64,000 nt of DNA, taken from NCBI GenBank assembly GCA_965219345.1, contig OZ244732.1:1120001-1184000 (forward strand). The letters are read 5' to 3'. The position numbers and the translations under genes are program-made. The notes below the pieces were generated by a model. The model was not told the DNA's origin, made no database searches, and worked only from the letters and a program-made list of their open reading frames with translations. Shown piece by piece: positions 1 through 64,000 of this stretch (position 1 is the first letter of the stretch; the number at the start of each line of letters is the position of its first letter). Origin of the DNA: Nitrosopumilus sp. Its GTDB lineage: Archaea > Thermoproteota > Nitrososphaeria > Nitrososphaerales > Nitrosopumilaceae.

Positions 1-1
1 A

Positions 2-241
2 AAAAATTACAAGACCACATCAGGCCGAAACCGACCATCTGCAAAATTTTCAATATTAAACGAATACTGCTGGATAATGAAAATGATTGAAAATGATTCT
101 TCAGAGAAATGGATGAAATTATTTGTTATTGGTGAGGACAGAGAGATGCTATTGCAGTATGTAAAAGAATTTGATGCGTGGCTTGATGATATTGAAGTGT
201 ATTATTATTCCTACAAAGGTGGAATTGAAAAGATTCGTTAA
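2..241 (+). CDS. 3' part of hypothetical protein (possibly PD-(D/E)XK nuclease-like), runs off the window start
   Basis: Hand translation, open from base 2: KNYKTTSGRNRPSAKFSILNEYCW...GGIEKIR*. Confidence 0.45.
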   Translation, partial: KNYKTTSGRNRPSAKFSILNEYCWIMKMIENDSSEKWMKLFVIGEDREMLLQYVKEFDAWLDDIEVYYYSYKGGIEKIR

Positions 242-370
242 TCCATTTGATTCGTTTAAAATTGTTTTTTATTTTTTCCAAATAAAATCAAGAGTATTTT
301 GAAGAATATCCATATTGTTATTTGATTTCTTTTTAATTCCCCTATTTAATTTCATTTAGTTTTGATGGCG

Positions 371-1009
371 TCATATTCTGATTTCTCCTGACATTAATTT
401 TGGAAGTAAAATGTCTCGAATTTGTGTCAAATACTGGATTTGTTCATTGTTTTTCCAAATGTTGTAAAATAATGGATCAATAATTTGGTTAAACAAGATT
501 ATTTTTTTAGAAGGAGGAATAATTATTTTGAAAGTATATACATCATCTTTGTTAACTGCACCATACACAGTTCCATCTGATTCAAATTTTTGCCATTCAT
601 TAAATGAATTTTTTAGAAAATAATAAAGAAAAGAACCATGATTGTTTTTTAATCTTAATGATGCTAATCCTCTACCTATACTACATTTTTCTTTAGATAT
701 ATTGATTGCAGCTATTGGAGCCCTTACTGTAAATAAGATATCATTTTTTTCTGCAAATCTTTTCGGAGATGTGCAATAAATTCTAGGAGTTGGAAAAAAA
801 TCCCCAAAATCAGTTTTGCCTTGAAAGAAAACAATACCTTTACCATTTTCATTGTATGAAGTTCCTGGAGGCGATTGACCCATAATAATTTCACAAATAT
901 TCTCTAAATTTCCCACATGCCATGATTTTGGAATTTGTCCTAATTTTGAATCCTCAAACTCTGTAACTCCATCATAGTCAACAAACCATGATTTGAAGAT
1001 TAGGTGATC
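371..1009 (-). pseudogene. hsdS: Type I R-M specificity subunit, C-terminal half (one TRD); silent cassette A
   Basis: Frame extends upstream of the listed ORF to FKSWFVDYDG...GQIPKSW. Contains MGQSP and SIGRGLA and ends LLPKLMSGEIRI. No N-terminal TRD or proper start. Confidence 0.85.
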
Positions 1010-1036
1010 AAGTCAACAAACCATGATTTGTTGACT
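976..1036. repeat. 20-bp direct repeat agtcaacaaaccatgatttg (976-995, 1011-1030); the second copy extends into the palindrome agtcaacaaa-ccatga-tttgttgact
   Basis: Read directly; corresponds to the conserved hsdS SWFVD codons of both cassettes. Confidence 0.9.
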
Positions 1037-1704
1037 ATGAGTTTCCCGACTTGAACGGAAGACCGTACAGGTCGTCAGGCGGGGAGATGATGTGGAATAA
1101 GGTATTGGGAAAAATTCCCATAGATTGGAAAATTAAGAAAATTGATGAAATATGTAATGTTTTTGGAGGTGGAACTCCTTCTACAAAAAATTTTGATTTT
1201 TGGGAAGGTAAAATCAATTGGATAGTGCCTTCTGATCTTACAAAATCTAAAAAAATCTTTATTGATAAATCAGAAAGGAAGATTACGTCAAAAGGTCTAG
1301 AAAATTGTTCATCAAAACTTCATTCGATAAATACCATTTTAATGACTTCAAGAGCAACTATAGGTCATATTGCAATAAACAAAGTTCCAGTTGCAACAAA
1401 TCAAGGCTTTATAGTTGTGGAACCCAATCGAAAAAATATGTTATACTATCTATTCAACAATCTCATTTCTAGAATATCTGAATTTATTGAAAATGCAAAT
1501 GGAACAACATTTCTAGAAATAAGTCGTGGAGTTTTCAGAAAATTACCAATTTTGCTACCTTCAGATAAGATTCTTACTTCTTTTCAGCAAATAGTTGGAC
1601 CTTTATATGATATGATATACACAAACGAAATAGAAATTCAAAAATTGAAGTTGCTTCGAGATAATTTACTTCCAAAACTGATGTCAGGGCAAATCAGAGT
1701 GTGA
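1027..1704 (+). pseudogene. hsdS: Type I R-M specificity subunit, C-terminal half (different TRD); silent cassette B
   Basis: FVDYEFPDLNGRPYRSSGGEM...GKIPIDW, GGGTPST, TSRATIG, TNQGF; ends LLPKLMSGQIRV. In-frame TGA immediately before FVD. Confidence 0.85.
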
Positions 1705-1764
1705 AATTGAAGTGACAGGAGATATTATGGAAATGATTCATGTTACTTTTTTGTAGTCTGAGAA

Positions 1765-2057
1765 CTAGGAATTATTATCTCTGCCATACAAATTCTTGTG
1801 ATCATCTAAATCCAACAAATATACAATGTATTCATCATAGTTTATCAGATAAATCAAGCTGTGTGATTTGGTCATGTGTACTCCAAAACAATTTTTGTAT
1901 TTTCCATGTTTTTTGTTCCTATATCTGCTGGATCATCTGTAGATTCAAGTTCTACAATAAAATTCTTGAACTTTTTAATTAATGGTTTATTGGACTTGAA
2001 TTTACGTAATTTCTTATCTATGGTATCATCATACAGTTGTACTGACCAAGTATTCAA
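1765..2057 (-). pseudogene. RelE/ParE-like toxin, split by a 1-nt frameshift in an A-run at about 1909-1914
   Basis: MNTWSVQLYDD...DPADIGTK continues in another frame as KHGKYKNCFGVHMTKSHSLIYLINYDEYIVYLLDLDDHKNLYGRD; overlaps the stop of the upstream antitoxin. Confidence 0.6.
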
Positions 2058-2659
2058 TCTTGTAAGATCTGGTCAACATGTGAGAGATATTCTGTGGCAG
2101 TGTATTTTTTGCCTCTAGTATTTCCTGATTGAATTGATTCTATTTTTTGCTCAATTGATTGGGTCAATGGTTTATTTTCAGAATTTGATTCATGCGGTAA
2201 TTTATCAGTAGATTTTAAGACATTTTCTTTAATCATACTGTTTATCGTAAATGAAGGGTATGCTTCATAGATATCTCTTAGAATTTTATCTGTTTTTTGT
2301 CTGTTTAGTTCAGTAAATTTCTCATACAAGTTTTTTATCGTATTGGCATATATTTTTGATAATTCGTTTAGTCTTTGTTTGCCTTTAATTTTTAAACTGT
2401 AAGTTGAAATTGTTTTGTTGTCAGTAATTTTTTCCACTTGTAATTGAACCAGATTATCTCTAACACATAGTTTGATATCGCTTGCCAATTCATCACTATA
2501 AGGACCATAATTATGTGCTCTCCAATCAGAATAGAAATTAAGATTTTTTAATTCATTATGATACAATTGTGCAGTCAAAAATCCATATTTTTGCATGCGA
2601 GTACTTCCCTTAATGGTCATATCATTTACCAGTACAATAACACGGTCAAGATTACTCAA
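2054..2659 (-). CDS. SocA/Panacea (DUF4065)-like antitoxin with a C-terminal extension
   Basis: MQKYGFL...HNYGPYS motif and wHTH-like body; directly upstream of the RelE-like gene. Confidence 0.6.
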   Translation of the reverse strand: MSNLDRVIVLVNDMTIKGSTRMQKYGFLTAQLYHNELKNLNFYSDWRAHNYGPYSDELASDIKLCVRDNLVQLQVEKITDNKTISTYSLKIKGKQRLNELSKIYANTIKNLYEKFTELNRQKTDKILRDIYEAYPSFTINSMIKENVLKSTDKLPHESNSENKPLTQSIEQKIESIQSGNTRGKKYTATEYLSHVDQILQD

Positions 2660-2983
2660 TGCTTAACATTTTTTCCTCTTACTGATATTTGAACTAAACC
2701 CTCATTGATAGGCACCTTTACATCAGAAAACAGGATTTGATGACACTCAGTTATTCTCAATTACGATACTGTGTGTTAGTGATTTTATCTGGTTTATTAC
2801 ATCATGGGGTATTTCAGGCAAGCCTAAGTTTAGTTTTCTAAGCATACTATCTAGTCTTGGTATTAATAACATTGTTGTAGGAACTATGTTCTGAATCAGT
2901 GTCAGTGCCTTGCAAGTTTCATAACTTTGAATACTTTGTGAGCTGAAAGTTCGACTGGCTCAATTTCATTCATTTCAATGACG

Positions 2984-3037
2984 TCATACTCTGATTTCTC
3001 CAGACATTAGTTTTGAAAGTAAAGAATCACGTAATGT
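2984..3037 (-). pseudogene. hsdS: Third hsdS remnant (C-terminal 17 aa only)
   Basis: Reverse complement translates to TLRDSLLSKLMSGEIRV*. Confidence 0.75.
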
Positions 3038-3039
3038 TT

Positions 3040-3246
3040 AGTTATCTACACGAGTCTTCAGTATCACGCAACTCACTTGTATTAGATATTAGTGAGATAT
3101 TCAAACCAATGATAGTAGACAAAACTATCTTTAGGATACTAAACAACAAGACAATACGTCCCCAACACTTTGATTCTAAACTAAATGGTGTGCTGTTAAA
3201 TGATGTCGGAAAGAAATTATTTGTAAAAGAGTATGTTGGCGCCTGA
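3040..3246 (+). pseudogene. cas1: CRISPR-associated Cas1 (type I-B-like), fragment of the C-terminal domain
   Basis: SYLHE...SLVLDISEIFKPMIVD...LLNDVGKKLFVKEY carries the Cas1 catalytic H and D/E region; adjacent to a CRISPR repeat. Confidence 0.85.
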
Positions 3247-3247
3247 C

Positions 3248-3343
3248 GTTTGAATCGAACTATTACAGGATTGAAATGTGATTGCGACAGTATCGATTGT
3301 AACTTTGATATTACCTTTTGAATCAAACTATTAGGATTAAAAT
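3248..3343 (+). CRISPR. Relic CRISPR array: 30-bp repeat, 38-bp spacer, degenerate terminal repeat
   Basis: gtttgaatcgaactattacaggattgaaat (3248-3277, canonical ATTGAAA(N) end); spacer 3278-3315; ttttgaatcaaactattaggattaaaat (3316-3343). Confidence 0.85.
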
Positions 3344-3349
3344 ACTGGA

Positions 3350-3541
3350 AAAATCTTAGAAGAAAACAAAATAGAAAAAACTTTTGAGAATGTAGTTGTT
3401 GCACTTCAAAAACTATTCCCAGGAAAAAAACAGTGTGTCGTAGATTTATTAAATGAATCGTGCACCTGTGATGTTAATAAATATAAGAAACTAGTATGTC
3501 AGCATATTCGTGCAGCTAAAATTTATCAAGAAAAAATCTAA
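3350..3541 (+). pseudogene. SWIM zinc-finger small protein, apparently frameshifted at the A7 run (3424-3430)
   Basis: VDLLNESCTCDVNKYKKLVCQHIRAA matches the SWIM CxC-xn-CxH pattern. Confidence 0.55.
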
Positions 3542-3649
3542 CTTTGGTGTTGTTTATTTCATTTCTCCTAAGAATTGTATCAAATACCAAAGTTCCTGTA
3601 GGAAAAATGAAGATCACCTTTAAGGAACATATGAGCTTTAAGACTAGAG

Positions 3650-4053
3650 ATGAAATGCAAGAAAAATAAAATCATGGGAATTCAAGATGTAGCTGACCGA
3701 GTCTGGAAAAAGTATGGAGGACCAAAAGGCCCAGGATTCAATTTGAAATCATTGGCAGATAATATGGCCGGATGGACCGGTTACAGTTATTCTGATTCAT
3801 TAGCAGCTTTGAAAATATCTGCTTACAGAACCTAAAAAAGATTGATTACTTCTGATATAGAATTCTACTAGAAATAGCTCATTGGCCAAATCTGAAAAAA
3901 TACAAAAAATTGACAAAGGATGAGATTATTGGCGAAATAGCTAGTTGGTTTGACAAAGTTGGAACTGATGAATTCAATGATGCTGTGGACCAGGGATTAA
4001 TCCGACAAACTCCAGACAATCCCAAATTATATCAGTTGGCTGAAAGCTCTTAG
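3650..4053 (+). pseudogene. Degenerate hypothetical gene(s)
   Basis: 61-aa ORF followed by a protein-like frame (LEIAHWPNLKKY...LAESS*) with no clean start. Confidence 0.3.
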
Positions 4054-4266
4054 ATAGACCCATGTCTCAGTTGGATAATAGCCAAATCTGAAAAAGAACT
4101 TAAAGAAATTGAGAAAAAACTAAAAGAACAATTTCTAAAACAAATTGATGATTTTCAAAGTGGTAAAACTGAGCAATGGGGTTGTTGGATTTGTGGAGAA
4201 ATTATTACAGACAAAAATGAGCAAATAATTCATAGTAGAGATATTCATGGTGTTTTTTTCAAATAA
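4054..4266 (+). CDS. Small C2H2-type zinc-finger protein (start uncertain)
   Basis: Hand translation: coiled-coil-like segment, then CWICGEIITDKNEQIIHSRDIH. Confidence 0.45.
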   Translation: MDPCLSWIIAKSEKELKEIEKKLKEQFLKQIDDFQSGKTEQWGCWICGEIITDKNEQIIHSRDIHGVFFK

Positions 4267-4603
4267 TTATTCTGATTGTGTGTTTTGAATTATCGTGAGC
4301 CATTTGTTATCAATTCTGCGAAAAACTCAAGCATTAAAAATTGAAAATAATGCAATTATTTAGCCTAGTTTTAACTTCAATTATGCTAGTTAAGAAAAAT
4401 ACTTTGTCTGACATTTAGGACACTTGTATAAATTTCTAGGAAATCTATGACCGCATTCTAGACGCTGTTAAGTATTCATATGAACTGCAGAAGCTCGATA
4501 ATATTTTTGGTAAACAATAACTCCAGCTATGATAATTACAGCGGCAGCAAGAACAAAGACTAAACCATAACAATTCAAAAAAGAAAAAAAGAGCTTAAAT
4601 GTT

Positions 4604-5806
4604 CTACGATTCACTCAGATCTAGCACAACCCACACTCCATCACGTATTGCCCAGACAGCATAGTCTTCTGCCGCAAGATCTCCTGCATCATTAAGTGCA
4701 GTAGAGCCCACTGCGCCAACATGATTATTGGCAACAGACATGATGTTCTCTTTAATCTTATCAGTCTCTGTGCTTTGTGCTGCATCTATGGCAAGACCTG
4801 CAATGAATACTGCATCGTATGAAGAATATGCATAAACGCTAGGACTTCTACCAAGCTGCTCTTTTATGTGATTCTCTACTCTATCTGTTATAGTATTTGT
4901 GGCTGCTGCAAACTGTAAAGTTGTAAAGTCAACGTCTTGTGCAAACTTTAACCCAATAGGATCATCAACTATTTTCTGCTCATTGGTATTTGCATCAGAT
5001 CCAAACCAGCTTACATCATTTAGTATATCATGTGTAGAAGCTGATTGCATAAACTGTAGGCTTTCTGAAAAACCAATTAATAATACGCCAACCTTGTCTG
5101 CACCATATTCTTCCACATATCCCCGTACTTTTTCAGCTAGCAAAGATGTGGATGCTGAAAACTCTGGGGATTCAGGATTATACCGAATTCCTTCATCCGC
5201 TTGATTATTTTCTGTAAATGAGTTAATTGTGGCCTCTTTTAGTCCGTCACCCCAGGTGTCTGCTCTCCATACGGGAACTATCATCTCAATGCCGCGAGAT
5301 TTCATCAGCTCTGCAATTGCAGGACCTTGTTTATTATCATCTGGAACCATTCTATACACATTATCATCCGGTATAGCTAATGATGGTGCCGTACTACAAC
5401 AACTAATTAGTATTATATTGTTTGCAGTAGCATAGCCTATGATATTTCTAATATTAGAGCTAGTTGCAGGACCAACTACTGCATTAACGTCTTTTGCATG
5501 AAGTGATGTTAGTTTCTCTAAAGCAATAACGGGACTGGTCTGTGTATCCTCAACTATTCCATTAATTCTCCAGGACTTGTCATTTTCTTGTAGATACAAG
5601 TTAAAATCATCTATTGCTAATAGTGCAGCAATTCTGTCTTCTTCACCATGACTAGCTAGATCACCAGTTAATGGGAATAGTATGCCAATATCTACAATAT
5701 CTGGCAAATCAGATGTTTTTGTTTCTGGCTCGGAGATAATAAAAGACAATAACATTGATGCAATAACTGCAATAACAATTAGTGAAACTAATAATGTCTT
5801 ATTCAC
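4604..5806 (-). CDS. ABC transporter substrate-binding protein, branched-chain amino acid (LivK/LivJ-like)
   Basis: N-terminal anchor; IGILFPLTGDL, EDTQTSP, VVGPATS and SYDAV motifs. Confidence 0.85.
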   Translation of the reverse strand: MNKTLLVSLIVIAVIASMLLSFIISEPETKTSDLPDIVDIGILFPLTGDLASHGEEDRIAALLAIDDFNLYLQENDKSWRINGIVEDTQTSPVIALEKLTSLHAKDVNAVVGPATSSNIRNIIGYATANNIILISCCSTAPSLAIPDDNVYRMVPDDNKQGPAIAELMKSRGIEMIVPVWRADTWGDGLKEATINSFTENNQADEGIRYNPESPEFSASTSLLAEKVRGYVEEYGADKVGVLLIGFSESLQFMQSASTHDILNDVSWFGSDANTNEQKIVDDPIGLKFAQDVDFTTLQFAAATNTITDRVENHIKEQLGRSPSVYAYSSYDAVFIAGLAIDAAQSTETDKIKENIMSVANNHVGAVGSTALNDAGDLAAEDYAVWAIRDGVWVVLDLSES

Positions 5807-6690
5807 ATAATTTAGAATTTTGCGGAATATAAAATTCTTTTGTAAGAAGGATTGTAAACTATTGAAGAACGTACTTGAATTAGCTTTTATCTATTGAAAA
5901 GCTGTTTCAAAGTATTTTTTAGGCGTGAATTATACAAAATAGAGTTTTACATGAAATAGTTTCTTTCCCTTATATCACTCTCCCTTCTTTTTGTTTTTCT
6001 TCTTCAATGAGATTTTCCATTAATATTCGTCTAAGATATCAAAAACAGTCTTCTTGTTTTTATCAAAGCCATTAAGAAAATCATATCAAAGTTGTTTTTA
6101 AATCTGCTTTTTTGAGGCGTTTTGAATTACAGTAAGAAACTTGTTTTTATCCTCAATTCTTACTTTGCCATGATGATCACTAGGTGGTGCCGTCAAGTTA
6201 TGGTAAGTAACCTATTATTATCTCAAGTTTAAGAAATCTCAAATACGTTTGATTTTATTATATTTTGATTGATATGGGACTCAACTACATATGTTCCAAT
6301 ATAGAGATCATCATCTACAAAAAAACTAAAATTAAATCTACTAGGTTCATCAAAGCATTGCTCTGATTGACCTTCTTCTAATTTTTCCATGTTGCAAGAC
6401 GAGAACTTAAAAAAAAACATTAAAAAATATTGAAAAAATCTTGAAATTATTGTTGATAATGCTGAGGAAGATAGTAATTATTAATCATATTAATTACATT
6501 AATTACATTGGTAAACGATTGCCCGTAAAGGTAATTTGATTAAGAGCCTGAAAATGGTTCCTAATCTTTTTTGTTTTCATATTTCAGAATTAGTTATGTG
6601 TCAGAATTATCGTTAAAAGTTGGATGTTTTTAGACAGCTAACTTTTCCTTTTAAAATATGGTTTATTCAAAATTCATGTAGATATTAGTT

Positions 6691-9600
6691 TTAATTGAAT
6701 ATGGTCATAAAAAAATCAGCTATTTTGAGACCCTGTTTTTTTAATAAATCAAACACCATATCAAAAACATTATCTGGATCTGCTACTGGCTCTGGATCCA
6801 TAACAATAATCTCTGGCTCTGGATCCATAACAATAATCTCTGGCTCTGGATCCATAACAATAATCTCTGGCTCTGGATCCATAACAATAGTCTCTGACTC
6901 TGGTTCCATAACAATAATCTCTGGCTCTGGAGGAGGGGAAATAAATTCTATATGGGATTCAAATGTAACTCCCAAGGGCTCAAACAACACCTTATAACCG
7001 CTACAACTAGATCCAAAAGATACTGGTAGTTCAGCATACCTTGAGCTTCTATCATAAATCTTAACTTTGAGATTACCTGCATCTAAAGGAATACCATCAA
7101 AGGAAAAGGCATAAAACGTGATGGGAATCCGTTGTGTCTTGATATAATTTCCAAAGTCTATATCAGAAGATACATCACTTCCAAAATATCCTGAGATGGA
7201 ATTTGTTAATTCCGCAGACAGGTTATCGCCATAAGTTGAAGCGATAAGCAAAAAGTAGTCATTATTACACTGATCCCACAGCAAAATGTTGGGTGACATG
7301 GTGAAACCCACACCACTTCCACTACTACCTTCATTTCTTGAAGGTTCAGGTGTAGGATCTGGTTTAGGTTTAGATACCGGAACATCTACATTGATAGTTG
7401 ACGCTTCTTTTACACTGTAGCTGTCTGACACTGTTGGGGCATCAGCAAGATTCACAGCTGACATTCCAGTAACGGCGTAGCTGTCTGACACTGTTGGGGC
7501 ATCAGCAAGATTCACAGCTGACATTCCAGTAACGGCGTAGCTGTCTGAAATCATTGGGGCATCAGCAAGATTCACAGCTGACATTCCAGTAACGGCGTAG
7601 CTGTCTGAAATCATTGGGGCATCAGCAAGATTCACAGCTGACATTCCAGTAACGGCGTAGCTGTCTGAAATCATTGGGGCATCAGCAAGATTCACAGCTG
7701 ACATTCCAGTAACGGCGTAGCTGTCTGAAATCATTGGGGCATCAGCAAGATTCACAGCTGACATTCCAGTGGTGGTATAGCTGTCTGAAATCATTGGGGC
7801 ATCAGCAAGATTCACAGCTGACATTCCAGTGGTGGTATAGCTGTCTGAAATCATTGGGGCATCAGCAAGATTCACAGCTGACATTCCAGTGGTGGTATAG
7901 CTGTCTGAAATCATTGGGGCATCAGCAAGATTCACAGCTGACATTCCAGTGGTGGTATAGCTGTCTGACACTGTTGGGGCATCAGCAAGATTCACAGCTG
8001 ACATTCCAGTGGTGGTATAGCTGTCTGACACTGTTGGGGCATCAACACCACTCACAGCTAGCATCTCAGTCACATCATAGGAATCTGACACTGTTGGGGC
8101 ATCAGCAAGATTCACAGCTGACATTCTAGTGGTGGTATAGCTGTCTGACACTGTTGGGGCATCAACACCACTCACAGCTAGCATCTCAGTCACATCATAG
8201 GAATCTGACACTGTTGGGGCATCAGCAAGATTCACAGCTGACATTCTAGTGGTGGTATAGCTGTCTGACACTGTTGGGGCATCAACACCACTCACAGCTA
8301 GCATCTCAGTCACATCATAGGAATCTGACACTGTTGGGGCATCAGCAAGATTCACAGCTGACATTCTAGTGGTGGTATAGCTGTCTGACACTGTTGGGGC
8401 ATCAACACCACTCACAGCTAGCATCTCAGTCACATCATAGGAATCTGACACTGTTGGGGCATCAGCAAGATTCACAGCTGACATTCCAGTGGTGGTATAG
8501 CTGTCTGAAATCATTGGGGCATCAGCAAGATTCACAGCTGACATTCCAGTGGTGGTATAGCTGTCTGACACTGTTGGGGCATCAGCAAGATTCACAGCTG
8601 ACATTCTAGTGGTGGTATAGCTGTCTGACACTGTTGGGGCATCAACACCACTCACAGCTAGCATCTCAGTCACATCATAGGAATCTGACACTGTTGGGGC
8701 ATCAGCAAGATTCACAGCTGACATTCTAGTGGTGGTATAGCTGTCTGACACTGTTGGGGCATCAACACCACTCACAGCTAGCATCTCAGTCACATCATAG
8801 GAATCTGACACTGTTGGGGCATCAGCAAGATTCACAGCTGACATTCTAGTGGTGGTATAGCTGTCTGACACTGTTGGGGCATCAACACCACTCACAGCTA
8901 GCATCTCAGTCACATCATAGGAATCTGACACTGTTGGGGCATCAGCAAGATTCACAGCTGACATTCTAGTGGTGGTATAGCTGTCTGACACTGTTGGGGC
9001 ATCAACACCACTCACAGCTAGCATCTCAGTCACATCATAGGAATCTGACACTGTTGGGGCATCAGCAAGATTCACAGCTGACATTCTAGTGGTGGTATAG
9101 CTGTCTGACACTGTTGGGGCATCAACACCACTCACAGCTAGCATCTCAGTCACATCATAGGAATCTGACACTGTTGGGGCATCAGCAAGATTCACAGCTG
9201 ACATTCTAGTGGTGGTATAGCTGTCTGACACTGTTGGGGCATCAACACCACTCACAGCTAGCATCTCAGTCACATCATAGGAATCTGACACTGTTGGGGC
9301 ATCAGCAAGATTCACAGCTGACATTCCAGTGGTGGTATAGCTGTCTGACACTGTTGGGGCATCAACACCACTCACAGCTAGCATCTCAGTCACATCATAG
9401 GAATCTGACACTGTTGGGGCATCAGCAAGATTCACAGCTGACATTCTAGTGGTGGTATAGCTGTCTGACACTGTTGGGGCATCAACACCACTCACAGCTA
9501 GCATCTCAGTCACATCATAGGAATCTGACACTGTTGGGGCATCAACACCACTCACAACCAGCATCTCAGTCACATCATAGGAATCTGACACTGTTGGAAT

Positions 9601-12600
9601 GTCTACACCACTCACAACCAGCATCTCAGTCACATCATAGGAATCTGACACTGTTGGAATGTCTACACCACTCACAGCTAGCATCTCAGTCACATCATAG
9701 GAATCTGACACTGTTGGAATGTCTACACCACTCACAGCTAGCATCTCAGTCACATCATAGGAATCTGACACTGTTGGAATGTCTACACCACTCACAACCA
9801 GCATCTCAGTCACATCATAGGAATCTGACACTGTTGGAATGTCTACACCACTCACAACCAGCATCTCAGTCACATCATAGGAATCTGACACTGTTGGAAT
9901 GTCTACACCACTCACAGCTAACATCTCAGTCACATCATAGGAATCTGACACTGTTGGAATGTCTACACCACTCACAGCTAGCATCTCAGTCACATCATAG
10001 GAATCTGACACTGTTGGAATGTCTACACCACTCACAACCAGCATCTCAGTCACATCATAGGAATCTGACACTGTTGGAATGTCTACACCACTCACAACCA
10101 GCATCTCAGTCACATCATAGGAATCTGACACTGTTGGAATGTCTACACCACTCACAACCAGCATCTCAGTCACATCATAGGAATCTGACACTGTTGGAAT
10201 GTCTACACCACTCACAGCTAGCATCTCAGTCACATCATAGGAATCTGACACTGTTGGAATGTCTACACCACTCACAACCAGCATCTCAGTCACATCATAG
10301 GAATCTGACACTGTTGGAATGTCTACACCACTCACAACCAGCATCTCAGTCACATCATAGGAATCTGACACTGTTGGAATGTCTACACCACTCACAACCA
10401 GCATCTCAGTCACATCATAGGAATCTGACACTGTTGGAATGTCTACACCACTCACAACCAGCATCTCAGTCACATCATAGGAATCTGACACTGTTGGAAT
10501 GTCTACACCACTCACAGCTAGCATCTCAGTCACATCATAGGAATCTGACACTGTTGGAATGTCTACACCACTCACAGCCAGCATCTCAGTCACATCATAG
10601 GAATCTGACACTGTTGGAATGTCTACACCACTCACAGCCAGCATCTCAGTCACATCATAGGAATCTGACACTGTTGGGGCATCAACACCACTCACAACCA
10701 GCATCTCAGTCACATCATAGGAATCTGACACTGTTGGGGCATCAACACCACTCACAGCTAACATTTCAATGAATTTGATTATCTGGATGCCGTCATCAAA
10801 CTTGCTTGCAACTATCGCATATATTGTATTGTTAATAGTAAAGGTCTCAACGTCATTTGCACCGTCAAGTTCTTCATAACCACCAACGCCATCAGTTGCA
10901 TGCGATACAGCAAAAGGAGAAGCAGGATCTGATATGTCAATTATCTGGATGCCGTCATCAAGCAAGCTTGCAACTATAGCATATGTCGCACCATTAATCT
11001 CAAATACGTTAACACCAGCTGCACCGCCAAGTTCTTCATAACCACCAACGCCATCAGTTGCATGCGATACAGCAAAAGGAGAAGCAGGATCTGATATGTC
11101 AATTATCTGGATGCCGCCATCAAACAAGCTTACAACTATAGCATATGTCGCACCATTAATCTCAAACACGTTAACACCATTTGCACCGCCAAGTTCTTCA
11201 TAACCACCAACGCCATCAGTTGCATGCGATACAGCAAAAGGAGAAGCAGGATCTGATATGTCAATTATCTGGATGCCGCCATCAAACAAGCTTACAACTA
11301 TAGCATATGTCGCACCATTAATCTCAAACACGTCAACGTCATTTGCACCGCCAAGTTCTTCATAACCACCAACGCCATCAGTTGCATGCGATACAGCAAA
11401 AGGAGAAGCAGGATCTGATATGTCAATTATCTGGATGCCGTTATCATTAACGCTTACAACTATAGCATATGTCGCACCATTAATCTCAAACACGTTAACA
11501 CCATTTGCACCGCCAAGTTCTTCATAACCACCAACGCCATCAGTTGCATGCGATACAGCAAAAGGAGAAGCAGGATCTGATATGTCAATTATCTGGATGC
11601 CGTTATCATTAAAGCTTGCAACTATAGCATATGTCGCACCATTAATCTCAAACACGTTAACACCAGCTGCACCCTCAAGTTCTTCATAACCACCAACGCC
11701 ATCAGTTGCATGCGATACAGCCAAAGGAGAATCAGGGTCTGATATGTCAATTATCTGGATGCCGTCATCAAACTGGCCAGCAACTATAGCATATGTCATA
11801 CTGCCAATCTCAAACACGTCAACGTCATTTGCACCGCCAAGTTCTTCATAACCACCAACGCCATCAGTTGCATGCGATACAGCCAAAGGAGAAGCAGGAT
11901 CTGATATGTCAATTATCTGGATGCCGTCATCAAATAAGCTTGCAACTATAGCATATGTCGCACCATTAATCTCAAACACGTTAACACCAGCTGCACCCTC
12001 AAGTTCTTCATAACCACCAACGCCATCAGTTGCATGCGATACAGCAAAGGGAGAAGCAGGATCTGATATGTCAATTATCTGGATGCCGTCATCAAGATAG
12101 CCAGCAACTATAGCATATGTCGCACCATTAATCTCAAACACGTCAACGTCATTTGCACCCTCAAGTTCTTCATAACCACCAACGCCATCAGTTGCATGCG
12201 ATACAGCCAAAGGAGAATCAGGGTCTGATATGTCAATTATCTGGATGCCGTCATCAAGATAGCCAGCAACTATAGCATATGTCATACTGCCAATCTCAAA
12301 CACGTCAACACCAGCTGCACCCTCAAGTTCTTCATAACCACCAACGCCATCAGTTGCATGCGATACAGCAAAGGGAGAAGCAGGATCTGATATGTCAATT
12401 ATCTGGATGCTGTCATCACTAAAACTTGTAACTATAGCATATGTCATACTGCCAATCTCAAACACGTCAACGTCATTTGCACCATTAAGTTCTCCATAAC
12501 CACCAACGCCATCAGTTGCATGCGATACAGCAAAGGGAGAAGCAGGATCTGATATGTCAATTATCTGGATGCCGTCATCAAACTGACCAGCAACTATAGC

Positions 12601-13608
12601 ATATGTCATACTGCCAATCTCAAACACGTCAACGTCATTTGCACCCTCAAGTTCTTCATAACCACCAACGCCATCAGTTGCATGCGATACAGCAAAGGGA
12701 GAAGCAGGATCTGATATGTCAATTATCTGGATGCCGTCATCTGTACGACTTGCAACTATAGCATATGTCGCACCATTAATCTCAAACACGTCAACGTCAT
12801 TTGCACCCTCAAGTTCTTCATAACCACCAACGCCATCAGTTGCATGCGATACAGCCAAAGGAGAAGCAGGGTCTGATATGTCAATTATCTGGATGCCGTT
12901 ATCAAACCAGCTTGCAACTATAGCATATGTCATATTGTTAATAGTAAAGAACTCAGCATCAATTTCACTTGTAAATTTTTGATAAGTGTCATAAATATCA
13001 GTTACACTGGCCACAGGTGAGATAGAAATATTACTCTTAGTTACAACCATACCATATACTTCTTTACTGACAAATGAAAATAAGATTAAAATTACAAGTG
13101 TTAAAATTAATAAATAATTGTTTAGAGAATTATGTATTGTAATATATTCATAGGAATGAATCTGCCGTCTCAGTTTTTGATTGTAGCATATATTTATAAA
13201 AACATTGTATTTTTTTATACCCACACAATGATTGGTCAATAAAGTTGATATGTAGCTATGATGGTGTCTTGATCTTGTAATCTTTTGCATAACACTGTAT
13301 AGTTTAATCTGAAAACCCAAGACTGAAAATGCACAGCTAACTATGAGAATGAAATGCAAGACAAGCAAGAAAAATAAAACCATATAATTATCCAAAGCTT
13401 GCCATTCAAAAAACAACATGTAACTGTCTGCAAATTCTAGTTTTCTAAGTATGGCATCATGGTGATGCTCTTCAGTAGAATCATAACTTGCATCATATAA
13501 AATGTAGTGCTTTGCACCATCATTATCATAAGAGTCAGAGTATCCTATTCCGCCTAATAAAAACACAGATAACAATATGTTAAAAGAAACAAGAATATGT
13601 TTGTTCAA
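6691..13608 (-). CDS. Giant repetitive cell-surface protein/adhesin: 14 LVIVD-type beta-propeller blades, 20-aa repeat stalk, Pro/Glu linker, amphipathic C-terminus
   Basis: 2305-aa ORF; YAIVA...GIQIIDISDP repeats; hydrophobic N-terminal segments (true start uncertain). Confidence 0.85.
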   Translation of the reverse strand: MNKHILVSFNILLSVFLLGGIGYSDSYDNDGAKHYILYDASYDSTEEHHHDAILRKLEFADSYMLFFEWQALDNYMVLFFLLVLHFILIVSCAFSVLGFQIKLYSVMQKITRSRHHHSYISTLLTNHCVGIKKYNVFINICYNQKLRRQIHSYEYITIHNSLNNYLLILTLVILILFSFVSKEVYGMVVTKSNISISPVASVTDIYDTYQKFTSEIDAEFFTINNMTYAIVASWFDNGIQIIDISDPASPLAVSHATDGVGGYEELEGANDVDVFEINGATYAIVASRTDDGIQIIDISDPASPFAVSHATDGVGGYEELEGANDVDVFEIGSMTYAIVAGQFDDGIQIIDISDPASPFAVSHATDGVGGYGELNGANDVDVFEIGSMTYAIVTSFSDDSIQIIDISDPASPFAVSHATDGVGGYEELEGAAGVDVFEIGSMTYAIVAGYLDDGIQIIDISDPDSPLAVSHATDGVGGYEELEGANDVDVFEINGATYAIVAGYLDDGIQIIDISDPASPFAVSHATDGVGGYEELEGAAGVNVFEINGATYAIVASLFDDGIQIIDISDPASPLAVSHATDGVGGYEELGGANDVDVFEIGSMTYAIVAGQFDDGIQIIDISDPDSPLAVSHATDGVGGYEELEGAAGVNVFEINGATYAIVASFNDNGIQIIDISDPASPFAVSHATDGVGGYEELGGANGVNVFEINGATYAIVVSVNDNGIQIIDISDPASPFAVSHATDGVGGYEELGGANDVDVFEINGATYAIVVSLFDGGIQIIDISDPASPFAVSHATDGVGGYEELGGANGVNVFEINGATYAIVVSLFDGGIQIIDISDPASPFAVSHATDGVGGYEELGGAAGVNVFEINGATYAIVASLLDDGIQIIDISDPASPFAVSHATDGVGGYEELDGANDVETFTINNTIYAIVASKFDDGIQIIKFIEMLAVSGVDAPTVSDSYDVTEMLVVSGVDAPTVSDSYDVTEMLAVSGVDIPTVSDSYDVTEMLAVSGVDIPTVSDSYDVTEMLAVSGVDIPTVSDSYDVTEMLVVSGVDIPTVSDSYDVTEMLVVSGVDIPTVSDSYDVTEMLVVSGVDIPTVSDSYDVTEMLVVSGVDIPTVSDSYDVTEMLAVSGVDIPTVSDSYDVTEMLVVSGVDIPTVSDSYDVTEMLVVSGVDIPTVSDSYDVTEMLVVSGVDIPTVSDSYDVTEMLAVSGVDIPTVSDSYDVTEMLAVSGVDIPTVSDSYDVTEMLVVSGVDIPTVSDSYDVTEMLVVSGVDIPTVSDSYDVTEMLAVSGVDIPTVSDSYDVTEMLAVSGVDIPTVSDSYDVTEMLVVSGVDIPTVSDSYDVTEMLVVSGVDAPTVSDSYDVTEMLAVSGVDAPTVSDSYTTTRMSAVNLADAPTVSDSYDVTEMLAVSGVDAPTVSDSYTTTGMSAVNLADAPTVSDSYDVTEMLAVSGVDAPTVSDSYTTTRMSAVNLADAPTVSDSYDVTEMLAVSGVDAPTVSDSYTTTRMSAVNLADAPTVSDSYDVTEMLAVSGVDAPTVSDSYTTTRMSAVNLADAPTVSDSYDVTEMLAVSGVDAPTVSDSYTTTRMSAVNLADAPTVSDSYDVTEMLAVSGVDAPTVSDSYTTTRMSAVNLADAPTVSDSYDVTEMLAVSGVDAPTVSDSYTTTRMSAVNLADAPTVSDSYTTTGMSAVNLADAPMISDSYTTTGMSAVNLADAPTVSDSYDVTEMLAVSGVDAPTVSDSYTTTRMSAVNLADAPTVSDSYDVTEMLAVSGVDAPTVSDSYTTTRMSAVNLADAPTVSDSYDVTEMLAVSGVDAPTVSDSYTTTRMSAVNLADAPTVSDSYDVTEMLAVSGVDAPTVSDSYTTTGMSAVNLADAPTVSDSYTTTGMSAVNLADAPMISDSYTTTGMSAVNLADAPMISDSYTTTGMSAVNLADAPMISDSYTTTGMSAVNLADAPMISDSYAVTGMSAVNLADAPMISDSYAVTGMSAVNLADAPMISDSYAVTGMSAVNLADAPMISDSYAVTGMSAVNLADAPTVSDSYAVTGMSAVNLADAPTVSDSYSVKEASTINVDVPVSKPKPDPTPEPSRNEGSSGSGVGFTMSPNILLWDQCNNDYFLLIASTYGDNLSAELTNSISGYFGSDVSSDIDFGNYIKTQRIPITFYAFSFDGIPLDAGNLKVKIYDRSSRYAELPVSFGSSCSGYKVLFEPLGVTFESHIEFISPPPEPEIIVMEPESETIVMDPEPEIIVMDPEPEIIVMDPEPEIIVMDPEPVADPDNVFDMVFDLLKKQGLKIADFFMTIFN
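6788..6930 (-). repeat. 27-bp tandem repeat, about 5 copies (PEPEIIVMD)
   Basis: ggctctggatccataacaataatctct repeated. Confidence 0.9.
7417..10768 (-). repeat. 60-bp coding tandem repeat, about 56 copies (EML(A/V)VSGVD(A/I)PTVSDSYDVT and (G/R)MSAVNLADAP(T/M)(V/I)SDSY variants)
   Basis: Visible as near-identical consecutive 60-nt lines from 7441 to 10741. Confidence 0.97.
10775..12950 (-). repeat. 162-bp (54-aa) coding tandem repeat, 14 LVIVD-like blades
   Basis: cttgcaacta recurs at 162-bp spacing (12911, 12749 ... about 10805); 14 (G/S)IQII motifs. Confidence 0.95.
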
Positions 13609-13680
13609 TATATAAAATATAGCTTATTTCTAATTTATATTGCACTGTTATATTAATGTATCTAGCAACATACTAAAATA

Positions 13681-13695
13681 GGGGGGGGGGGGGGG
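13681..13695 (+). promoter_or_regulatory. G15 homopolymer in the divergent promoter region; candidate phase-variation tract
   Basis: 15 consecutive G, 11 nt before the ATG at 13707, in very AT-rich intergenic DNA. Confidence 0.6.
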
Positions 13696-13706
13696 TAGAG
13701 AGAAAT

Positions 13707-14354
13707 ATGCAGAATCGTATAATAAATAATCATAAAAAAATCTCGATTCTAATACCTCTTGCAGTTTCAGCAATAATGATTTTTCCTGTTGGCATTTTTG
13801 GACTAAATGCAGACAACATGGACTACTCTAACTTGCAATTTTATGGTACAGCTACAATTACACAGTATGATCCCCTTGGAAACCCCGTATTTACACAAAC
13901 AATTCATAACCAGTTGTTAGATTCTGGTGAGCAATTCATTTTACAAAATACATTCAAGGGTAGTGGTAATGATACTCGGATCGCCTCTATCTGTATAACA
14001 AATGAAGATCCCGTTACAGTTTCTGAAGGCCGGACTGTGACTGATTTTGATAGTGCTAACACTATTGGACAAAATAACTGCAAGACTGATGATGCAGTAG
14101 ATCTTACAACACTTGGAGTTGCAAAGATACAATCCCCAACATTTAGAGTAGGTAATCAAGCCGGAGACCTTTCAGTGGCAACTACCATAACAGGTATTGG
14201 AATCTGTCAAAATTCCACTAATATCACCTTTACTGACTGTGGAACGGCTGGGCAAACTTTATTTGCAGTTATTGATGTAGCGGATATCACACTTAATCCA
14301 GATGATTCTGTAGATATCTCTTATGAATTTAACATAGCATCACCAGATACCTAA
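13707..14354 (+). CDS. Secreted beta-rich protein resembling phage tail-fibre/baseplate-associated subunits
   Basis: Signal peptide; HNQLLDSG...ITGIGI...TLFAV...DDSVDISYEFNI pattern; 4 Cys. Confidence 0.6.
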   Translation: MQNRIINNHKKISILIPLAVSAIMIFPVGIFGLNADNMDYSNLQFYGTATITQYDPLGNPVFTQTIHNQLLDSGEQFILQNTFKGSGNDTRIASICITNEDPVTVSEGRTVTDFDSANTIGQNNCKTDDAVDLTTLGVAKIQSPTFRVGNQAGDLSVATTITGIGICQNSTNITFTDCGTAGQTLFAVIDVADITLNPDDSVDISYEFNIASPDT

Positions 14355-14377
14355 GACATAACTGTTTTCCATATAGT

Positions 14378-14791
14378 ATGAAGTATATTATACTCACTCT
14401 AGTTGTAGTTTCAACAGTATTTTTACTGGTAATATTTTCAGGAAATACATCAGAGACATTACTTGGTTTATTTTTAGTAAAGTTTGCTCCAATGAATTGG
14501 GATATGGTAAATGAAAGAAATATTGTAAAAAACACAATTCCAATTTCAGTAATAAAACAAGTTAATGATGAATTTTGTAAAATAAAAGCAGATGCGTTTG
14601 ATAGAATAGTTGATCATTCATATTTTGTATCAAGTAGCAGTCTCTCAGAGGAGTTAAGATATGATAGGGAAAACGGCACATTAACTATTCCATGTGATGG
14701 AATATCAGATGATAGTCTAGAATTGCATATATGGTATGTTATACCAGAAGATGCCAAATATGGTGGAAAGTATCAGTATTTTGTGACATAG
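14378..14791 (+). CDS. Hypothetical membrane-anchored protein
   Basis: 137-aa ORF with N-terminal TM; same orientation and closely spaced with neighbours. Confidence 0.7.
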   Translation: MKYIILTLVVVSTVFLLVIFSGNTSETLLGLFLVKFAPMNWDMVNERNIVKNTIPISVIKQVNDEFCKIKADAFDRIVDHSYFVSSSSLSEELRYDRENGTLTIPCDGISDDSLELHIWYVIPEDAKYGGKYQYFVT

Positions 14792-14835
14792 ACAAATCAG
14801 TAAGATATTTTTATACAACAGTTTTTTTATTACTT

Positions 14836-15102
14836 GTGAGAAAATCATTAATTCTAACTATATTATTTGTGGCTTCTTTAACCTCTCTTATAGCGGTATT
14901 GTATTCAACAACCACCTTTTTTGCTCCAACGATAAATGATACACCGGCTGTATATGATGATATGAAACTTGAGATATCTAATTCTGATATAGTTGATGTT
15001 TATGATAGTATAAACAGCAATAAAACTAGTGATTCATTTACTGATGAGGCAAAACATTACACCATAAACGCAGTAGATACACCTGTTATGAAAGAACCCT
15101 AA
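14836..15102 (+). CDS. Small membrane-anchored protein ending in a single stalk-repeat-like motif
   Basis: GTG start, TM helix, C-terminal YTINAVDTPVMKEP. Confidence 0.6.
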   Translation: MRKSLILTILFVASLTSLIAVLYSTTTFFAPTINDTPAVYDDMKLEISNSDIVDVYDSINSNKTSDSFTDEAKHYTINAVDTPVMKEP

Positions 15103-15182
15103 GGCAATTTGTTTTTGTTAGTATCTTTGAGTTTCTCATCCGCGTTGTAGATACACCTGTTATGAAAGAACCCTAAGGCAAT
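15073..15182 (+). repeat. CRISPR-like unit: perfect 36-bp direct repeat flanking a 38-bp unique insert
   Basis: gtagatacacctgttatgaaagaaccctaaggcaat at 15073-15108 and 15147-15182. Confidence 0.9.
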
Positions 15183-15241
15183 CTTATAGTGTGTTGATCA
15201 ACTAGTAAATAAATTTGTTCTACCGATATTTGGAATTGTTT

Positions 15242-16028
15242 TATATGAAAATCACTTCCGCTAGTCATCGGCGTCCTCCTCCATCCATTTTGGGTTCTTT
15301 TTCCTGATCGCATCTGTGGCCCTTTTGTCGTCTGCCGTTGCGTCCCACAAAGCACGAACCATTGTCAGACAGTATGGTTGCAGGTGTGCCGAATTTCCCT
15401 ACTGCCTTTCTTAGTACCAGTACGGCATTCTCAGAGGTGGCCTGCATGAAGAGCCGTGCTGCCATGATGATGCACCGTGAGGAGTCATCCAGATACGTGA
15501 CCAGATGGAGCCCGCCAAGGCGCGGATCTCTCATGATGTGCCAGTCCACGTGCCACATGGCATTTGAGTATCTTCTCTCAAAGCGTACCCATTTGCGCTT
15601 CCTTGACTTGGCCACAGAGTGTATGGCCGGTCCATTCTCCTTCATGATTCTGTATGTGCTTCTGTAGCTTATGTTATGGTCTTCCTGCAGGTGCATGGCA
15701 ATGCGTACCACTCCAACCGGTTCTTTGCGGTGCATGTCCAATACTGCCCGTCTCTCCTGGCGTGGGCAGAAGAATCTGCCTTCTTCTTGGGTTGCGTTGT
15801 ATGTGATGCGTGTCCGTACTGCAAAACTCGGCCCACAGCTACTGGATGCGCCTTTGTTACCTTGAGCTCCGATGCAATCTCTGCCGTGGATCTCTTCTTC
15901 TTGCACTGGGCAGCGGCGTATCTGATCTGCCCCCTGTTAGTCTGACTCTCATCTGCCTTGCTGATCGGTACAGCCCAACGTAGTCCTTTGCAAGTCTCCT
16001 AAAAGTGAGGCGAAATGATTTCGGTACA
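15242..16028 (-). mobile_element. Degenerate IS481-family element (frameshifted rve/DDE transposase, ATG at about 15952)
   Basis: RKKWVRFER.YSNAMWHVDW-type motif, YLDDSSR, ILSDNGSCF; visibly GC-richer than flanks; imperfect ends tgtaccgaaatcatttcg / tatatgaaaatcacttcc. Confidence 0.8.
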
Positions 16029-16047
16029 AGAGACCGGGGAGTTCTAG

Positions 16048-19008
<2,961 letters not shown>

Positions 19009-19124
19009 CTATTTCCAACCCTCCTTATTTTATTCAACTTTAAAAAATCACGCTGATTTTTTGAATTCCTACTGTGCGGGGTGGGAAAAGCTTATTATAA
19101 TTTGAAGCGGCTTTTCTGTTCATA

Positions 19125-19475
19125 ATGGCATCCGAACAAACACAAAAGATGATCACAATCACTCCTAAAGCAGCTGAGAAAATCAAGGAATTCATGAAAG
19201 AGGAAGCAGAAGCCCCTGAATATCTTAGAGTATATGTTCAAGGTGGCGGTTGTTCTGGTCTGTCTTATGGAATGGGCTTTGAAAAGGCACCAGAAGAGGA
19301 CGACATCGTTATGGAAGAAAATGGAGTAAAATTCCTAGTTGACAGCTATAGTGTTGACCATCTTCAAGGTGCAAACGTAGACTATATTGAAAGCCTAATG
19401 GGTTCTGGATTTAAAATCAATAATCCAAATGTTACAAAATCCTGTTCATGTGGTCACTCATTTAGCACTGAATAA
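19125..19475 (+). CDS. erpA: Fe-S cluster assembly A-type carrier (IscA/ErpA/HesB)
   Basis: GGGCSGLSY and CSCGHSF. Confidence 0.9.
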   Translation: MASEQTQKMITITPKAAEKIKEFMKEEAEAPEYLRVYVQGGGCSGLSYGMGFEKAPEEDDIVMEENGVKFLVDSYSVDHLQGANVDYIESLMGSGFKINNPNVTKSCSCGHSFSTE

Positions 19476-19627
19476 ACGACTACATTATTTTTCATTTTTA
19501 GATCTCCCTAGTGATTATTGCGCAAGCATATTCCTTAAATCCCAAATCTTCAGCACAATTTCTTTCGATACCCTCATATATCTAAAGCAGAGACTACAAT
19601 TATGATAATTAAGGAGATGAATAATTT

Positions 19628-20770
19628 ATGCCTCAATCAGGAATTGTCAAATATCATGTTAAACTTTCCTATGAAGTTGATGGGCTCGTTGAAAGAGCAG
19701 ATATAATCGGCGCAATCTTTGGTCAAACAGAAGGACTGTTAGGTCCAGAGATGAATCTGAATGAACTGCAACGAGTTTCTAAAGTAGGACGTATTGAAGT
19801 TAATGCAAAATCTACAGCTAATACTACATCTGGTGATGCTTTAATCCCAATGAGTACTGACATTGACACTTGTGCATTAATCGCTGCAGGAATTGAAAGC
19901 ATTGACAAAGTAGGTCCATTTGATTGCAAATTCAAATTAGATGCTATTGATGATGTAAGAGCTGCAAAGAAAGACGATATTGTAAGACGCGCAAAAGAAA
20001 TCAAGCAAAAATGGGCAACAAAAACCGTTAGTGAAGGAGAAACCATGCTAAATGATGTTCACCAAGGTGATACTGGAAAACTGTCTACATATGGACCATC
20101 AAAACTTACATGCAGTTCTGGCGTCTTCGATTCTAATTGGATAATTCTAGTTGAAGGACGAGCAGATGTAATTAACCTTCTAAGAGCAGGATATGATAAT
20201 TCTCTTGCAATTGAAGGTGCAAAAATTGATGAATCTATCAAAGAACTATGTAATGAAAAAGATATTGTCGTTGCTTTCCTTGATGGAGATAGAGCAGGTG
20301 GGTTTATCCTCAAAGAACTAAAATCTGTTGTTGCATTAGACTATGAACTTCAAGCAGACAACGATGTTGAAGTTGAAGAATTAACCCCACAAAGAATTGA
20401 TGAAATTCTAAGTCCCATTGCTGATGAAATTAAAGGTGGAAAACCAACACCATCACTCAAAAATGAAGATGATAAACCACTTGTGGACGTAGCATCAAAG
20501 ATTTTTCCAAATCTTAATGAAACACTTGAAGCAGTTGCACTAGACAGTGATCAAAACGAAATTTTCAAGGTTCCAATCAGCGAAGTTGTTAGTAAATTGT
20601 TAACACAATCAGGAATCAAATATCTTCTGCTAGACGGAATTATAACTCAAAGACTAGTAGAAGGAGCCAAAAATGCAGGCATTGAATGTGTTATTGGTCA
20701 TAGGGTTGCTAAACTATCTGACTCTAATGGAATGACACTTAAAACATTTAGTGACTTGGGCGTAGCATAG
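19628..20770 (+). CDS. dnaG: Archaeal DnaG primase-like/exosome-associated protein
   Basis: GAIFGQTEGLLG, VEGRADV, DGDRAG (TOPRIM). Confidence 0.93.
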   Translation: MPQSGIVKYHVKLSYEVDGLVERADIIGAIFGQTEGLLGPEMNLNELQRVSKVGRIEVNAKSTANTTSGDALIPMSTDIDTCALIAAGIESIDKVGPFDCKFKLDAIDDVRAAKKDDIVRRAKEIKQKWATKTVSEGETMLNDVHQGDTGKLSTYGPSKLTCSSGVFDSNWIILVEGRADVINLLRAGYDNSLAIEGAKIDESIKELCNEKDIVVAFLDGDRAGGFILKELKSVVALDYELQADNDVEVEELTPQRIDEILSPIADEIKGGKPTPSLKNEDDKPLVDVASKIFPNLNETLEAVALDSDQNEIFKVPISEVVSKLLTQSGIKYLLLDGIITQRLVEGAKNAGIECVIGHRVAKLSDSNGMTLKTFSDLGVA

Positions 20771-20779
20771 GCTTTCTAG

Positions 20780-21463
20780 TTGACTGAACTAAAGATTCAG
20801 CACATCTTAACTCTCTCTTATCTTCTCTCTAAAGGAGCAAAACACAACTATGTTACTATCACTACTTCATCTCTCGGAAAAAATATCAAAAAATCACAAC
20901 AAGCTGCATCAAAACATTTGCTTGAATTAGAACAAAATAATTTCATTGAAAGATTAGCCAGTGGAAGAAATATCTCAGTAAAAATTACTACAAAAGGTTT
21001 CTCTGAAATGGTAAAACTCTCAGCTATTTTACAAAAAAGTCTGGATTCTTCCCCATCTCATGTTGAACTAAAAGGAACATTGGTTTCTGGAATGGGCGAA
21101 GGTGCATACTATATGGGACTAAAAGGATACACGAAACAGTTCAGACCAAAAATTGGATACATTCCATTTCCAGGAACTCTTAATATTAGATTGGATCAAA
21201 AAATTCACCAAGAAGCAATTAAACAATTTGAAGTTTTGGAGGGAATCAAAATTAACAGTTTTTCAGACGGCAAGAGAACCTATGGATGGGTAAAATGCTT
21301 TAAAGCAAAACTCAACAATTCAATTAATTGTGAGTTAATTGTTCTTGAACGAACTCATCATGATGATTCTATAATAGAGTTGATATCTAAAGTCTGTATG
21401 CGAAAAACTGCAAAACTAAAAGATGGTTCAAAAGTCTCAATTAAGATTCCAATAAATTCCTAA
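20780..21463 (+). CDS. ribK: CTP-dependent riboflavin kinase with N-terminal wHTH
   Basis: SQQAAS HTH, SGMGEG, PFPGTLN, RTHH. Confidence 0.9.
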   Translation: MTELKIQHILTLSYLLSKGAKHNYVTITTSSLGKNIKKSQQAASKHLLELEQNNFIERLASGRNISVKITTKGFSEMVKLSAILQKSLDSSPSHVELKGTLVSGMGEGAYYMGLKGYTKQFRPKIGYIPFPGTLNIRLDQKIHQEAIKQFEVLEGIKINSFSDGKRTYGWVKCFKAKLNNSINCELIVLERTHHDDSIIELISKVCMRKTAKLKDGSKVSIKIPINS

Positions 21464-22077
21464 ATGCCGTGAATTGATTCTCCATACTCTTTTTCTATTT
21501 TAGAGCTAGAGCTTTCAGGGATTGGGGATTGCAATCTTGCAACTTTTGCTTCAAGATCAATCTTTTTACATCCGTCTGTGATGAATTTCTCTTGATGAAT
21601 TTGATCATAACCAAGTGCAATAATTTGTGGCCTAACGCGATCAACTGTCTTAAAAATATCGTCTTCTTGTCCAACTAGACAAAGATCGACCATTGAAAGT
21701 GAATTTACTAATTCCTGTCTCTGTTTTTGAGCATGCAGTGGTTTTCTTTTTTTCATCTTTTCAGATGTGTTATCAGTTGCTACGACCACAACTAAAACAT
21801 CCCCTAATGCTTTTGCTGCATTAAGCGTGTGAATGTGACCTGGATGAATAATGTCAAAAACCCCCCCAGCTAACACCACATGTAATGAATTTCGTCCAAT
21901 TTCGGTAAGCGTATTTCTGTCCTCGTTTACAAGTTGATTTTTAATTAATTCATCAATCTTTGAATTAATCACATCTGACGAAAGCATGCTTTTCCTCTTA
22001 ACTATCTCAAGTGCTGATTTTCCGTTAATTTGGCACATATACATGGCAGAAAGAATTGCCTTTTCACTTATTTCCAA
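21460..22077 (-). CDS. ribL: FAD synthase (cytidylyltransferase family)
   Basis: GVFDIIHPGH and LGYDQ. Confidence 0.85.
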   Translation of the reverse strand: MEISEKAILSAMYMCQINGKSALEIVKRKSMLSSDVINSKIDELIKNQLVNEDRNTLTEIGRNSLHVVLAGGVFDIIHPGHIHTLNAAKALGDVLVVVVATDNTSEKMKKRKPLHAQKQRQELVNSLSMVDLCLVGQEDDIFKTVDRVRPQIIALGYDQIHQEKFITDGCKKIDLEAKVARLQSPIPESSSSKIEKEYGESIHGI

Positions 22078-22122
22078 TATTATTCCTATTTCTAGGCCCT
22101 CTCTTTAATTCATCGCAAAAGA

Positions 22123-23160
22123 TTACGTCTTTCGATCAAGGCCTTTTGCCAATCTCAACGCATCTACAAGCCCATCTGCATACCCAATACTCAAAATTGC
22201 TACTTCATCTTGACCATCTTCTAGAAATTTCTCTGCGTCTTGTATGTACAATTCTGCATTTTCTAAAATTTTTTGAAATTCTTTTTGATCTTTATAATAT
22301 GGTTCGACTTCTTCAAGGGCCTCTTTAACCATTGGAACGTACTTTTCTATCATCTGAATTGAAATCTTCTTTGTTTTTTCAGAATTATCAAATGGATCAT
22401 CAATACATTCTCCTAGGATCTTCAAGGCATCTGATTCAGTAAAGTGTAATCTACCTGGAATGATTATAGTATGTGGTGGCTTTCCAAAATCTTTTTTCTT
22501 CAAACTAGATATTTTACCTGAAATAATTGATTGATCCTCGAATCCTATTCTTGATGCAATTACAGCATAGGTAGATGAAGATATGACATTTCTTCTTTGT
22601 CCTTTCTCTGTTTCTAATAATCCATTTAACGCCTCTTTAGGATCCAAGAAAAAATCTTTGTCTTGATTATATTCTAATAGGAGTACTGTATGATTTCCTT
22701 CAATGATATTTTTGTAAATTAGATAATATGGCGTTGTAAGTGATTTCATCTCACTCATTATTGTTGCAATTCTTCCAATTTTGTAAAAATGTAAACCACA
22801 TTCCCCAATAATTGAAGTAAGTGATGATGAAGCATGAACGGAATGTGTCTTTATTTTTTCTTCAATTGCTCTTGTTCTTAATTCAATATGCGTTGTTGCA
22901 ATGTATGGATCTCCATATGAGAGCAAAACCACTTTCTTCTTCTTTGCATTTTGTAAAATCTCATTTCCGTCTTCTACTAACCATCTTTTTGCAGGTTTGA
23001 ATTCACCTTTTGCCGCATTTTTGATTTTATCAAAATCAGACTTTTCAATTGGACTGGTAAATTGTTCAAGATAAACAATATCAGCTTTTGATAAAATATC
23101 CAAGCCTTCACTGGGAATTGATTTGAATCCAGAAATTCCTAAACCAACAAACCAAAGCAT
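22123..23160 (-). CDS. dph5: Diphthine synthase (with C-terminal DUF357-like domain)
   Basis: FVGLG, YLEQFTS, GDPYIATTH, GKPPH. Confidence 0.92.
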   Translation of the reverse strand: MLWFVGLGISGFKSIPSEGLDILSKADIVYLEQFTSPIEKSDFDKIKNAAKGEFKPAKRWLVEDGNEILQNAKKKKVVLLSYGDPYIATTHIELRTRAIEEKIKTHSVHASSSLTSIIGECGLHFYKIGRIATIMSEMKSLTTPYYLIYKNIIEGNHTVLLLEYNQDKDFFLDPKEALNGLLETEKGQRRNVISSSTYAVIASRIGFEDQSIISGKISSLKKKDFGKPPHTIIIPGRLHFTESDALKILGECIDDPFDNSEKTKKISIQMIEKYVPMVKEALEEVEPYYKDQKEFQKILENAELYIQDAEKFLEDGQDEVAILSIGYADGLVDALRLAKGLDRKT

Positions 23161-24287
23161 TACTGCATCTTTCTATCATGAAGTCTTTTTAAGTGCTGAA
23201 GAGCTTTCTTGAGAATCTCTATTCCTCTTAGAAATTCATCGATTGAGACTTTCTCATCAATTGTATGAGCCTCATGTGGATCACCCGGACCATATGTGAC
23301 AACAGGAATCTTCCACTGATTTCCAAGAACATTCATGTCTCCTGTACCTGTTTTTCTGATTAGAGTTGGCCTTGAATGTTCTATATCCATAATTCCAAGG
23401 GTAAATGCCCTAACCAATGGTGAATTATGAGCTGCCTCAAAAGGTTCTGTCTCATCAAGAATTGAATAAAATGCCTCTACTCCCCTTTTCTCCGCAATTT
23501 CTCTTACTAACGTTGAAATTTTTTGTTCAATGGATTTACAGTTCATATCAACGGGAATTCTAATATCAAAAATAGTTTCACATTCTCTTGGAGTTACATT
23601 ATGACTAATTCCTCCCTTAATTTCAGTTACAGTAGCAGTCAATAACATTCCTTTTGTTTTGTCATCTTGATCGACTTCTAACCCTTCTTTGAGTTCTTTT
23701 GCAAAAACCATTGATTCTTGAATTGCATTTTTTGAAAGCCATGGTGCACTTGCATGGGAGCTGTCCTCAACGCTAACTTTGAGATTAATTGCTAGTCTTC
23801 CTTTGTATGCAATTGTGACTTGTTTAACTCCACTTGGTTCCCCAAAAATTGCATAATCAACTCCCATATTTTTTTTCACTAGATTTTTTATTCCTATGGC
23901 ACTTCCTTCTTCATCTACAGCTGCTACAAAAATTATGGTTCCGTTATTATTTTGAATTGATGCTGCAGCAAATAACATCGCAATTAATGGCGCTTTTGCA
24001 TCTGATGCCCCACGACCATAAAGTGAATCTCCCTCTTTCCTAACTTTGACTTTTCCAGGAACAACATCCATGTGTCCACATAGCATAATTTTTGGTGAAC
24101 CTGTTCCTTTCTTTGCAATTAAATTTCCCACTTCATCAATTTGAATATCTTCAAATCCTAAATCATCACATTTATCAGCTAAAAAATCTGCCATTGGTTT
24201 TTCACTGAGAGATGGCGTGTAAAGTGAAAGTGCTTTCTCAAGTGTCTTTACTGTAAATTCTGGTGTAACTGTAAAATGAGTATTCAA
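23160..24287 (-). CDS. lysK: LysW-lysine/ornithine hydrolase (M20 peptidase)
   Basis: GHMDVV, GRGASDAK, DEE, GTGDMN, YGPGD; operon context. Confidence 0.9.
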   Translation of the reverse strand: MNTHFTVTPEFTVKTLEKALSLYTPSLSEKPMADFLADKCDDLGFEDIQIDEVGNLIAKKGTGSPKIMLCGHMDVVPGKVKVRKEGDSLYGRGASDAKAPLIAMLFAAASIQNNNGTIIFVAAVDEEGSAIGIKNLVKKNMGVDYAIFGEPSGVKQVTIAYKGRLAINLKVSVEDSSHASAPWLSKNAIQESMVFAKELKEGLEVDQDDKTKGMLLTATVTEIKGGISHNVTPRECETIFDIRIPVDMNCKSIEQKISTLVREIAEKRGVEAFYSILDETEPFEAAHNSPLVRAFTLGIMDIEHSRPTLIRKTGTGDMNVLGNQWKIPVVTYGPGDPHEAHTIDEKVSIDEFLRGIEILKKALQHLKRLHDRKMQ

Positions 24288-24289
24288 TT

Positions 24290-25138
24290 CTACTTACCCA
24301 TCTTTATTGCGTAATCCAACATTAAGGAAGGAATGTCCACTTTACATACTCTAACTGTATTCTTGTATTCTGTTGTACTGTTAACCTCATGAACAACTAG
24401 TCCTTTTTCATCACTTTCCATCAAATCCACCCCTACGATATCTCCCCGAACTGCATTTTTTGCCTTAATACACATTTCTTCCATTTCTGAAGTGACCTTG
24501 CATGGTTCTGCAACTCCCCCAAGTGCCATATTTGTTTTCCAATTTCCATTTCCAGAAGTCCTGTAAATTGCTGCAACTATTTTGTCCCCTACCATTATAG
24601 CCCGAATGTCTCTTGGTGGTCTTTTAACAAATTCTTCTAGATAATGAATTTGGTGAATTGGGTACATATTCTCTCTACTCTCAATAATTCCTGCAGCAGA
24701 TTCTTTGTCGTTTAATTTTGAAATCAATCTGCCCCAACTACCAACTGTTGGTTTGATTATTCTGGGGAATCCTTGTGTTTCTAATGCTTGTAAAGCTGAT
24801 TCTTTTGAAAAAGCAACTGTTGCATCAGGTGTTGGTACTCCAAATTTCTTTAGCAACATATGTGTGAATAATTTATTTCCTGCAAAAACACCTGTATTGA
24901 GACAATTGATTACCTTGACCCCAAGTCCTTCTAGGGCTGCAGTTGAATGCAAGTTTCTATAGTAACTCACACATCTCTGAATAACTATGCCATAATCCTC
25001 AGGTTTTTTTTCTAAATCCAATGCTAGTTTCTTACAATTAACCATCTGAATGTTGATGTTGTTTTTCTTACCAGCTTCTAGCAGAGCCTTTTCTTCCCAA
25101 CGGATGGTATCGTAAAGAATAGTAACGTCAGGACTCAC
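24290..25138 (-). CDS. lysX: RimK-family ATP-grasp LysW ligase
   Basis: KPTVGSWGR, RDIR, WKTN, HEVN. Confidence 0.9.
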   Translation of the reverse strand: MSPDVTILYDTIRWEEKALLEAGKKNNINIQMVNCKKLALDLEKKPEDYGIVIQRCVSYYRNLHSTAALEGLGVKVINCLNTGVFAGNKLFTHMLLKKFGVPTPDATVAFSKESALQALETQGFPRIIKPTVGSWGRLISKLNDKESAAGIIESRENMYPIHQIHYLEEFVKRPPRDIRAIMVGDKIVAAIYRTSGNGNWKTNMALGGVAEPCKVTSEMEEMCIKAKNAVRGDIVGVDLMESDEKGLVVHEVNSTTEYKNTVRVCKVDIPSLMLDYAIKMGK

Positions 25139-25302
25139 TGTCCCCAATCCTCGCCAACCGTTTGGGCAGGCTTTAGATCAAAACCGTCTGAACCTTTTGT
25201 TAACTCAAAACTTGCACCGCATTCTGGACATGTTACAATCTCTCCTTCAAGTGCATCACTTGGTATGGAAATATCTGCATCACATTCTTCACATTTTGAC
25301 AT
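25135..25302 (-). CDS. lysW: LysW carrier protein, variant ending EDWGQ
   Basis: CEEC...CPECG zinc ribbon; codons GAG GAT TGG GGA CAG TGA. Confidence 0.9.
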   Translation of the reverse strand: MSKCEECDADISIPSDALEGEIVTCPECGASFELTKGSDGFDLKPAQTVGEDWGQ

Positions 25303-25324
25303 GTTATCTTCTACATCCTCCTCT

Positions 25325-26491
25325 CTATTTATCACTAATTATCTTTTTTTCAAGTCTATCTTCAAGTGGAATTTCAATAAGATCACCCATTCTGAGATTC
25401 TTTAATCCAGCCGCAACTGCTTTTGCACCTTCATCGTCTTTTTCAAGACCTAATAGTGACATTAGATATGTAGCTCCTGTCTTTCCTACCAATTCCCCAA
25501 AAACAATTGTTCTTCTATTTCCAACTGCTCTTGGTGGTATGGGCTCGTAGGCTGCAGGGTTTCTGAGAATTGCTGCTAGGTGTGTTCCTGCTTTGTGTTT
25601 GTAAGCAGACGTTCCTACAATTGGTTTTGAGTCATATGGTTTGATTGATGTATAATCTTCAATTAATCTAGACAGATCCAATAACATATCCAGTCTAAAA
25701 TCGTTTGGTGATTTGTATAGATAAGTAAGTGCCACAGCAACTTCTGCAAGAGGTGGAATTCCTGTTCTTTCTCCAATTCCATCGATAGTAGTGTGAATCT
25801 GATCGACACCTGCATCACATGCTGAAAATGCATTTGCTACTGCAAATCCAATATCGTTGTGAACGTGTGCATCTAATGGCACATCCACTGTATCCCTAAC
25901 TTTCCTGACAAAATTATACATCCCAATTGGACGCAAAATTCCAACTGTATCTGGAAGACTGATTCTATCAACTCCTGCTTCTTCAATTGCCTTGCAAACT
26001 TTGAGCAAAAACTCAGGTTCTGCCCTACTTCCATCTTCTACTGTAAATCTAATTTTAAGACCATGAGATTTTGCATACTCTACAGTTTCTACAGATCTGT
26101 TAATTGCTTCTTCTCTTGAAATTCGTAGTTTATCTTTTAGATGAATATCTGAAATTCCTAGATATGCAGCACACCATTTTGCATCACAATCTAATGATAC
26201 ATCAATGTCTGTTTTGAGAGCACGTCCATGAGAAACAATATCTGCCTTTAATCCTTGTTTGATGATTGTCTTGGTTGCTTCTTTGTGATCATTTGAAATA
26301 ACTGGTGAGATTTCAATTTGATCTACTCCAAAATAATCTAGCATCCATGCAATCTGAATTCTTTGTTTATTTGTAAATGAAACACCTGGATGTTGTTCTC
26401 CTTCTCTTAGAGTACTGTCTAGGACTCTAATCTTCTTTGGATTTCTGTTTAATGCGTTGTAGATGTTTGCATAGTGATTCGGATCTTTCAT
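25325..26491 (-). CDS. Homocitrate synthase (LeuA family)
   Basis: DSTLREGEQ, HVHND, GIGERTG, HKAGTH; located in the lys operon. Confidence 0.85.
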   Translation of the reverse strand: MKDPNHYANIYNALNRNPKKIRVLDSTLREGEQHPGVSFTNKQRIQIAWMLDYFGVDQIEISPVISNDHKEATKTIIKQGLKADIVSHGRALKTDIDVSLDCDAKWCAAYLGISDIHLKDKLRISREEAINRSVETVEYAKSHGLKIRFTVEDGSRAEPEFLLKVCKAIEEAGVDRISLPDTVGILRPIGMYNFVRKVRDTVDVPLDAHVHNDIGFAVANAFSACDAGVDQIHTTIDGIGERTGIPPLAEVAVALTYLYKSPNDFRLDMLLDLSRLIEDYTSIKPYDSKPIVGTSAYKHKAGTHLAAILRNPAAYEPIPPRAVGNRRTIVFGELVGKTGATYLMSLLGLEKDDEGAKAVAAGLKNLRMGDLIEIPLEDRLEKKIISDK

Positions 26492-26608
26492 TACTGAAAT
26501 CGCTGGTTCAAATTGAGAATATAAACATATTCGTACTAGGTTCGTTGGAAATAATCAATACTGATCCTAATTTAGTTTTGAATTGAAATTATGAAACGAA
26601 AGTCGTTT

Positions 26609-27028
26609 TTAGATTACTTTTTTCAAAATGATCACAGTATTTGTATCAACTACTCCTGGAATCTTTCTTAATGCATCAATACTATTATTAATTTCAGCAA
26701 TCGTTGCTGCACTAATAATTACTGTAATGTCGTATTGACCTGTAATTTCATAAACTGTTTTCACTCCTTCTAATTTAGTAAGTCGTAAAGAAACTTTAGA
26801 TGTGTCTGTTGCAGAATCTACTGAAACTAAAACAATTGCACTAGTAGCATTTTCCTCACCAAGTTCTAAAGTAAATTTTTTGATAGTCCCACTACCTAGT
26901 AAATTTTTTACACGTCTTCTTACTGCTGATTCAGAAAGCTTTAGTTTTTTGCCAATGTCCACAAATGATTCTCTAGCGTTTTCTTTTAGATATTCAATAA
27001 TCTTTTCATCCACTTTATCTCTGTACAT
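26609..27028 (-). CDS. lysM: Lrp/AsnC regulator LysM
   Basis: LSESAVRRRV HTH and ITGQYD; operon context. Confidence 0.85.
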   Translation of the reverse strand: MYRDKVDEKIIEYLKENARESFVDIGKKLKLSESAVRRRVKNLLGSGTIKKFTLELGEENATSAIVLVSVDSATDTSKVSLRLTKLEGVKTVYEITGQYDITVIISAATIAEINNSIDALRKIPGVVDTNTVIILKKVI

Positions 27029-28196
27029 TACGTTTTTGCTCCTCTTCAGTTAGTATAGAATCAAGAGCATGTAAAACCTTTGTTATATCGTCCTCAGATA
27101 TTACTAGTGGTGGAAGAATTCTTAGTATGTTTCTTCCAGAGTATAGCATTAGAATACCTTTTTTTATCAATTCCATTAGAATACCTTTAATTTCGAATTT
27201 CATCTCTATTCCTATCATGAGTCCTTTTCCGCGAATTTCTCTAATCATAGTGTGCTTTTCTTTTAGTTTCTCTAATCCTTCTCTGAAAATTTTCCCCATC
27301 TTCTCAGAATTCTCAACCAACCCATCTTCCGTTAATGCTTTAAGAGCTGCAATTCCTGCTGCACAAGATATTGGGTTTCCTCCAAATGTTGAAGAATGTT
27401 CTCCCTTATTCATTGCAGCTAGAATGTCAGGTCTTACAAGAGTTGCACCCATTGGTACTCCGCCCGCTATTCCTTTTGCTAAACACAAAATATCTGGTGC
27501 AGTATTCCAATGATCACAAGCCCATAATCGTCCGGTTCTGCCTAAACCAGCTTGTATTTCGTCAAAAATTAACAGAATTCCTTTTTCATCACAAAGGCTT
27601 CTCACTTCTTGCAAAAATCCTTCTGGTGCAACGATAATTCCACTTTCGCCTTGAATTGGTTCTATAACTACAAAAGATGTGTCATCATCAATAACTGAAC
27701 GAAGTGATTTTATATCTCCAAAAGATGCAAAAGAAACTTTCTCAACAAGCGGTTCAAATGGTTTTCTATATTTTGGACCAAACGTTAACGACAAAGCACC
27801 AAAAGATTTTCCGTGATAGGAACCTTTCATTGCAACCATTCCTTTTTTACCAGTAAACTTTCTTGCAAACTTTATCGCAGCTTCTATTGCCTCTGCTCCA
27901 CTATTGTTTAGATGAACTTGTGTGAGTCCTTTGGGGGCTAGTCCGATAAGCGTTTTCAAAAACTCTTCTCTTGTTTTGTTGTATAATGAACTATGAACAG
28001 TGATAATTTTATCCAGTTGTTCTTTTATTGCTTTGTTAACTCTTTGATTTTGATGACCTACTAGTGCAACACCATATCCTCCCATACAATCGATGTATTC
28101 TTTTCCATCAATATCCCATACGTGAGCTCCAATCCCTTTTTCAATTGTAACTGGAAATCTCTGATAGAGATTTCCCATAAATTGTTCTTCACTCAT
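27015..28196 (-). CDS. lysJ: LysW-semialdehyde aminotransferase (class III)
   Basis: EPIQGE, DEIQAGLGRTG, AKGIAGG, STFGGNP. Confidence 0.9.
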   Translation of the reverse strand: MSEEQFMGNLYQRFPVTIEKGIGAHVWDIDGKEYIDCMGGYGVALVGHQNQRVNKAIKEQLDKIITVHSSLYNKTREEFLKTLIGLAPKGLTQVHLNNSGAEAIEAAIKFARKFTGKKGMVAMKGSYHGKSFGALSLTFGPKYRKPFEPLVEKVSFASFGDIKSLRSVIDDDTSFVVIEPIQGESGIIVAPEGFLQEVRSLCDEKGILLIFDEIQAGLGRTGRLWACDHWNTAPDILCLAKGIAGGVPMGATLVRPDILAAMNKGEHSSTFGGNPISCAAGIAALKALTEDGLVENSEKMGKIFREGLEKLKEKHTMIREIRGKGLMIGIEMKFEIKGILMELIKKGILMLYSGRNILRILPPLVISEDDITKVLHALDSILTEEEQKRNVQR

Positions 28197-28992
28197 GTTC
28201 AATCACCGTACAATTATCGTGTGCAATTGCAGAAGATATCGGATCTTCTCTCTGACCATTTGCAATCAATGCTTCTTTGACACCCATGTCCAATGCCTCC
28301 GTAGCTGCTAAAATCTTCTTTTCCATTCCTGGTCCTGTTTTTGGTCTGATTTCTTTTGCTTCTGCTAATGCTAGTTTAGGAACAAGTTTGTCATCCATTA
28401 AGAGTCCATCAACATCTGTAATGAATAACACTTTATCACTGCCTACTTTTCCTGCCACATATGCTGCCGCTCGGTCTCCATCAACATTAAGAAATTCCGA
28501 CTCTTCACTAATTGCTATTGGTGAAATAACAGGTGTAAGTCCTTGTTCTAAGAGTAATTTAATTAATCCCGAGTTTATTTCTCTAATTTTTCCAGTGTAG
28601 CCTCCATCAATTGCTTGTTTTCTACCTTTTTCATTAACTATGAGAAGTTTCTTTTTTCTGTCAGCTTCTATAACTTTGGCATCAACTCCTGAAAGACCAA
28701 TTGCATTAATGCCATTTTTCTGAAGCATTTTAACAATTGTCTTGTTTATTCTACCAGACATTACCATTGTAAAAATCTCAGCAGTCTCTTTGTCAGTATA
28801 TCTGCTTTTGATTCCACTGGGGGATGTTACAAATTTTGGTTCTTTTCCAAGTTGTTTACAAACTTTTGTAACCTCTTTTCCACCACCATGAACTAAAATA
28901 ACTCCTTCTGATTCTACTATTTTTTTAATGTCTGCAATTGTCGATGGATGTAAATTATCTACTACGCTTCCGCCAATTTTAATTGTAATCAT
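28189..28992 (-). CDS. lysZ: LysW-aminoadipate/glutamate kinase
   Basis: IKIGGS, VHGGG, NVDGDRAA. Confidence 0.9.
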   Translation of the reverse strand: MITIKIGGSVVDNLHPSTIADIKKIVESEGVILVHGGGKEVTKVCKQLGKEPKFVTSPSGIKSRYTDKETAEIFTMVMSGRINKTIVKMLQKNGINAIGLSGVDAKVIEADRKKKLLIVNEKGRKQAIDGGYTGKIREINSGLIKLLLEQGLTPVISPIAISEESEFLNVDGDRAAAYVAGKVGSDKVLFITDVDGLLMDDKLVPKLALAEAKEIRPKTGPGMEKKILAATEALDMGVKEALIANGQREDPISSAIAHDNCTVIEHE

Positions 28993-28994
28993 TT

Positions 28995-30041
28995 CTATAC
29001 GGGAGTAAGCGGAGTGTATCTTAGTCCATCCATTTCATCAAAACCACACATCACATTCATATTTTGAACTGCAGAACCCGCCGCACCTTTCATCAAGTTA
29101 TCTGATGCAGATAATGCAACTAATCTGTTATTATCTTCGTCTATATCAAATCCAATATCACAAAAGTTTGAACCGACCAAGAACTTTGGATCTGGGAATT
29201 TGTACAATCCCTTTTTGTCTCGAATAAGTCTGATAAATTTTTCATCACCATAGGCTTGACGATACAATTTCCACAATTCTTTTTCATCTATGTCTTTTTG
29301 CATGAATGTATGGTTTGTACATAAAATTCCACGAACTACATCCACTGCATGTGGACTCATTGAAACATGAATCTTCTTTCCTGCAATTTCACTCAGTTCT
29401 TGCTCAATCTCACCAGTATGTCTGTGCTTCGCTGGTTTGTATGGTCTGATTACTCCAGCTCTCATTGCATGAGCAGTTCCAGAACCTGAACCCGCGCCAG
29501 AAGATCCAATCTTTGAATCTACAATTATGTGCTCTGTCTCAATAATATTATTTTTAATTAATGGAGCAAGTGCTAGTATTGACGTAACTGCCATGCATCC
29601 TGGACAAGAAACAAGTTGTGCTTTTTTGATTTCTTCCCTGTGTAATTCAGGAACCCCAAAAACTGATTTTGGCAAATAATCAGGATGTGGATGTTCCCAT
29701 CCATACCATTTGTCGTAATCTACTTGGTCATGTAATCTGTAATCCGCACTCAAATCAATTATTTTGATGCCTCTGTCATAGAGAGCCTTTACAATTTCGG
29801 TTGCGGTACCATGTGGAACAGCTGTGAAAACTAGATCACATTTGTCAGTTAATTTGTCATAATCCAATTCTGAGAAGGTGAGGTCAGTAAATCCCTTCAA
29901 ACTTGGTTGTACTCTATGAAGAAATTCGCCAACATGCTGTCTTGATGTCACCATGGCTATCTCGACATCTGGATGGTTAACAAGAAGACGAAGTGTTTCT
30001 CCTCCAACATAACCTGATGCACCTACAATACCTACTTTCAT
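28995..30041 (-). CDS. lysY: LysW-phosphate reductase (ArgC family)
   Basis: GASGYVG, PGC, DNLMKGAAG. Confidence 0.9.
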   Translation of the reverse strand: MKVGIVGASGYVGGETLRLLVNHPDVEIAMVTSRQHVGEFLHRVQPSLKGFTDLTFSELDYDKLTDKCDLVFTAVPHGTATEIVKALYDRGIKIIDLSADYRLHDQVDYDKWYGWEHPHPDYLPKSVFGVPELHREEIKKAQLVSCPGCMAVTSILALAPLIKNNIIETEHIIVDSKIGSSGAGSGSGTAHAMRAGVIRPYKPAKHRHTGEIEQELSEIAGKKIHVSMSPHAVDVVRGILCTNHTFMQKDIDEKELWKLYRQAYGDEKFIRLIRDKKGLYKFPDPKFLVGSNFCDIGFDIDEDNNRLVALSASDNLMKGAAGSAVQNMNVMCGFDEMDGLRYTPLTPV

Positions 30042-30069
30042 GATAAACCTCCTCGTAAAGAAGTATAAT

Positions 30070-30927
30070 TTATTTCCTAACGTAATTTAGAGCAAATTCT
30101 ATCATTTCTTTTGGAATGTTTCGTTGTGCAACTCTTGCTAATCCTTTGAATTCAACTGTATTGTTGACTTCGTGTACAACTAAGCCTCTTTCATCATCTT
30201 CCATCATGTCGATTCCTAAAATTCCGCCACCCATGGCTTTTGATGCTTTCATTGCCATATCCTCCATCTCTTTTGTGATCTCACAAAGTTCTGGATCTGC
30301 TCCAAGTGCTATGTTTGTCTTAAACCCACCTGATGATTTTCTGTACATGGCTGCAATAGCCTCGTCCCCTATTGTGATTACTCTGATGTCCCTTGGTGGC
30401 CTTTTGATTAATTCTTGCAAGTAGTAAATTCTATCGTGTGGGCTATCTGTAATATTTCTTATTTCAAGAACTGCATCCATAGTATCTTTGTCTTTAATTG
30501 GCATTACCCCCCTGCCCCAACTTCCTATTACTGGTTTGATAACTAGAGGATATCCAACTTTTTCTAAATTCTCCGCTGCACTTTTACTGGAAAATGAAAA
30601 GTATGTTTTTGGTGTTGGAATGTTATTTTTTTTCAAAAGCAAAGTCATAAACATCTTATTTCCACAAACGTTTGCAACATCAAATTTGTTTAGAACTGGA
30701 ATGTCCATAAATTCCAGACTTGCAGTAAAGTGAAGTCCTCTAAAATAACTGACACATCTTTCTAAAACAACATCTCCAAGGTCATAGTCTTCTTTTTTAC
30801 TATCTGTGTTAACTTGAGTGATCTTTGCATCTAACATCACTGCATCATGTCCCAGATCTGATGCCTCTTTCTGAAGCATTTTTTCTTCCGTTCTTAGACG
30901 GTCAAATACGATACATACTTTTGACAT
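30070..30927 (-). CDS. argX: Second RimK-family LysW ligase (LysX/ArgX paralogue)
   Basis: KPVIGSWGR and HEVNN; next to argG. The lysX versus argX assignment is from context only. Confidence 0.75.
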   Translation of the reverse strand: MSKVCIVFDRLRTEEKMLQKEASDLGHDAVMLDAKITQVNTDSKKEDYDLGDVVLERCVSYFRGLHFTASLEFMDIPVLNKFDVANVCGNKMFMTLLLKKNNIPTPKTYFSFSSKSAAENLEKVGYPLVIKPVIGSWGRGVMPIKDKDTMDAVLEIRNITDSPHDRIYYLQELIKRPPRDIRVITIGDEAIAAMYRKSSGGFKTNIALGADPELCEITKEMEDMAMKASKAMGGGILGIDMMEDDERGLVVHEVNNTVEFKGLARVAQRNIPKEMIEFALNYVRK

Positions 30928-31094
30928 TACTCTCCCCAGTCTTCGCCTACGCTTTCTGCTTGCTTAAGCTCAACATTTGATCCGTCTTTTTTTGAGATTT
31001 CAAAGTCAGCACCACAATCAGGACAGGAGATTATTTCTCCAACTGAGGCATCGTCTGGGATGTTTAGTGTTGCATCACATTCTGGGCAGTTCAT
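30927..31094 (-). CDS. lysW: LysW/ArgW carrier protein ending in canonical EDWGE (not in the ORF track)
   Basis: Hand translation MNCPECDATL...CPDCG...VGEDWGE*. Confidence 0.92.
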   Translation of the reverse strand: MNCPECDATLNIPDDASVGEIISCPDCGADFEISKKDGSNVELKQAESVGEDWGE

Positions 31095-32290
31095 ATTTTT
31101 GTTGACCTTTTCTTTTGTAATTTATTAGCTTCTGTTGATTGCAATCCCCACAATTCTACAAATCCTTTGGCTAATCTTTGATCAAATGTTGATTCTGATC
31201 CATATGTAGCAATATCATGATTGTACAATGAATTCTTGGATTTTCTTCCAACCACTCTTAGGCTCCCTTTGTACAGCTTGAGTTTCACACTTCCTGATAC
31301 TGGCTTTTGTGATGTCTCGATAAATCCATCCAAATCTGCTTTGAGAGGGTCTTGCCAAAGTCCTGAATATACCAAATAAGCCCATTCATCATCTATTAGT
31401 GACTTGAATTTGTTTTCATGTTTGGTATGAACCATCTTTTCTAAATCTGCATGCGCTTCAATCAAACAAGCTGCTGCGGGAGTTTCATATACTTCACGGG
31501 ATTTAATTCCAACAACTCTATCTTCAATATGATCAACTATTCCGACACCTGCAGCACCAGCTTTTTTGTTGATGTATTCAATAAGTTTTTGAGAATCCAA
31601 TACCTTTCCATCAGCTCCAACTGGGATTCCTTTTTCAAATTTAATTTCCAAATATGTTGGTTTGTCTGGCAAGTTTTTTGTTTTAACCCAAATAAATGCA
31701 TCCTCAGGCGGTTCATTGTATGGATCTTCCAACACCCCTCCTTCAATAGCACGTCCCCACAGGTTTTGATCAATACTAAATTTTTTTGCAACAGAATCAA
31801 TTTCAATTCCATGTTTCTTTGCAAACTTTAATTCGGTATCCCTGTCCAAGTTTTTGTCTCGAATTGGAGCTATGATGGGAAGGTTAGATCCAGAACGTAA
31901 TGAAATATCAAATCGCACTTGATCATTTCCTTTACCTGAACATCCATGTGCTAGTGATGTTACTTTTTCCTTTTTAGCAATCTCTAAAACTTTTTTTGCA
32001 ATTAATGGTCTTGCAAGTGCTGTAGCAAGACAATATTTTTTCTGATAAAGTGCATTGGCTTTAATTGATGGAAAAATGTAATCCTTGACAAACTCTTTTC
32101 TTGCATCGATGTTGTAGTGCTTTTTTACACCAAGTTTTTTTGCCTTGTCTGCTATTTTTTTACTATCACCACCTTGTCCAACATCTACTGTTACTGTGAT
32201 GACATCCATGTCATGTTCTGCTTGTAGATATTTTACAACCACTGAAGTGTCAAGTCCTCCAGAGAATGCAAGAATTCCTTTTTGAGTCAT
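31091..32290 (-). CDS. argG: Argininosuccinate synthase
   Basis: AFSGGLDTS, HGCSGKGNDQVRF, GIKSREVYE. Confidence 0.95.
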   Translation of the reverse strand: MTQKGILAFSGGLDTSVVVKYLQAEHDMDVITVTVDVGQGGDSKKIADKAKKLGVKKHYNIDARKEFVKDYIFPSIKANALYQKKYCLATALARPLIAKKVLEIAKKEKVTSLAHGCSGKGNDQVRFDISLRSGSNLPIIAPIRDKNLDRDTELKFAKKHGIEIDSVAKKFSIDQNLWGRAIEGGVLEDPYNEPPEDAFIWVKTKNLPDKPTYLEIKFEKGIPVGADGKVLDSQKLIEYINKKAGAAGVGIVDHIEDRVVGIKSREVYETPAAACLIEAHADLEKMVHTKHENKFKSLIDDEWAYLVYSGLWQDPLKADLDGFIETSQKPVSGSVKLKLYKGSLRVVGRKSKNSLYNHDIATYGSESTFDQRLAKGFVELWGLQSTEANKLQKKRSTKI

Positions 32291-32423
32291 GTGAGCATCT
32301 TTTTCGTTTTATTTTGGAATTTATCTTTTTGTGTTAGGCTGGGCTCCATTTTTTTCAAAAAACTTTTGCCTAGCTTAAGCTAAAATTCGATGATTATTTA
32401 ACCGCCAAATATAACGCTGTTTT

Positions 32424-33449
32424 ATGAAAACTCGTTCAGCAATTTTTGCAGGTATTGCAGGAATTGCACTGTTATCTGTATTGGGAGTGACTCTTAGTTC
32501 TAGTGATACTAGTCATGAAAATAAGATTCGTATTGCATATTTTCCAAACATTGGCCATGCTATTCCAATAGTAGGAATTGAAAAAGGATTCTTTGAAGAA
32601 AGAATTGGAGATCAAACTAAAATTGAAACCAGAGTTTTTGATAGCGGACCACAGGCAATAGAATCTCTATTTGCTAATTCTGTTGATCTTGCATATGTTG
32701 GACCAGGTCCTGCAATTAACGGATTTTTAAATTCAGATGATCATAACGTAAAGATTCTTGGAGGTGCCGCAAGTGGTGGTGCTAGCTTTATTGTTCATCC
32801 AAACTCTGAAATTAACTCAGTTTCAGACTTTGCAGGAAAAAAAATTGCCGCTCCTCAAATTGGTAATACACAAGATGTTTCATTACGTCATCATCTTTCT
32901 GAAAATGGATTAAAACCAGCTGAAAAGGGAGGTTCTGTAATTGTTTACAATATTTCAAATCCTGACATCTATACCCTATTTGTAAAAGGAGATATTGATG
33001 GTGCATGGATTGCAGAGCCTTGGGCCACAATTTTAGAAACCGAACTAGATGGAAAACGATTATTCCATGAAGAAGAATTATGGCCAAACAAGGAATTTGC
33101 ATCTGTTCTTTTAATTGGAAATGTAGATTACATTGAAAAAAATCCAATAATCATTGCTAATTTTTTGCAATCTCATCACGAAACAGTAACTTGGATTAAT
33201 ACAAATCCCATTGAAACTAGAATTGTTTTTAATGATTTTCTAAATTCATATTTAGGACAATCTTTGTCTGATGATGTTGTGGATATTGCATTGTCTAATC
33301 TTGTAATTACTGCAGATCCTTTACCTAATTCAGTTTTTTCCTTTGCTGAACGAGCTGATGCGCTAGGATACCTGGGAAGAAATGGGTACGATTTGTCTGA
33401 AATTTTTCTCAATTTTGATATAAATTCTATAGTGGAGGAAAGTACGTAG
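32424..33449 (+). CDS. ABC transporter substrate-binding protein, sulfonate/nitrate (SsuA-like)
   Basis: YFPNIGHA, YVGPGP, PQIGNTQD, EPW. Confidence 0.85.
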   Translation: MKTRSAIFAGIAGIALLSVLGVTLSSSDTSHENKIRIAYFPNIGHAIPIVGIEKGFFEERIGDQTKIETRVFDSGPQAIESLFANSVDLAYVGPGPAINGFLNSDDHNVKILGGAASGGASFIVHPNSEINSVSDFAGKKIAAPQIGNTQDVSLRHHLSENGLKPAEKGGSVIVYNISNPDIYTLFVKGDIDGAWIAEPWATILETELDGKRLFHEEELWPNKEFASVLLIGNVDYIEKNPIIIANFLQSHHETVTWINTNPIETRIVFNDFLNSYLGQSLSDDVVDIALSNLVITADPLPNSVFSFAERADALGYLGRNGYDLSEIFLNFDINSIVEEST

Positions 33450-34214
33450 ATGACTAAATTAGAAGCAAAAAATATTGTGAAGCACTTTAGTCACGACTCT
33501 CACAAACTTACAGCACTGGGTGGAATTAACCTAAAAGTTGAAGCTGGGGACTTTGTATGTTTGGTAGGTCCATCAGGTTGTGGGAAATCTACATTTTTAC
33601 GAATAATTGCAGGTTTGGAGAAACCTGATGCGGGACAAATTATGTTTGACAGTCATTCCGTTACTGAGACTAGCCCAGAGAGAATTATGGTATTTCAGGA
33701 GGGTGCGCTATTTCCATGGCTTACGGTTCAGGATAATGTGGAATTTGGATTAAAGATGGCGGGTATTCCAAAGGAGGAACGAGCAAAGATCTCAAATCGA
33801 TATCTGGATATGATGCAACTAACAAAATTTGCAGATTCTTATACTTATCAACTTTCAACTGGAATGAAACAGCGTGTAGCTATTGCTAGAGCTCTTGTAA
33901 TGGATCCTGATGTATTGTTGATGGACGAACCATTTGCAGCACTTGATGCACAAACTCGTGATTTACTATTAGTTGAGATGCAGCTAATTTGGGAAAAGAC
34001 AAAGAAGACAATTTTATTTGTAACTCATAATGTTGCAGAAGCTACAGTTCTTGGAACCAAAGTAGCTGTTTTCAGCAACCGTCCATCAATTATCAAAAAA
34101 GAATTTGAAAATAATTTTCCACGACCTAGGGTAACTGAAGATGAGTCATTACTCAAACTCCAACAAGACATCTTAACAGAACTTAGACCTGAGGTAAAAA
34201 AAAGTAGAGAGTGA
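33450..34214 (+). CDS. ABC transporter ATPase (SsuB/TauB-like)
   Basis: GPSGCGKST, LSTGMKQR, MDEPF. Confidence 0.9.
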   Translation: MTKLEAKNIVKHFSHDSHKLTALGGINLKVEAGDFVCLVGPSGCGKSTFLRIIAGLEKPDAGQIMFDSHSVTETSPERIMVFQEGALFPWLTVQDNVEFGLKMAGIPKEERAKISNRYLDMMQLTKFADSYTYQLSTGMKQRVAIARALVMDPDVLLMDEPFAALDAQTRDLLLVEMQLIWEKTKKTILFVTHNVAEATVLGTKVAVFSNRPSIIKKEFENNFPRPRVTEDESLLKLQQDILTELRPEVKKSRE

Positions 34215-34216
34215 TC

Positions 34217-34978
34217 ATGATGGGAAAAAATTTTACACCTCATAGAATTGCATTTTACATTGGAATTATTGTTGTTTGGCAAATTATTTCAATGGCAGGA
34301 GTTTGGCCTGATAATATTTTTCCATCTCCATATGAAGTAGCTGAAGACTTGGCATATGGTGCAGCAGATGGTAGTCTGTTTTATGGAATTGCAACTAGCA
34401 TGTGGAGATTATCTATTGGGTTAGCAATTGCAATTAGTGGAGGGGTTGTCTTGGGAATTTTCATGGCAAGAATTGAAGTTATCAATCAAACTTTAGGCTC
34501 TTTAGTTTTAGGATTGCAATCAATTCCTTCAATTGCATGGGTTCCACTTGCAATTCTTTGGTTTGGATTAACAGATGGCGGAATTATTTTTGTTACTGCA
34601 ATTGGGGCAATCTTTGCGGTTACAATAAACACCTACACTGGAGTCAAAAACATTGATCCTCACTATATTGAGGCTGCAAGAAATATGGGTGCAAAGGGTG
34701 GTCAGCTAATTACAGCTGTCTTGATACCTGCTGCATTTCCATACATGATTTCTGGCTTTAAACAAGGTTGGGCATTTGCATGGAGAGGCATAATTGGTGC
34801 TGAACTGTTATTTTCTTTCCTAGGACTAGGATTCCTACTTAATGCAGGACGTTCTCTAAATGATGTCTCACAAGTCATTGCAATAATGATTGTAATTATG
34901 GGAATTGGCCTTGTAATTGATGGCATTGTCTTCAAAAGATTAGAAAACAAAGTAATGTCTAGATGGGGATTACGGTAA
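34217..34978 (+). CDS. ABC transporter permease (SsuC-like)
   Basis: IPSIAWVP and EAARNMGA. Confidence 0.9.
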   Translation: MMGKNFTPHRIAFYIGIIVVWQIISMAGVWPDNIFPSPYEVAEDLAYGAADGSLFYGIATSMWRLSIGLAIAISGGVVLGIFMARIEVINQTLGSLVLGLQSIPSIAWVPLAILWFGLTDGGIIFVTAIGAIFAVTINTYTGVKNIDPHYIEAARNMGAKGGQLITAVLIPAAFPYMISGFKQGWAFAWRGIIGAELLFSFLGLGFLLNAGRSLNDVSQVIAIMIVIMGIGLVIDGIVFKRLENKVMSRWGLR

Positions 34979-34994
34979 TCTTAGAAATTATTTT

Positions 34995-36095
34995 TTATAT
35001 TCTAACTTTTAGTGATACTGCAAAAGCACATGCAATAATTGCAATTGCAAAATACATTACTGCAATATAGTCAAATGCAAATGCAATACTTCCTGCGATT
35101 ACAGGACCCAATACTGTAGCAATTGATAATGTAGAGCTAAAGATTCCAGTGGATGTGGAGCGTGGATTGTTCTCCATTAGATGAAAGTTTCCCCCAATGA
35201 ATAAAAATGCCCATGTTCCACCCACAAGTGCCATAAATGGCATTGCCATCCACCAATCAGTAATTACTGATAATCCTACAAATACAAATACAGTACAACC
35301 AATTCCAATTTTAAATTTAGTTATATTTGAGATATTAATCCTGCTTGCCATCAAGTTCATCAAAATAAATGCAGTCAATGTATTTGCAACATAGATGATT
35401 GATATTTGATAAAGTTCTGCACCTAATTTTTCTATTAACATTAACGGAAGAATTGTCCATACAGCTGCTGCTCCAATATGTCTTAGTAATAATGATAAGA
35501 ACAGAAACTTATTTTTTAAAATAATTTTCTTTGTAGTTCCTGGTTCTAACTCTTTTTCCTGAATTGTGTTTGGTAACTTTATTGTAAACATTAATCCAAT
35601 TAAAAATGAGGCTGCACTAATTATGAAAATTAATTTTAGATCATTTGCAAATCCAGCAGCTGCAATTCCTGCAAGCCATCCTAATGCATGAAATGAAATT
35701 ATAGTAGCAGCTCTTTTTCTCTCAACATTTATCTCATATGCATATGCAATCATTGCAGGGATCATAATTCCACTTGCAATTCCCGCTCCTATTCTTGCCA
35801 GAAATAACAGAGTAATGTCATCTGCAAAATAATGTAATCCAAAGGCTGCAGCACATCCAATGAAGCCAATTCTGATGAATTTGAGCCTAGTTCCCTTCTT
35901 ATCTGAATGTCTGCCAAAATAGATTTCAGATAAAATCTGAGCAAAGCTAAATGAGGCTACAATAAGTCCAATCTCAAGGATGGAATCTGTAACACCTTTT
36001 GCAATAATGGGCATAAATACAAAGATAATGGATACTCCAGCATGTTGAAAAAAGGTTGCACTACGAATTCGATTATTTAATTGAAGATTTTGCAT
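34995..36095 (-). CDS. MFS transporter
   Basis: About 12 hydrophobic segments; GRHSDKKG motif A. Confidence 0.8.
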   Translation of the reverse strand: MQNLQLNNRIRSATFFQHAGVSIIFVFMPIIAKGVTDSILEIGLIVASFSFAQILSEIYFGRHSDKKGTRLKFIRIGFIGCAAAFGLHYFADDITLLFLARIGAGIASGIMIPAMIAYAYEINVERKRAATIISFHALGWLAGIAAAGFANDLKLIFIISAASFLIGLMFTIKLPNTIQEKELEPGTTKKIILKNKFLFLSLLLRHIGAAAVWTILPLMLIEKLGAELYQISIIYVANTLTAFILMNLMASRINISNITKFKIGIGCTVFVFVGLSVITDWWMAMPFMALVGGTWAFLFIGGNFHLMENNPRSTSTGIFSSTLSIATVLGPVIAGSIAFAFDYIAVMYFAIAIIACAFAVSLKVRI

Positions 36096-36208
36096 AAATG
36101 TACATGTAATTCACCTTTTACCTAATTTCAACATACGTATCAATCACCTCAATGTTTGTGGATTTTTCTGAAAAGAGTTAAACTGTGCTAAAACATTTTG
36201 AAATTAGG

Positions 36209-37171
36209 TTGACAGAAAAAGAACTATTTTTAGATGCATTACAAAATAGAATCTTACTTTTTGATGGTGCAATGGGAACTGAGATTCAAAAGCATGATCC
36301 AAAACCAGAAGACTTTCCAAACAATCAAGATGGTTTTAATGATGGTTTAGTGTTGACGCATCCTGAATGGATTAAAGAAATTCACAGAAATTATTTGGAT
36401 GCAGGAGCTGATTGTATTGAAACAAATTCTTTTGGCTCAAACAAAATAAAATTAGATGAATATGGTTTTGGTGATCAAACAGTTGATTTTAATAAAAAAA
36501 TTGCACAATTAGCATCTGAAGTTTGTGAAAAATATTCAGAAACACCACGATATGTAATTGGTTCTATGGGCCCAACAGGTTTTCTTCCCAGCTCAACTGA
36601 TCCTGACTTGGGACAAAAACCACTTGATGAAATTAGAGAAGCATTTGAGCTACAGGCAGAAGGATTGATTCTTGGGGGCGTTGATGCATTACTCGTTGAA
36701 ACGAGTCAGGATATCTTAGAAGTAAAATTAGTAATTGAGGCATGTCATAATGCCATAAAAAAGACCGGTAAGAAAATTCCCATCATTTCTAATACTACTT
36801 TAGATCAATATGGAAAAATGTTGCTTGGAACAAATATCCAAGCTGCATACACAACAGTTTCTGATATGGGAATTGATGTGTTTGGATTGAATTGCTCTAC
36901 TGGCCCAATTGAAATGAATCCAAGTGTAAGATGGCTTGATGAACAAAATGAACACAGTATATTGGTAGTTCCAAACGCAGGTATGCCTGAAAATCAAGGA
37001 GGAAAGGCAGTATACAAGATGACTCCTGAAAAGATGGGTGATGCACTAGGTGATTTTCTTAATCAATACAAAAAGGTACGAATCATTGGTGGTTGTTGTG
37101 GAACAAATCCTGAACACATCAAAGTTCTGAGAAAAGTAATTGACGAAAAAGCCAACTCTCTCAAGGGTTAG
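36209..37171 (+). CDS. metH: Split B12-dependent methionine synthase, homocysteine-binding subunit
   Basis: DGAMGT, GLNC, PNAG, GGCCGT. Confidence 0.9.
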   Translation: MTEKELFLDALQNRILLFDGAMGTEIQKHDPKPEDFPNNQDGFNDGLVLTHPEWIKEIHRNYLDAGADCIETNSFGSNKIKLDEYGFGDQTVDFNKKIAQLASEVCEKYSETPRYVIGSMGPTGFLPSSTDPDLGQKPLDEIREAFELQAEGLILGGVDALLVETSQDILEVKLVIEACHNAIKKTGKKIPIISNTTLDQYGKMLLGTNIQAAYTTVSDMGIDVFGLNCSTGPIEMNPSVRWLDEQNEHSILVVPNAGMPENQGGKAVYKMTPEKMGDALGDFLNQYKKVRIIGGCCGTNPEHIKVLRKVIDEKANSLKG

Positions 37172-37203
37172 GTATTTAGAAAAACTGAGGTGATTTTATT
37201 ATA

Positions 37204-39702
37204 TTGGCTATCCCTAGAGTAAGTTCTGCACTAAAAGCAGTTGATCTAAAACAAATTCCAACCCCTCTAATCATTGGGGAGAGAATTAACACTCAGGGTT
37301 CTCATAAAGCAAAGCAGCTAGTTCTTGCTGATGATTATGACGGTCTAGTTGATTTGGCAAGGGCACAGGTTGAAGATGGTGCTCATTGTCTTGATGTTTG
37401 CGTTGCAACTACAGAACGTTCTGACGAACGTGAGTTTATGTTAAATCTCGTTAAAAGATTAAGTTTGGAAATTGATGCACCCCTTGTAATTGATTCAACC
37501 GATCCCGAAGTGGTTGAAGCATCCGTAAAACAAATTCCAGGAAGACCAATAATTAATTCAATTAATCTTGAAGGGGATGGTAGCAGATTTCAAAAGCTAG
37601 CTCCCATAATGGCAAAGTATGGATTGCCTTCCATTGCATTGTGCATTGGACCAAATGGTATGGCAAAAACTCCACAACAAAAGGTAGAGACTGCTGAACT
37701 TCTTTATGAAACTGGAAAAAAATATGGGTTAAAAATTGAACAATTTATTTTTGATGTCCTTACATTTACTTTAGCTACGGGAGAAGATGAATTTCTTGAC
37801 GCAGGAAAAAATACTTTAGAAGGAATTCGTCTTGTTAAGGAAAGATTCCCAAACTCATTTACTACATTAGGCCTTAGCAACATCAGCTTTGGCCTTGCCC
37901 CATATGCAAGAAAAATTATTAATTCAGTATTTCTGTATCATGCACTAAAGTCTGGACTTGACACAGCTATTGTAAATGCTAAAGAGATTATTCCTTATGG
38001 TGAGATTAATGACAAAGAGCGAAAACTTACTGAAGATTTAATTTTTAACACTCATCCAAATGCCCTACCGGAATTAATTTCTTATTTTGAAAAGATAGAT
38101 TCCAAAAGTAGTACTTCTGACAAAAAAGTTGATGTTGATCCTTCTTGGTCTCCTGGAAAACGCGCTAATTTCAGAATTGTAAATAGGCTCAAAAATGGTA
38201 TTCAGAATGATGTTGTATCTGCAATTGCAGAAAAGCTAGGTAAAAATGAACTAATCAAAGAAAATGATGGAATTTTGTCTCTGGATGCTACTCAAGAAAT
38301 TACACATGATGGTGCAATCAGAACTCTCAATGAAGACTTACTTCCTGCAATGAAGGAGGTTGGCGATAAATTTGGTGCAGGAGAGTTAATCTTACCATTT
38401 GTTCTCAAATCTGCTGAATGTATGAAAGCAGCAGTTGATGAACTTGAAAAGTATTTGCTAAAAAAAGAGGGAGTTAGTAAAGGTAAGCTTGTTTTGGGAA
38501 CAGTTTATGGCGATGTGCATGATATTGGAAAGAATTTGGTAAAGACAATCTTTCAAAATAATGGTTACACTGTATATGATTTGGGCAAACAAGTTCCATT
38601 ACAAAAATTCTTAGAAAAAATTGATGAAGTTAATCCTGATGCTATAGGTTTGTCTGCATTGTTAGTTTCAACTTCAAAGCAGATGCAGTTTTTTGTAGAA
38701 CATGCAAGAAAAAACAAAATGACTCTCCCAATTCTCTGTGGTGGTGCTGCAATTAACACCAACTACATTAACAGAATTGCAAAAGTTGATGGAATCTACG
38801 AACCTGGTGTATTTTACTGCAATACCATGTTTGAAGGGCTTAAAACAATGGATGTTTTGGTTTCAGATGAAAAACCAAAACTTTTAGCTACATGGAAAGA
38901 AAAGATGGAAAATTGGAAAGAAAAATCTACGGCTTCAGTAGATTCAGCAAACCTTCCAAAGAGTGACATTAAACCGGTAGAATTCCCAACTCCTAAAAGT
39001 ATTGGAGAAACAATTCATCTAAAAGCAGATCAAATCAATATGGATGAAGTTTGGCAGATGATTGACAAAAAATCACTATTCAAGTTATCTTGGGGTCTCA
39101 GAGGAAAAGCAGGCTCTGAATCAGAGGAAGACCATGAAGATTTGTTAAACCAATGGAAGATTAGAATAATTAGAGAAAAACTCTTCGAGTCTGAGGTAGT
39201 CTATGGGTACTTTAGATGTCACAACAAAGATGGAAAATTACTTGTTGAAAATCCTGCAGGTAATGATGTGGAATTTGATTTTCCACGTTCTACAAAACCA
39301 GAACATCTCTGTTTGACTGATTATTTTGGTAAAGATGACATTGTTGCATTCCAATCAGTAACCGTGGGCAACAAAGTAGTAGAAATAATAGAACAATGGA
39401 ACAAAGAAGACAAGTATGCTGATGCTTACTATTTACATGGATTGGCAGTTGAAGTGGCAGAAGCCTTGGCAGAATGGATTAATCAAAAAATTAAATCTGA
39501 ACTGAATCTAGAACAAGGTGGACTCCGATACAGCTGGGGATTTCCTAGTTGCCCTGACGTATCACAACATCATTTAGTCTGGAAACTCTTACATCCAGAA
39601 AAATCTGGAATGACATTAACCGAATCTGGTCAAATTATTCCTGAACAATCAACTGCAGCAATTGTTATTCATCATCCAAAAGCAAAATATTTTGTACTTT
39701 AA
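37204..39702 (+). CDS. metH: Split methionine synthase, pterin-binding/B12-binding/activation subunit
   Basis: IIGERIN, GDVHDIGKNLV, RYSWGFPSCPD. Confidence 0.92.
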   Translation: MAIPRVSSALKAVDLKQIPTPLIIGERINTQGSHKAKQLVLADDYDGLVDLARAQVEDGAHCLDVCVATTERSDEREFMLNLVKRLSLEIDAPLVIDSTDPEVVEASVKQIPGRPIINSINLEGDGSRFQKLAPIMAKYGLPSIALCIGPNGMAKTPQQKVETAELLYETGKKYGLKIEQFIFDVLTFTLATGEDEFLDAGKNTLEGIRLVKERFPNSFTTLGLSNISFGLAPYARKIINSVFLYHALKSGLDTAIVNAKEIIPYGEINDKERKLTEDLIFNTHPNALPELISYFEKIDSKSSTSDKKVDVDPSWSPGKRANFRIVNRLKNGIQNDVVSAIAEKLGKNELIKENDGILSLDATQEITHDGAIRTLNEDLLPAMKEVGDKFGAGELILPFVLKSAECMKAAVDELEKYLLKKEGVSKGKLVLGTVYGDVHDIGKNLVKTIFQNNGYTVYDLGKQVPLQKFLEKIDEVNPDAIGLSALLVSTSKQMQFFVEHARKNKMTLPILCGGAAINTNYINRIAKVDGIYEPGVFYCNTMFEGLKTMDVLVSDEKPKLLATWKEKMENWKEKSTASVDSANLPKSDIKPVEFPTPKSIGETIHLKADQINMDEVWQMIDKKSLFKLSWGLRGKAGSESEEDHEDLLNQWKIRIIREKLFESEVVYGYFRCHNKDGKLLVENPAGNDVEFDFPRSTKPEHLCLTDYFGKDDIVAFQSVTVGNKVVEIIEQWNKEDKYADAYYLHGLAVEVAEALAEWINQKIKSELNLEQGGLRYSWGFPSCPDVSQHHLVWKLLHPEKSGMTLTESGQIIPEQSTAAIVIHHPKAKYFVL

Positions 39703-40436
39703 CTAACTGATTTTTCTAAAAATTCATTCAAGCCATTAAAATCACTGGGTGATGTAATCAATACATCCCCTGTAATTTTATGTGCTTTTTTTACAAATTC
39801 CTCAAACTCTTGACTGTGTGATGAGAATTCCAAATTCAAAAATTTGGCAGATTTTTGATTTTTTTCAGAAGGAAATAAGATAATTGGAATTACTAAAAAT
39901 CCTTTTAAATTGTTGGAGAGATTTTGCACTTGTTCTAGATTTTCAACTACTTGTGTCATGAATCCTTTGGGATTTGCTTCTAATTTTTTTCCAATTTTAG
40001 AAAAATTGGGTTTATTTGAAATTGAAAGATATAAATCAATTTTTGAATCAATACCTTTCTCTCTTAGTCTCTTTACAGTTGTGCTTGGAATCTGATCTAA
40101 ATCTAGTTTCCCAGTTTGTGATGGGTCTCCCATGAGTACCAAAATCCCTGAAAGGCCTATGGAGATACAATTCTCTACAAATTCTGAAATCTCTTTTTCA
40201 CTCTTGTCTCTAACTCTAAGACTAATTGTAATTGGAATATCCGGAATTTCTTTTCTAATGATCTTTCCAACTTCAATTGGTGATACCCTTTGATACCCTA
40301 ACACATTTTCAGTAAGATGTATTGCATCACATTTTTTTGAAATAATTTTTATTTTTTCGATAAATTTTACAATTGATTCATTTGTGTCCACATTAGGCAA
40401 AATCTTAGGTGGATTTGCTTCATATCTGATTGTCAT
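39699..40436 (-). CDS. metF: Methylenetetrahydrofolate reductase-like protein
   Basis: LRVRD, LMGDP, FMTQ; convergent with metH. Confidence 0.7.
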   Translation of the reverse strand: MTIRYEANPPKILPNVDTNESIVKFIEKIKIISKKCDAIHLTENVLGYQRVSPIEVGKIIRKEIPDIPITISLRVRDKSEKEISEFVENCISIGLSGILVLMGDPSQTGKLDLDQIPSTTVKRLREKGIDSKIDLYLSISNKPNFSKIGKKLEANPKGFMTQVVENLEQVQNLSNNLKGFLVIPIILFPSEKNQKSAKFLNLEFSSHSQEFEEFVKKAHKITGDVLITSPSDFNGLNEFLEKSVS

Positions 40437-40510
40437 GCTGTCATTTTTTCTGTCCTTGGTTAAAACCTTTGAATACCAAAACCCAAATGGAATTGTAGGA
40501 AAGAAATAAG

Positions 40511-41059
40511 ATGCTTTTTGATGATTTAAAACCAATACTTTCAAGCCCCATAAATCCTATGATAGAAACTGATGGAAGATACAGATTGGCGTCAGTGCTT
40601 GTAGTAATTTATGGTAAAGAACCAACTATTATAATGACTGAAAAACCTAAACATATGAGATTTCATGCAGGCGAAATTTCATTTCCTGGTGGAAAATTAG
40701 ATGCCGGCGATTCGGATCTTTTACAAACAGCATTACGTGAAACAAGTGAAGAAATTGGACTTGAAATTACAAAAGAACAGATAACTGGTCAATTGGAACC
40801 TGTTGTTACTTTGAATTCTGGTTTTTTGATTTTACCATTTATCTCAGTTATTGATGAGATTCCAACACTTGCAGCAAACTCTGAAGTTGAAAAAATTTTT
40901 CATATTAAACTAGAACCCTTTTTGAAAACTATGGCAAATGATCCAAATCCATCTCATAACATCATTCAAGAAATGTACACTTTTGAATATCAAAATCAAA
41001 TAGTGTGGGGAGCTTCAGCTAGAATCCTAAGACAAATACAAAATCTTCTAAAACCCTGA
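40511..41059 (+). CDS. Nudix hydrolase (CoA pyrophosphatase family)
   Basis: HAGEISFPGG, ALRETSEEIG, VWGASA. Confidence 0.9.
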   Translation: MLFDDLKPILSSPINPMIETDGRYRLASVLVVIYGKEPTIIMTEKPKHMRFHAGEISFPGGKLDAGDSDLLQTALRETSEEIGLEITKEQITGQLEPVVTLNSGFLILPFISVIDEIPTLAANSEVEKIFHIKLEPFLKTMANDPNPSHNIIQEMYTFEYQNQIVWGASARILRQIQNLLKP

Positions 41060-41096
41060 GATTCATTTAAAAAGAGCTCTTCGTGCCTGAAAATCT

Positions 41097-41255
41097 ATGG
41101 CCGCACGCAAGTCTTCTCCGAGAAAGATTCGCCTGCTAAAAAAAACAAAGCAGGCAGTACCAGTACCAGCTTGGATAATTCTCAAAACAAAGCGAGCTGT
41201 TAGAACAAATCCAAAACGTAGAGCTTGGAGATCAACTGATGTGGAGGTAGGATAG
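41097..41255 (+). CDS. rpl39e: 50S ribosomal protein L39e (not in the ORF track)
   Basis: Hand translation MAARKSSPRKIRLLKK...VPAWIILKT...RRAWRS; precedes rpl31e. Confidence 0.92.
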   Translation: MAARKSSPRKIRLLKKTKQAVPVPAWIILKTKRAVRTNPKRRAWRSTDVEVG

Positions 41256-41924
41256 ATGTCTCAAGAATTAGAAAGAGTTTATACAATTAATCTAGGTAAA
41301 GTCAAGCTCTCACAGTCACAACATAGAGCTGTTAGAGCAATTAACATGATTAAAGAATTTGCTCGTCATCATATGAAAGTCGAGGAAATTAAAATTGAAG
41401 AAGAACTAGCTCATCAAGTTTGGGCAAGAGGAATCAGAAGTCCTCCAAGAAAAATTCGAGTTAGAATGAGCAAGACCGATGAAGGTTATATTCTTGTTTC
41501 TCAATATGACGAAGAAGCAGAATCTAAAGTTACTCCTGAAAAAGATGCCAAGAAAGTTGAAGATCAAGTAGAAGAACCATCTACGGAAGCCAAGAAAGTT
41601 GAAGATCAAGTAGAAGAACCATCTACGGAAGCCAAGAAAGTTGAAGATCAAGTAGAAGAACCATCTACGGAAGCCAAGAAAGTTGAAGATAAAATAGAAG
41701 AACCATCTACGGAAGCCAAGAAAGTTGAAGATAAAATAGAGAAGCCAGCTAAAGAAGCACCAAAGAAAGAGAAGCCAATACCAAAGAAAGAGAAGCCAGC
41801 TAAAGAAGCACCAAAGGAAGAGAAGCCAGCTAAAGAAGCACCAAAGAAAGAGAAGCCAGCTAAAGAAGCACCAAAGGAAGAGAAGCCAGCTAAAGAAGCA
41901 CCAAAGAAAGAACCTAAAAAATAA
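41256..41924 (+). CDS. rpl31e: 50S ribosomal protein L31e with a long repetitive C-terminal tail
   Basis: ERVYTINL, WARGIRSPPRKIRV. Confidence 0.92.
   Translation: MSQELERVYTINLGKVKLSQSQHRAVRAINMIKEFARHHMKVEEIKIEEELAHQVWARGIRSPPRKIRVRMSKTDEGYILVSQYDEEAESKVTPEKDAKKVEDQVEEPSTEAKKVEDQVEEPSTEAKKVEDQVEEPSTEAKKVEDKIEEPSTEAKKVEDKIEKPAKEAPKKEKPIPKKEKPAKEAPKEEKPAKEAPKKEKPAKEAPKEEKPAKEAPKKEPKK
41547..41912 (+). repeat. 42-bp (about 4.5 copies, AKKVEDQVEEPSTE) then 30-bp (about 5 copies, EKPAKEAPK(K/E)) coding tandem repeats
   Basis: Read directly. Confidence 0.9.
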
Positions 41925-41959
41925 ATTCCTTCAAAAAATTATAATTTTAAAAAATTATT

Positions 41960-42910
41960 TTATTCTAGTTGATATAGATCCAATTTGCAATCAATACTGC
42001 AATCTGGTGTAGGCCAATCAAGTGTGTTTTCTTGTGGAATCATTCCAAGTGGATCGTAGTTGTCAAACTTTGTCATTCCTTGAATGGAAGACAACATTAC
42101 AACTTTGGATTCATCAGAAGTTGATATCACGTCTATTTGTGAATTACCTTCATTTAGAATCCCACTTGTGAGATTTGTGATTGAGTTTAAGACTCCAACG
42201 GGAATATTGCTTCCTCCAACTACATACAGCATTGAGCGTTTTATTGCATTTGGTGGGGCATTTTCATAGAGCATTTTTAGTGAATCCCTTAGAGAATCTT
42301 CAATATTTTGTCCTTCTTTGCTTGTTGTGAGAATGTTTGTTTCAGAAGACATTTCAGATGAATTAAGTGATTTTACTACGTGCATAATTGCAGAGTTTGC
42401 AATATCATAACATACCTTGGGACTCAAATCTGGATTACTCTCAAGTAACGAATCATTATCAAGTACAATAGTACATTCTGAGTTTTCTCTAACTCTTTTT
42501 AGGGATATTCCAGAATTAAAAATTCTATCTTTTTCATATTTGAAAGGCATAATTGCAAATGAAATCAATCCTTTGTCGGACTCTTTACAAATTTCTGATA
42601 CTACCGGTGCTATGGCTGAACCCGCTTTTCCAGCCAAGTTACTCATCAGAATTACTGTGGAATAGTCTGCAATCTTTGATTTTATTTCATCAGCAACCTT
42701 GTAAGTTGAGCCTCTGATTAATTGAACAGATGGATTAACTACCGAATCTGTTGAAACGTGAATAGATGGATTCTCCGCTGAGAGATCTTTAGCATCATTA
42801 CTGATTGTTAGACAATCCGAATTGATAGAATCTTTTGCTTTAATTGCTAATTTTGAGCCTACACCGCCTAAACCTATGACTAAGATTGGTTGTTTTACTT
42901 GAAAACTCAT
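41960..42910 (-). CDS. ftsZ: Thaumarchaeal divergent FtsZ
   Basis: VIGLGGVG, MPFKYE, LDND; the GGGTG loop is replaced by LAGKAG. Confidence 0.8.
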   Translation of the reverse strand: MSFQVKQPILVIGLGGVGSKLAIKAKDSINSDCLTISNDAKDLSAENPSIHVSTDSVVNPSVQLIRGSTYKVADEIKSKIADYSTVILMSNLAGKAGSAIAPVVSEICKESDKGLISFAIMPFKYEKDRIFNSGISLKRVRENSECTIVLDNDSLLESNPDLSPKVCYDIANSAIMHVVKSLNSSEMSSETNILTTSKEGQNIEDSLRDSLKMLYENAPPNAIKRSMLYVVGGSNIPVGVLNSITNLTSGILNEGNSQIDVISTSDESKVVMLSSIQGMTKFDNYDPLGMIPQENTLDWPTPDCSIDCKLDLYQLE

Positions 42911-42983
42911 TTCAGATACTATTCTTTGATTTAGATAAAAAACCTTCTTACGTTTTTTTAATCAAATCTTAGATCGAAAAAAA

Positions 42984-44252
42984 TTAGCTTGCGATCTTTC
43001 CAAGAAGACTGTTTACAGTAACATCTGTAATCTCAACTGTATAAAATTGACCGATACCTACTTCATTTCTAACAAAGATAGGCTTGTAAGCAAAATTTCT
43101 ACCTTTGATGCCGTCATCTGTCTTCTCATCAAATAGAACTTTGCCCGTCCAACCGATCCACTTTTTGTTATTGTCCAATGATATTTTGTTGATCTGTTCA
43201 AAAATCATCTTACTTCTTCGTTTAACTTCAGCAACATCAATTTGTTCCCATTCAGCTGCCTCAGTACCAGGTCTTGCACTGTATTTTGACAGATTTACAA
43301 TATCTGGTCTTGTTTCGTTAAGTAGATTTGCTGTTTTTTGAAAATCTTCTTCAGTCTCTGAAGGAAATCCAACTATGACATCAGTTGAAATAGTAAAGTC
43401 TCCGAACCTTTCTTTTGCCCTTTTTACAATTTCTCTGAAAGTACCAACAGTATGGCCTCTTTTCATGTCATTGAGTACTTTGTCGCTTCCACTTTGTACT
43501 GGAATGTGAAGAAATTTGAAGACTTTGTCATTGTCAAAAGATTCTATCAGTTCTTCTTTGATCCTTGGCATGTACATTGGGTTCATCATGCCAACTCTAA
43601 CCATAAAATCATCTGGAATTTCTACAATCGCATCTATTAGTGATGGTAGATCAGTTCCAATGTCAAACCCATAACATCCGTTATCTGTAGATGTCAACCA
43701 CACTTCTTTACACCCTTCCTTGATCTCTGTTTGGACTTGTCTTACGATATCACCCAATCTATAACTTGAAAGATCTCCTTTGGATAGTTTGGTCTGACAA
43801 AATGTACATTCACTCATACATCCACTTGCTATCTCTATAATTCCAACTACTGGATTTAATCTGACCTTTGGAAGTCCAGTCTTTGATAAATCAGAGTCTT
43901 CTAACGAAATCTGTTTTCTACCATTTAATGTTGAATCAATCACCTGAAGTGTTTTTCCTAATGAGTTAGGTCCTAACAGGCTAGCATTTTCCGCAAACTT
44001 TTCAACAGTACTCTTTTCTGCTTTTGGAAAACATCCTGCCACAACCAATGGTTTTGATTTTAATGATTTTATTCTATGAATCATCTTGTTTGCAGTAGCG
44101 TCTTTGACAGAGCATGTTACCACTAAATTCAAATCAGATTCTGAAGAGTCATCTACTAAAGTATGACCGCCATTTAGAATAAGTCCTGAAATCATCTCTG
44201 AATCTGCAAAGCTAGCAGAACATCCGTAAGCTTCTACGAAAATCTTTGCCAT
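42984..44252 (-). CDS. mtaB: tRNA t6A37 methylthiotransferase (radical SAM, TRAM)
   Basis: YGC, CMSECTFC, HIPVQSGS, YSARPGT. Confidence 0.85.
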   Translation of the reverse strand: MAKIFVEAYGCSASFADSEMISGLILNGGHTLVDDSSESDLNLVVTCSVKDATANKMIHRIKSLKSKPLVVAGCFPKAEKSTVEKFAENASLLGPNSLGKTLQVIDSTLNGRKQISLEDSDLSKTGLPKVRLNPVVGIIEIASGCMSECTFCQTKLSKGDLSSYRLGDIVRQVQTEIKEGCKEVWLTSTDNGCYGFDIGTDLPSLIDAIVEIPDDFMVRVGMMNPMYMPRIKEELIESFDNDKVFKFLHIPVQSGSDKVLNDMKRGHTVGTFREIVKRAKERFGDFTISTDVIVGFPSETEEDFQKTANLLNETRPDIVNLSKYSARPGTEAAEWEQIDVAEVKRRSKMIFEQINKISLDNNKKWIGWTGKVLFDEKTDDGIKGRNFAYKPIFVRNEVGIGQFYTVEITDVTVNSLLGKIAS

Positions 44253-44255
44253 AAT

Positions 44256-45617
44256 CTACCCAAATAGAGAATTGATTTCCTTGTTACTAAATAGTTTCTT
44301 TGAAACAACCAACTCTCTGATGGTCTTTCCAGTTTTTAGTGATTCTTTGAAAAGTTCTGCAGATTTTTGATATCCTATTTTTGGAGTTAGCAAAGTAACA
44401 ATTACTGGACTATTTTCAATGTCCTTACGTAACTTGCCTTTGTTTGCAGCAAGTCCATTAATTAGATTTGCAGAAAATATTGGCAAGAAATTTTTGAGCA
44501 TATCTGTCGATTCTAGCATACACTTCAGCATTCCAGGCAACATGACATTGAGCTCAAACTGTCCGCTTTGTGCTGCATAAGCCACTGCTGTATCATTCCC
44601 AATTATGTTAAAACAAATCATGTTCATACATTCGGCTAAAGATGGATTTACTTTACCTGGCATAATGGACGAACCTGCATGTACTGCAGGAATTCCAAGT
44701 TCAGCCAATCCTGCAATTGGACCCGATGCCATTAATCTGATATCGTTTGCGATCTTTCCTATCTCTAGTGCCAAGTTTCGTAAAGACCCTGACAAATTTG
44801 TAACTGCAAACTTGCTTTGTAAACTATACTGCATATCTTTTTCAGGTTTTAGTGAAAGTCTGGAAATTTTTCCAAGTTCAACTATTGCAATCTTTCTGTA
44901 ACCTCTTGGTGTGTTTGCACCCGAGCCTACAGCTGTTCCTCCAAGAGCAACATTTTGTAATTCTTTTTGTGATGAAATAATTTCATTTCTTGCTTTGGTA
45001 ATTGATGTTACATAAGCTGCAAATTCACTACCTAGTGTTACTGGTAATGCATCCATTAGATGTGTTCTTCCAATTTTCTTAAATGATGAAAATTGTTTTG
45101 CTTTCTTTGATAGTGACTTTATCAAAATATCAATAGCTGGAATCACATCTTTAAGATTCATCAAAATTGCAACATGCATAGCAGTTGGATATGTGTCATT
45201 ACTTGATTGTGACATGTTTACATGATCATTTGGATGTAAGAATTGGTATTGTCCTTTCTTTTTATGTAGTATTTCTAGTGCAACGTTTGCAATAACCTCA
45301 TTAGAATTCATGTTAAATGCAGTACCTGCACCAGAGTTGATCATGTCTACTGCAAATTGATCAACATATTTTCCAGACAAAATTTTATCACATGCAGAAA
45401 CTATGGCCCTTCCACGCTTTGTGTCAATGGACTTTGTCTTCATATTTGCTAGTGCTGCAGAACGTTTAATCATTACAAATGACTTGATCAAATTTTCATG
45501 GCTTTTGTTTCCTGTAACATGATACTGTTTGATTGCTCTTCCAGTAAACGCCCCATAATATGCATCAGCTGGGATTTTGACTTTTCCAAGTGAATCTTGG
45601 TCTAATCTAAATTTCAT
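44256..45617 (-). CDS. fumC: Class II fumarase/aspartate ammonia-lyase family
   Basis: GSSIMPGKVNP, KIGRTHLMDA, SQSSND. Confidence 0.8.
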   Translation of the reverse strand: MKFRLDQDSLGKVKIPADAYYGAFTGRAIKQYHVTGNKSHENLIKSFVMIKRSAALANMKTKSIDTKRGRAIVSACDKILSGKYVDQFAVDMINSGAGTAFNMNSNEVIANVALEILHKKKGQYQFLHPNDHVNMSQSSNDTYPTAMHVAILMNLKDVIPAIDILIKSLSKKAKQFSSFKKIGRTHLMDALPVTLGSEFAAYVTSITKARNEIISSQKELQNVALGGTAVGSGANTPRGYRKIAIVELGKISRLSLKPEKDMQYSLQSKFAVTNLSGSLRNLALEIGKIANDIRLMASGPIAGLAELGIPAVHAGSSIMPGKVNPSLAECMNMICFNIIGNDTAVAYAAQSGQFELNVMLPGMLKCMLESTDMLKNFLPIFSANLINGLAANKGKLRKDIENSPVIVTLLTPKIGYQKSAELFKESLKTGKTIRELVVSKKLFSNKEINSLFG

Positions 45618-45729
45618 ATTGATTTTATAACAAATTATCTCCTATTATTCATTCTTTTTCAGATAATTTCATAATTACATAAGATGGGAATGCCAATTAT
45701 TATATAGGAATCATAAATGATCGGTTTTA

Positions 45730-47142
45730 ATGAATAAGCGTGTTAGTATGCTCTTTACAATTGCAGCTGTAGCTGTAATGGGAGCAACCTTATTCGGAAG
45801 CACATACACACAAACCCAAATTAGCGGACAATCCCTTGACATGTCTCAAATAGACATGGATATGATGGATCAGATTCGTCAAATGGGCGGTTTACAGCTT
45901 GTAATGCCACAAGCATTCGCAGAAACTGATTGTGGTGCACTTGCAGATACTGGACGCGACGTAGTTGAGTTCAATCTAACTGGTGAAAGTGTTGAACTTC
46001 CAATAATGGGAGGAAAGACATACAACGCCATGACTTTTAATCAACAGGTCCCAGGACCAACATTAAGAGTCACACAAGGTGATGTCGTAAAAATGACACT
46101 TTCAATTCCAGCTGATGAGGTTACTGGTCACGGTAACGACATGCACGCATCACAAATTACTGCATTGGCTTTTGACTCCGTAAATCCTGGAGAAACAAGT
46201 CAATACTGTTACATCGCTGAATCCGCAGGTGTTTTCAAATACCACTGTTCTGGTGTCCACTTAATTGGAATGGACCAACACGTACTTTCCGGCATGTACG
46301 GAATTGCAATTGTTGATCCTGCAAACGGATACAAGAAACTAATGGTAGAGAAGACAAGCGGCAGTGGTGAACTTGACAGACAGTTCTACAGTGCAGATGC
46401 ATTAGAGTTCACACTGCAATTCAACCAGTTATACCTTACACCTGAAGGCAATTATGACATGAGCAAAATGATGTCTCACCAAAATACTGCAACAGTAGTC
46501 AATGGAATGCAATTTGGTTACACTCCAAACATGGCACATAATTTACTCGTCAAAGGCGACGTGGATACCGACTTCTTTGTCGTACAACCATGGAAAGGAC
46601 TTGATTTGAAGCAGTACCAATCACAACTATTGTATGTTGAAAATGATCAACATGTAAGACTCTTTATTGAAAACCAAGGTAACGAGCCAGTATTCTTCCA
46701 CATTGTTGGAGAAATTTTGGATAGAGTTACACAAGGCAATAGAGTTCAGTCAGCAGCAACTGAAACATGGTTGCTTGGTGGTTCACAGAACATGATTGTG
46801 GATTTGGTATTTGATGAACCAGGAGCTTACGCACTAGTAAACCACGACTATGCAGCAATTTATTCTGGCGGACTTGGTCTATTTGTTGCAGGTGATCCAT
46901 TCAACTTGAATCCACTTTTAGTTGAAAAAGGAGTCATCCCTGCACCAGTGGCATCTTATGCACATGCATTAGGTAATCCAAGTGATGCTGTCCCACCAAT
47001 GGGAATGAACAGTATTGCACATCCAAAAGTAAACATTCATGGTCTATACACTGACGAAGTAGCTTCTGAAATGCAAGCAAGTGGCGATTATATCGCATTA
47101 TGGGAAGTAATTCCTGTAGTAGCAGAAATGTTAACTTCTTGA
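45730..47142 (+). CDS. nirK: Copper-containing nitrite reductase (AOA type)
   Basis: HGNDMH, YHCSG...DQHVLSGM, FHIVGE, LVNH. Confidence 0.92.
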   Translation: MNKRVSMLFTIAAVAVMGATLFGSTYTQTQISGQSLDMSQIDMDMMDQIRQMGGLQLVMPQAFAETDCGALADTGRDVVEFNLTGESVELPIMGGKTYNAMTFNQQVPGPTLRVTQGDVVKMTLSIPADEVTGHGNDMHASQITALAFDSVNPGETSQYCYIAESAGVFKYHCSGVHLIGMDQHVLSGMYGIAIVDPANGYKKLMVEKTSGSGELDRQFYSADALEFTLQFNQLYLTPEGNYDMSKMMSHQNTATVVNGMQFGYTPNMAHNLLVKGDVDTDFFVVQPWKGLDLKQYQSQLLYVENDQHVRLFIENQGNEPVFFHIVGEILDRVTQGNRVQSAATETWLLGGSQNMIVDLVFDEPGAYALVNHDYAAIYSGGLGLFVAGDPFNLNPLLVEKGVIPAPVASYAHALGNPSDAVPPMGMNSIAHPKVNIHGLYTDEVASEMQASGDYIALWEVIPVVAEMLTS

Positions 47143-47208
47143 TCACACCTTCTTTTTCTTTATTTTTTACTCATAATGATTATATTCGGTGAATAAAGGC
47201 AATCATTC

Positions 47209-48141
47209 ATGAGTTTTGAAGATTCTGTTTTAATCTGTGATGAGGTAGATCCAATACTAAACAAAATTTTAGAGGACAATGGTTTGAAAGTTTCTTATGA
47301 ACCTACAATCACTGCTGAACAAATCAAAGAAACAATAGGACAGTACGATATTGTAATTGTTAGAAGCAGGACAAAATTAACTAAAGATCTAGTTGAAAAA
47401 GCAGATAAATGTAAAATTATTGCACGTGTTGGTGTTGGGCTTGATAATATAGATCAAGACGCAGCCAAAGCAAAAAACATTCGTGTAATTAATGCAGTAG
47501 AAGGTGCAATGAATGCGGTAGCTGAATTAGTTTTGGGATTAATGCTATCTTTGGCAAGACAGACTGCTCGAGGTGATCGAGAAATTAGAAATGGAAATTG
47601 GCTTAAAAAAGAACTCAAGGGTACAGAACTCCGAGGAAAATACCTTGGAATTATTGGTTTAGGAAATATTGGAAAAAGATTGGGAAGACTTGCACGTGCA
47701 CTTAATATGAATATTATCGGGTATGATGTAATTCCGATTGATGAAGAATTTTCAAAAGAAGTTGGTTTAATGAAAGCAGATTTGAATACACTCTTGCAAA
47801 GTTCTGATTTTATCTCAATACATGTTCCTTTGTTAGATTCTACATATCATCTTCTAGATGCTCAAAAAATGTCTACAATGAAAAAAACTGCAAAAATTAT
47901 CAATACATCACGAGGTGGAGTCGTTGATGAGGATGCTCTGTATGATGCCATCAAAAATGGCACATTAGGTGGTGCGGCTTTAGATGTATTTGAAAAAGAA
48001 CCAGCCATTGGAAACAAATTGGCAGAACTAGACAATGTAATTCTAACGCCGCATATTGGTGCACAAACAAAAGAAGCTCAGTCTTTGGCTGCAAATGTAA
48101 TTGCTGAAAAGATTGTCCAGATACTTCGAGGCGTAATCTAG
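47209..48141 (+). CDS. serA: D-3-phosphoglycerate dehydrogenase
   Basis: RVGVGLDN, GLGNIG, TPHIGA. Confidence 0.85.
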   Translation: MSFEDSVLICDEVDPILNKILEDNGLKVSYEPTITAEQIKETIGQYDIVIVRSRTKLTKDLVEKADKCKIIARVGVGLDNIDQDAAKAKNIRVINAVEGAMNAVAELVLGLMLSLARQTARGDREIRNGNWLKKELKGTELRGKYLGIIGLGNIGKRLGRLARALNMNIIGYDVIPIDEEFSKEVGLMKADLNTLLQSSDFISIHVPLLDSTYHLLDAQKMSTMKKTAKIINTSRGGVVDEDALYDAIKNGTLGGAALDVFEKEPAIGNKLAELDNVILTPHIGAQTKEAQSLAANVIAEKIVQILRGVI

Positions 48142-48255
48142 TTTTCTCATAGAATTTCTGCCTGAACTTTAAAAATAAGCAAAAAAGCTTGACTTGTACG
48201 TGATTAATTATCGTCTCATTCTTTTTAACACCAGTTTGGAGGATCTGATATCGTA

Positions 48256-49143
48256 TTGAATAATTACAAAATGGATGAACTGCAATCTGAAAGACTAAGG
48301 CATTTTCCTAATGTTAATCTTCTGTTGAAAATCTCACTTGGTTTGATATTTTTTACAATCATTTCTTCTGCATTTGTATATGCAGAAACTCTTTCTGTAG
48401 ATATTGAGGGAAATTCATTTGATGTTGACTATACCGCAACAGGAATGACTGTATCTGGAATTGAAGCTGATTTAGATTTTATTTCCCTGATCTTGACTGT
48501 TGATGTTTCTGATTCTCCTGGAACTCTGGATATTACATTTGACAGATCTTTCTTTGATTCTATTTTTAATGGAGCAGATGATGACTTTATTATTTTAGCA
48601 GATGGCGATGAACCCGATTCCACAGAAACTGACACAACTGCTCAAAGCAGAACTCTAAGCATTCAAGTACCTGCAGGAACTGAAGATATAGAAATCATAG
48701 GCTCTGTCTTTGGTAATCCTCCAGCAGAAACAGAAGAAACCACGATGGAAGAGACCATGGAAAAAGAGACCACGATGGAAGAGACCATGGAAGAAGAGAC
48801 CACGATGGAAGAGACCATGGAAGAAGAGACCATGGAAAAAGAGACCACGATGGAAGAGACCATGGAAGAACCAACAGAAACCGTTGTTGAGACATCAAAA
48901 GTCCAATGTGGACCTGGAACTGTTCTTAAAGATGGTGCTTGTGTACTGGATGAAAGATGCGGTCCTGGAACTGTTCTTAAGGATGGTGCATGCGTTCTTG
49001 ATTCAACACCAAAGTCTTCTGGAACTTCTGTTAAAGTAATTGGCAAAGAATTGATTACAGGAACTGTTGCAGCATTTGTAATTGCTATGATAACTGTAAT
49101 TATTTTGGGAGCAATCTCTAGAGCTAGCAAAAGTGAAAATTAA
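48256..49143 (+). CDS. Thaumarchaeal secreted, C-terminally anchored protein with ETTME repeats and two CGPGTVLKDGAC motifs
   Basis: Signal-like segment, low-complexity linker (about 48735-48870), C-terminal TM. Confidence 0.75.
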   Translation: MNNYKMDELQSERLRHFPNVNLLLKISLGLIFFTIISSAFVYAETLSVDIEGNSFDVDYTATGMTVSGIEADLDFISLILTVDVSDSPGTLDITFDRSFFDSIFNGADDDFIILADGDEPDSTETDTTAQSRTLSIQVPAGTEDIEIIGSVFGNPPAETEETTMEETMEKETTMEETMEEETTMEETMEEETMEKETTMEETMEEPTETVVETSKVQCGPGTVLKDGACVLDERCGPGTVLKDGACVLDSTPKSSGTSVKVIGKELITGTVAAFVIAMITVIILGAISRASKSEN

Positions 49144-49184
49144 TCACAAGACAAATCCTCATGCTGTGATGATTGAATGTTTAT

Positions 49185-49841
49185 TCATATTTGATTTTCT
49201 ATTCCTGTTGGCGAAGAAATAATGCTTTCATCAATGAGATAACTTATCACTTGAGCAAAGTCTTTATCTGAAATTATTCCTTGAACCCACCAAAATCCTA
49301 TATTTTTTACCCAATCTGGTACATCTATTTCATGAATGTTTTCATCATCAATTTCAAAAGGTATATCAATTAATTCTGTATCCACATATTTCTGAAATGC
49401 ATCCATTAGATAACCATCTGATATTTTATCATTGAGCCATTCTATCAAAAACTGTCTAACTGATTCTGGAATACATTTATTATCTGAATCAATTAAATTA
49501 AATTCTGCTGTAACTTTTTCATCTGCATATTCTACATCAATAAAATATTTTCCTAATGGAAAAATTTCTTTTTCAAAAGCAAGTAACGATGGAACTGAAT
49601 TTTGTAAATTGGTAATTGGTATTGAAATTGCACTACTTCCTTTACCTGTTTCATCCCTGATATGAATAATTGCAGGTTCCCCTGTAATCTCTGAGACTTC
49701 AATTATGTAGAATAGTCTTTCACAATAACTGTATGTTGTTTTTTCCATTATGATAGTTACTGGGGGCTCTGCATGAGCAGCTGGCAAAAATACAAAAGTT
49801 ATTGCCAAAATTATAGGCAAGACAGCATTCCTTACTCTCAT
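49185..49841 (-). CDS. Secreted protein with thaumarchaeal VPDWVKN...WW C-terminal domain
   Basis: Signal peptide; VPDWVKNIGFWWVQGIISD. Confidence 0.75.
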   Translation of the reverse strand: MRVRNAVLPIILAITFVFLPAAHAEPPVTIIMEKTTYSYCERLFYIIEVSEITGEPAIIHIRDETGKGSSAISIPITNLQNSVPSLLAFEKEIFPLGKYFIDVEYADEKVTAEFNLIDSDNKCIPESVRQFLIEWLNDKISDGYLMDAFQKYVDTELIDIPFEIDDENIHEIDVPDWVKNIGFWWVQGIISDKDFAQVISYLIDESIISSPTGIENQI

Positions 49842-49889
49842 TTTCTCTCTCTGGGAATTGCTCAATAAAAATCACAAAGCAAAATTGAG

Positions 49890-50009
49890 GGTTCTGTAAC
49901 GTTATAGGCACCTAGGAAGGTACCAGTTCCGTCCTTACGATCAAAAAATGTTACTAATCTTCAATCCTTAGAAGATCCATATCTCAGGTGCCTATTACGT
50001 TACAGAACC
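49890..50009. mobile_element. 120-bp MITE-like element with 24-bp terminal inverted repeats
   Basis: ggttctgtaacgttataggcacct and aggtgcctattacgttacagaacc match at 23 of 24 positions; GGTTCTGT end is IS6-like. Confidence 0.7.
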
Positions 50010-50090
50010 GTGTTTATACAACTTTTTGTTTGATATTTCTATCAAAGGGGGCATTTGAACGATTTTACAGTTATTAAAGGGGATTTTACT

Positions 50091-50555
50091 ATGCCCGATA
50101 TGCCTAGTCATCAAGACAAGATATGGATCAGACTTTGGAAAGAAAATGCTACCGAACTACGTGAACGTGTAGTTGGATGGCGTAGGCAGAATGCTGTTAC
50201 CAGAATCGAAAAACCAAGCAGACTGCAAAGGGCCAGAAGATTAGGCTACAAGGCAAAACAAGGAATCATTGTTGTCAGAATGAGAGTTGGAACTGGTGGT
50301 ATGAGAAAACAGAGACCTACAGGTGGGAGAAGACCAAAACATCTTGGAGTTACAAGAATCAAGGCGGATGACAATATGAAAACAGTTGCTGAAAGAAGAG
50401 TTCTTGAGAGATATCCAAACATGAAACTTTTGGGTTCATACTATATCTACAAAGATGGAAAACACTATTGGTTTGAAGTTATCCTAGCAGATCCAGCACA
50501 TCCAAGAATTGCTCAGGATAAAGAATTAAACCAACGAATATCTCAAGCTGCATAA
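50091..50555 (+). CDS. rpl15e: 50S ribosomal protein L15e
   Basis: ARRLGYKAKQG, WFEVILADP. Confidence 0.95.
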   Translation: MPDMPSHQDKIWIRLWKENATELRERVVGWRRQNAVTRIEKPSRLQRARRLGYKAKQGIIVVRMRVGTGGMRKQRPTGGRRPKHLGVTRIKADDNMKTVAERRVLERYPNMKLLGSYYIYKDGKHYWFEVILADPAHPRIAQDKELNQRISQAA

Positions 50556-50556
50556 A

Positions 50557-51369
50557 TTGAAATTATTTTTATTCATTCCATTATTTTTGTTTTTAATAGT
50601 TGCACCTGCATTTGGTCAACTGTCTGATTCGACTGGTCTGGCAAAACGTTTAGACGTCGAAACAGGTGGCTATACATTTGAAATTGAAACTGTTTCAAAC
50701 TTTGACTTAAAAGAACATGAATTTGATATAAATGAAAAACGACTGACAATTTTCATTAACAGTGGATTGGAAAATAATTTGGGTGAAATAATTATTCCAA
50801 AAATGTTACTTGGTGGTAATTTTACTTTTTATCTAAATGATATGGAGTTCAACCCAAAAATAAAATCAAATGACAAGATTTCATTTATCACTCTAAACTT
50901 TACTGGAACAGGTAACCACAAAATTGACATTATTGCGACTAATGCTGTTACCGAAGTAGAAGAAAAATCAGAAATCCATATTATTGATGAATCTACGTCT
51001 GAAAATGGTGGATGTCTAATCGCTACTGCAACATTTGACTCAGAACTAGCACCTCAAGTACAGCAACTAAGGGAAATACGTGATCAAAAGTTAATGAAAA
51101 CAGATTCTGGACAATTATTTTTGAACTCTTTCAATGAATTTTATTATTCATTTAGTCCGATAATTGCTGATTATGAACGTGAGAATCCTGTTTTCAAAGA
51201 AATTGTCAAGATTGTTATCACCCCAATGCTTTCAACACTTTCAATTCTGAATTATGTTGATATGGATTCAGAAGCTGAAGTACTAGGTTATGGAATTGGT
51301 TTGATTCTTCTAAATATCGGTATGTATTTTGTGGCTCCTGCTGTTGTAATTATAAAAATTGGAAAATAA
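50557..51369 (+). CDS. Secreted protein with CFI-box-CTERM domain
   Basis: GGCLIATA...ELAPQVQQLREIRD; C-terminal TM. Confidence 0.85.
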   Translation: MKLFLFIPLFLFLIVAPAFGQLSDSTGLAKRLDVETGGYTFEIETVSNFDLKEHEFDINEKRLTIFINSGLENNLGEIIIPKMLLGGNFTFYLNDMEFNPKIKSNDKISFITLNFTGTGNHKIDIIATNAVTEVEEKSEIHIIDESTSENGGCLIATATFDSELAPQVQQLREIRDQKLMKTDSGQLFLNSFNEFYYSFSPIIADYERENPVFKEIVKIVITPMLSTLSILNYVDMDSEAEVLGYGIGLILLNIGMYFVAPAVVIIKIGK

Positions 51370-51446
51370 ATCAATATGGAAATCCAAAAATTGCTCTAAT
51401 TGGAGGGTTTGGTTAGTTGTGGCACTATCAATAGTCGTTGTTTTGC

Positions 51447-52112
51447 TTAGTCTTCGTTAAGTAATTTTTGAATCATAGCCTCAATATTCCCTGCTTGTCC
51501 AAATGATACGTCTCTGAGAATGCCTTTCCTATCAACTAAAATAGCTGATGGTGTACCTTGTAGAGAAAATTTTTCAAATGTTTCAGCTGAATACTCTTTT
51601 GATTTCATGTGATCTTTTACTTTTTGAATAATTTGATTTTTGTACTCCTCTGGCTGTGAGTCAAATTCAGGAATCTGTGGATAGATAAACTCCATGATTT
51701 TTTCTTGAGTAATCTCTCCTGTGGCCTTTGTCAAATTATCCATTCCTAGTGGAAATGGAATTTTGTAATGTAACTTGTTTCCATCTTGTAATTTTCCATA
51801 CATTGAAAGTGCATTCTTGGTTTCTCCGACTACTTCACCTGTTTCTGCAAGCATTTTCAAATTCTCTAATGTGTTCTTATCAAAATCTTCAAAAGCAGTT
51901 GCAAGTCCTAAAACTCGAACTCCATCATCTTTGTATTTGTTGTATATTTCAATTGCCTCTGGAATTGCATTCATAAAACAACCCGGACAATTGACTTGAA
52001 AGACTTCCAATAACACAACATGGTCTTTTTCTTGATCAAAATTTGTTGGAGCGCCTTGTATCCACTCTGACACTCCAAAATTTGGTGCTTCTTGACCTAT
52101 TACTACACTCAC
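51447..52112 (-). CDS. TlpA/redoxin-family thioredoxin-fold protein
   Basis: FQVNCPGC and QGTPS. Confidence 0.8.
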   Translation of the reverse strand: MSVVIGQEAPNFGVSEWIQGAPTNFDQEKDHVVLLEVFQVNCPGCFMNAIPEAIEIYNKYKDDGVRVLGLATAFEDFDKNTLENLKMLAETGEVVGETKNALSMYGKLQDGNKLHYKIPFPLGMDNLTKATGEITQEKIMEFIYPQIPEFDSQPEEYKNQIIQKVKDHMKSKEYSAETFEKFSLQGTPSAILVDRKGILRDVSFGQAGNIEAMIQKLLNED

Positions 52113-52210
52113 AAAACATCCTCCAATTTTTTCCGTTAAATACATACCTCTACAAATTTTATATTTTTCTCGAGTAACCTAATATAGGACACTAAAAATC
52201 CCAAAACAAA

Positions 52211-52699
52211 TTGCAGGCAGTAACTGATGATCGATTAGCACTTTTTGGTGAAATGGAGTCAAAATATGAACAAAAAGATACAGAGTATTTTGTTTCTCTT
52301 TTAGAACATCCTGATTATGTGGTTAGAACAAGAGCTACCTGTATTTTGGTTGATTTTGGTGGAGAGGATAAAGTTCCCCATATTGCTAAAGTTTTAAAAA
52401 ATGATGAAAATGAATTGGTACGACATGAGGCTGCGTTCTCATTAGGCCAGATGTGTTACTCTAGTTCAATTCCTCCTCTAAATGATGCAACACTTAATGA
52501 TCCAAGTATGTTTGTACGTCATGAAGCTGCAATTGCTTTAGGTATTGTTGGCTCTAAAGATGCAAAAGAAACTTTGGAAAAGGCATTAAACGATCCTGAT
52601 AAATCAGTCGTTGAATCCGCAATTGTTGCCTTGTCTAATATTCAATTTATGGAAACGTTAAGTAAGAATGAAAAGTTTGCGAAGTTGACAGGTGGATGA
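52211..52699 (+). CDS. HEAT-repeat protein (PBS-lyase/DOHH-like)
   Basis: VRHEAA twice. Confidence 0.85.
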   Translation: MQAVTDDRLALFGEMESKYEQKDTEYFVSLLEHPDYVVRTRATCILVDFGGEDKVPHIAKVLKNDENELVRHEAAFSLGQMCYSSSIPPLNDATLNDPSMFVRHEAAIALGIVGSKDAKETLEKALNDPDKSVVESAIVALSNIQFMETLSKNEKFAKLTGG

Positions 52700-52700
52700 G

Positions 52701-53687
52701 ATGAATTTTGCATATTATGTTATAGCTATAGTTGGCGTTCTTGCTGCAATAATTTTAGGATTGATTGCTGCAGCACCTGATGATATTATAGAACCAAGAG
52801 TAGCTTCTGTTGAAGATATTTCTGTCAATTCTTACATTCTGCCAAAAACTGCAACTGTGGGTGATATTTTACTTATTGAAATTGAGTTTAGAGATGATGG
52901 AAAGAAAATTGTTGATCATGTAAATTATGATATAATTGCTACACAAGATGGAGATACAATTCTTTCAGAACCTGGTTCTCATAGACACCCTGGAATGCAT
53001 CCAATTCATGAAACTAGTGTATTAAGCGAGTCTCCACTTGAAATTCAAGTTACTTTACAAGGTTTAGGTCATGGTGATGATATCTCAGAACCAAAGGGAG
53101 ATGTAACTACTTTGACTGTTGATCCTGAAGTTGGACCAATTGCATGTACTTTGGAACATGCACCAGTTTGTGGTGTTGATGGTGAAACATATGGTAATTT
53201 GTGTATGTTAGATGCTAGTCATATTAAATTAGATTATGAAGGTGAATGTGTGATTGCACAACCAGAACCAGTTGAAGAGAAACCAACTACTTTAGCAGAT
53301 AATGCAGAAGTAACAATTGGAACAGTAGAACAATCTGCGTTTGGTCAGGACTGTGTGGCAGATGGTTGTTACACGCCAAATTCTGCAACTATTGATGTTG
53401 GTGGTGTTGTAACAATGACAAACACAGATACTACTGGAGTACATACATTCACATCCGGAACAGTTGATGGATTTACTCCTTCTCCAAATGGTACATTTGA
53501 TTCAGATATCCTATTATCGGGAGATTCATTTGAATGGATTCCAGATACTGCAGGTGAAGTTCCTTACTATTGTGTGCTTCATACTTGGATGCAAGGCACA
53601 ATCATAGTACAAGAAGCAGAAGAAGAAATCATGGAAGAAGTTGAAGCAACACCAGAACCAGTTGCAGAAACATCGAACCATCAATAG
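52701..53687 (+). CDS. Membrane-anchored Kazal-domain plus plastocyanin-like blue-copper protein, probably 3'-truncated
   Basis: CTLEHAPVCGVDGETYGNLC (Kazal); HTFTSG...YYCVLHTWM (type-1 Cu site). Confidence 0.85.
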   Translation: MNFAYYVIAIVGVLAAIILGLIAAAPDDIIEPRVASVEDISVNSYILPKTATVGDILLIEIEFRDDGKKIVDHVNYDIIATQDGDTILSEPGSHRHPGMHPIHETSVLSESPLEIQVTLQGLGHGDDISEPKGDVTTLTVDPEVGPIACTLEHAPVCGVDGETYGNLCMLDASHIKLDYEGECVIAQPEPVEEKPTTLADNAEVTIGTVEQSAFGQDCVADGCYTPNSATIDVGGVVTMTNTDTTGVHTFTSGTVDGFTPSPNGTFDSDILLSGDSFEWIPDTAGEVPYYCVLHTWMQGTIIVQEAEEEIMEEVEATPEPVAETSNHQ

Positions 53688-53772
53688 CACTAACAATATT
53701 GCATGCTTTTGACAATTTCCATCAATGTTAATGATGTTGCAGAAACATCGAATCATCAGTAGCACTAACAAT
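53661..53772 (+). repeat. CRISPR-like unit: 37-bp direct repeat (2 mismatches) flanking a 38-bp insert
   Basis: gttgcagaaacatcgaa(c/t)catca(a/g)tagcactaacaat at 53661-53697 and 53736-53772. Confidence 0.9.
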
Positions 53773-53811
53773 CTCAATTCCTAAGGCACTATCAAAGGTG
53801 TAAGAACCATT

Positions 53812-54306
53812 ATGAGTGAAGGAGGAGATAACGCGTATTATGTTAATGTCTCATCAGAATCTAAAATTCAAGCTATTGCATGTACGATGGCTTGTATGAT
53901 GTTTAATGAGAAAAAAAATAATTTAATTCCTTATTATGTTCAACCAAAAGAATATTTTGATTATAATGGGAAGCAAATGTCAACAGGATTAGAAAAAATA
54001 ATCTACGTGCCACAGTATGAAATTAAAACACCTGATGAAAAACTAATGCAATCTTTGCAAATCATAAAAGAAAATGATAATCGAATTACAAAAAGTGATT
54101 TAGCAAAAGCTGTAGATGAAAAAAATATTATTGAAATTGGTGCTAAACAAGAGAATTATGAACAAGCAAGATTCACGAGTTTAGATAAAAATATAATTCA
54201 ACCTTTAAAAGATAATTGGAAATTTATCCAAGAAAACAAAATTGGAAGAACAAGATGGGTTGAGATCACTCCTGAAGGAGGAAATGTATTAGAAATTTTA
54301 GACTAG
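53812..54306 (+). pseudogene. N-terminally truncated DUF6293-like (CARF/Csa3-like plus wHTH) regulator
   Basis: YVNVSSESKIQAIACTMACM; C-terminal wHTH ending GRTRWVEITPEG. Confidence 0.6.
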
Positions 54307-54318
54307 AATTAATATTCT

Positions 54319-56745
54319 TTAATTCATTCTAGAAATTTTAGAAATTTCTTCTTGTTTTGAAATCTGAAATATGTTATCTACATAGGCTTCAAGCTCTTTT
54401 TCATGAGAAACAAGCACAATTTGCTGTGATTTTAATTCATCTAGTATTTCCCTGATTTTGCCTAATTGGTTTTTAGAAAATCCATCAGTTGGTTCATCTA
54501 AAATCAGCAAGTTTGATTTTAATGATTTTGTCTCCTTTCTCATTAGAGAATTCAAAGTTAATCTATATGCTAATGCAATGCTGGTTTTTTCCCCACCTGA
54601 AAGGTATCCAACCTCTTGTTCATATCCATCTTGAGTTACAATTGGTGTAAAACCCTCGTCAATTCTGGATTCTTTGGTGGGATCTTCAACAAGAATTGAA
54701 TACCATCTATGATACGTTTCATTAAAACTCTGCAAAATTGATAATAATACCTGTTTTTCAATCTGAGATATGGTTGGAATAAAAAATTCAGTTAGCCAGT
54801 CAAAATATTCTAAAAATTTACCATGCCTCATCTTCCATTTTTGAGATTCGGCAATCTTTTCTTTATTCATTGAAATCTTTTCCTGTTCATTTTCTAGATT
54901 TTGTTTTGATAATGCACTCACAATAGAGGCTTGGTTGATCTTTTGATTATTTTCTTTAAATTTTTGTTCAGTTGATTTTATTTCATCATCAATGTCTACA
55001 AATCGGTTTACTTGTTTTTCAATACTCTGAATCTCTTTCTTATTTTTTACAATGTTCGCCTTAAATGATTTTAAATCAGTTTGATACTTTGAAACTAATT
55101 TTAGAATCTTTTCTTGATTCTTTTTTGTATCTGTTATTGTTACCGAAGAATTCTCGTATTCTACTAAAGCGTCTTTAAGAGCAGAAAGATACTCTACTGG
55201 TTCACTAGATTCATACTTGAATTTCTCTGTTAGAATTTTATTTTGCATCTCTAATTCCTTAATTTTAGCCTCAATTTGAGCAGATTTTATCGATTTTTCT
55301 TCAAATTCTTCAATTTCAGGAATCATTTGTTGATTGTCAAATATTTCAGATTTTAGTTTTTCAATTTCTTTAGAAAATTTTGTATGGTGTTTTTCTGTAT
55401 CAAAAAACGTATTTACAATCTTTTTTAATTCCATGCTTAATTTATTTAGTTCTGTTTTTCGTTCACTCTCTACACCTTTCAAATGTTCTGCTGTAATCTT
55501 TTGCTCACATACAGGACATTTTGCTCCGAGTTTTGTAAATCTGCCAATATCATTTTGTAAATTTTCTATATTTGTTTCATATTTTGTTTTTTGTATTTTT
55601 AGACTATCGATCTCTTTTTCACTTTCTTCAAATATTTTTAGAGTATTCTCCAAGGTTTTTTGTTTATCAATTGTTTCTTTTTGTATTTCTTTTTTATTTT
55701 TATCTGATACTTTTTTACTTAATTTTGAAATTGATGATGATAATTCTGAGACAATAGTTTTTGATTTTACTAATTCATCATTGATTTTTTGAAATTTTTC
55801 AGTCTCTTTTTTGATTTGTGTAACTGTTTTTGTTGTCGGTCTTTTGATTTTATTTAATTTATTTAATTTTTCTTCAAATTCTTCAATTTCTTCTTTGGCA
55901 TCATAGATATCTGTATTAGTTGATTCAATAGATGATTCATAATCTACAATTTTTTCTTCTAATTTATTTTTTATACTTTCAAGTTTTACTTTTTCTATGT
56001 TATGTTTTTGTAGTTGTTTTAATTTTTTGTCTACTAGAATATTTTCTGACTCTAAATCTTTTCTTTCTTTGTCTAATTGAGAAATCTCTGCATTTATCTC
56101 ATCAACTAAATTCTTTGATGCTTTATTTTCTTCTTCTAATTGTCCAGTATCTCTAAATCTTTCTTCTAACCGTGCCATCTGTAGTTCTATTGATGCCGCA
56201 ATATTTTCGGAATTTGTAGCTGCAACAGCATAATCTTCAATTCCAAATGCTCTTCTTATTGTCTCTAGTCGTGTTTTAGAATCTCCAAGAACTTTTTTCA
56301 TCTCTTCCTGAGGTGTAAATACTGCATAACGGAAGATTCTGCTTTCAGATCGCGCGTCTCCAGGCTCATTGAATTTGAGAATCTGAAGTACTCGTTGCTT
56401 TAGCTCTGATGGTGAGAGTAGCTCTTTTTCATCATTTGTTTTGATATACGAATTTTTTGGATCCTGATTTACTCCTGTTGATTTTCTTTTGAGTGTACGC
56501 TTTATCTCGTATTTTTGATCATCCACTGTAAACTCTAAAATCGTATAACCACTGTCTGCTTTTTTTGCAAGAAGCGATTCTGCTTTTTGTGAACCTAAAC
56601 CAAATAATGCAAACTCTATTGCCATCAATACTGTAGACTTGCCAGAACCGATGTCTCCTTCAAACAAAGTAATTCCACGTGGAAACTCTATTTCTTCATG
56701 AGAGTAGCTTCGAATATTCCCTAACACAAGTGAATTAAGAATCAT
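54319..56745 (-). CDS. rad50: DNA double-strand break repair ATPase Rad50
   Basis: GDIGSGKS, CPVC hook, LSGGE, LDEPT. Confidence 0.93.
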   Translation of the reverse strand: MILNSLVLGNIRSYSHEEIEFPRGITLFEGDIGSGKSTVLMAIEFALFGLGSQKAESLLAKKADSGYTILEFTVDDQKYEIKRTLKRKSTGVNQDPKNSYIKTNDEKELLSPSELKQRVLQILKFNEPGDARSESRIFRYAVFTPQEEMKKVLGDSKTRLETIRRAFGIEDYAVAATNSENIAASIELQMARLEERFRDTGQLEEENKASKNLVDEINAEISQLDKERKDLESENILVDKKLKQLQKHNIEKVKLESIKNKLEEKIVDYESSIESTNTDIYDAKEEIEEFEEKLNKLNKIKRPTTKTVTQIKKETEKFQKINDELVKSKTIVSELSSSISKLSKKVSDKNKKEIQKETIDKQKTLENTLKIFEESEKEIDSLKIQKTKYETNIENLQNDIGRFTKLGAKCPVCEQKITAEHLKGVESERKTELNKLSMELKKIVNTFFDTEKHHTKFSKEIEKLKSEIFDNQQMIPEIEEFEEKSIKSAQIEAKIKELEMQNKILTEKFKYESSEPVEYLSALKDALVEYENSSVTITDTKKNQEKILKLVSKYQTDLKSFKANIVKNKKEIQSIEKQVNRFVDIDDEIKSTEQKFKENNQKINQASIVSALSKQNLENEQEKISMNKEKIAESQKWKMRHGKFLEYFDWLTEFFIPTISQIEKQVLLSILQSFNETYHRWYSILVEDPTKESRIDEGFTPIVTQDGYEQEVGYLSGGEKTSIALAYRLTLNSLMRKETKSLKSNLLILDEPTDGFSKNQLGKIREILDELKSQQIVLVSHEKELEAYVDNIFQISKQEEISKISRMN

Positions 56746-57991
56746 CTAACTTTAATCCCAATACCCCTAATGCACCTTGTTTTATTCTTGAAGCATAATC
56801 TGATTTTTTCTCATTTTCTAATGCTGGTTGCCCTAATTCTGATAGTAATTTTTTTGCAAGAGCAACTCCTGAATCTCCAATCAGATTCTTTTGGTTGAAT
56901 CGTAATTGACCAATATTTTCATCAAACACATTTGTCTCAATTTCTGTTTTATTTTTTCCTTTAGATTCAGTAATGTTATACTCTTTGGATGTTAATTGAT
57001 TCTTACTTACATTGACTATCAAAGCATTTCGTTCATTAAGGCTCTCTCGAACTATAGATATATCCACATCCGCAGTTTTACCTACAGTTAACTCACCTGC
57101 TATTTTGATTATTACAACTTTATTTTCAACATCAATGTCTTTGGTTTTTTCTAATAATTCTTGATTAATTGATTCTGCTTTTCTGTTATTGGCATCAACT
57201 TCAATTATTTCATATGCTGTATTTTCAATCTCTATCAACTCTACTGATTTTACAACATCCTCAAATTCAACCAAAACAAAACCTCTTTTTTGCCCGTTTG
57301 CATTACCCTCTAAATCTGCATGATATCCTGCAAATGGGGTTCCGGAATACACAACGTGAGAATATCCGTCAAATGATTGATGGTTGAACTTATGCATGTG
57401 ACCTCCTGCATAGTATGAAAATTCTTTAGGTAGCAAAGAAAGAGGCATTTGGTCCCCATCCATACCTGTATCCGTCTTCATATCAGAAATTCCACCATGA
57501 AACAAGAATATCTTAAAGCCTGATTCTGCCTCCAAAGAATTTCTATCTAGTTTCTCATACCATTCTCTATCTTTTCCAACCTTGAGACCTGACAAACCAG
57601 TAATTTTTGCACCTGTTTTTTCATCAACTACAAATTCCAAAGATATAGTGTTATCATCATGACTTGTAGCGTGAGTTACCTTTGTAATATATCCAATTTC
57701 TGCTAATAAATCAATTACGGAATTTGATACGGGAGAAAAATCATGACTTCCATAAACAACATACACTGGAATTCCAGCATCATGGATCTGACGAAACTTT
57801 GCAAATGCAAATTTTTGAACTCTCATCTCTGGAATATTTACATGAAACATATCGCCCGGAATTAAAATAAAATCCACGTCCCGAGAGATACATTCATCCA
57901 TTGTTTTTTCAAATACTTGCCGTTCTATTTTTTGTAAGGATTCATGTTTTTGAAAACCTAGATGAATATCTGACAAATGCGCAAATAACAA
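56735..57991 (-). CDS. mre11: Mre11 nuclease
   Basis: SDIHLG, GD, GSHD, GHMH. Confidence 0.92.
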   Translation of the reverse strand: MLFAHLSDIHLGFQKHESLQKIERQVFEKTMDECISRDVDFILIPGDMFHVNIPEMRVQKFAFAKFRQIHDAGIPVYVVYGSHDFSPVSNSVIDLLAEIGYITKVTHATSHDDNTISLEFVVDEKTGAKITGLSGLKVGKDREWYEKLDRNSLEAESGFKIFLFHGGISDMKTDTGMDGDQMPLSLLPKEFSYYAGGHMHKFNHQSFDGYSHVVYSGTPFAGYHADLEGNANGQKRGFVLVEFEDVVKSVELIEIENTAYEIIEVDANNRKAESINQELLEKTKDIDVENKVVIIKIAGELTVGKTADVDISIVRESLNERNALIVNVSKNQLTSKEYNITESKGKNKTEIETNVFDENIGQLRFNQKNLIGDSGVALAKKLLSELGQPALENEKKSDYASRIKQGALGVLGLKLDDS

Positions 57992-57992
57992 A

Positions 57993-59576
57993 CTAGAACA
58001 CCTTTGTCTTGCCTATCTCTACCCTGATACCTTTTTCTTTTACGATATCTTCAAACAAAGGAATTTTGATTGGCATTGCAAATGGCACAAAGATACTAGT
58101 AACTATCGCCTCTCCTTTATCTAGACTGGCAATATTTTTGTCATCTTCAGATAAATCTTGAGAAGCAGAAGATATGATCGCATCTCTTTCTTGTTTCATC
58201 TCGTTTCCTAAAATTATTTTTGTATTCATATTTGCAAGAATTGTTTTTGGAATGACACTACTCAATTGTGTAATTGCAGTTAGTCCAACTTTAAATTTAC
58301 GTCCTTCCTTGGCAATTGTAGAATAAATATTGTCATTTCTTGATGTTAACACATCTATCCCGATAACGCGAGGTGCTTCTTCAATAACTATGGTAGCTAC
58401 TGGTTTTCTATCTAATTCTCCATTGGCTTTGGCATCTTTGTATTTTTGTAATAATTTGGATGCAATGATGTTTCCAACTAGTAATTCTGCCTCATCTCCT
58501 AATCGTGATGTATCAAGGATCACAACTTTACCTTGCTCAATATCTTTTACAATGTCGTCAACTGTGGTCAAACCCTTTGTAGTTGAATCAAATACCTCAT
58601 GTCTTGAGAATACAATGTCTTCCTCATCCTTTTCCAGGCTCAAAAGCAGGCGTAGTTTCCTCTGAACTACCATCATTGTGGCTGCCGCAAAATCTCCCCT
58701 ACTTTGACTTGTATTTTCCATCCCTGAAGCAACTGCATCTGTAATCATTAACTCTCGAATCCAGTTTGATCTATGCTGTCTATGAGCCATTCTGATTGCC
58801 TGGAATTGTGGATCTGAAAAATCAATAATTCCTTCAAAGTGCTCAGGTCTGATTGATTGCAAATTAACTGTTAATCTATTTGTACCAACTGGTGGATTTG
58901 ATGGTGTATAATACATCAAATTGTCTTTGGCATGGGAATGGTCTTTTAGCCCCATTCCGGTTCGTCCAAAATATTCGTCATGTGCATCTAAAACCAAGGC
59001 ACCCACTTTGTTGGTGTCTAATACGTGCCAAAGAATAGTTTTCACTAAATTTGATTTACCACGACCAGTAGTTGCAGGAATTAACATGTGATGTGAAAAT
59101 ACATCTTCTGCAGGTAACCATACTTCTGCTTCTTTGATTACTTTACTTCCACTTCGAATATGTCCTACAAAGATTGAATCTTTCTCCTTTTGTAAGAATT
59201 TCAAATCATCTTTACTGATTAATCGTAATTTGTTGAAAAACGAAGGTAATGATTTTGGAATTTTCACCTCTCCTCTCTCTTTGAATACTCGAGCAAGTGG
59301 CTTTATTCTAGCCAAAACATAATTTACAAAATCAGGTTCATAAAAGTGCGCATCAGCAACATCTTGCTCTAAATTAACGCCTGACATCATCTGCTGCATT
59401 CTATCTTGAATTTGACTACCGTACTCCAATGCAAACACTTGTAAAATTAAAAATGAGCCATTCTCTTCTGATACCATCAAGTCTCCAATCTCTAAATCGG
59501 TTCCAGCTTTTTGACGAATTATAATATCTCCAAAACTTCCTCCAACTACTTGGCCTACAATAGATGATTCATCCAT
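57993..59576 (-). CDS. herA: HerA helicase
   Basis: TTGRGKS, EEA, KEGRKF. Confidence 0.9.
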
Positions 59577-60673
59577 TAACTAGTCACTTCATTTAGCACA
59601 TCATGTGCTGTCAAACTCGCACTATACTTTTGTAATCTCTTCCATTCTGGATGACGCATCTTTTCTGACATGATAAATCCTTGATACATGTTCAGTTCAT
59701 CACGCCTAACTTGGGCAAATCTGTCTGCATCAATTGCACCATATGGGTAGCCAAGCATGGCTACATCCTGGGAATTCTCAACCAAACTGGCAAGTACGGA
59801 ATTTAACATTTCCTTGTCCATCTTCTCAAACTGTTCTCGCAATATCTCGAATCTAAATACAAATCGTGATTTTGCATGAAGCTTTACTGCAAGTATGAAT
59901 CCCTTATCCTCGGTCGATATCTCTTCAGATACTTTGACATACCATCTCTCATGTGGAACGTCTTCTGCAATCTCGGCAATCCTTGCAAGTAATGGATCCC
60001 CTGATTCTGTAATTAGTCTACTAGTTTTTGCCAATCCACAAACAATTACTCCTTTTTTAATTGCCAAATCATATAGTCTCTTTACATATTTTATTTCATT
60101 TTTAAAATTAGTTTGTAATGAACCATCCATTACAATCATGTCTCCCTTCTCAAGTTCTGATTCAACAACATGAATTGCTAATTGCCATTCAGCAAATCGT
60201 CTACCTAAAGAATTCAGCTTTGCACCTTGTAGAACTATGGTACTTTCAGTGCTGGATGTTAAATCTGATTCTGCCGGCAAATATTTTTTATCTTCTGCAG
60301 TATGTGGAAATAATTTTGTACTGTACATGACAGTTTTTTCCCCATCAACGGTTTTAATACTTGAAGTTACACTGGAATAGAATTGAACTCGGGGATTTGC
60401 TTTGGGTTTGATTCTTTTTTTACCCTGAAATATTGAAAAGTATACGCGATTAATTGTGATTAAAAAATTTGGTGATTCTTCTAGTGGTCCATCGCCACCA
60501 TCAACAAATGCAATCTTTCGAGGATTATTCACTGATTTAATTTCAGAAAACTCTGAAGGTGCAATTAGAAACTGTTTCCCTTTTCCATTATTTAGTACTA
60601 TATCTGAATGCTCTGTTTGTGATAGATGAGCACCTAATTCTTCAATCAAACTTTTTACTGGATCTTGAGTCAT
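59576..60673 (-). CDS. nurA: NurA nuclease
   Basis: FVDGG, MDGSL, GYPY; operon with herA/mre11/rad50. Confidence 0.88.
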
Positions 60674-60870
60674 GTGTAATTTCTTACCTATTGACCTCAT
60701 TGTATACAGTATTGGGCACAACAATGGTTAGTTGGATTGAATAAATCCTTTATGTTATGCTGAACTTTGACAAAACTGATCCATCAAAACCATCCATCCT
60801 TAATGAGAAAATCTGACTTATTTCCTGTTTGGACTAGAATTAATTAAGTGAACAGATCCAGTAAAAACAC

Positions 60871-61689
60871 TTGAAAAAAATTGGTTTGTTGGGTTGTGGT
60901 GCAATAGGAACCCAAATCGCTCTTGCAATTGATTCTGGAAAAATACCTGCAGTTCTAACTCATGTTTATGATAACTCTAAAGATGCTGCAGTTGAACTTG
61001 TTTCAAAATTAAATACAAAGCCTGAAATTGTTGAAAACTCTCACCTTTTATCTTCACATCCAGTACACATTATAGTTGAAGCCGCTTCTCAGGACGCTGT
61101 AAAAGATATTGCACTAAGCGTTTTGCAAAATAAGCGTGACTTGATGATTATGAGTGTTGGTGCATTACTTGATGAATCCATCTACGAAATTTTATCAGAT
61201 GCTTGTAAGGATTTCAACAAAACAATCTACCTTCCTTCAGGTGCAATTGCTGGCTTGGATGGAATAAAATCAATCAAAGATGAATTGGAATCATTGTCTA
61301 TTACTACAACAAAACATCCCGGATCTCTTAAAGGCGCCAAGTTTTTTGAAAATTCTGACATTAATTTAGACGCAATTAGCTCTCCTACAACAATCTTTGA
61401 GGGTACTGCAAAGGAAGCTGTCTCTTTATTTCCTGCTAACATCAATGTCGCTGCACTCTTATCATTGTCAGGAATAGGCAGTGAAAAAACAAGTGTAAGA
61501 ATTGTCGCTGATCCTGACACTGATAAAAACACTCATCGCATTACAGCTTCAGGAAAATTTGGAAAGATGACATTTACAATAGAGAATTTTCCAGATACCA
61601 ATAATCCAAAAACTAGTAGGTTGGCAATTTTATCTGCAATTGAAACTCTGAGAAAATATTGCTCAGATGGGATTCAGATTGGTACCTAA
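60871..61689 (+). CDS. nadX: L-aspartate dehydrogenase
   Basis: GCGAIG, EAAS, SGAIAGLD, FPANINVAA, NPKTS. Confidence 0.92.
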   Translation: MKKIGLLGCGAIGTQIALAIDSGKIPAVLTHVYDNSKDAAVELVSKLNTKPEIVENSHLLSSHPVHIIVEAASQDAVKDIALSVLQNKRDLMIMSVGALLDESIYEILSDACKDFNKTIYLPSGAIAGLDGIKSIKDELESLSITTTKHPGSLKGAKFFENSDINLDAISSPTTIFEGTAKEAVSLFPANINVAALLSLSGIGSEKTSVRIVADPDTDKNTHRITASGKFGKMTFTIENFPDTNNPKTSRLAILSAIETLRKYCSDGIQIGT

Positions 61690-61799
61690 TATGGCAATAT
61701 GCGTGCAGAAAAGACGTACAATATAGCTATTTTTACAGCGATCATACACAATAAAACGCACTGTAACAAACTTTATCCTTTCATGGGAAACGAAACCTC

Positions 61800-61975
61800 A
61801 TGACTAAATCTCGATGTGAGATAATATTTGAGGCAAGCATAAAGTCAGAGCATACTAGGATAAACTATCTTAGATGTATGAAAAAATTCAAGGCCTTTGT
61901 TGGAGTTGAGGGTCTTGATGAATTATTGCATGGTGATCAAAAGACAATTCAAGAAAAAGTCGAAGATTATGTAAT
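61800..61975 (+). pseudogene. N-terminal fragment resembling thaumarchaeal tyrosine integrases
   Basis: FEASIKSEHTRINYLRCMKKF...DELL...IQEKVEDYV, after which similarity is lost; no catalytic domain. Confidence 0.55.
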
Positions 61976-62075
61976 TCCACATGATTTCAGATATTCTAAA
62001 ATTTCTGTGTTGTCATGTAATTTACGTTCCCTTAATTCCCCAACAATTTCATTGGCTCGTTTTTTATTAAGCAAA

Positions 62076-62345
62076 TTATTCTTCCTCTAAATATTCTTGA
62101 ATTCTGTCAATCATCTTTGGATTCAAACTGACCTCTAATCCATATCCTGTAGGTTTTGATAAAATCAGATTCTCTTTGATCAGGGATTCTCCCATTTTAT
62201 CCACTTTTTTGGAACCTTGTTTTCCAGTATCTCTCTGTGTGAACCCTTTCTTGAGATTTTCAAATGAGGTATGACTAGCACCCCAATTTCCACGTCTGAA
62301 GAGTTTTCGTATGATTCTACCTTTAATTTCATCATCTGTTAGCAT
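62076..62345 (-). CDS. Small wHTH-like hypothetical protein
   Basis: WGASHT...KPTGYGLEVSLNP. Confidence 0.65.
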   Translation of the reverse strand: MLTDDEIKGRIIRKLFRRGNWGASHTSFENLKKGFTQRDTGKQGSKKVDKMGESLIKENLILSKPTGYGLEVSLNPKMIDRIQEYLEEE

Positions 62346-62407
62346 GTGTTCACTTACAGTACCTTTGTTGGTTCACATTTAAATACATTTAAAATCATAG
62401 TATTACT

Positions 62408-62731
62408 ATGAAAGACCAATCACTACTCCTACAGTACATGGGAGATACTCCTAAACTCAGAATAATAGACTTCTTTCTGGATAATAGAGAGAGTGACTAT
62501 TCTAAAAAAGAGATTATAGAATACACTGGTATTTCTAAAACTACGTTCTACAAGGTTTGGGATGGAATTTTAGAATTTGAGTATCTAAAAACTACAAGAA
62601 AGTATGGTAAGGCACAACTGTATGCATTAAATCCAGATTCTACACTTATCCAGAAGTTTAAAGATCTGGATAATGAACTTGGGAAGCAATCTATGAAAAA
62701 AGCAGTACAAGAACCAATTCCTGCCTTGTAA
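62408..62731 (+). CDS. Winged-HTH transcriptional regulator
   Basis: GDTPKLRIIDFFL, GISKTTFY, TRKYGKAQLY. Confidence 0.8.
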   Translation: MKDQSLLLQYMGDTPKLRIIDFFLDNRESDYSKKEIIEYTGISKTTFYKVWDGILEFEYLKTTRKYGKAQLYALNPDSTLIQKFKDLDNELGKQSMKKAVQEPIPAL

Positions 62732-63000
62732 AACTTATCAGTTAGTGTAGTGTGGAAGGTGTGTGGGTGTAGTATGTCTCTAAAAGCAACATTGTACAGA
62801 AGCAGTAAGGAATCAAACGTTAGAACAGATCTTAATTTTGTGGAAGCATCACTAATCGAGGTTGATGGGAAAAACAAGTGGAAAACCATAATCCAAAACG
62901 CCTTATTGAACACAGCTACGGAGCAATTTTTTGGAGAAAACATGTCTCGAAGATTACACAGAACCTTGAAATTAATAAAACATACGATATTTCAGGATGA

Positions 63001-63534
63001 TTGAAAATGGGTGTCAAAAATTTTTGGTCATTACATGTTGATGAAGCACTAGTTGCAAGTAAAATAAAGGACAAATTATCTAGTGATTACGAAGTATTTT
63101 TCCCTTATAATTCTCAATTAAAAGATTTTGATTTGATAATATACAATGTAAAAAATCATAAAACAAAAACTGTTCAAGTAAAAAGTTCACAAGGGTATCG
63201 TTCTTATGATTCAACTGCAAGTGGTCATAAAGTTCCTAAAAAGAAAATAAATCCTGAAAAGGTAGATTATTTTATTTTTACTTCACATCTTGAAGTTCCT
63301 AAAAAAAATAAAATTAAACTGGGTATTAAAACCCATTATGTAATAATCCCTACAAAGGAACTTCTGGAGATCGTAAATAAAACAAAAATTTCACCTAAAG
63401 GAATTTGCCGTTTTTCATTTTGTATAGAAGATAAAAAATTATGGGACTGTTGGGAAGGATACCTTAAACCTGCGTACAAAGAAAAGTGGGTTTCATATGA
63501 AAAATATCATGATAAGTGGAAACAACTGTCTTAG
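63001..63534 (+). CDS. PD-(D/E)XK-family nuclease (restriction-endonuclease-like)
   Basis: E...DFDLII...VQVKSS motif. Confidence 0.6.
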   Translation: MKMGVKNFWSLHVDEALVASKIKDKLSSDYEVFFPYNSQLKDFDLIIYNVKNHKTKTVQVKSSQGYRSYDSTASGHKVPKKKINPEKVDYFIFTSHLEVPKKNKIKLGIKTHYVIIPTKELLEIVNKTKISPKGICRFSFCIEDKKLWDCWEGYLKPAYKEKWVSYEKYHDKWKQLS

Positions 63535-63713
63535 CTGCGATATCTTTGGATAGACATTTCGTTGGAACTGAAAAAGAAAAAAAATATTACAAAATTGCTC
63601 TTAAACGAATTAAAGAAATTGGCAGAGAATCAAGAAAGTATTCCTCTAATCCACGGGAAAAAATAAAATTAAATCCTAATCAAAATAAATTGTCTAAATT
63701 GCAGACCTATTGA
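63516..63713 (+). pseudogene. C-terminal fragment of an N6/N4 DNA methyltransferase
   Basis: TTVLAAISLDRHFVGTEK...YYKIALKRI matches the segment after the FxGxG SAM-binding motif, which is missing. Confidence 0.65.
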
Positions 63714-64000
63714 ATATTATGAGTACATCTAAAAAACAAAAAACTAATTTTCAAAAATATCTTTGTGTGGATCCTAGTTTTTTTTCTAGTGTAAAACGAT
63801 TTGATACTCTTCCAGATGTTTTGAATAATTTAAAAAATTCTGAATCAAAAATTGTTTTACCTTCATCGTTAAAACCACTTTCTCCACATCGTGATGACTA
63901 TAATGAAAGACTTTCAACGGATCTGATGTTATAGAATTTCTGCAAAAGTGGAATCCTTTTTTTAATAAAAAAATTAAAACAGAATTTATATCCATTAAAG

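Follow-up and report, generated by a model that had tools for sequence, protein, structure and literature searches.

At positions 15073–15182 of the window, the whole 64,000-nt stretch analysed here (G000:C1:1120001–1184000), we identified a repeat–insert–repeat unit that we consider, with a probability of about 0.88, to be a single off-target spacer integration by the organism's own type I-G Cas4/Cas1–Cas2; we infer the catalysis from the geometry of the unit. The first-pass annotation of this DNA had proposed a natural archaeal instance of off-target Cas1–Cas2 integration, and our analysis supports the proposal, with a distant type I-G locus as the responsible system. The case is of the known "neo-CRISPR" kind, but it is natural, archaeal, of type I-G, far more numerous per genome and still polymorphic. 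Features inside the window are numbered from its first letter, while units elsewhere are named by genome position.

A spacer-sized insert between two copies of a gene end

The unit consists of two identical 36-mers, at 15073–15108 (copy 1) and 15147–15182 (copy 2), with a start-to-start spacing of 74, which bracket a 38-bp insert, the ectopic spacer, at 15109–15146. A plus-strand host ORF at 14836–15102 ends within copy 1, which contains its final nine codons (VDTPVMKEP) and its TAA stop, and the ORF is intact because its end is preserved in this copy. The ORF specifies 88 aa with a hydrophobic N-terminus, for which no Pfam family was found. The perfect duplication at the 3′ end of the gene, the unique insert between the copies, and the GT start and CAAT end of both duplicated segments are all as the first-pass annotation had described them. 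Genome-wide, the 36-mer occurs exactly twice and the insert once. Two matches to the 36-mer were found in the window at up to 3 mismatches, and none of 100 dinucleotide shuffles contained any match; from base composition alone, 4.6e-13 perfect 36-mer pairs would be expected across the genome at spacings of 45–120.

Sequence comparison shows that the insert is not derived from its flanks, which disposes of an origin from adjacent sequence, one of the alternatives that the annotation had named. Another was that the 36-mer might be the repeat of a normal array. With its two genomic copies, it is not: it is unlike either resident CRISPR repeat, lies outside the repeat family expected of a functional array, shares 10 of 36 positions with the true I-G repeat (hand count) and has neither the stem of that repeat nor its ATTGAAGC 3′ tag. 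Leader and true repeat are both absent at the site. Given that the pseudo-repeat is unrelated overall to the true repeat, the unit is most likely a neutral, non-functional scar that would yield no working crRNA, rather than a functioning mini-CRISPR, and it persists because copy 1 leaves the host ORF whole. Its position at a gene end probably reflects survivorship and not targeting, since other units sit inside ORFs and split them.

The resident CRISPR–Cas systems

The genome, G000, comprises 1.87 Mb and a 41.6-kb contig at 36% GC. It carries an archaeal amoA and therefore belongs to an ammonia-oxidising archaeon. An intact type I-G locus is located at C1:1639572–1653821, 0.5 Mb from the unit at 15073–15182. 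Its array (C1:1641728–1653821) is built of 36-nt repeats with the sequence ATTTCCATAACGAAAAAGTTATGGCCCCATTGAAGC, 164 in number, of which all but one are exact. Spacer lengths of 35–40 nt account for 150 of the 163 spacers (35 nt, 8; 36 nt, 37; 37 nt, 35; 38 nt, 34; 39 nt, 23; 40 nt, 13), with the mode at 36–38. Directly upstream of the array lie a Cas4g/Cas1g fusion (754 bits against NF049935, cut-off 560, spanning profile positions 1–546 of 546), Cas2 and a 178-bp leader, and downstream, on the other strand, are Csb2, Cas7g, Cas8g1/Csx17 and Cas3g. The locus is thus a complete type I-G system. The annotation had suggested a comparison with the genome's own repeats and spacers, and this proved informative: repeats are 36 nt long and spacers mostly 35–40 nt, so that the duplication at 15073–15182 equals the repeat length and its 38-bp insert has the length of 34 of the 163 spacers.

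The window itself contains a type I-B-like remnant at 3013–3343 on the plus strand, which forms part of the context of the unit and is not its source. It is made up of a Cas1 fragment ORF (3013–3246, 77 aa) that matches the C-terminal quarter of Cas1b (~70 residues), followed by a mini-array with a 30-nt repeat (3248–3277), a 38-nt spacer (3278–3315) and a decayed, degenerate second copy of the repeat (3316–3343). The first-pass annotation had compared the insert with this spacer at 3278 on account of their equal length. The element is real, but it was the wrong comparator: because it is an I-B-like remnant with a 30-nt repeat, the shared length of 38 nt is not telling. The machinery relevant to the unit at 15073–15182 is the I-G Cas4/Cas1–Cas2 locus, not the element at 3278. 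Only two Cas1 matches exist in G000, the I-G fusion and the C-terminal fragment at 3013–3246, and the genome therefore has no casposase. A near-identical copy of the I-B-like remnant repeat, with one mismatch over the first 29 nt, is present in a relative (G164, locus L049).

Two features lie close to the adaptation genes of the I-G locus. An ectopic unit at C1:1638625 is situated ~1 kb upstream of cas4/1, and the self-protospacer of unit 915773 (C1:1636412–1636448) is found ~3 kb upstream of the same gene. Integration and sampling may both be favoured near the CRISPR locus.

A genome-wide class of ectopic units

The genome-wide duplication scan proposed in the first-pass annotation recovered about 30 units of like geometry. 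We scanned G000 for direct repeats at offsets of 30–160, extending 12-nt exact seeds with mismatches, and excluded the true array, tandem-repeat regions and pairs that had a neighbouring repeat pair at 400 bp or closer. Of the 78 isolated pairs that were left after filtering, 30 have a spacing of 70–76 bp, the period of the I-G array; others fall at spacings of 64–68 (9 pairs), 120 (5 pairs) and 156 (4 pairs), and nearly all other bins hold 0–3. Tabulating duplication length against insert length reveals a sharp peak at duplications of 36–38 bp and inserts of 33–40 bp. By hand count, the repeats are perfect in 19 of the 29 listed pairs with a spacing of 70–76. Each ectopic unit has a different "repeat", and the inserts differ between sites and share no ends, with the exception of 37490/243305 and 1483340/1826944, in which the whole unit has been copied along with a repeated element. 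Several of the 39 listed pairs are in frame and may be ordinary intragenic or protein repeats (for example, 333438, 431953, 1464128, 1573079 and 1573481), for which reason we put the size of the class at about 25–30 units. A search of G000 for multi-spacer neo-arrays found none, no unit having more than one insert; the same search turned up one further single unit, at C1:88227.

The nine isolated pairs with a spacing of 64–68 have duplications of about 30–32 bp (for example, 1251065, 1265409, 1448839, 1483340 and 1573079). Some of them are in frame and may be protein repeats. This group possibly represents scars of a decayed I-B adaptation module, which would have used a 30-nt repeat.

The second insert that the annotation had reported in the window, at 53698, was also recovered. 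Here, 37-nt repeats at 53661–53697 and 53736–53772, 95% identical with 2 mismatches, enclose a 38-bp insert at 53698–53735. This unit (53661–53772) lies at the 3′ end of an ORF whose 332-aa product contains a Kazal-type domain. The gene downstream of it, from 53786 onward, lacks its 5′ part in G000, and the same gene in two relatives, G007 (92% identity) and G052, reaches roughly 230 nt further upstream (L012 and L013), which places a rearrangement junction about 14 bp beyond the unit. When an orthologous empty site was sought for this unit, the upstream sequence turned out not to be syntenic in relatives. The region of another unit, 1519410, was not found in 40 congeners.

Occupied and empty sites

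The annotation's third alternative, that relatives share the full unit as an ancestral arrangement, is contradicted by a contig from a public run, so that the unit is neither fixed nor ancestral. In run X4, a 1579-nt contig with a depth of 25.4 joins 15072 to 15147 and skips 74 bp, with 36 letters at the junction that fit both sides; no X4 contig covers 15078–15131. As the skip is exactly 74 bp, an allele with one 36-mer and no insert exists. The filled repeat–insert–repeat form is present in X1 (15079–15176), which belongs to the same study as X4, and in X5 (15073–15176), which comes from another study. Among the runs listed as containing the stretch there was no RNA run, which bears on its expression in neither direction. 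The integration is thus still polymorphic in the population. The empty allele is a k-mer-graph contig, and a deletion between the 36-mers could recreate an empty site; because such secondary deletion is possible, the X4 allele alone gives no direction of change. Within X1, the contig depth is 34.9 in the insert compared with 59.4 and 57.4 in the flanks, which hints at a mixed population, although the depth of a contig is not reliable enough to establish one. Among 40 relatives, a search for the orthologous locus of the unit at 15073–15182 returned only chance-level matches of 27–39 nt, in 3 of the 40. Without an ortholog in these relatives, the locus is strain-specific and offers no cross-species empty site.

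Other members of the class do offer such sites. The unit at C1:1339320 (L008, 621–730) interrupts the gene for an ABC-transporter permease, and the resulting halves match profile positions 1–85 and 66–174 of BPD_transp_1. The site is empty in 16 of 40 congeners, which carry one uninterrupted gene; on the subject, the alignments of the two flanks have 29–37 nt in common, and all 16 lack the 36-nt insert. The unit at C1:1339320 is a case of gene inactivation by CRISPR adaptation. Furthermore, unoccupied paralogous copies exist within G000 itself for about eight units or unit groups, namely 92343, 243305/37490, 333438, 404166/1448839, 919312, 1335276, 1503080 and the 1483340/1824847/1826944 family. 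This evidence at the level of the class is firmer than the X4 contig.

In one element family, the copy at C1:333045–333080 is empty, and the copies at 404166 and 1448839 hold different inserts. The latter two have their insertion sites a few bases apart, in a stretch that is locally palindromic. This element may be an integration hot spot.

Target choice

To describe the targets, we applied orientation-free expectation-maximisation to the ends and flanks of 24 units, using those with a duplication length (L) of 35–38 and dropping 37490 as a copy of 243305. The resulting motif scored 6.97 bits, compared with 3.91 ± 0.40 bits (maximum 5.16) in 60 control sets of random sites. One end of the motif is A-T-(T/G)-G, and its other end is (A/G)-C. 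The unit at 15073–15182 reads ATTGCC...TCTAC on its minus strand, and the true repeat reads ATTTCC...GAAGC. When ten exact-36 targets were scored against the ends of the true repeat, the value of 4.6 (controls, 3.84 ± 0.47) was equalled or exceeded by 6.45% of 2000 controls and is not significant. The target preference is therefore real but weak, and site choice is poorly explained, given that the similarity to the true repeat ends is not significant.

Origin of the inserts and flanking motif

Full-length matches to the organism's own chromosome, at an identity of at least 97%, were found for 6 of the 39 listed ectopic inserts and for 0 of the 163 array spacers. This is the difference that one would predict for ectopic units that do not arm interference. 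No second copy that could be the donor of the 38-bp insert at 15109–15146 is present in G000, and viral, genome and metagenome contigs contained no match to a codon-degenerate pattern of this insert. Its best match, at 33 of 38 nt, is in the relative G052, where TTC is the 5′ flank and the matched stretch codes for part of a signal peptide, its hydrophobic core (LFLLVPLSFSSA); of the five differences, four leave the amino acid unchanged. As the exact donor was not found, the TTC "PAM" is read from the G052 homolog and not from the donor. The insert at 53698–53735 is the reverse complement of a segment of an H+-pyrophosphatase gene and matches the gene of another relative, G067, at 35 of 38 nt, compared with 31 of 38 in the gene of G000 itself.

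In 5 of 8 contexts, the protospacer is immediately preceded by TTN on one strand or both, while 3 of the 8 have no TTN. From a TT frequency of 0.114, the chance per context is roughly 0.22, which corresponds to p of about 0.015 in a hand-calculated binomial test. The enrichment is suggestive but not decisive. For comparison, the PAM strand of the Methanosarcina barkeri type I-G system is 5′-GAA-3′, the complement of TTC, according to the available text of PMC10504553. The true array spacers matched no protospacer in the phage collection with either half of the array, and their short matches in 150 congeners were solitary repeat copies, not protospacers.

Relatives with and without type I-G

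The array query matched 15 of 150 congeners, most of them with arrays of the same repeat family. We compared ectopic units in G000 and four relatives over the initial 398,100 bp of contig 1, counting isolated pairs with L of 33–39 and inserts of 30–42. In this stretch, G000, with its I-G fusion, has 7 units. Five units each were found in G055, which has an I-G fusion and an array with the same repeat, and in G009, which has an I-G fusion and an array. By comparison, G079, with no Cas1 match, has 0 units, and G007, also with no Cas1 match, has 1 doubtful unit with 5 mismatches. The association of units with type I-G points the expected way in this small sample of four relatives with 398 kb each.

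Apparently solitary matches to the I-G repeat (35–44 nt, 88–98% identity) were seen in three further relatives: G017 (L048), G164 (L049) and G156 (L050). The array search yielded no other match in G017 and G164; in G156, the leader and first repeats were also matched.

Proposed mechanism and alternative explanations

Based on the geometry, we propose that a Cas4/1–Cas2 complex loaded with a 38-bp prespacer would have attacked each DNA strand once in the 3′ end of ORF 14836–15102, the two phosphodiester bonds concerned lying 36 bp from each other. Such a spacing would correspond to the complex's own 36-nt repeat, across which its ruler normally works. Repair of the gaps would then have left a copy of the 36-bp target on either side of the insert.

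Such a duplication could also have been produced by a different integrase with a ruler of ~36 bp, such as a casposase, a lost I-B adaptation module or a mobile-element enzyme. The Cas1b fragment and mini-array remnant within the same window lend this some credence, as do the nine pairs with a spacing of 64–68, whose ~30-nt duplications could be the product of an I-B module. We nevertheless regard it as improbable: the repeat of the I-B remnant is 30 nt and not 36, the two Cas1 matches in G000 include no casposase gene, and the inserts are all different, with no shared ends. Moreover, the duplications of Nitrosopumilus casposases measure 13 bp for family 1 and about 14 bp for family 2, as far as the accessible text of PMC8464041 goes. 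It is slightly less probable still that the unit is an artefact of repair, formed either at a staggered double-strand break with long overhangs and filler DNA or by replication slippage. Several inserts do copy chromosomal DNA, as filler DNA often does. However, both the duplication length and the insert length are fixed across about 30 sites, and the sampled stretches of the two Cas1-less relatives contain almost no units. We know of no repair route that yields a fixed duplication of 36–38 bp together with a fixed filler of 33–40 bp. Replication slippage gives rise to tandem copies without a unique insert, whereas here a unique insert separates the copies.

We also considered whether the unit is a functional element, either a one-spacer mini-CRISPR that produces a crRNA-like regulator or the 3′-UTR or terminator of ORF 14836–15102. 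The unit does directly follow the stop codon, and crRNA-like mini-arrays are known near cas loci, as described in the available part of 10.1101/2023.03.03.530964. This is very unlikely, in view of the low similarity of the pseudo-repeat to the true repeat (10 of 36 positions, with stem and ATTGAAGC 3′ tag missing), a "repeat" that differs in every ectopic unit, the empty allele in X4 that makes the site polymorphic, and the lack of conservation of the locus among 40 relatives. Assemblers can be misled by short perfect repeats, but an assembly or sequencing artefact is the least credible explanation, since contigs from two studies carry the repeat–insert–repeat form (X1, 15079–15176; X5, 15073–15176) and a like architecture with different sequences is seen at about 30 places in the genome and also in two further species. 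Off-target integration by the resident I-G Cas4/1–Cas2 accordingly remains our preferred reading of the unit.

Comparison with known systems

Off-target spacer integration by the type I-E Cas1–Cas2 of E. coli was reportedly described by Nivala, Shipman and Church in Nature Microbiology in 2018. In the portions available of 10.1101/148544, PMC7054753 and PMC6698737, such "neo-CRISPR" integration is shown for E. coli, while the evidence from two other species is circumstantial; for the E. coli CRISPR, artificial up-regulation of the acquisition machinery is needed (10.1101/148544, same limit). The unit described here resembles these events, as they appear in that text, in its spacer-sized insert, its repeat-length duplication, its non-CRISPR site and its host-derived pseudo-repeat. 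It differs in being natural, without overexpression, and archaeal, with an I-G Cas4/Cas1 fusion and a 36-nt ruler, in its numbers (about 30 units in a genome of 1.9 Mb, and units in three species or more) and in the segregation of an empty allele. Compared with E. coli neo-CRISPR, none of the ectopic units in G000 has grown beyond one spacer.

The resident system can be compared with the type I-G system of M. barkeri, which has been studied biochemically. The repeat families are nearly the same, the M. barkeri repeat starting with GTTTCCATAACCGAAAG and ending with GAATTGAAGC and that of G000 reading ATTTCCATAACGAAAAAG...CCATTGAAGC, and both systems have a Cas4/Cas1 fusion and, as far as the 8 contexts suggest for G000, a TTC-like PAM (PMC10504553, as far as its accessible text extends). 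Canonical I-G integration is directed to the leader–repeat junction, whereas the unit at 15073–15182 has neither leader nor true repeat. In vitro, only 60–70% of the spacer-side events of M. barkeri Cas4/1–Cas2 occurred at the correct site, according to the part of PMC10504553 available, which fits a sloppy enzyme. Ectopic acquisition in Streptococcus thermophilus is similar in that integration takes place away from the leader-proximal repeat; however, those events use true repeats within the array, at least in the available text of PMC7999890, while the unit at 15073–15182 uses an unrelated chromosomal sequence.

The family 1 casposase of Ca. Nitrosopumilus koreensis shares with the proposed reaction a Cas1-family integrase, a ruler-defined duplication and the same archaeal group (PMC8464041, accessible text). 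Casposons, in the same text, have a 13-bp duplication and terminal inverted repeats on their cargo, whereas the duplication at 15073–15182 is 36 bp and G000 has no casposase (PMC8464041). We therefore rejected a casposon or transposon insertion: the insert is 38 bp long and unique, the duplication is 36 bp and not 13–14, and there is no casposase. The literature consulted, which covered main text in part, that of PMC6563490 among it, and secondary accounts of the 2018 study, gave no earlier description for Thaumarchaeota or type I-G, and an earlier mention is possible.

At somewhat less than even odds, we tentatively suggest that the I-G Cas4/1–Cas2 of this genus inserts DNA continuously across the genome, as a mutagen and as a natural DNA recorder, which would leave dozens of polymorphic 36 + 37-bp units per genome outside the CRISPR array. 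On this reading, genes are split, as in the ABC permease, and both the organism's own chromosome and genes like those of related strains, such as the H+-PPase allele, are sampled. If true, the scars would form a readable archive of adaptation activity and of DNA traffic between strains, as well as a standing pool of proto-CRISPR seeds, and would carry a measurable fitness cost of adaptation. G000 and at least two congeners form a natural system in which each genome has tens of events that differ in age, with empty alleles for comparison. Several questions can be tested from sequence in this system: the fidelity of Cas1–Cas2 in the wild; the features that attract the I-G integrase without a leader; the sampling of self DNA before selection purges real arrays (6/39 versus 0/163); the cost to the host in disrupted genes; and whether new arrays are seeded by ectopic units.

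Other features of the window

A patch of 52–54% GC at 15240–16000, in a background of 29–36% GC, begins 60 bp from the unit at 15073–15182. It contains a truncated ORF for an IS481-family transposase (15265–15906, minus strand) and has four partial copies elsewhere in the genome at 77–81% identity; the run contigs show variant forms around 15320–15331. Further upstream, at 6691–13608 on the minus strand, lies a 2305-aa ORF that consists almost wholly of repeats, in which ~14 copies of a ~60-aa unit precede a 20-aa unit repeated ~48 times, the latter encoded by 60-nt tandem repeats, and the C-terminus carries a short PEPEIIVMD repeat.

Follow-up and report, generated by a model that had tools for sequence, protein, structure and literature searches.

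A solitary repeat-insert-repeat unit in the chromosome of an ammonia-oxidising archaeon: a very probable footprint of ectopic spacer integration by a type I-G Cas4/Cas1-Cas2 module

How does a single spacer-sized insert come to lie between two copies of a repeat that belongs to no CRISPR array? We met this question in the window (the whole 64-kb stretch of DNA analysed here, C1:1120001-1184000), where a 38-nt insert stands between two 37-nt direct repeats at positions 53661-53772. The initial annotation had proposed a neo-CRISPR, that is, a spacer integrated outside an array, and had noted a sister unit in the same window. To place both in context, we scanned the entire genome, which comprises 1.91 Mb in two contigs. 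It encodes archaeal AmoA and archaeal ribosomal proteins, which identify its owner as an ammonia-oxidising archaeon. The parts of the two units are as follows.

53661-53697, + strand: repeat copy 1 (R1), the duplicated target; 37 nt as aligned, possibly 36; former coding sequence, old frame E-P-S-I-A-L-T-I
53698-53735, + strand: spacer-like insert, 38 nt (39 counting position 53736); source, the H+-pyrophosphatase gene (hppA), probably of a related archaeon
53736-53772, + strand: repeat copy 2 (R2), the duplicated target; old frame E-S-S-V-A-L-T-I
15073-15182, + strand: sister unit; 36-nt repeat, 38-nt insert and 36-nt repeat, 0 mismatches

Alignment confirmed the duplication around the 38-bp insert as it had been described. 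The two copies are identical at 35 of 37 positions, start 75 nt apart, and differ at 53678 (C in R1, T in R2) and 53684 (A in R1, G in R2). At up to three mismatches the 37-mer has two sites only, R1 and R2, in the whole 64-kb window, and none of 100 dinucleotide shuffles gave two matches to it. Homology to the donor extends over 39 nt in BLAST alignments (53698-53736), and the actual division may thus be 36 nt of duplication and 39 nt of insert. No inverted repeats were found in the unit, and Rfam returned two sub-threshold hits only (19.5 and 16 bits against gathering scores of 55 and 86), hence no known RNA family. The sister at 15073 is equally real; its first copy contains the stop codon of a 123-aa ORF, and its insert is 87% identical over 38 nt to the relative G159.

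We then asked what kind of DNA had been duplicated. The unit is set among the following features.

52692-53687, + strand: 331-aa ORF with an N-terminal membrane anchor, a Kazal domain and a cupredoxin-type domain carrying a YYCVLHTWM copper motif
53773-53786, + strand: deletion junction, preceded by what is left of a second cupredoxin domain (..SIPK); from ~53786 the sequence aligns with the next gene in the relative G007
53812-54306, + strand: 5'-truncated gene of an HFX_2341/Csa3-like regulator, 164 aa versus 254 aa in G007

The TAG stop codon of the 331-aa ORF (53685-53687) lies inside R1. Pfam recognized Kazal_1 in this ORF (E 8.7e-8) and gave no copper-bind match at E<=0.01; we base the cupredoxin label on the DNA of that part, which is 77-95% identical to plastocyanin-like genes in relatives, together with the YYCVLHTWM motif. 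Read in the old frame, the repeat and 13 nt past R2 give E(P/S)S(I/V)ALTI and then ESSVALTISIPK, the shifted-frame reading (E)PSIALTI / ESSVALTISIPK to which the initial annotation had drawn attention. Relatives continue past their acidic linker with EPESSMALTIS (G159) or STMALTVSIPNG (a 189-aa protein of G007 with Pfam Copper-bind). This continuation is the start of a further cupredoxin domain, and the repeat is therefore former coding sequence; both alignments agree with the earlier claim that it represents the start of a second cupredoxin domain. Compared with G159, one base has been lost in a TC(A/G)-GAA stretch common to both repeat copies, from which we infer that the frameshift is older than the duplication.

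Downstream of the unit the sequence has suffered further. After ..SIPK it enters codon ~88 of the regulator gene, as judged against G007, and the truncated regulator keeps only profile positions 83-120 of its N-terminal domain, plus the winged-helix domain. These comparisons point to a deletion of ~0.8 kb, in which domain 2 would have lost its remainder and the regulator its first third at the 5' end, together with the DNA between the two genes. The description of the region as decayed thus holds for the second domain and the next gene's 5' third, both lost, but not for the 331-aa ORF, which is intact. The deletion junction lies 11-14 nt from R2, a proximity that may be fortuitous; we count it against the explanation that we favor.

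Comparison with an intact orthologue, as proposed earlier, yielded the second cupredoxin domain in relatives but no single-copy repeat site. The closest relative, G007, is 92% identical downstream; its upstream gene is different and its downstream gene intact, so it offers no simple empty site. No empty allele of the site was seen among 150 other genomes of the genus, which lack the repeat, or in four runs, all of which carry the full unit. One metagenome scan with the 37-mer made degenerate at its two variable positions returned 0 hits. The lack of an empty allele in these data is a further point against the favored explanation.

The insert has a recognizable source. A search for its protospacer, also proposed earlier, led to hppA: the insert matches this gene at 33-34 of 38 positions in G007, G017, G011 and G003, at 33-35 of 38 across five relatives, and at 31 of 38 in the genome's own copy (C1:1195011-1195048). 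The insert allele of run X5 is identical to G161 at 37 of 38 positions and to the own hppA at 33, with four of the five mismatches to the latter at third codon positions and the hppA reading frame kept. In that frame the insert translates as SLTLMGIIKSMQ, versus SLTLMGIIKGMQ in the own copy. The two additional changes of the window allele hit first and second codon positions, as would be expected if drift followed the insertion. A self-derived insert would be unlikely to show five differences from the own hppA (Poisson P ~0.004-0.02, on a rough rate assumption). With the repeat copies differing at only one or two positions and the own hppA at five, the donor was more probably a congener's chromosome.

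We examined the flanks of known donors for a protospacer-adjacent motif (PAM). The hppA protospacer is preceded on its 5' side by TTG in this genome and in G007; three other relatives have TAG or TGG there. Across the seven units with known donors, TTN occurs on either side in three; the PAM is not consistent, which we also count against the favored explanation. For the spacers of the genome's own array (see below), a genus-wide search with the whole array revealed no protospacers among the best two candidates per genome; these were arrays, one lone repeat (G017) and one spacer derived from a repeat (G164). The array therefore yielded no PAM.

The genome harbors a CRISPR system whose dimensions match those of the unit. 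At C1:1641728-1653821, 468 kb away, lies an array of 164 copies of a 36-nt repeat with a period of 71-76 nt (median 74) and spacers of 35-40 nt in 150 of 163 cases. A Cas4g/Cas1g fusion gene (561 aa, no stops; NF049935, E 6e-227) and Cas2 adjoin the array, and Csb2, Cas7g, Cas8g1/Csx17 and Cas3g lie on its other side; this gene set identifies the system as type I-G. The target duplication (37 nt, or 36) has the length of the cognate repeat, although we count the extra nucleotide of the 37-nt alignment against the favored explanation, with the 36+39 split as a way out; the insert (38 nt, or 39) has the length of an array spacer. The unit's period of 75 nt falls within the array's range, which we count in favor of the I-G ruler. 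The initial annotation had reasoned that another Cas1, from a system with 36-37-nt repeats, would be needed, and the I-G locus supplies it. Besides the I-G gene, Cas1 homology in the genome is confined to a 77-aa fragment of type I-B, which leaves I-G as the sole candidate integrase.

That fragment stands next to the 30-bp array that had been reported in the window, which exists as a decayed remnant.

3013-3343, + strand: decayed second CRISPR locus; what remains of its Cas1b (type I-B) is a C-terminal fragment, followed by a mini-array remnant
3013-3246, + strand: Cas1b fragment, 77 aa, type I-B C-terminal
3248-3343, + strand: mini-array remnant, with a 30-nt repeat (3248-3277), a 38-nt spacer and a degenerate repeat (3316-3343)

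Its 30-nt repeat is that of a live array in the relative G164.

We next considered whether the unit is a single accident. Isolated repeat-insert-repeat units number about 30-38 genome-wide, each with its own repeat and insert. A loose filter (repeat of at least 24 nt, insert of 30-45 nt, period of 60-85 nt, outside the array) gave 38 units; six pairs (605115, 1030798, 1030900, 1779671, 1780112 and 1868726) were removed by hand as coding tandem repeats. The 38 fall into a main class of 27 (period 71-76, median 73), a second class of nine (period 64-68) and two odd units, and the apparent repeat is 36-37 nt in 20 of the 27 main-class units. A strict filter (repeat of at least 28 nt, exactly two copies within 2 kb, periods of 30-300) gave 50 pairs, 33 of them with periods of 64-75 and 22 with periods of 72-75; other 4-nt bins held 0-3 each. 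Cross-matches among repeats or inserts occurred only between copies of duplicated regions, and this distinctness argues against a family of mobile elements. The units L033-L035 lie in genome-specific DNA, and relatives are matched by their inserts only. The initial annotation had spoken of two independent events in 64 kb and of a recurrent, possibly array-seeding process; the recurrence stands, the count was an understatement, and array seeding finds no evidence, since a third repeat or second insert occurs in none of the 38 units.

In the main class, the longer the apparent repeat, the shorter the insert (r = -0.75, n = 27). We attribute this to boundary ambiguity, although a process that fixes total length would also fit, and we list it among the points against the favored explanation. 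The unit at 429362, for example, scores as 33+40 and becomes 36+37 once its donor is aligned.

Donors and empty sites of the sister units document insertion directly. Six of the 38 inserts have a donor elsewhere in C1, five of them exact over the aligned part and one at 34 of 35 positions. In contrast, none of the 163 array spacers has a self match; only chance-level hits of 16-21 nt occur in the own genome. The difference is significant (6/36 versus 0/163; Fisher P = 2.4e-5, with 36 units counted instead of 38 because duplicates were dropped). Three sister units have empty paralogous sites. For the unit at 1335276, three paralogous copies are empty, with one repeat each (98.45% identity over 258 nt, gap-free). 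The units at 404166 and 1448839 hit almost identical targets in two copies of an element whose third copy is empty; their duplications measure 36 nt and 31 nt, and their inserts are different.

Do the targets share a rule? Across 25 main-class units (243305 was left out as a duplicate of 37490), border position +4 is G in 29 of 50 half-sites (binomial P = 3e-10) and position +2 is T in 24 of 50, with +6/+7 A-rich. The borders of the 53661 unit (GTTG / ATTG) and of the 15073 unit (GTAG / ATTG) both fit this N-T-N-G pattern, which explains why their otherwise different repeats had seemed to share a GT start and a CAAT end. By eye, the motif was not clear in 8-9 units of G156 and G161. Likeness of targets to the array repeat is marginal, with a mean of 12.0 versus 10.8 of 36 positions (P = 0.009), and the 37-mer itself agrees at 13 of 36 scored positions, which is the chance level. 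We therefore rejected repeat mimicry as the targeting rule and count this result, too, against the favored explanation.

We assessed the age of the unit from its copies and from other assemblies. Mismatches between repeat copies number zero in 23 units, one in nine, two in five and three in one, which places the 53661 unit, with two, among the oldest of the 38. The whole unit, without gaps, is present in a contig of 8571 nt from run X4 and in short contigs from X5 and X6 (a second study); they carry T at 53678, where R1 thus equals R2. Presence with drift in contigs from two studies indicates that the unit is old and fixed, older than these strains. The earlier claim that the 53661 event preceded the one at 15073 is borne out by two versus zero mismatches and by strain polymorphism within the unit.

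In the genomes sampled, the distribution of units follows the I-G system. Cas4g/Cas1g scores above the family cut-off in 11 of 151 genomes of the genus, and not in G007. We scanned the first 400 kb of five related genomes with one script; three positive and two negative genomes are a small sample, which we count as a weakness of the favored explanation.

G000, I-G positive: 7 units (first 400 kb)
G156, I-G positive: 4 units (first 400 kb)
G161, I-G positive: 4-5 units (first 400 kb)
G007, I-G negative: 0 units (one 60+15 coding repeat; first 400 kb)
G012, I-G negative: 0 units (first 400 kb)

Based on these observations, we consider it very probable that a single ectopic spacer integration, carried out by the Cas4/Cas1 fusion and Cas2 of the genome's I-G system, left this unit behind. 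In the order of events that we envisage, the putative enzyme, a Cas4/Cas1-Cas2 complex, would have been loaded with a prespacer of ~38-39 nt excised from a related archaeon's hppA. It would then have struck ordinary chromosomal DNA instead of the leader-repeat junction, in two staggered strand-transfer attacks separated by 36-37 nt, and gap repair would have doubled the stretch in between. The target would have been the start, already frameshifted, of the second cupredoxin domain that is now lost, at a place that includes the stop codon of the remaining ORF. The insertion duplicated the stop-codon region, so the 331-aa protein is unchanged; given this overlap and a target that was already frameshifted, the insertion would have altered no protein and presumably drifted to fixation. 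The neo-CRISPR reading of the initial annotation is thereby supported, most likely as a natural, old and neutral ectopic spacer integration by the resident I-G module. It also accords with this reading that the 37-mer matches no array repeat, and that neither the repeat nor the insert occurs as coding sequence in any of the 150 other genomes of the genus.

An unlikely alternative keeps the chemistry and changes the enzyme, the maker being an adaptation module that measured 36-37 nt and was either foreign or has since been lost. Since the unit is older than the divergence of the strains, a module other than the extant I-G one may have made it; the I-B fragment attests to the loss of at least one further CRISPR-Cas locus; and the nine-unit class with a period of 64-68 implies that more than one ruler has acted. 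However, the I-B remnant is a poor fit with its 30-nt repeats, the 36-nt ruler and the border motif are common to the 23 zero-mismatch units, which are necessarily recent, and units of the same size occur in relatives with an intact I-G system.

Could a non-CRISPR mobile element or an uncharacterized transposase, with a cargo of ~38 nt and a target duplication of 36-37 nt, have produced such units? We think this quite unlikely. The total added length is steadier than either of its parts, as the correlation of -0.75 reflects, which is what such an element might produce. Yet the inserts share no sequence, ends or inverted repeats, each copying unrelated genomic or kin DNA; the unit period equals that of the array; and the two sampled I-G-negative relatives have no units. 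Casposases, the nearest transposase relatives, duplicate 13-14 bp (PMC8464041), and this genome has no casposase gene. A casposon insertion in particular was rejected, given the duplication of 36-37 nt, the lack of inverted repeats and the missing gene.

Local tandem duplication or replication slippage, with the insert as native sequence, is highly improbable, even though the linker is a repetitive stretch in which TRF detects a 21-nt period (53639-53680). The insert is single-copy and homologous to the unlinked hppA with its reading frame kept, the DNA past R2 does not continue the insert, and sister units have exact donors and empty sites. That the unit is a remnant or transferred piece of a bona fide CRISPR array is hardly credible, for all its repeat-spacer-repeat layout, its CRISPR-like sizes and the decayed but real mini-array at 3248-3343 in the same window, because relatives have coding sequence homologous to its repeat, no array repeat of the genome matches it, and both the hairpin and the ATTGAAGC 3' end of the array repeat are missing.

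Ectopic integration by the resident I-G module leaves the question of function. The array repeat forms a 7-bp hairpin (-8.3 kcal/mol, z -3.4), whereas folding of the 37-mer gives -0.6 and -3.4 kcal/mol (z 0.64 and -0.75). A functional CRISPR array was rejected, as the repeat is unique in the genome, lacks a stable hairpin and brackets one insert. Without a hairpin, without the 3' handle of the array repeat (ATTGAAGC) and without a second insert, we read the unit as an inert scar rather than a working array.

Off-target acquisition is listed in the literature as one origin of isolated arrays. The term neo-CRISPR denotes off-target Cas1-Cas2 integration as described by Nivala, Shipman and Church (2018) for the type I-E system of Escherichia coli with over-expressed Cas1-Cas2 and supplied oligonucleotides (as cited in 10.1101/148544, PMC7054753 and PMC6698737); natural cases, according to 10.1101/148544, are circumstantial and come from two other species. 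Our unit resembles the E. coli events in its spacer-sized insert, in the duplication of non-repeat DNA of cognate-repeat length, in its place outside the array and in the presence of cognate Cas1-Cas2. It differs in that the system is an archaeal type I-G Cas4/Cas1 fusion and the events are natural and number dozens in one genome, with donors, empty sites and a border motif. The birth of an array is not seen here, as no site has advanced beyond one insert.

Three further systems offer points of comparison. (i) Cas1-Cas2 of Pyrococcus furiosus performs full-site integration in vitro at non-CRISPR plasmid sites 30 bp apart with G/C borders (PMC6698737). Like the present units, these events use pairs of sites separated by one repeat length, prefer certain bases at both borders and resemble the repeat only loosely; unlike the 30-bp ruler and G/C borders on plasmids, the present units have a 36-37-nt spacing and N-T-N-G borders and are fixed in a chromosome. 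(ii) The type I-U/I-G Cas4/1-Cas2 of Geobacter sulfurreducens acquires mostly 36-bp spacers with a TTN PAM, and its repeat ends in AGC (PMC6547450). The Cas4/Cas1 fusion, the predominant 36-bp spacer, the AGC repeat end and the TTN PAM are points of likeness; in contrast, off-target integration is not mentioned in PMC6547450, with 0 occurrences of the term, and PAM use at the ectopic sites here is weak (3/7). (iii) The family 1 casposase of Ca. Nitrosopumilus koreensis generates a 13-bp duplication at a specific target, and its cargo has terminal inverted repeats (PMC8464041). It, too, is a Cas1-family integrase in ammonia-oxidising archaea that combines a molecular ruler with target duplication, but the duplication here is 36-37 nt and a casposase gene is absent. 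We located no account of a natural genome with dozens of such events, genome-wide in archaea, in type I-G systems or in ammonia oxidisers, which is not proof of absence.

Off-target integration is known mainly from E. coli over-expression and in vitro work. The natural data set of this genome bears on how frequent and how costly the process is in nature: it comprises about thirty events attributable to an archaeal I-G module that is itself uncharacterised, and it includes donors, empty sites and a border preference that can be measured. From it, the target rule of a Cas4/Cas1 integrase could be obtained from genome sequence alone. The units would also be direct natural evidence that self-derived spacers are acquired and survive only where they are unable to guide interference. 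The probable congener origin of the hppA insert hints that these archaea take up and sample the chromosomal DNA of congeners.

We further hypothesize, as a proposition that we judge evenly balanced, that Cas4/Cas1-Cas2 acts as a standing insertional mutagen in I-G-bearing ammonia-oxidising archaea, following a loose palindromic N-T-N-G rule with borders 36 nt apart, and that it has strewn dozens of spacers over the chromosome, some of which truncate genes. Ectopic units, being unprocessed, would escape autoimmune selection and keep an unfiltered record of capture, and the class with a period of 64-68 would be the fossil of the dead type I-B module. If so, the ectopic record would hold self DNA (6/38) and chromosomal genes of congeners, the hppA insert being an example, and this record would have been erased from the array (self matches in 0/163 spacers).

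For genome annotation, such units explain puzzling duplications of 72-76 nt at gene ends and within genes. Some of the 38 end ORFs, and at least one lengthens a 4925-aa ORF by 25 in-frame codons.

Two repeat-insert-repeat units outside the window, at C1:404166 and C1:1448839 of the Nitrosopumilus sp. genome under study (G000), occupy two copies of one repeated element, in which nearly the same target has been struck. The duplication is 36 nt long in one case and 31 nt in the other, and a third copy of the element, at C1:332925-333200, is empty. These two insertions are independent events. The unit at C1:88227 spans 75 nt (36+39) and lies in frame within a 4925-aa ORF; the insert of this unit reproduces C1:523291-523329 exactly.

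Units with a period (the start-to-start spacing of the two repeat copies) of 64-68 constitute a second class on contig C1, all of them outside the window, with inserts of 32-41 nt and repeats of mostly 30-32 nt:

G000 C1: 431953, 1251065, 1265409, 1448839, 1483340, 1573079, 1573477, 1824847, 1826944; period 64-68 units

By-eye inspection of these units found no NTNG border motif, the motif of the main class of units. We propose that the period 64-68 class may be the trace of a now-dead type I-B adaptation module with 30-nt repeats. A decayed locus of this type lies in the window:

Window 3013-3343; decayed type I-B remnant comprising, in order, 77-aa C-terminal fragment of Cas1b, 30-nt repeat, 38-nt spacer, degenerate repeat

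Only 2 nt separate the Cas1b fragment from the first repeat, and a relative in the genus, G164, carries a live array built from the same 30-nt repeat.

Traces of the type I-G repeat are also found in relatives. One spacer of the 30-nt-repeat array in G164 (C1 about 2066163-2066197) reproduces positions 8-36 of the type I-G repeat and adds 6 nt that match the start of a spacer in the G000 array. This spacer is a case of a congener's CRISPR array being sampled by another CRISPR system. G017, which has no I-G cas1, carries a lone I-G repeat at G017:C1:1535361-1535404 (43/44 identical, counting flanking bases), probably all that remains of an array since lost.

In the window, a deletion junction (53773-53812) lies 11-14 nt past repeat copy 2 of the unit under study. 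Compared with the closest relative, G007, the sequence there lacks the remainder of a cupredoxin domain, the intergenic region, and some 88 codons from the gene for an HFX_2341/Csa3-like regulator. Two further features lie elsewhere in the window:

Window 6691-13608, minus strand; 2305-aa ORF, largely 60/120-nt and 162-nt tandem repeats
Window 15265-15906, minus strand; transposase-like ORF, adjoining the sister unit at 15073

The DNA downstream of the 15073 unit is multi-copy in G007 and G017. Giant repeat genes like the 2305-aa ORF occur elsewhere in G000 and give rise to many repeat pairs of period 135-175.
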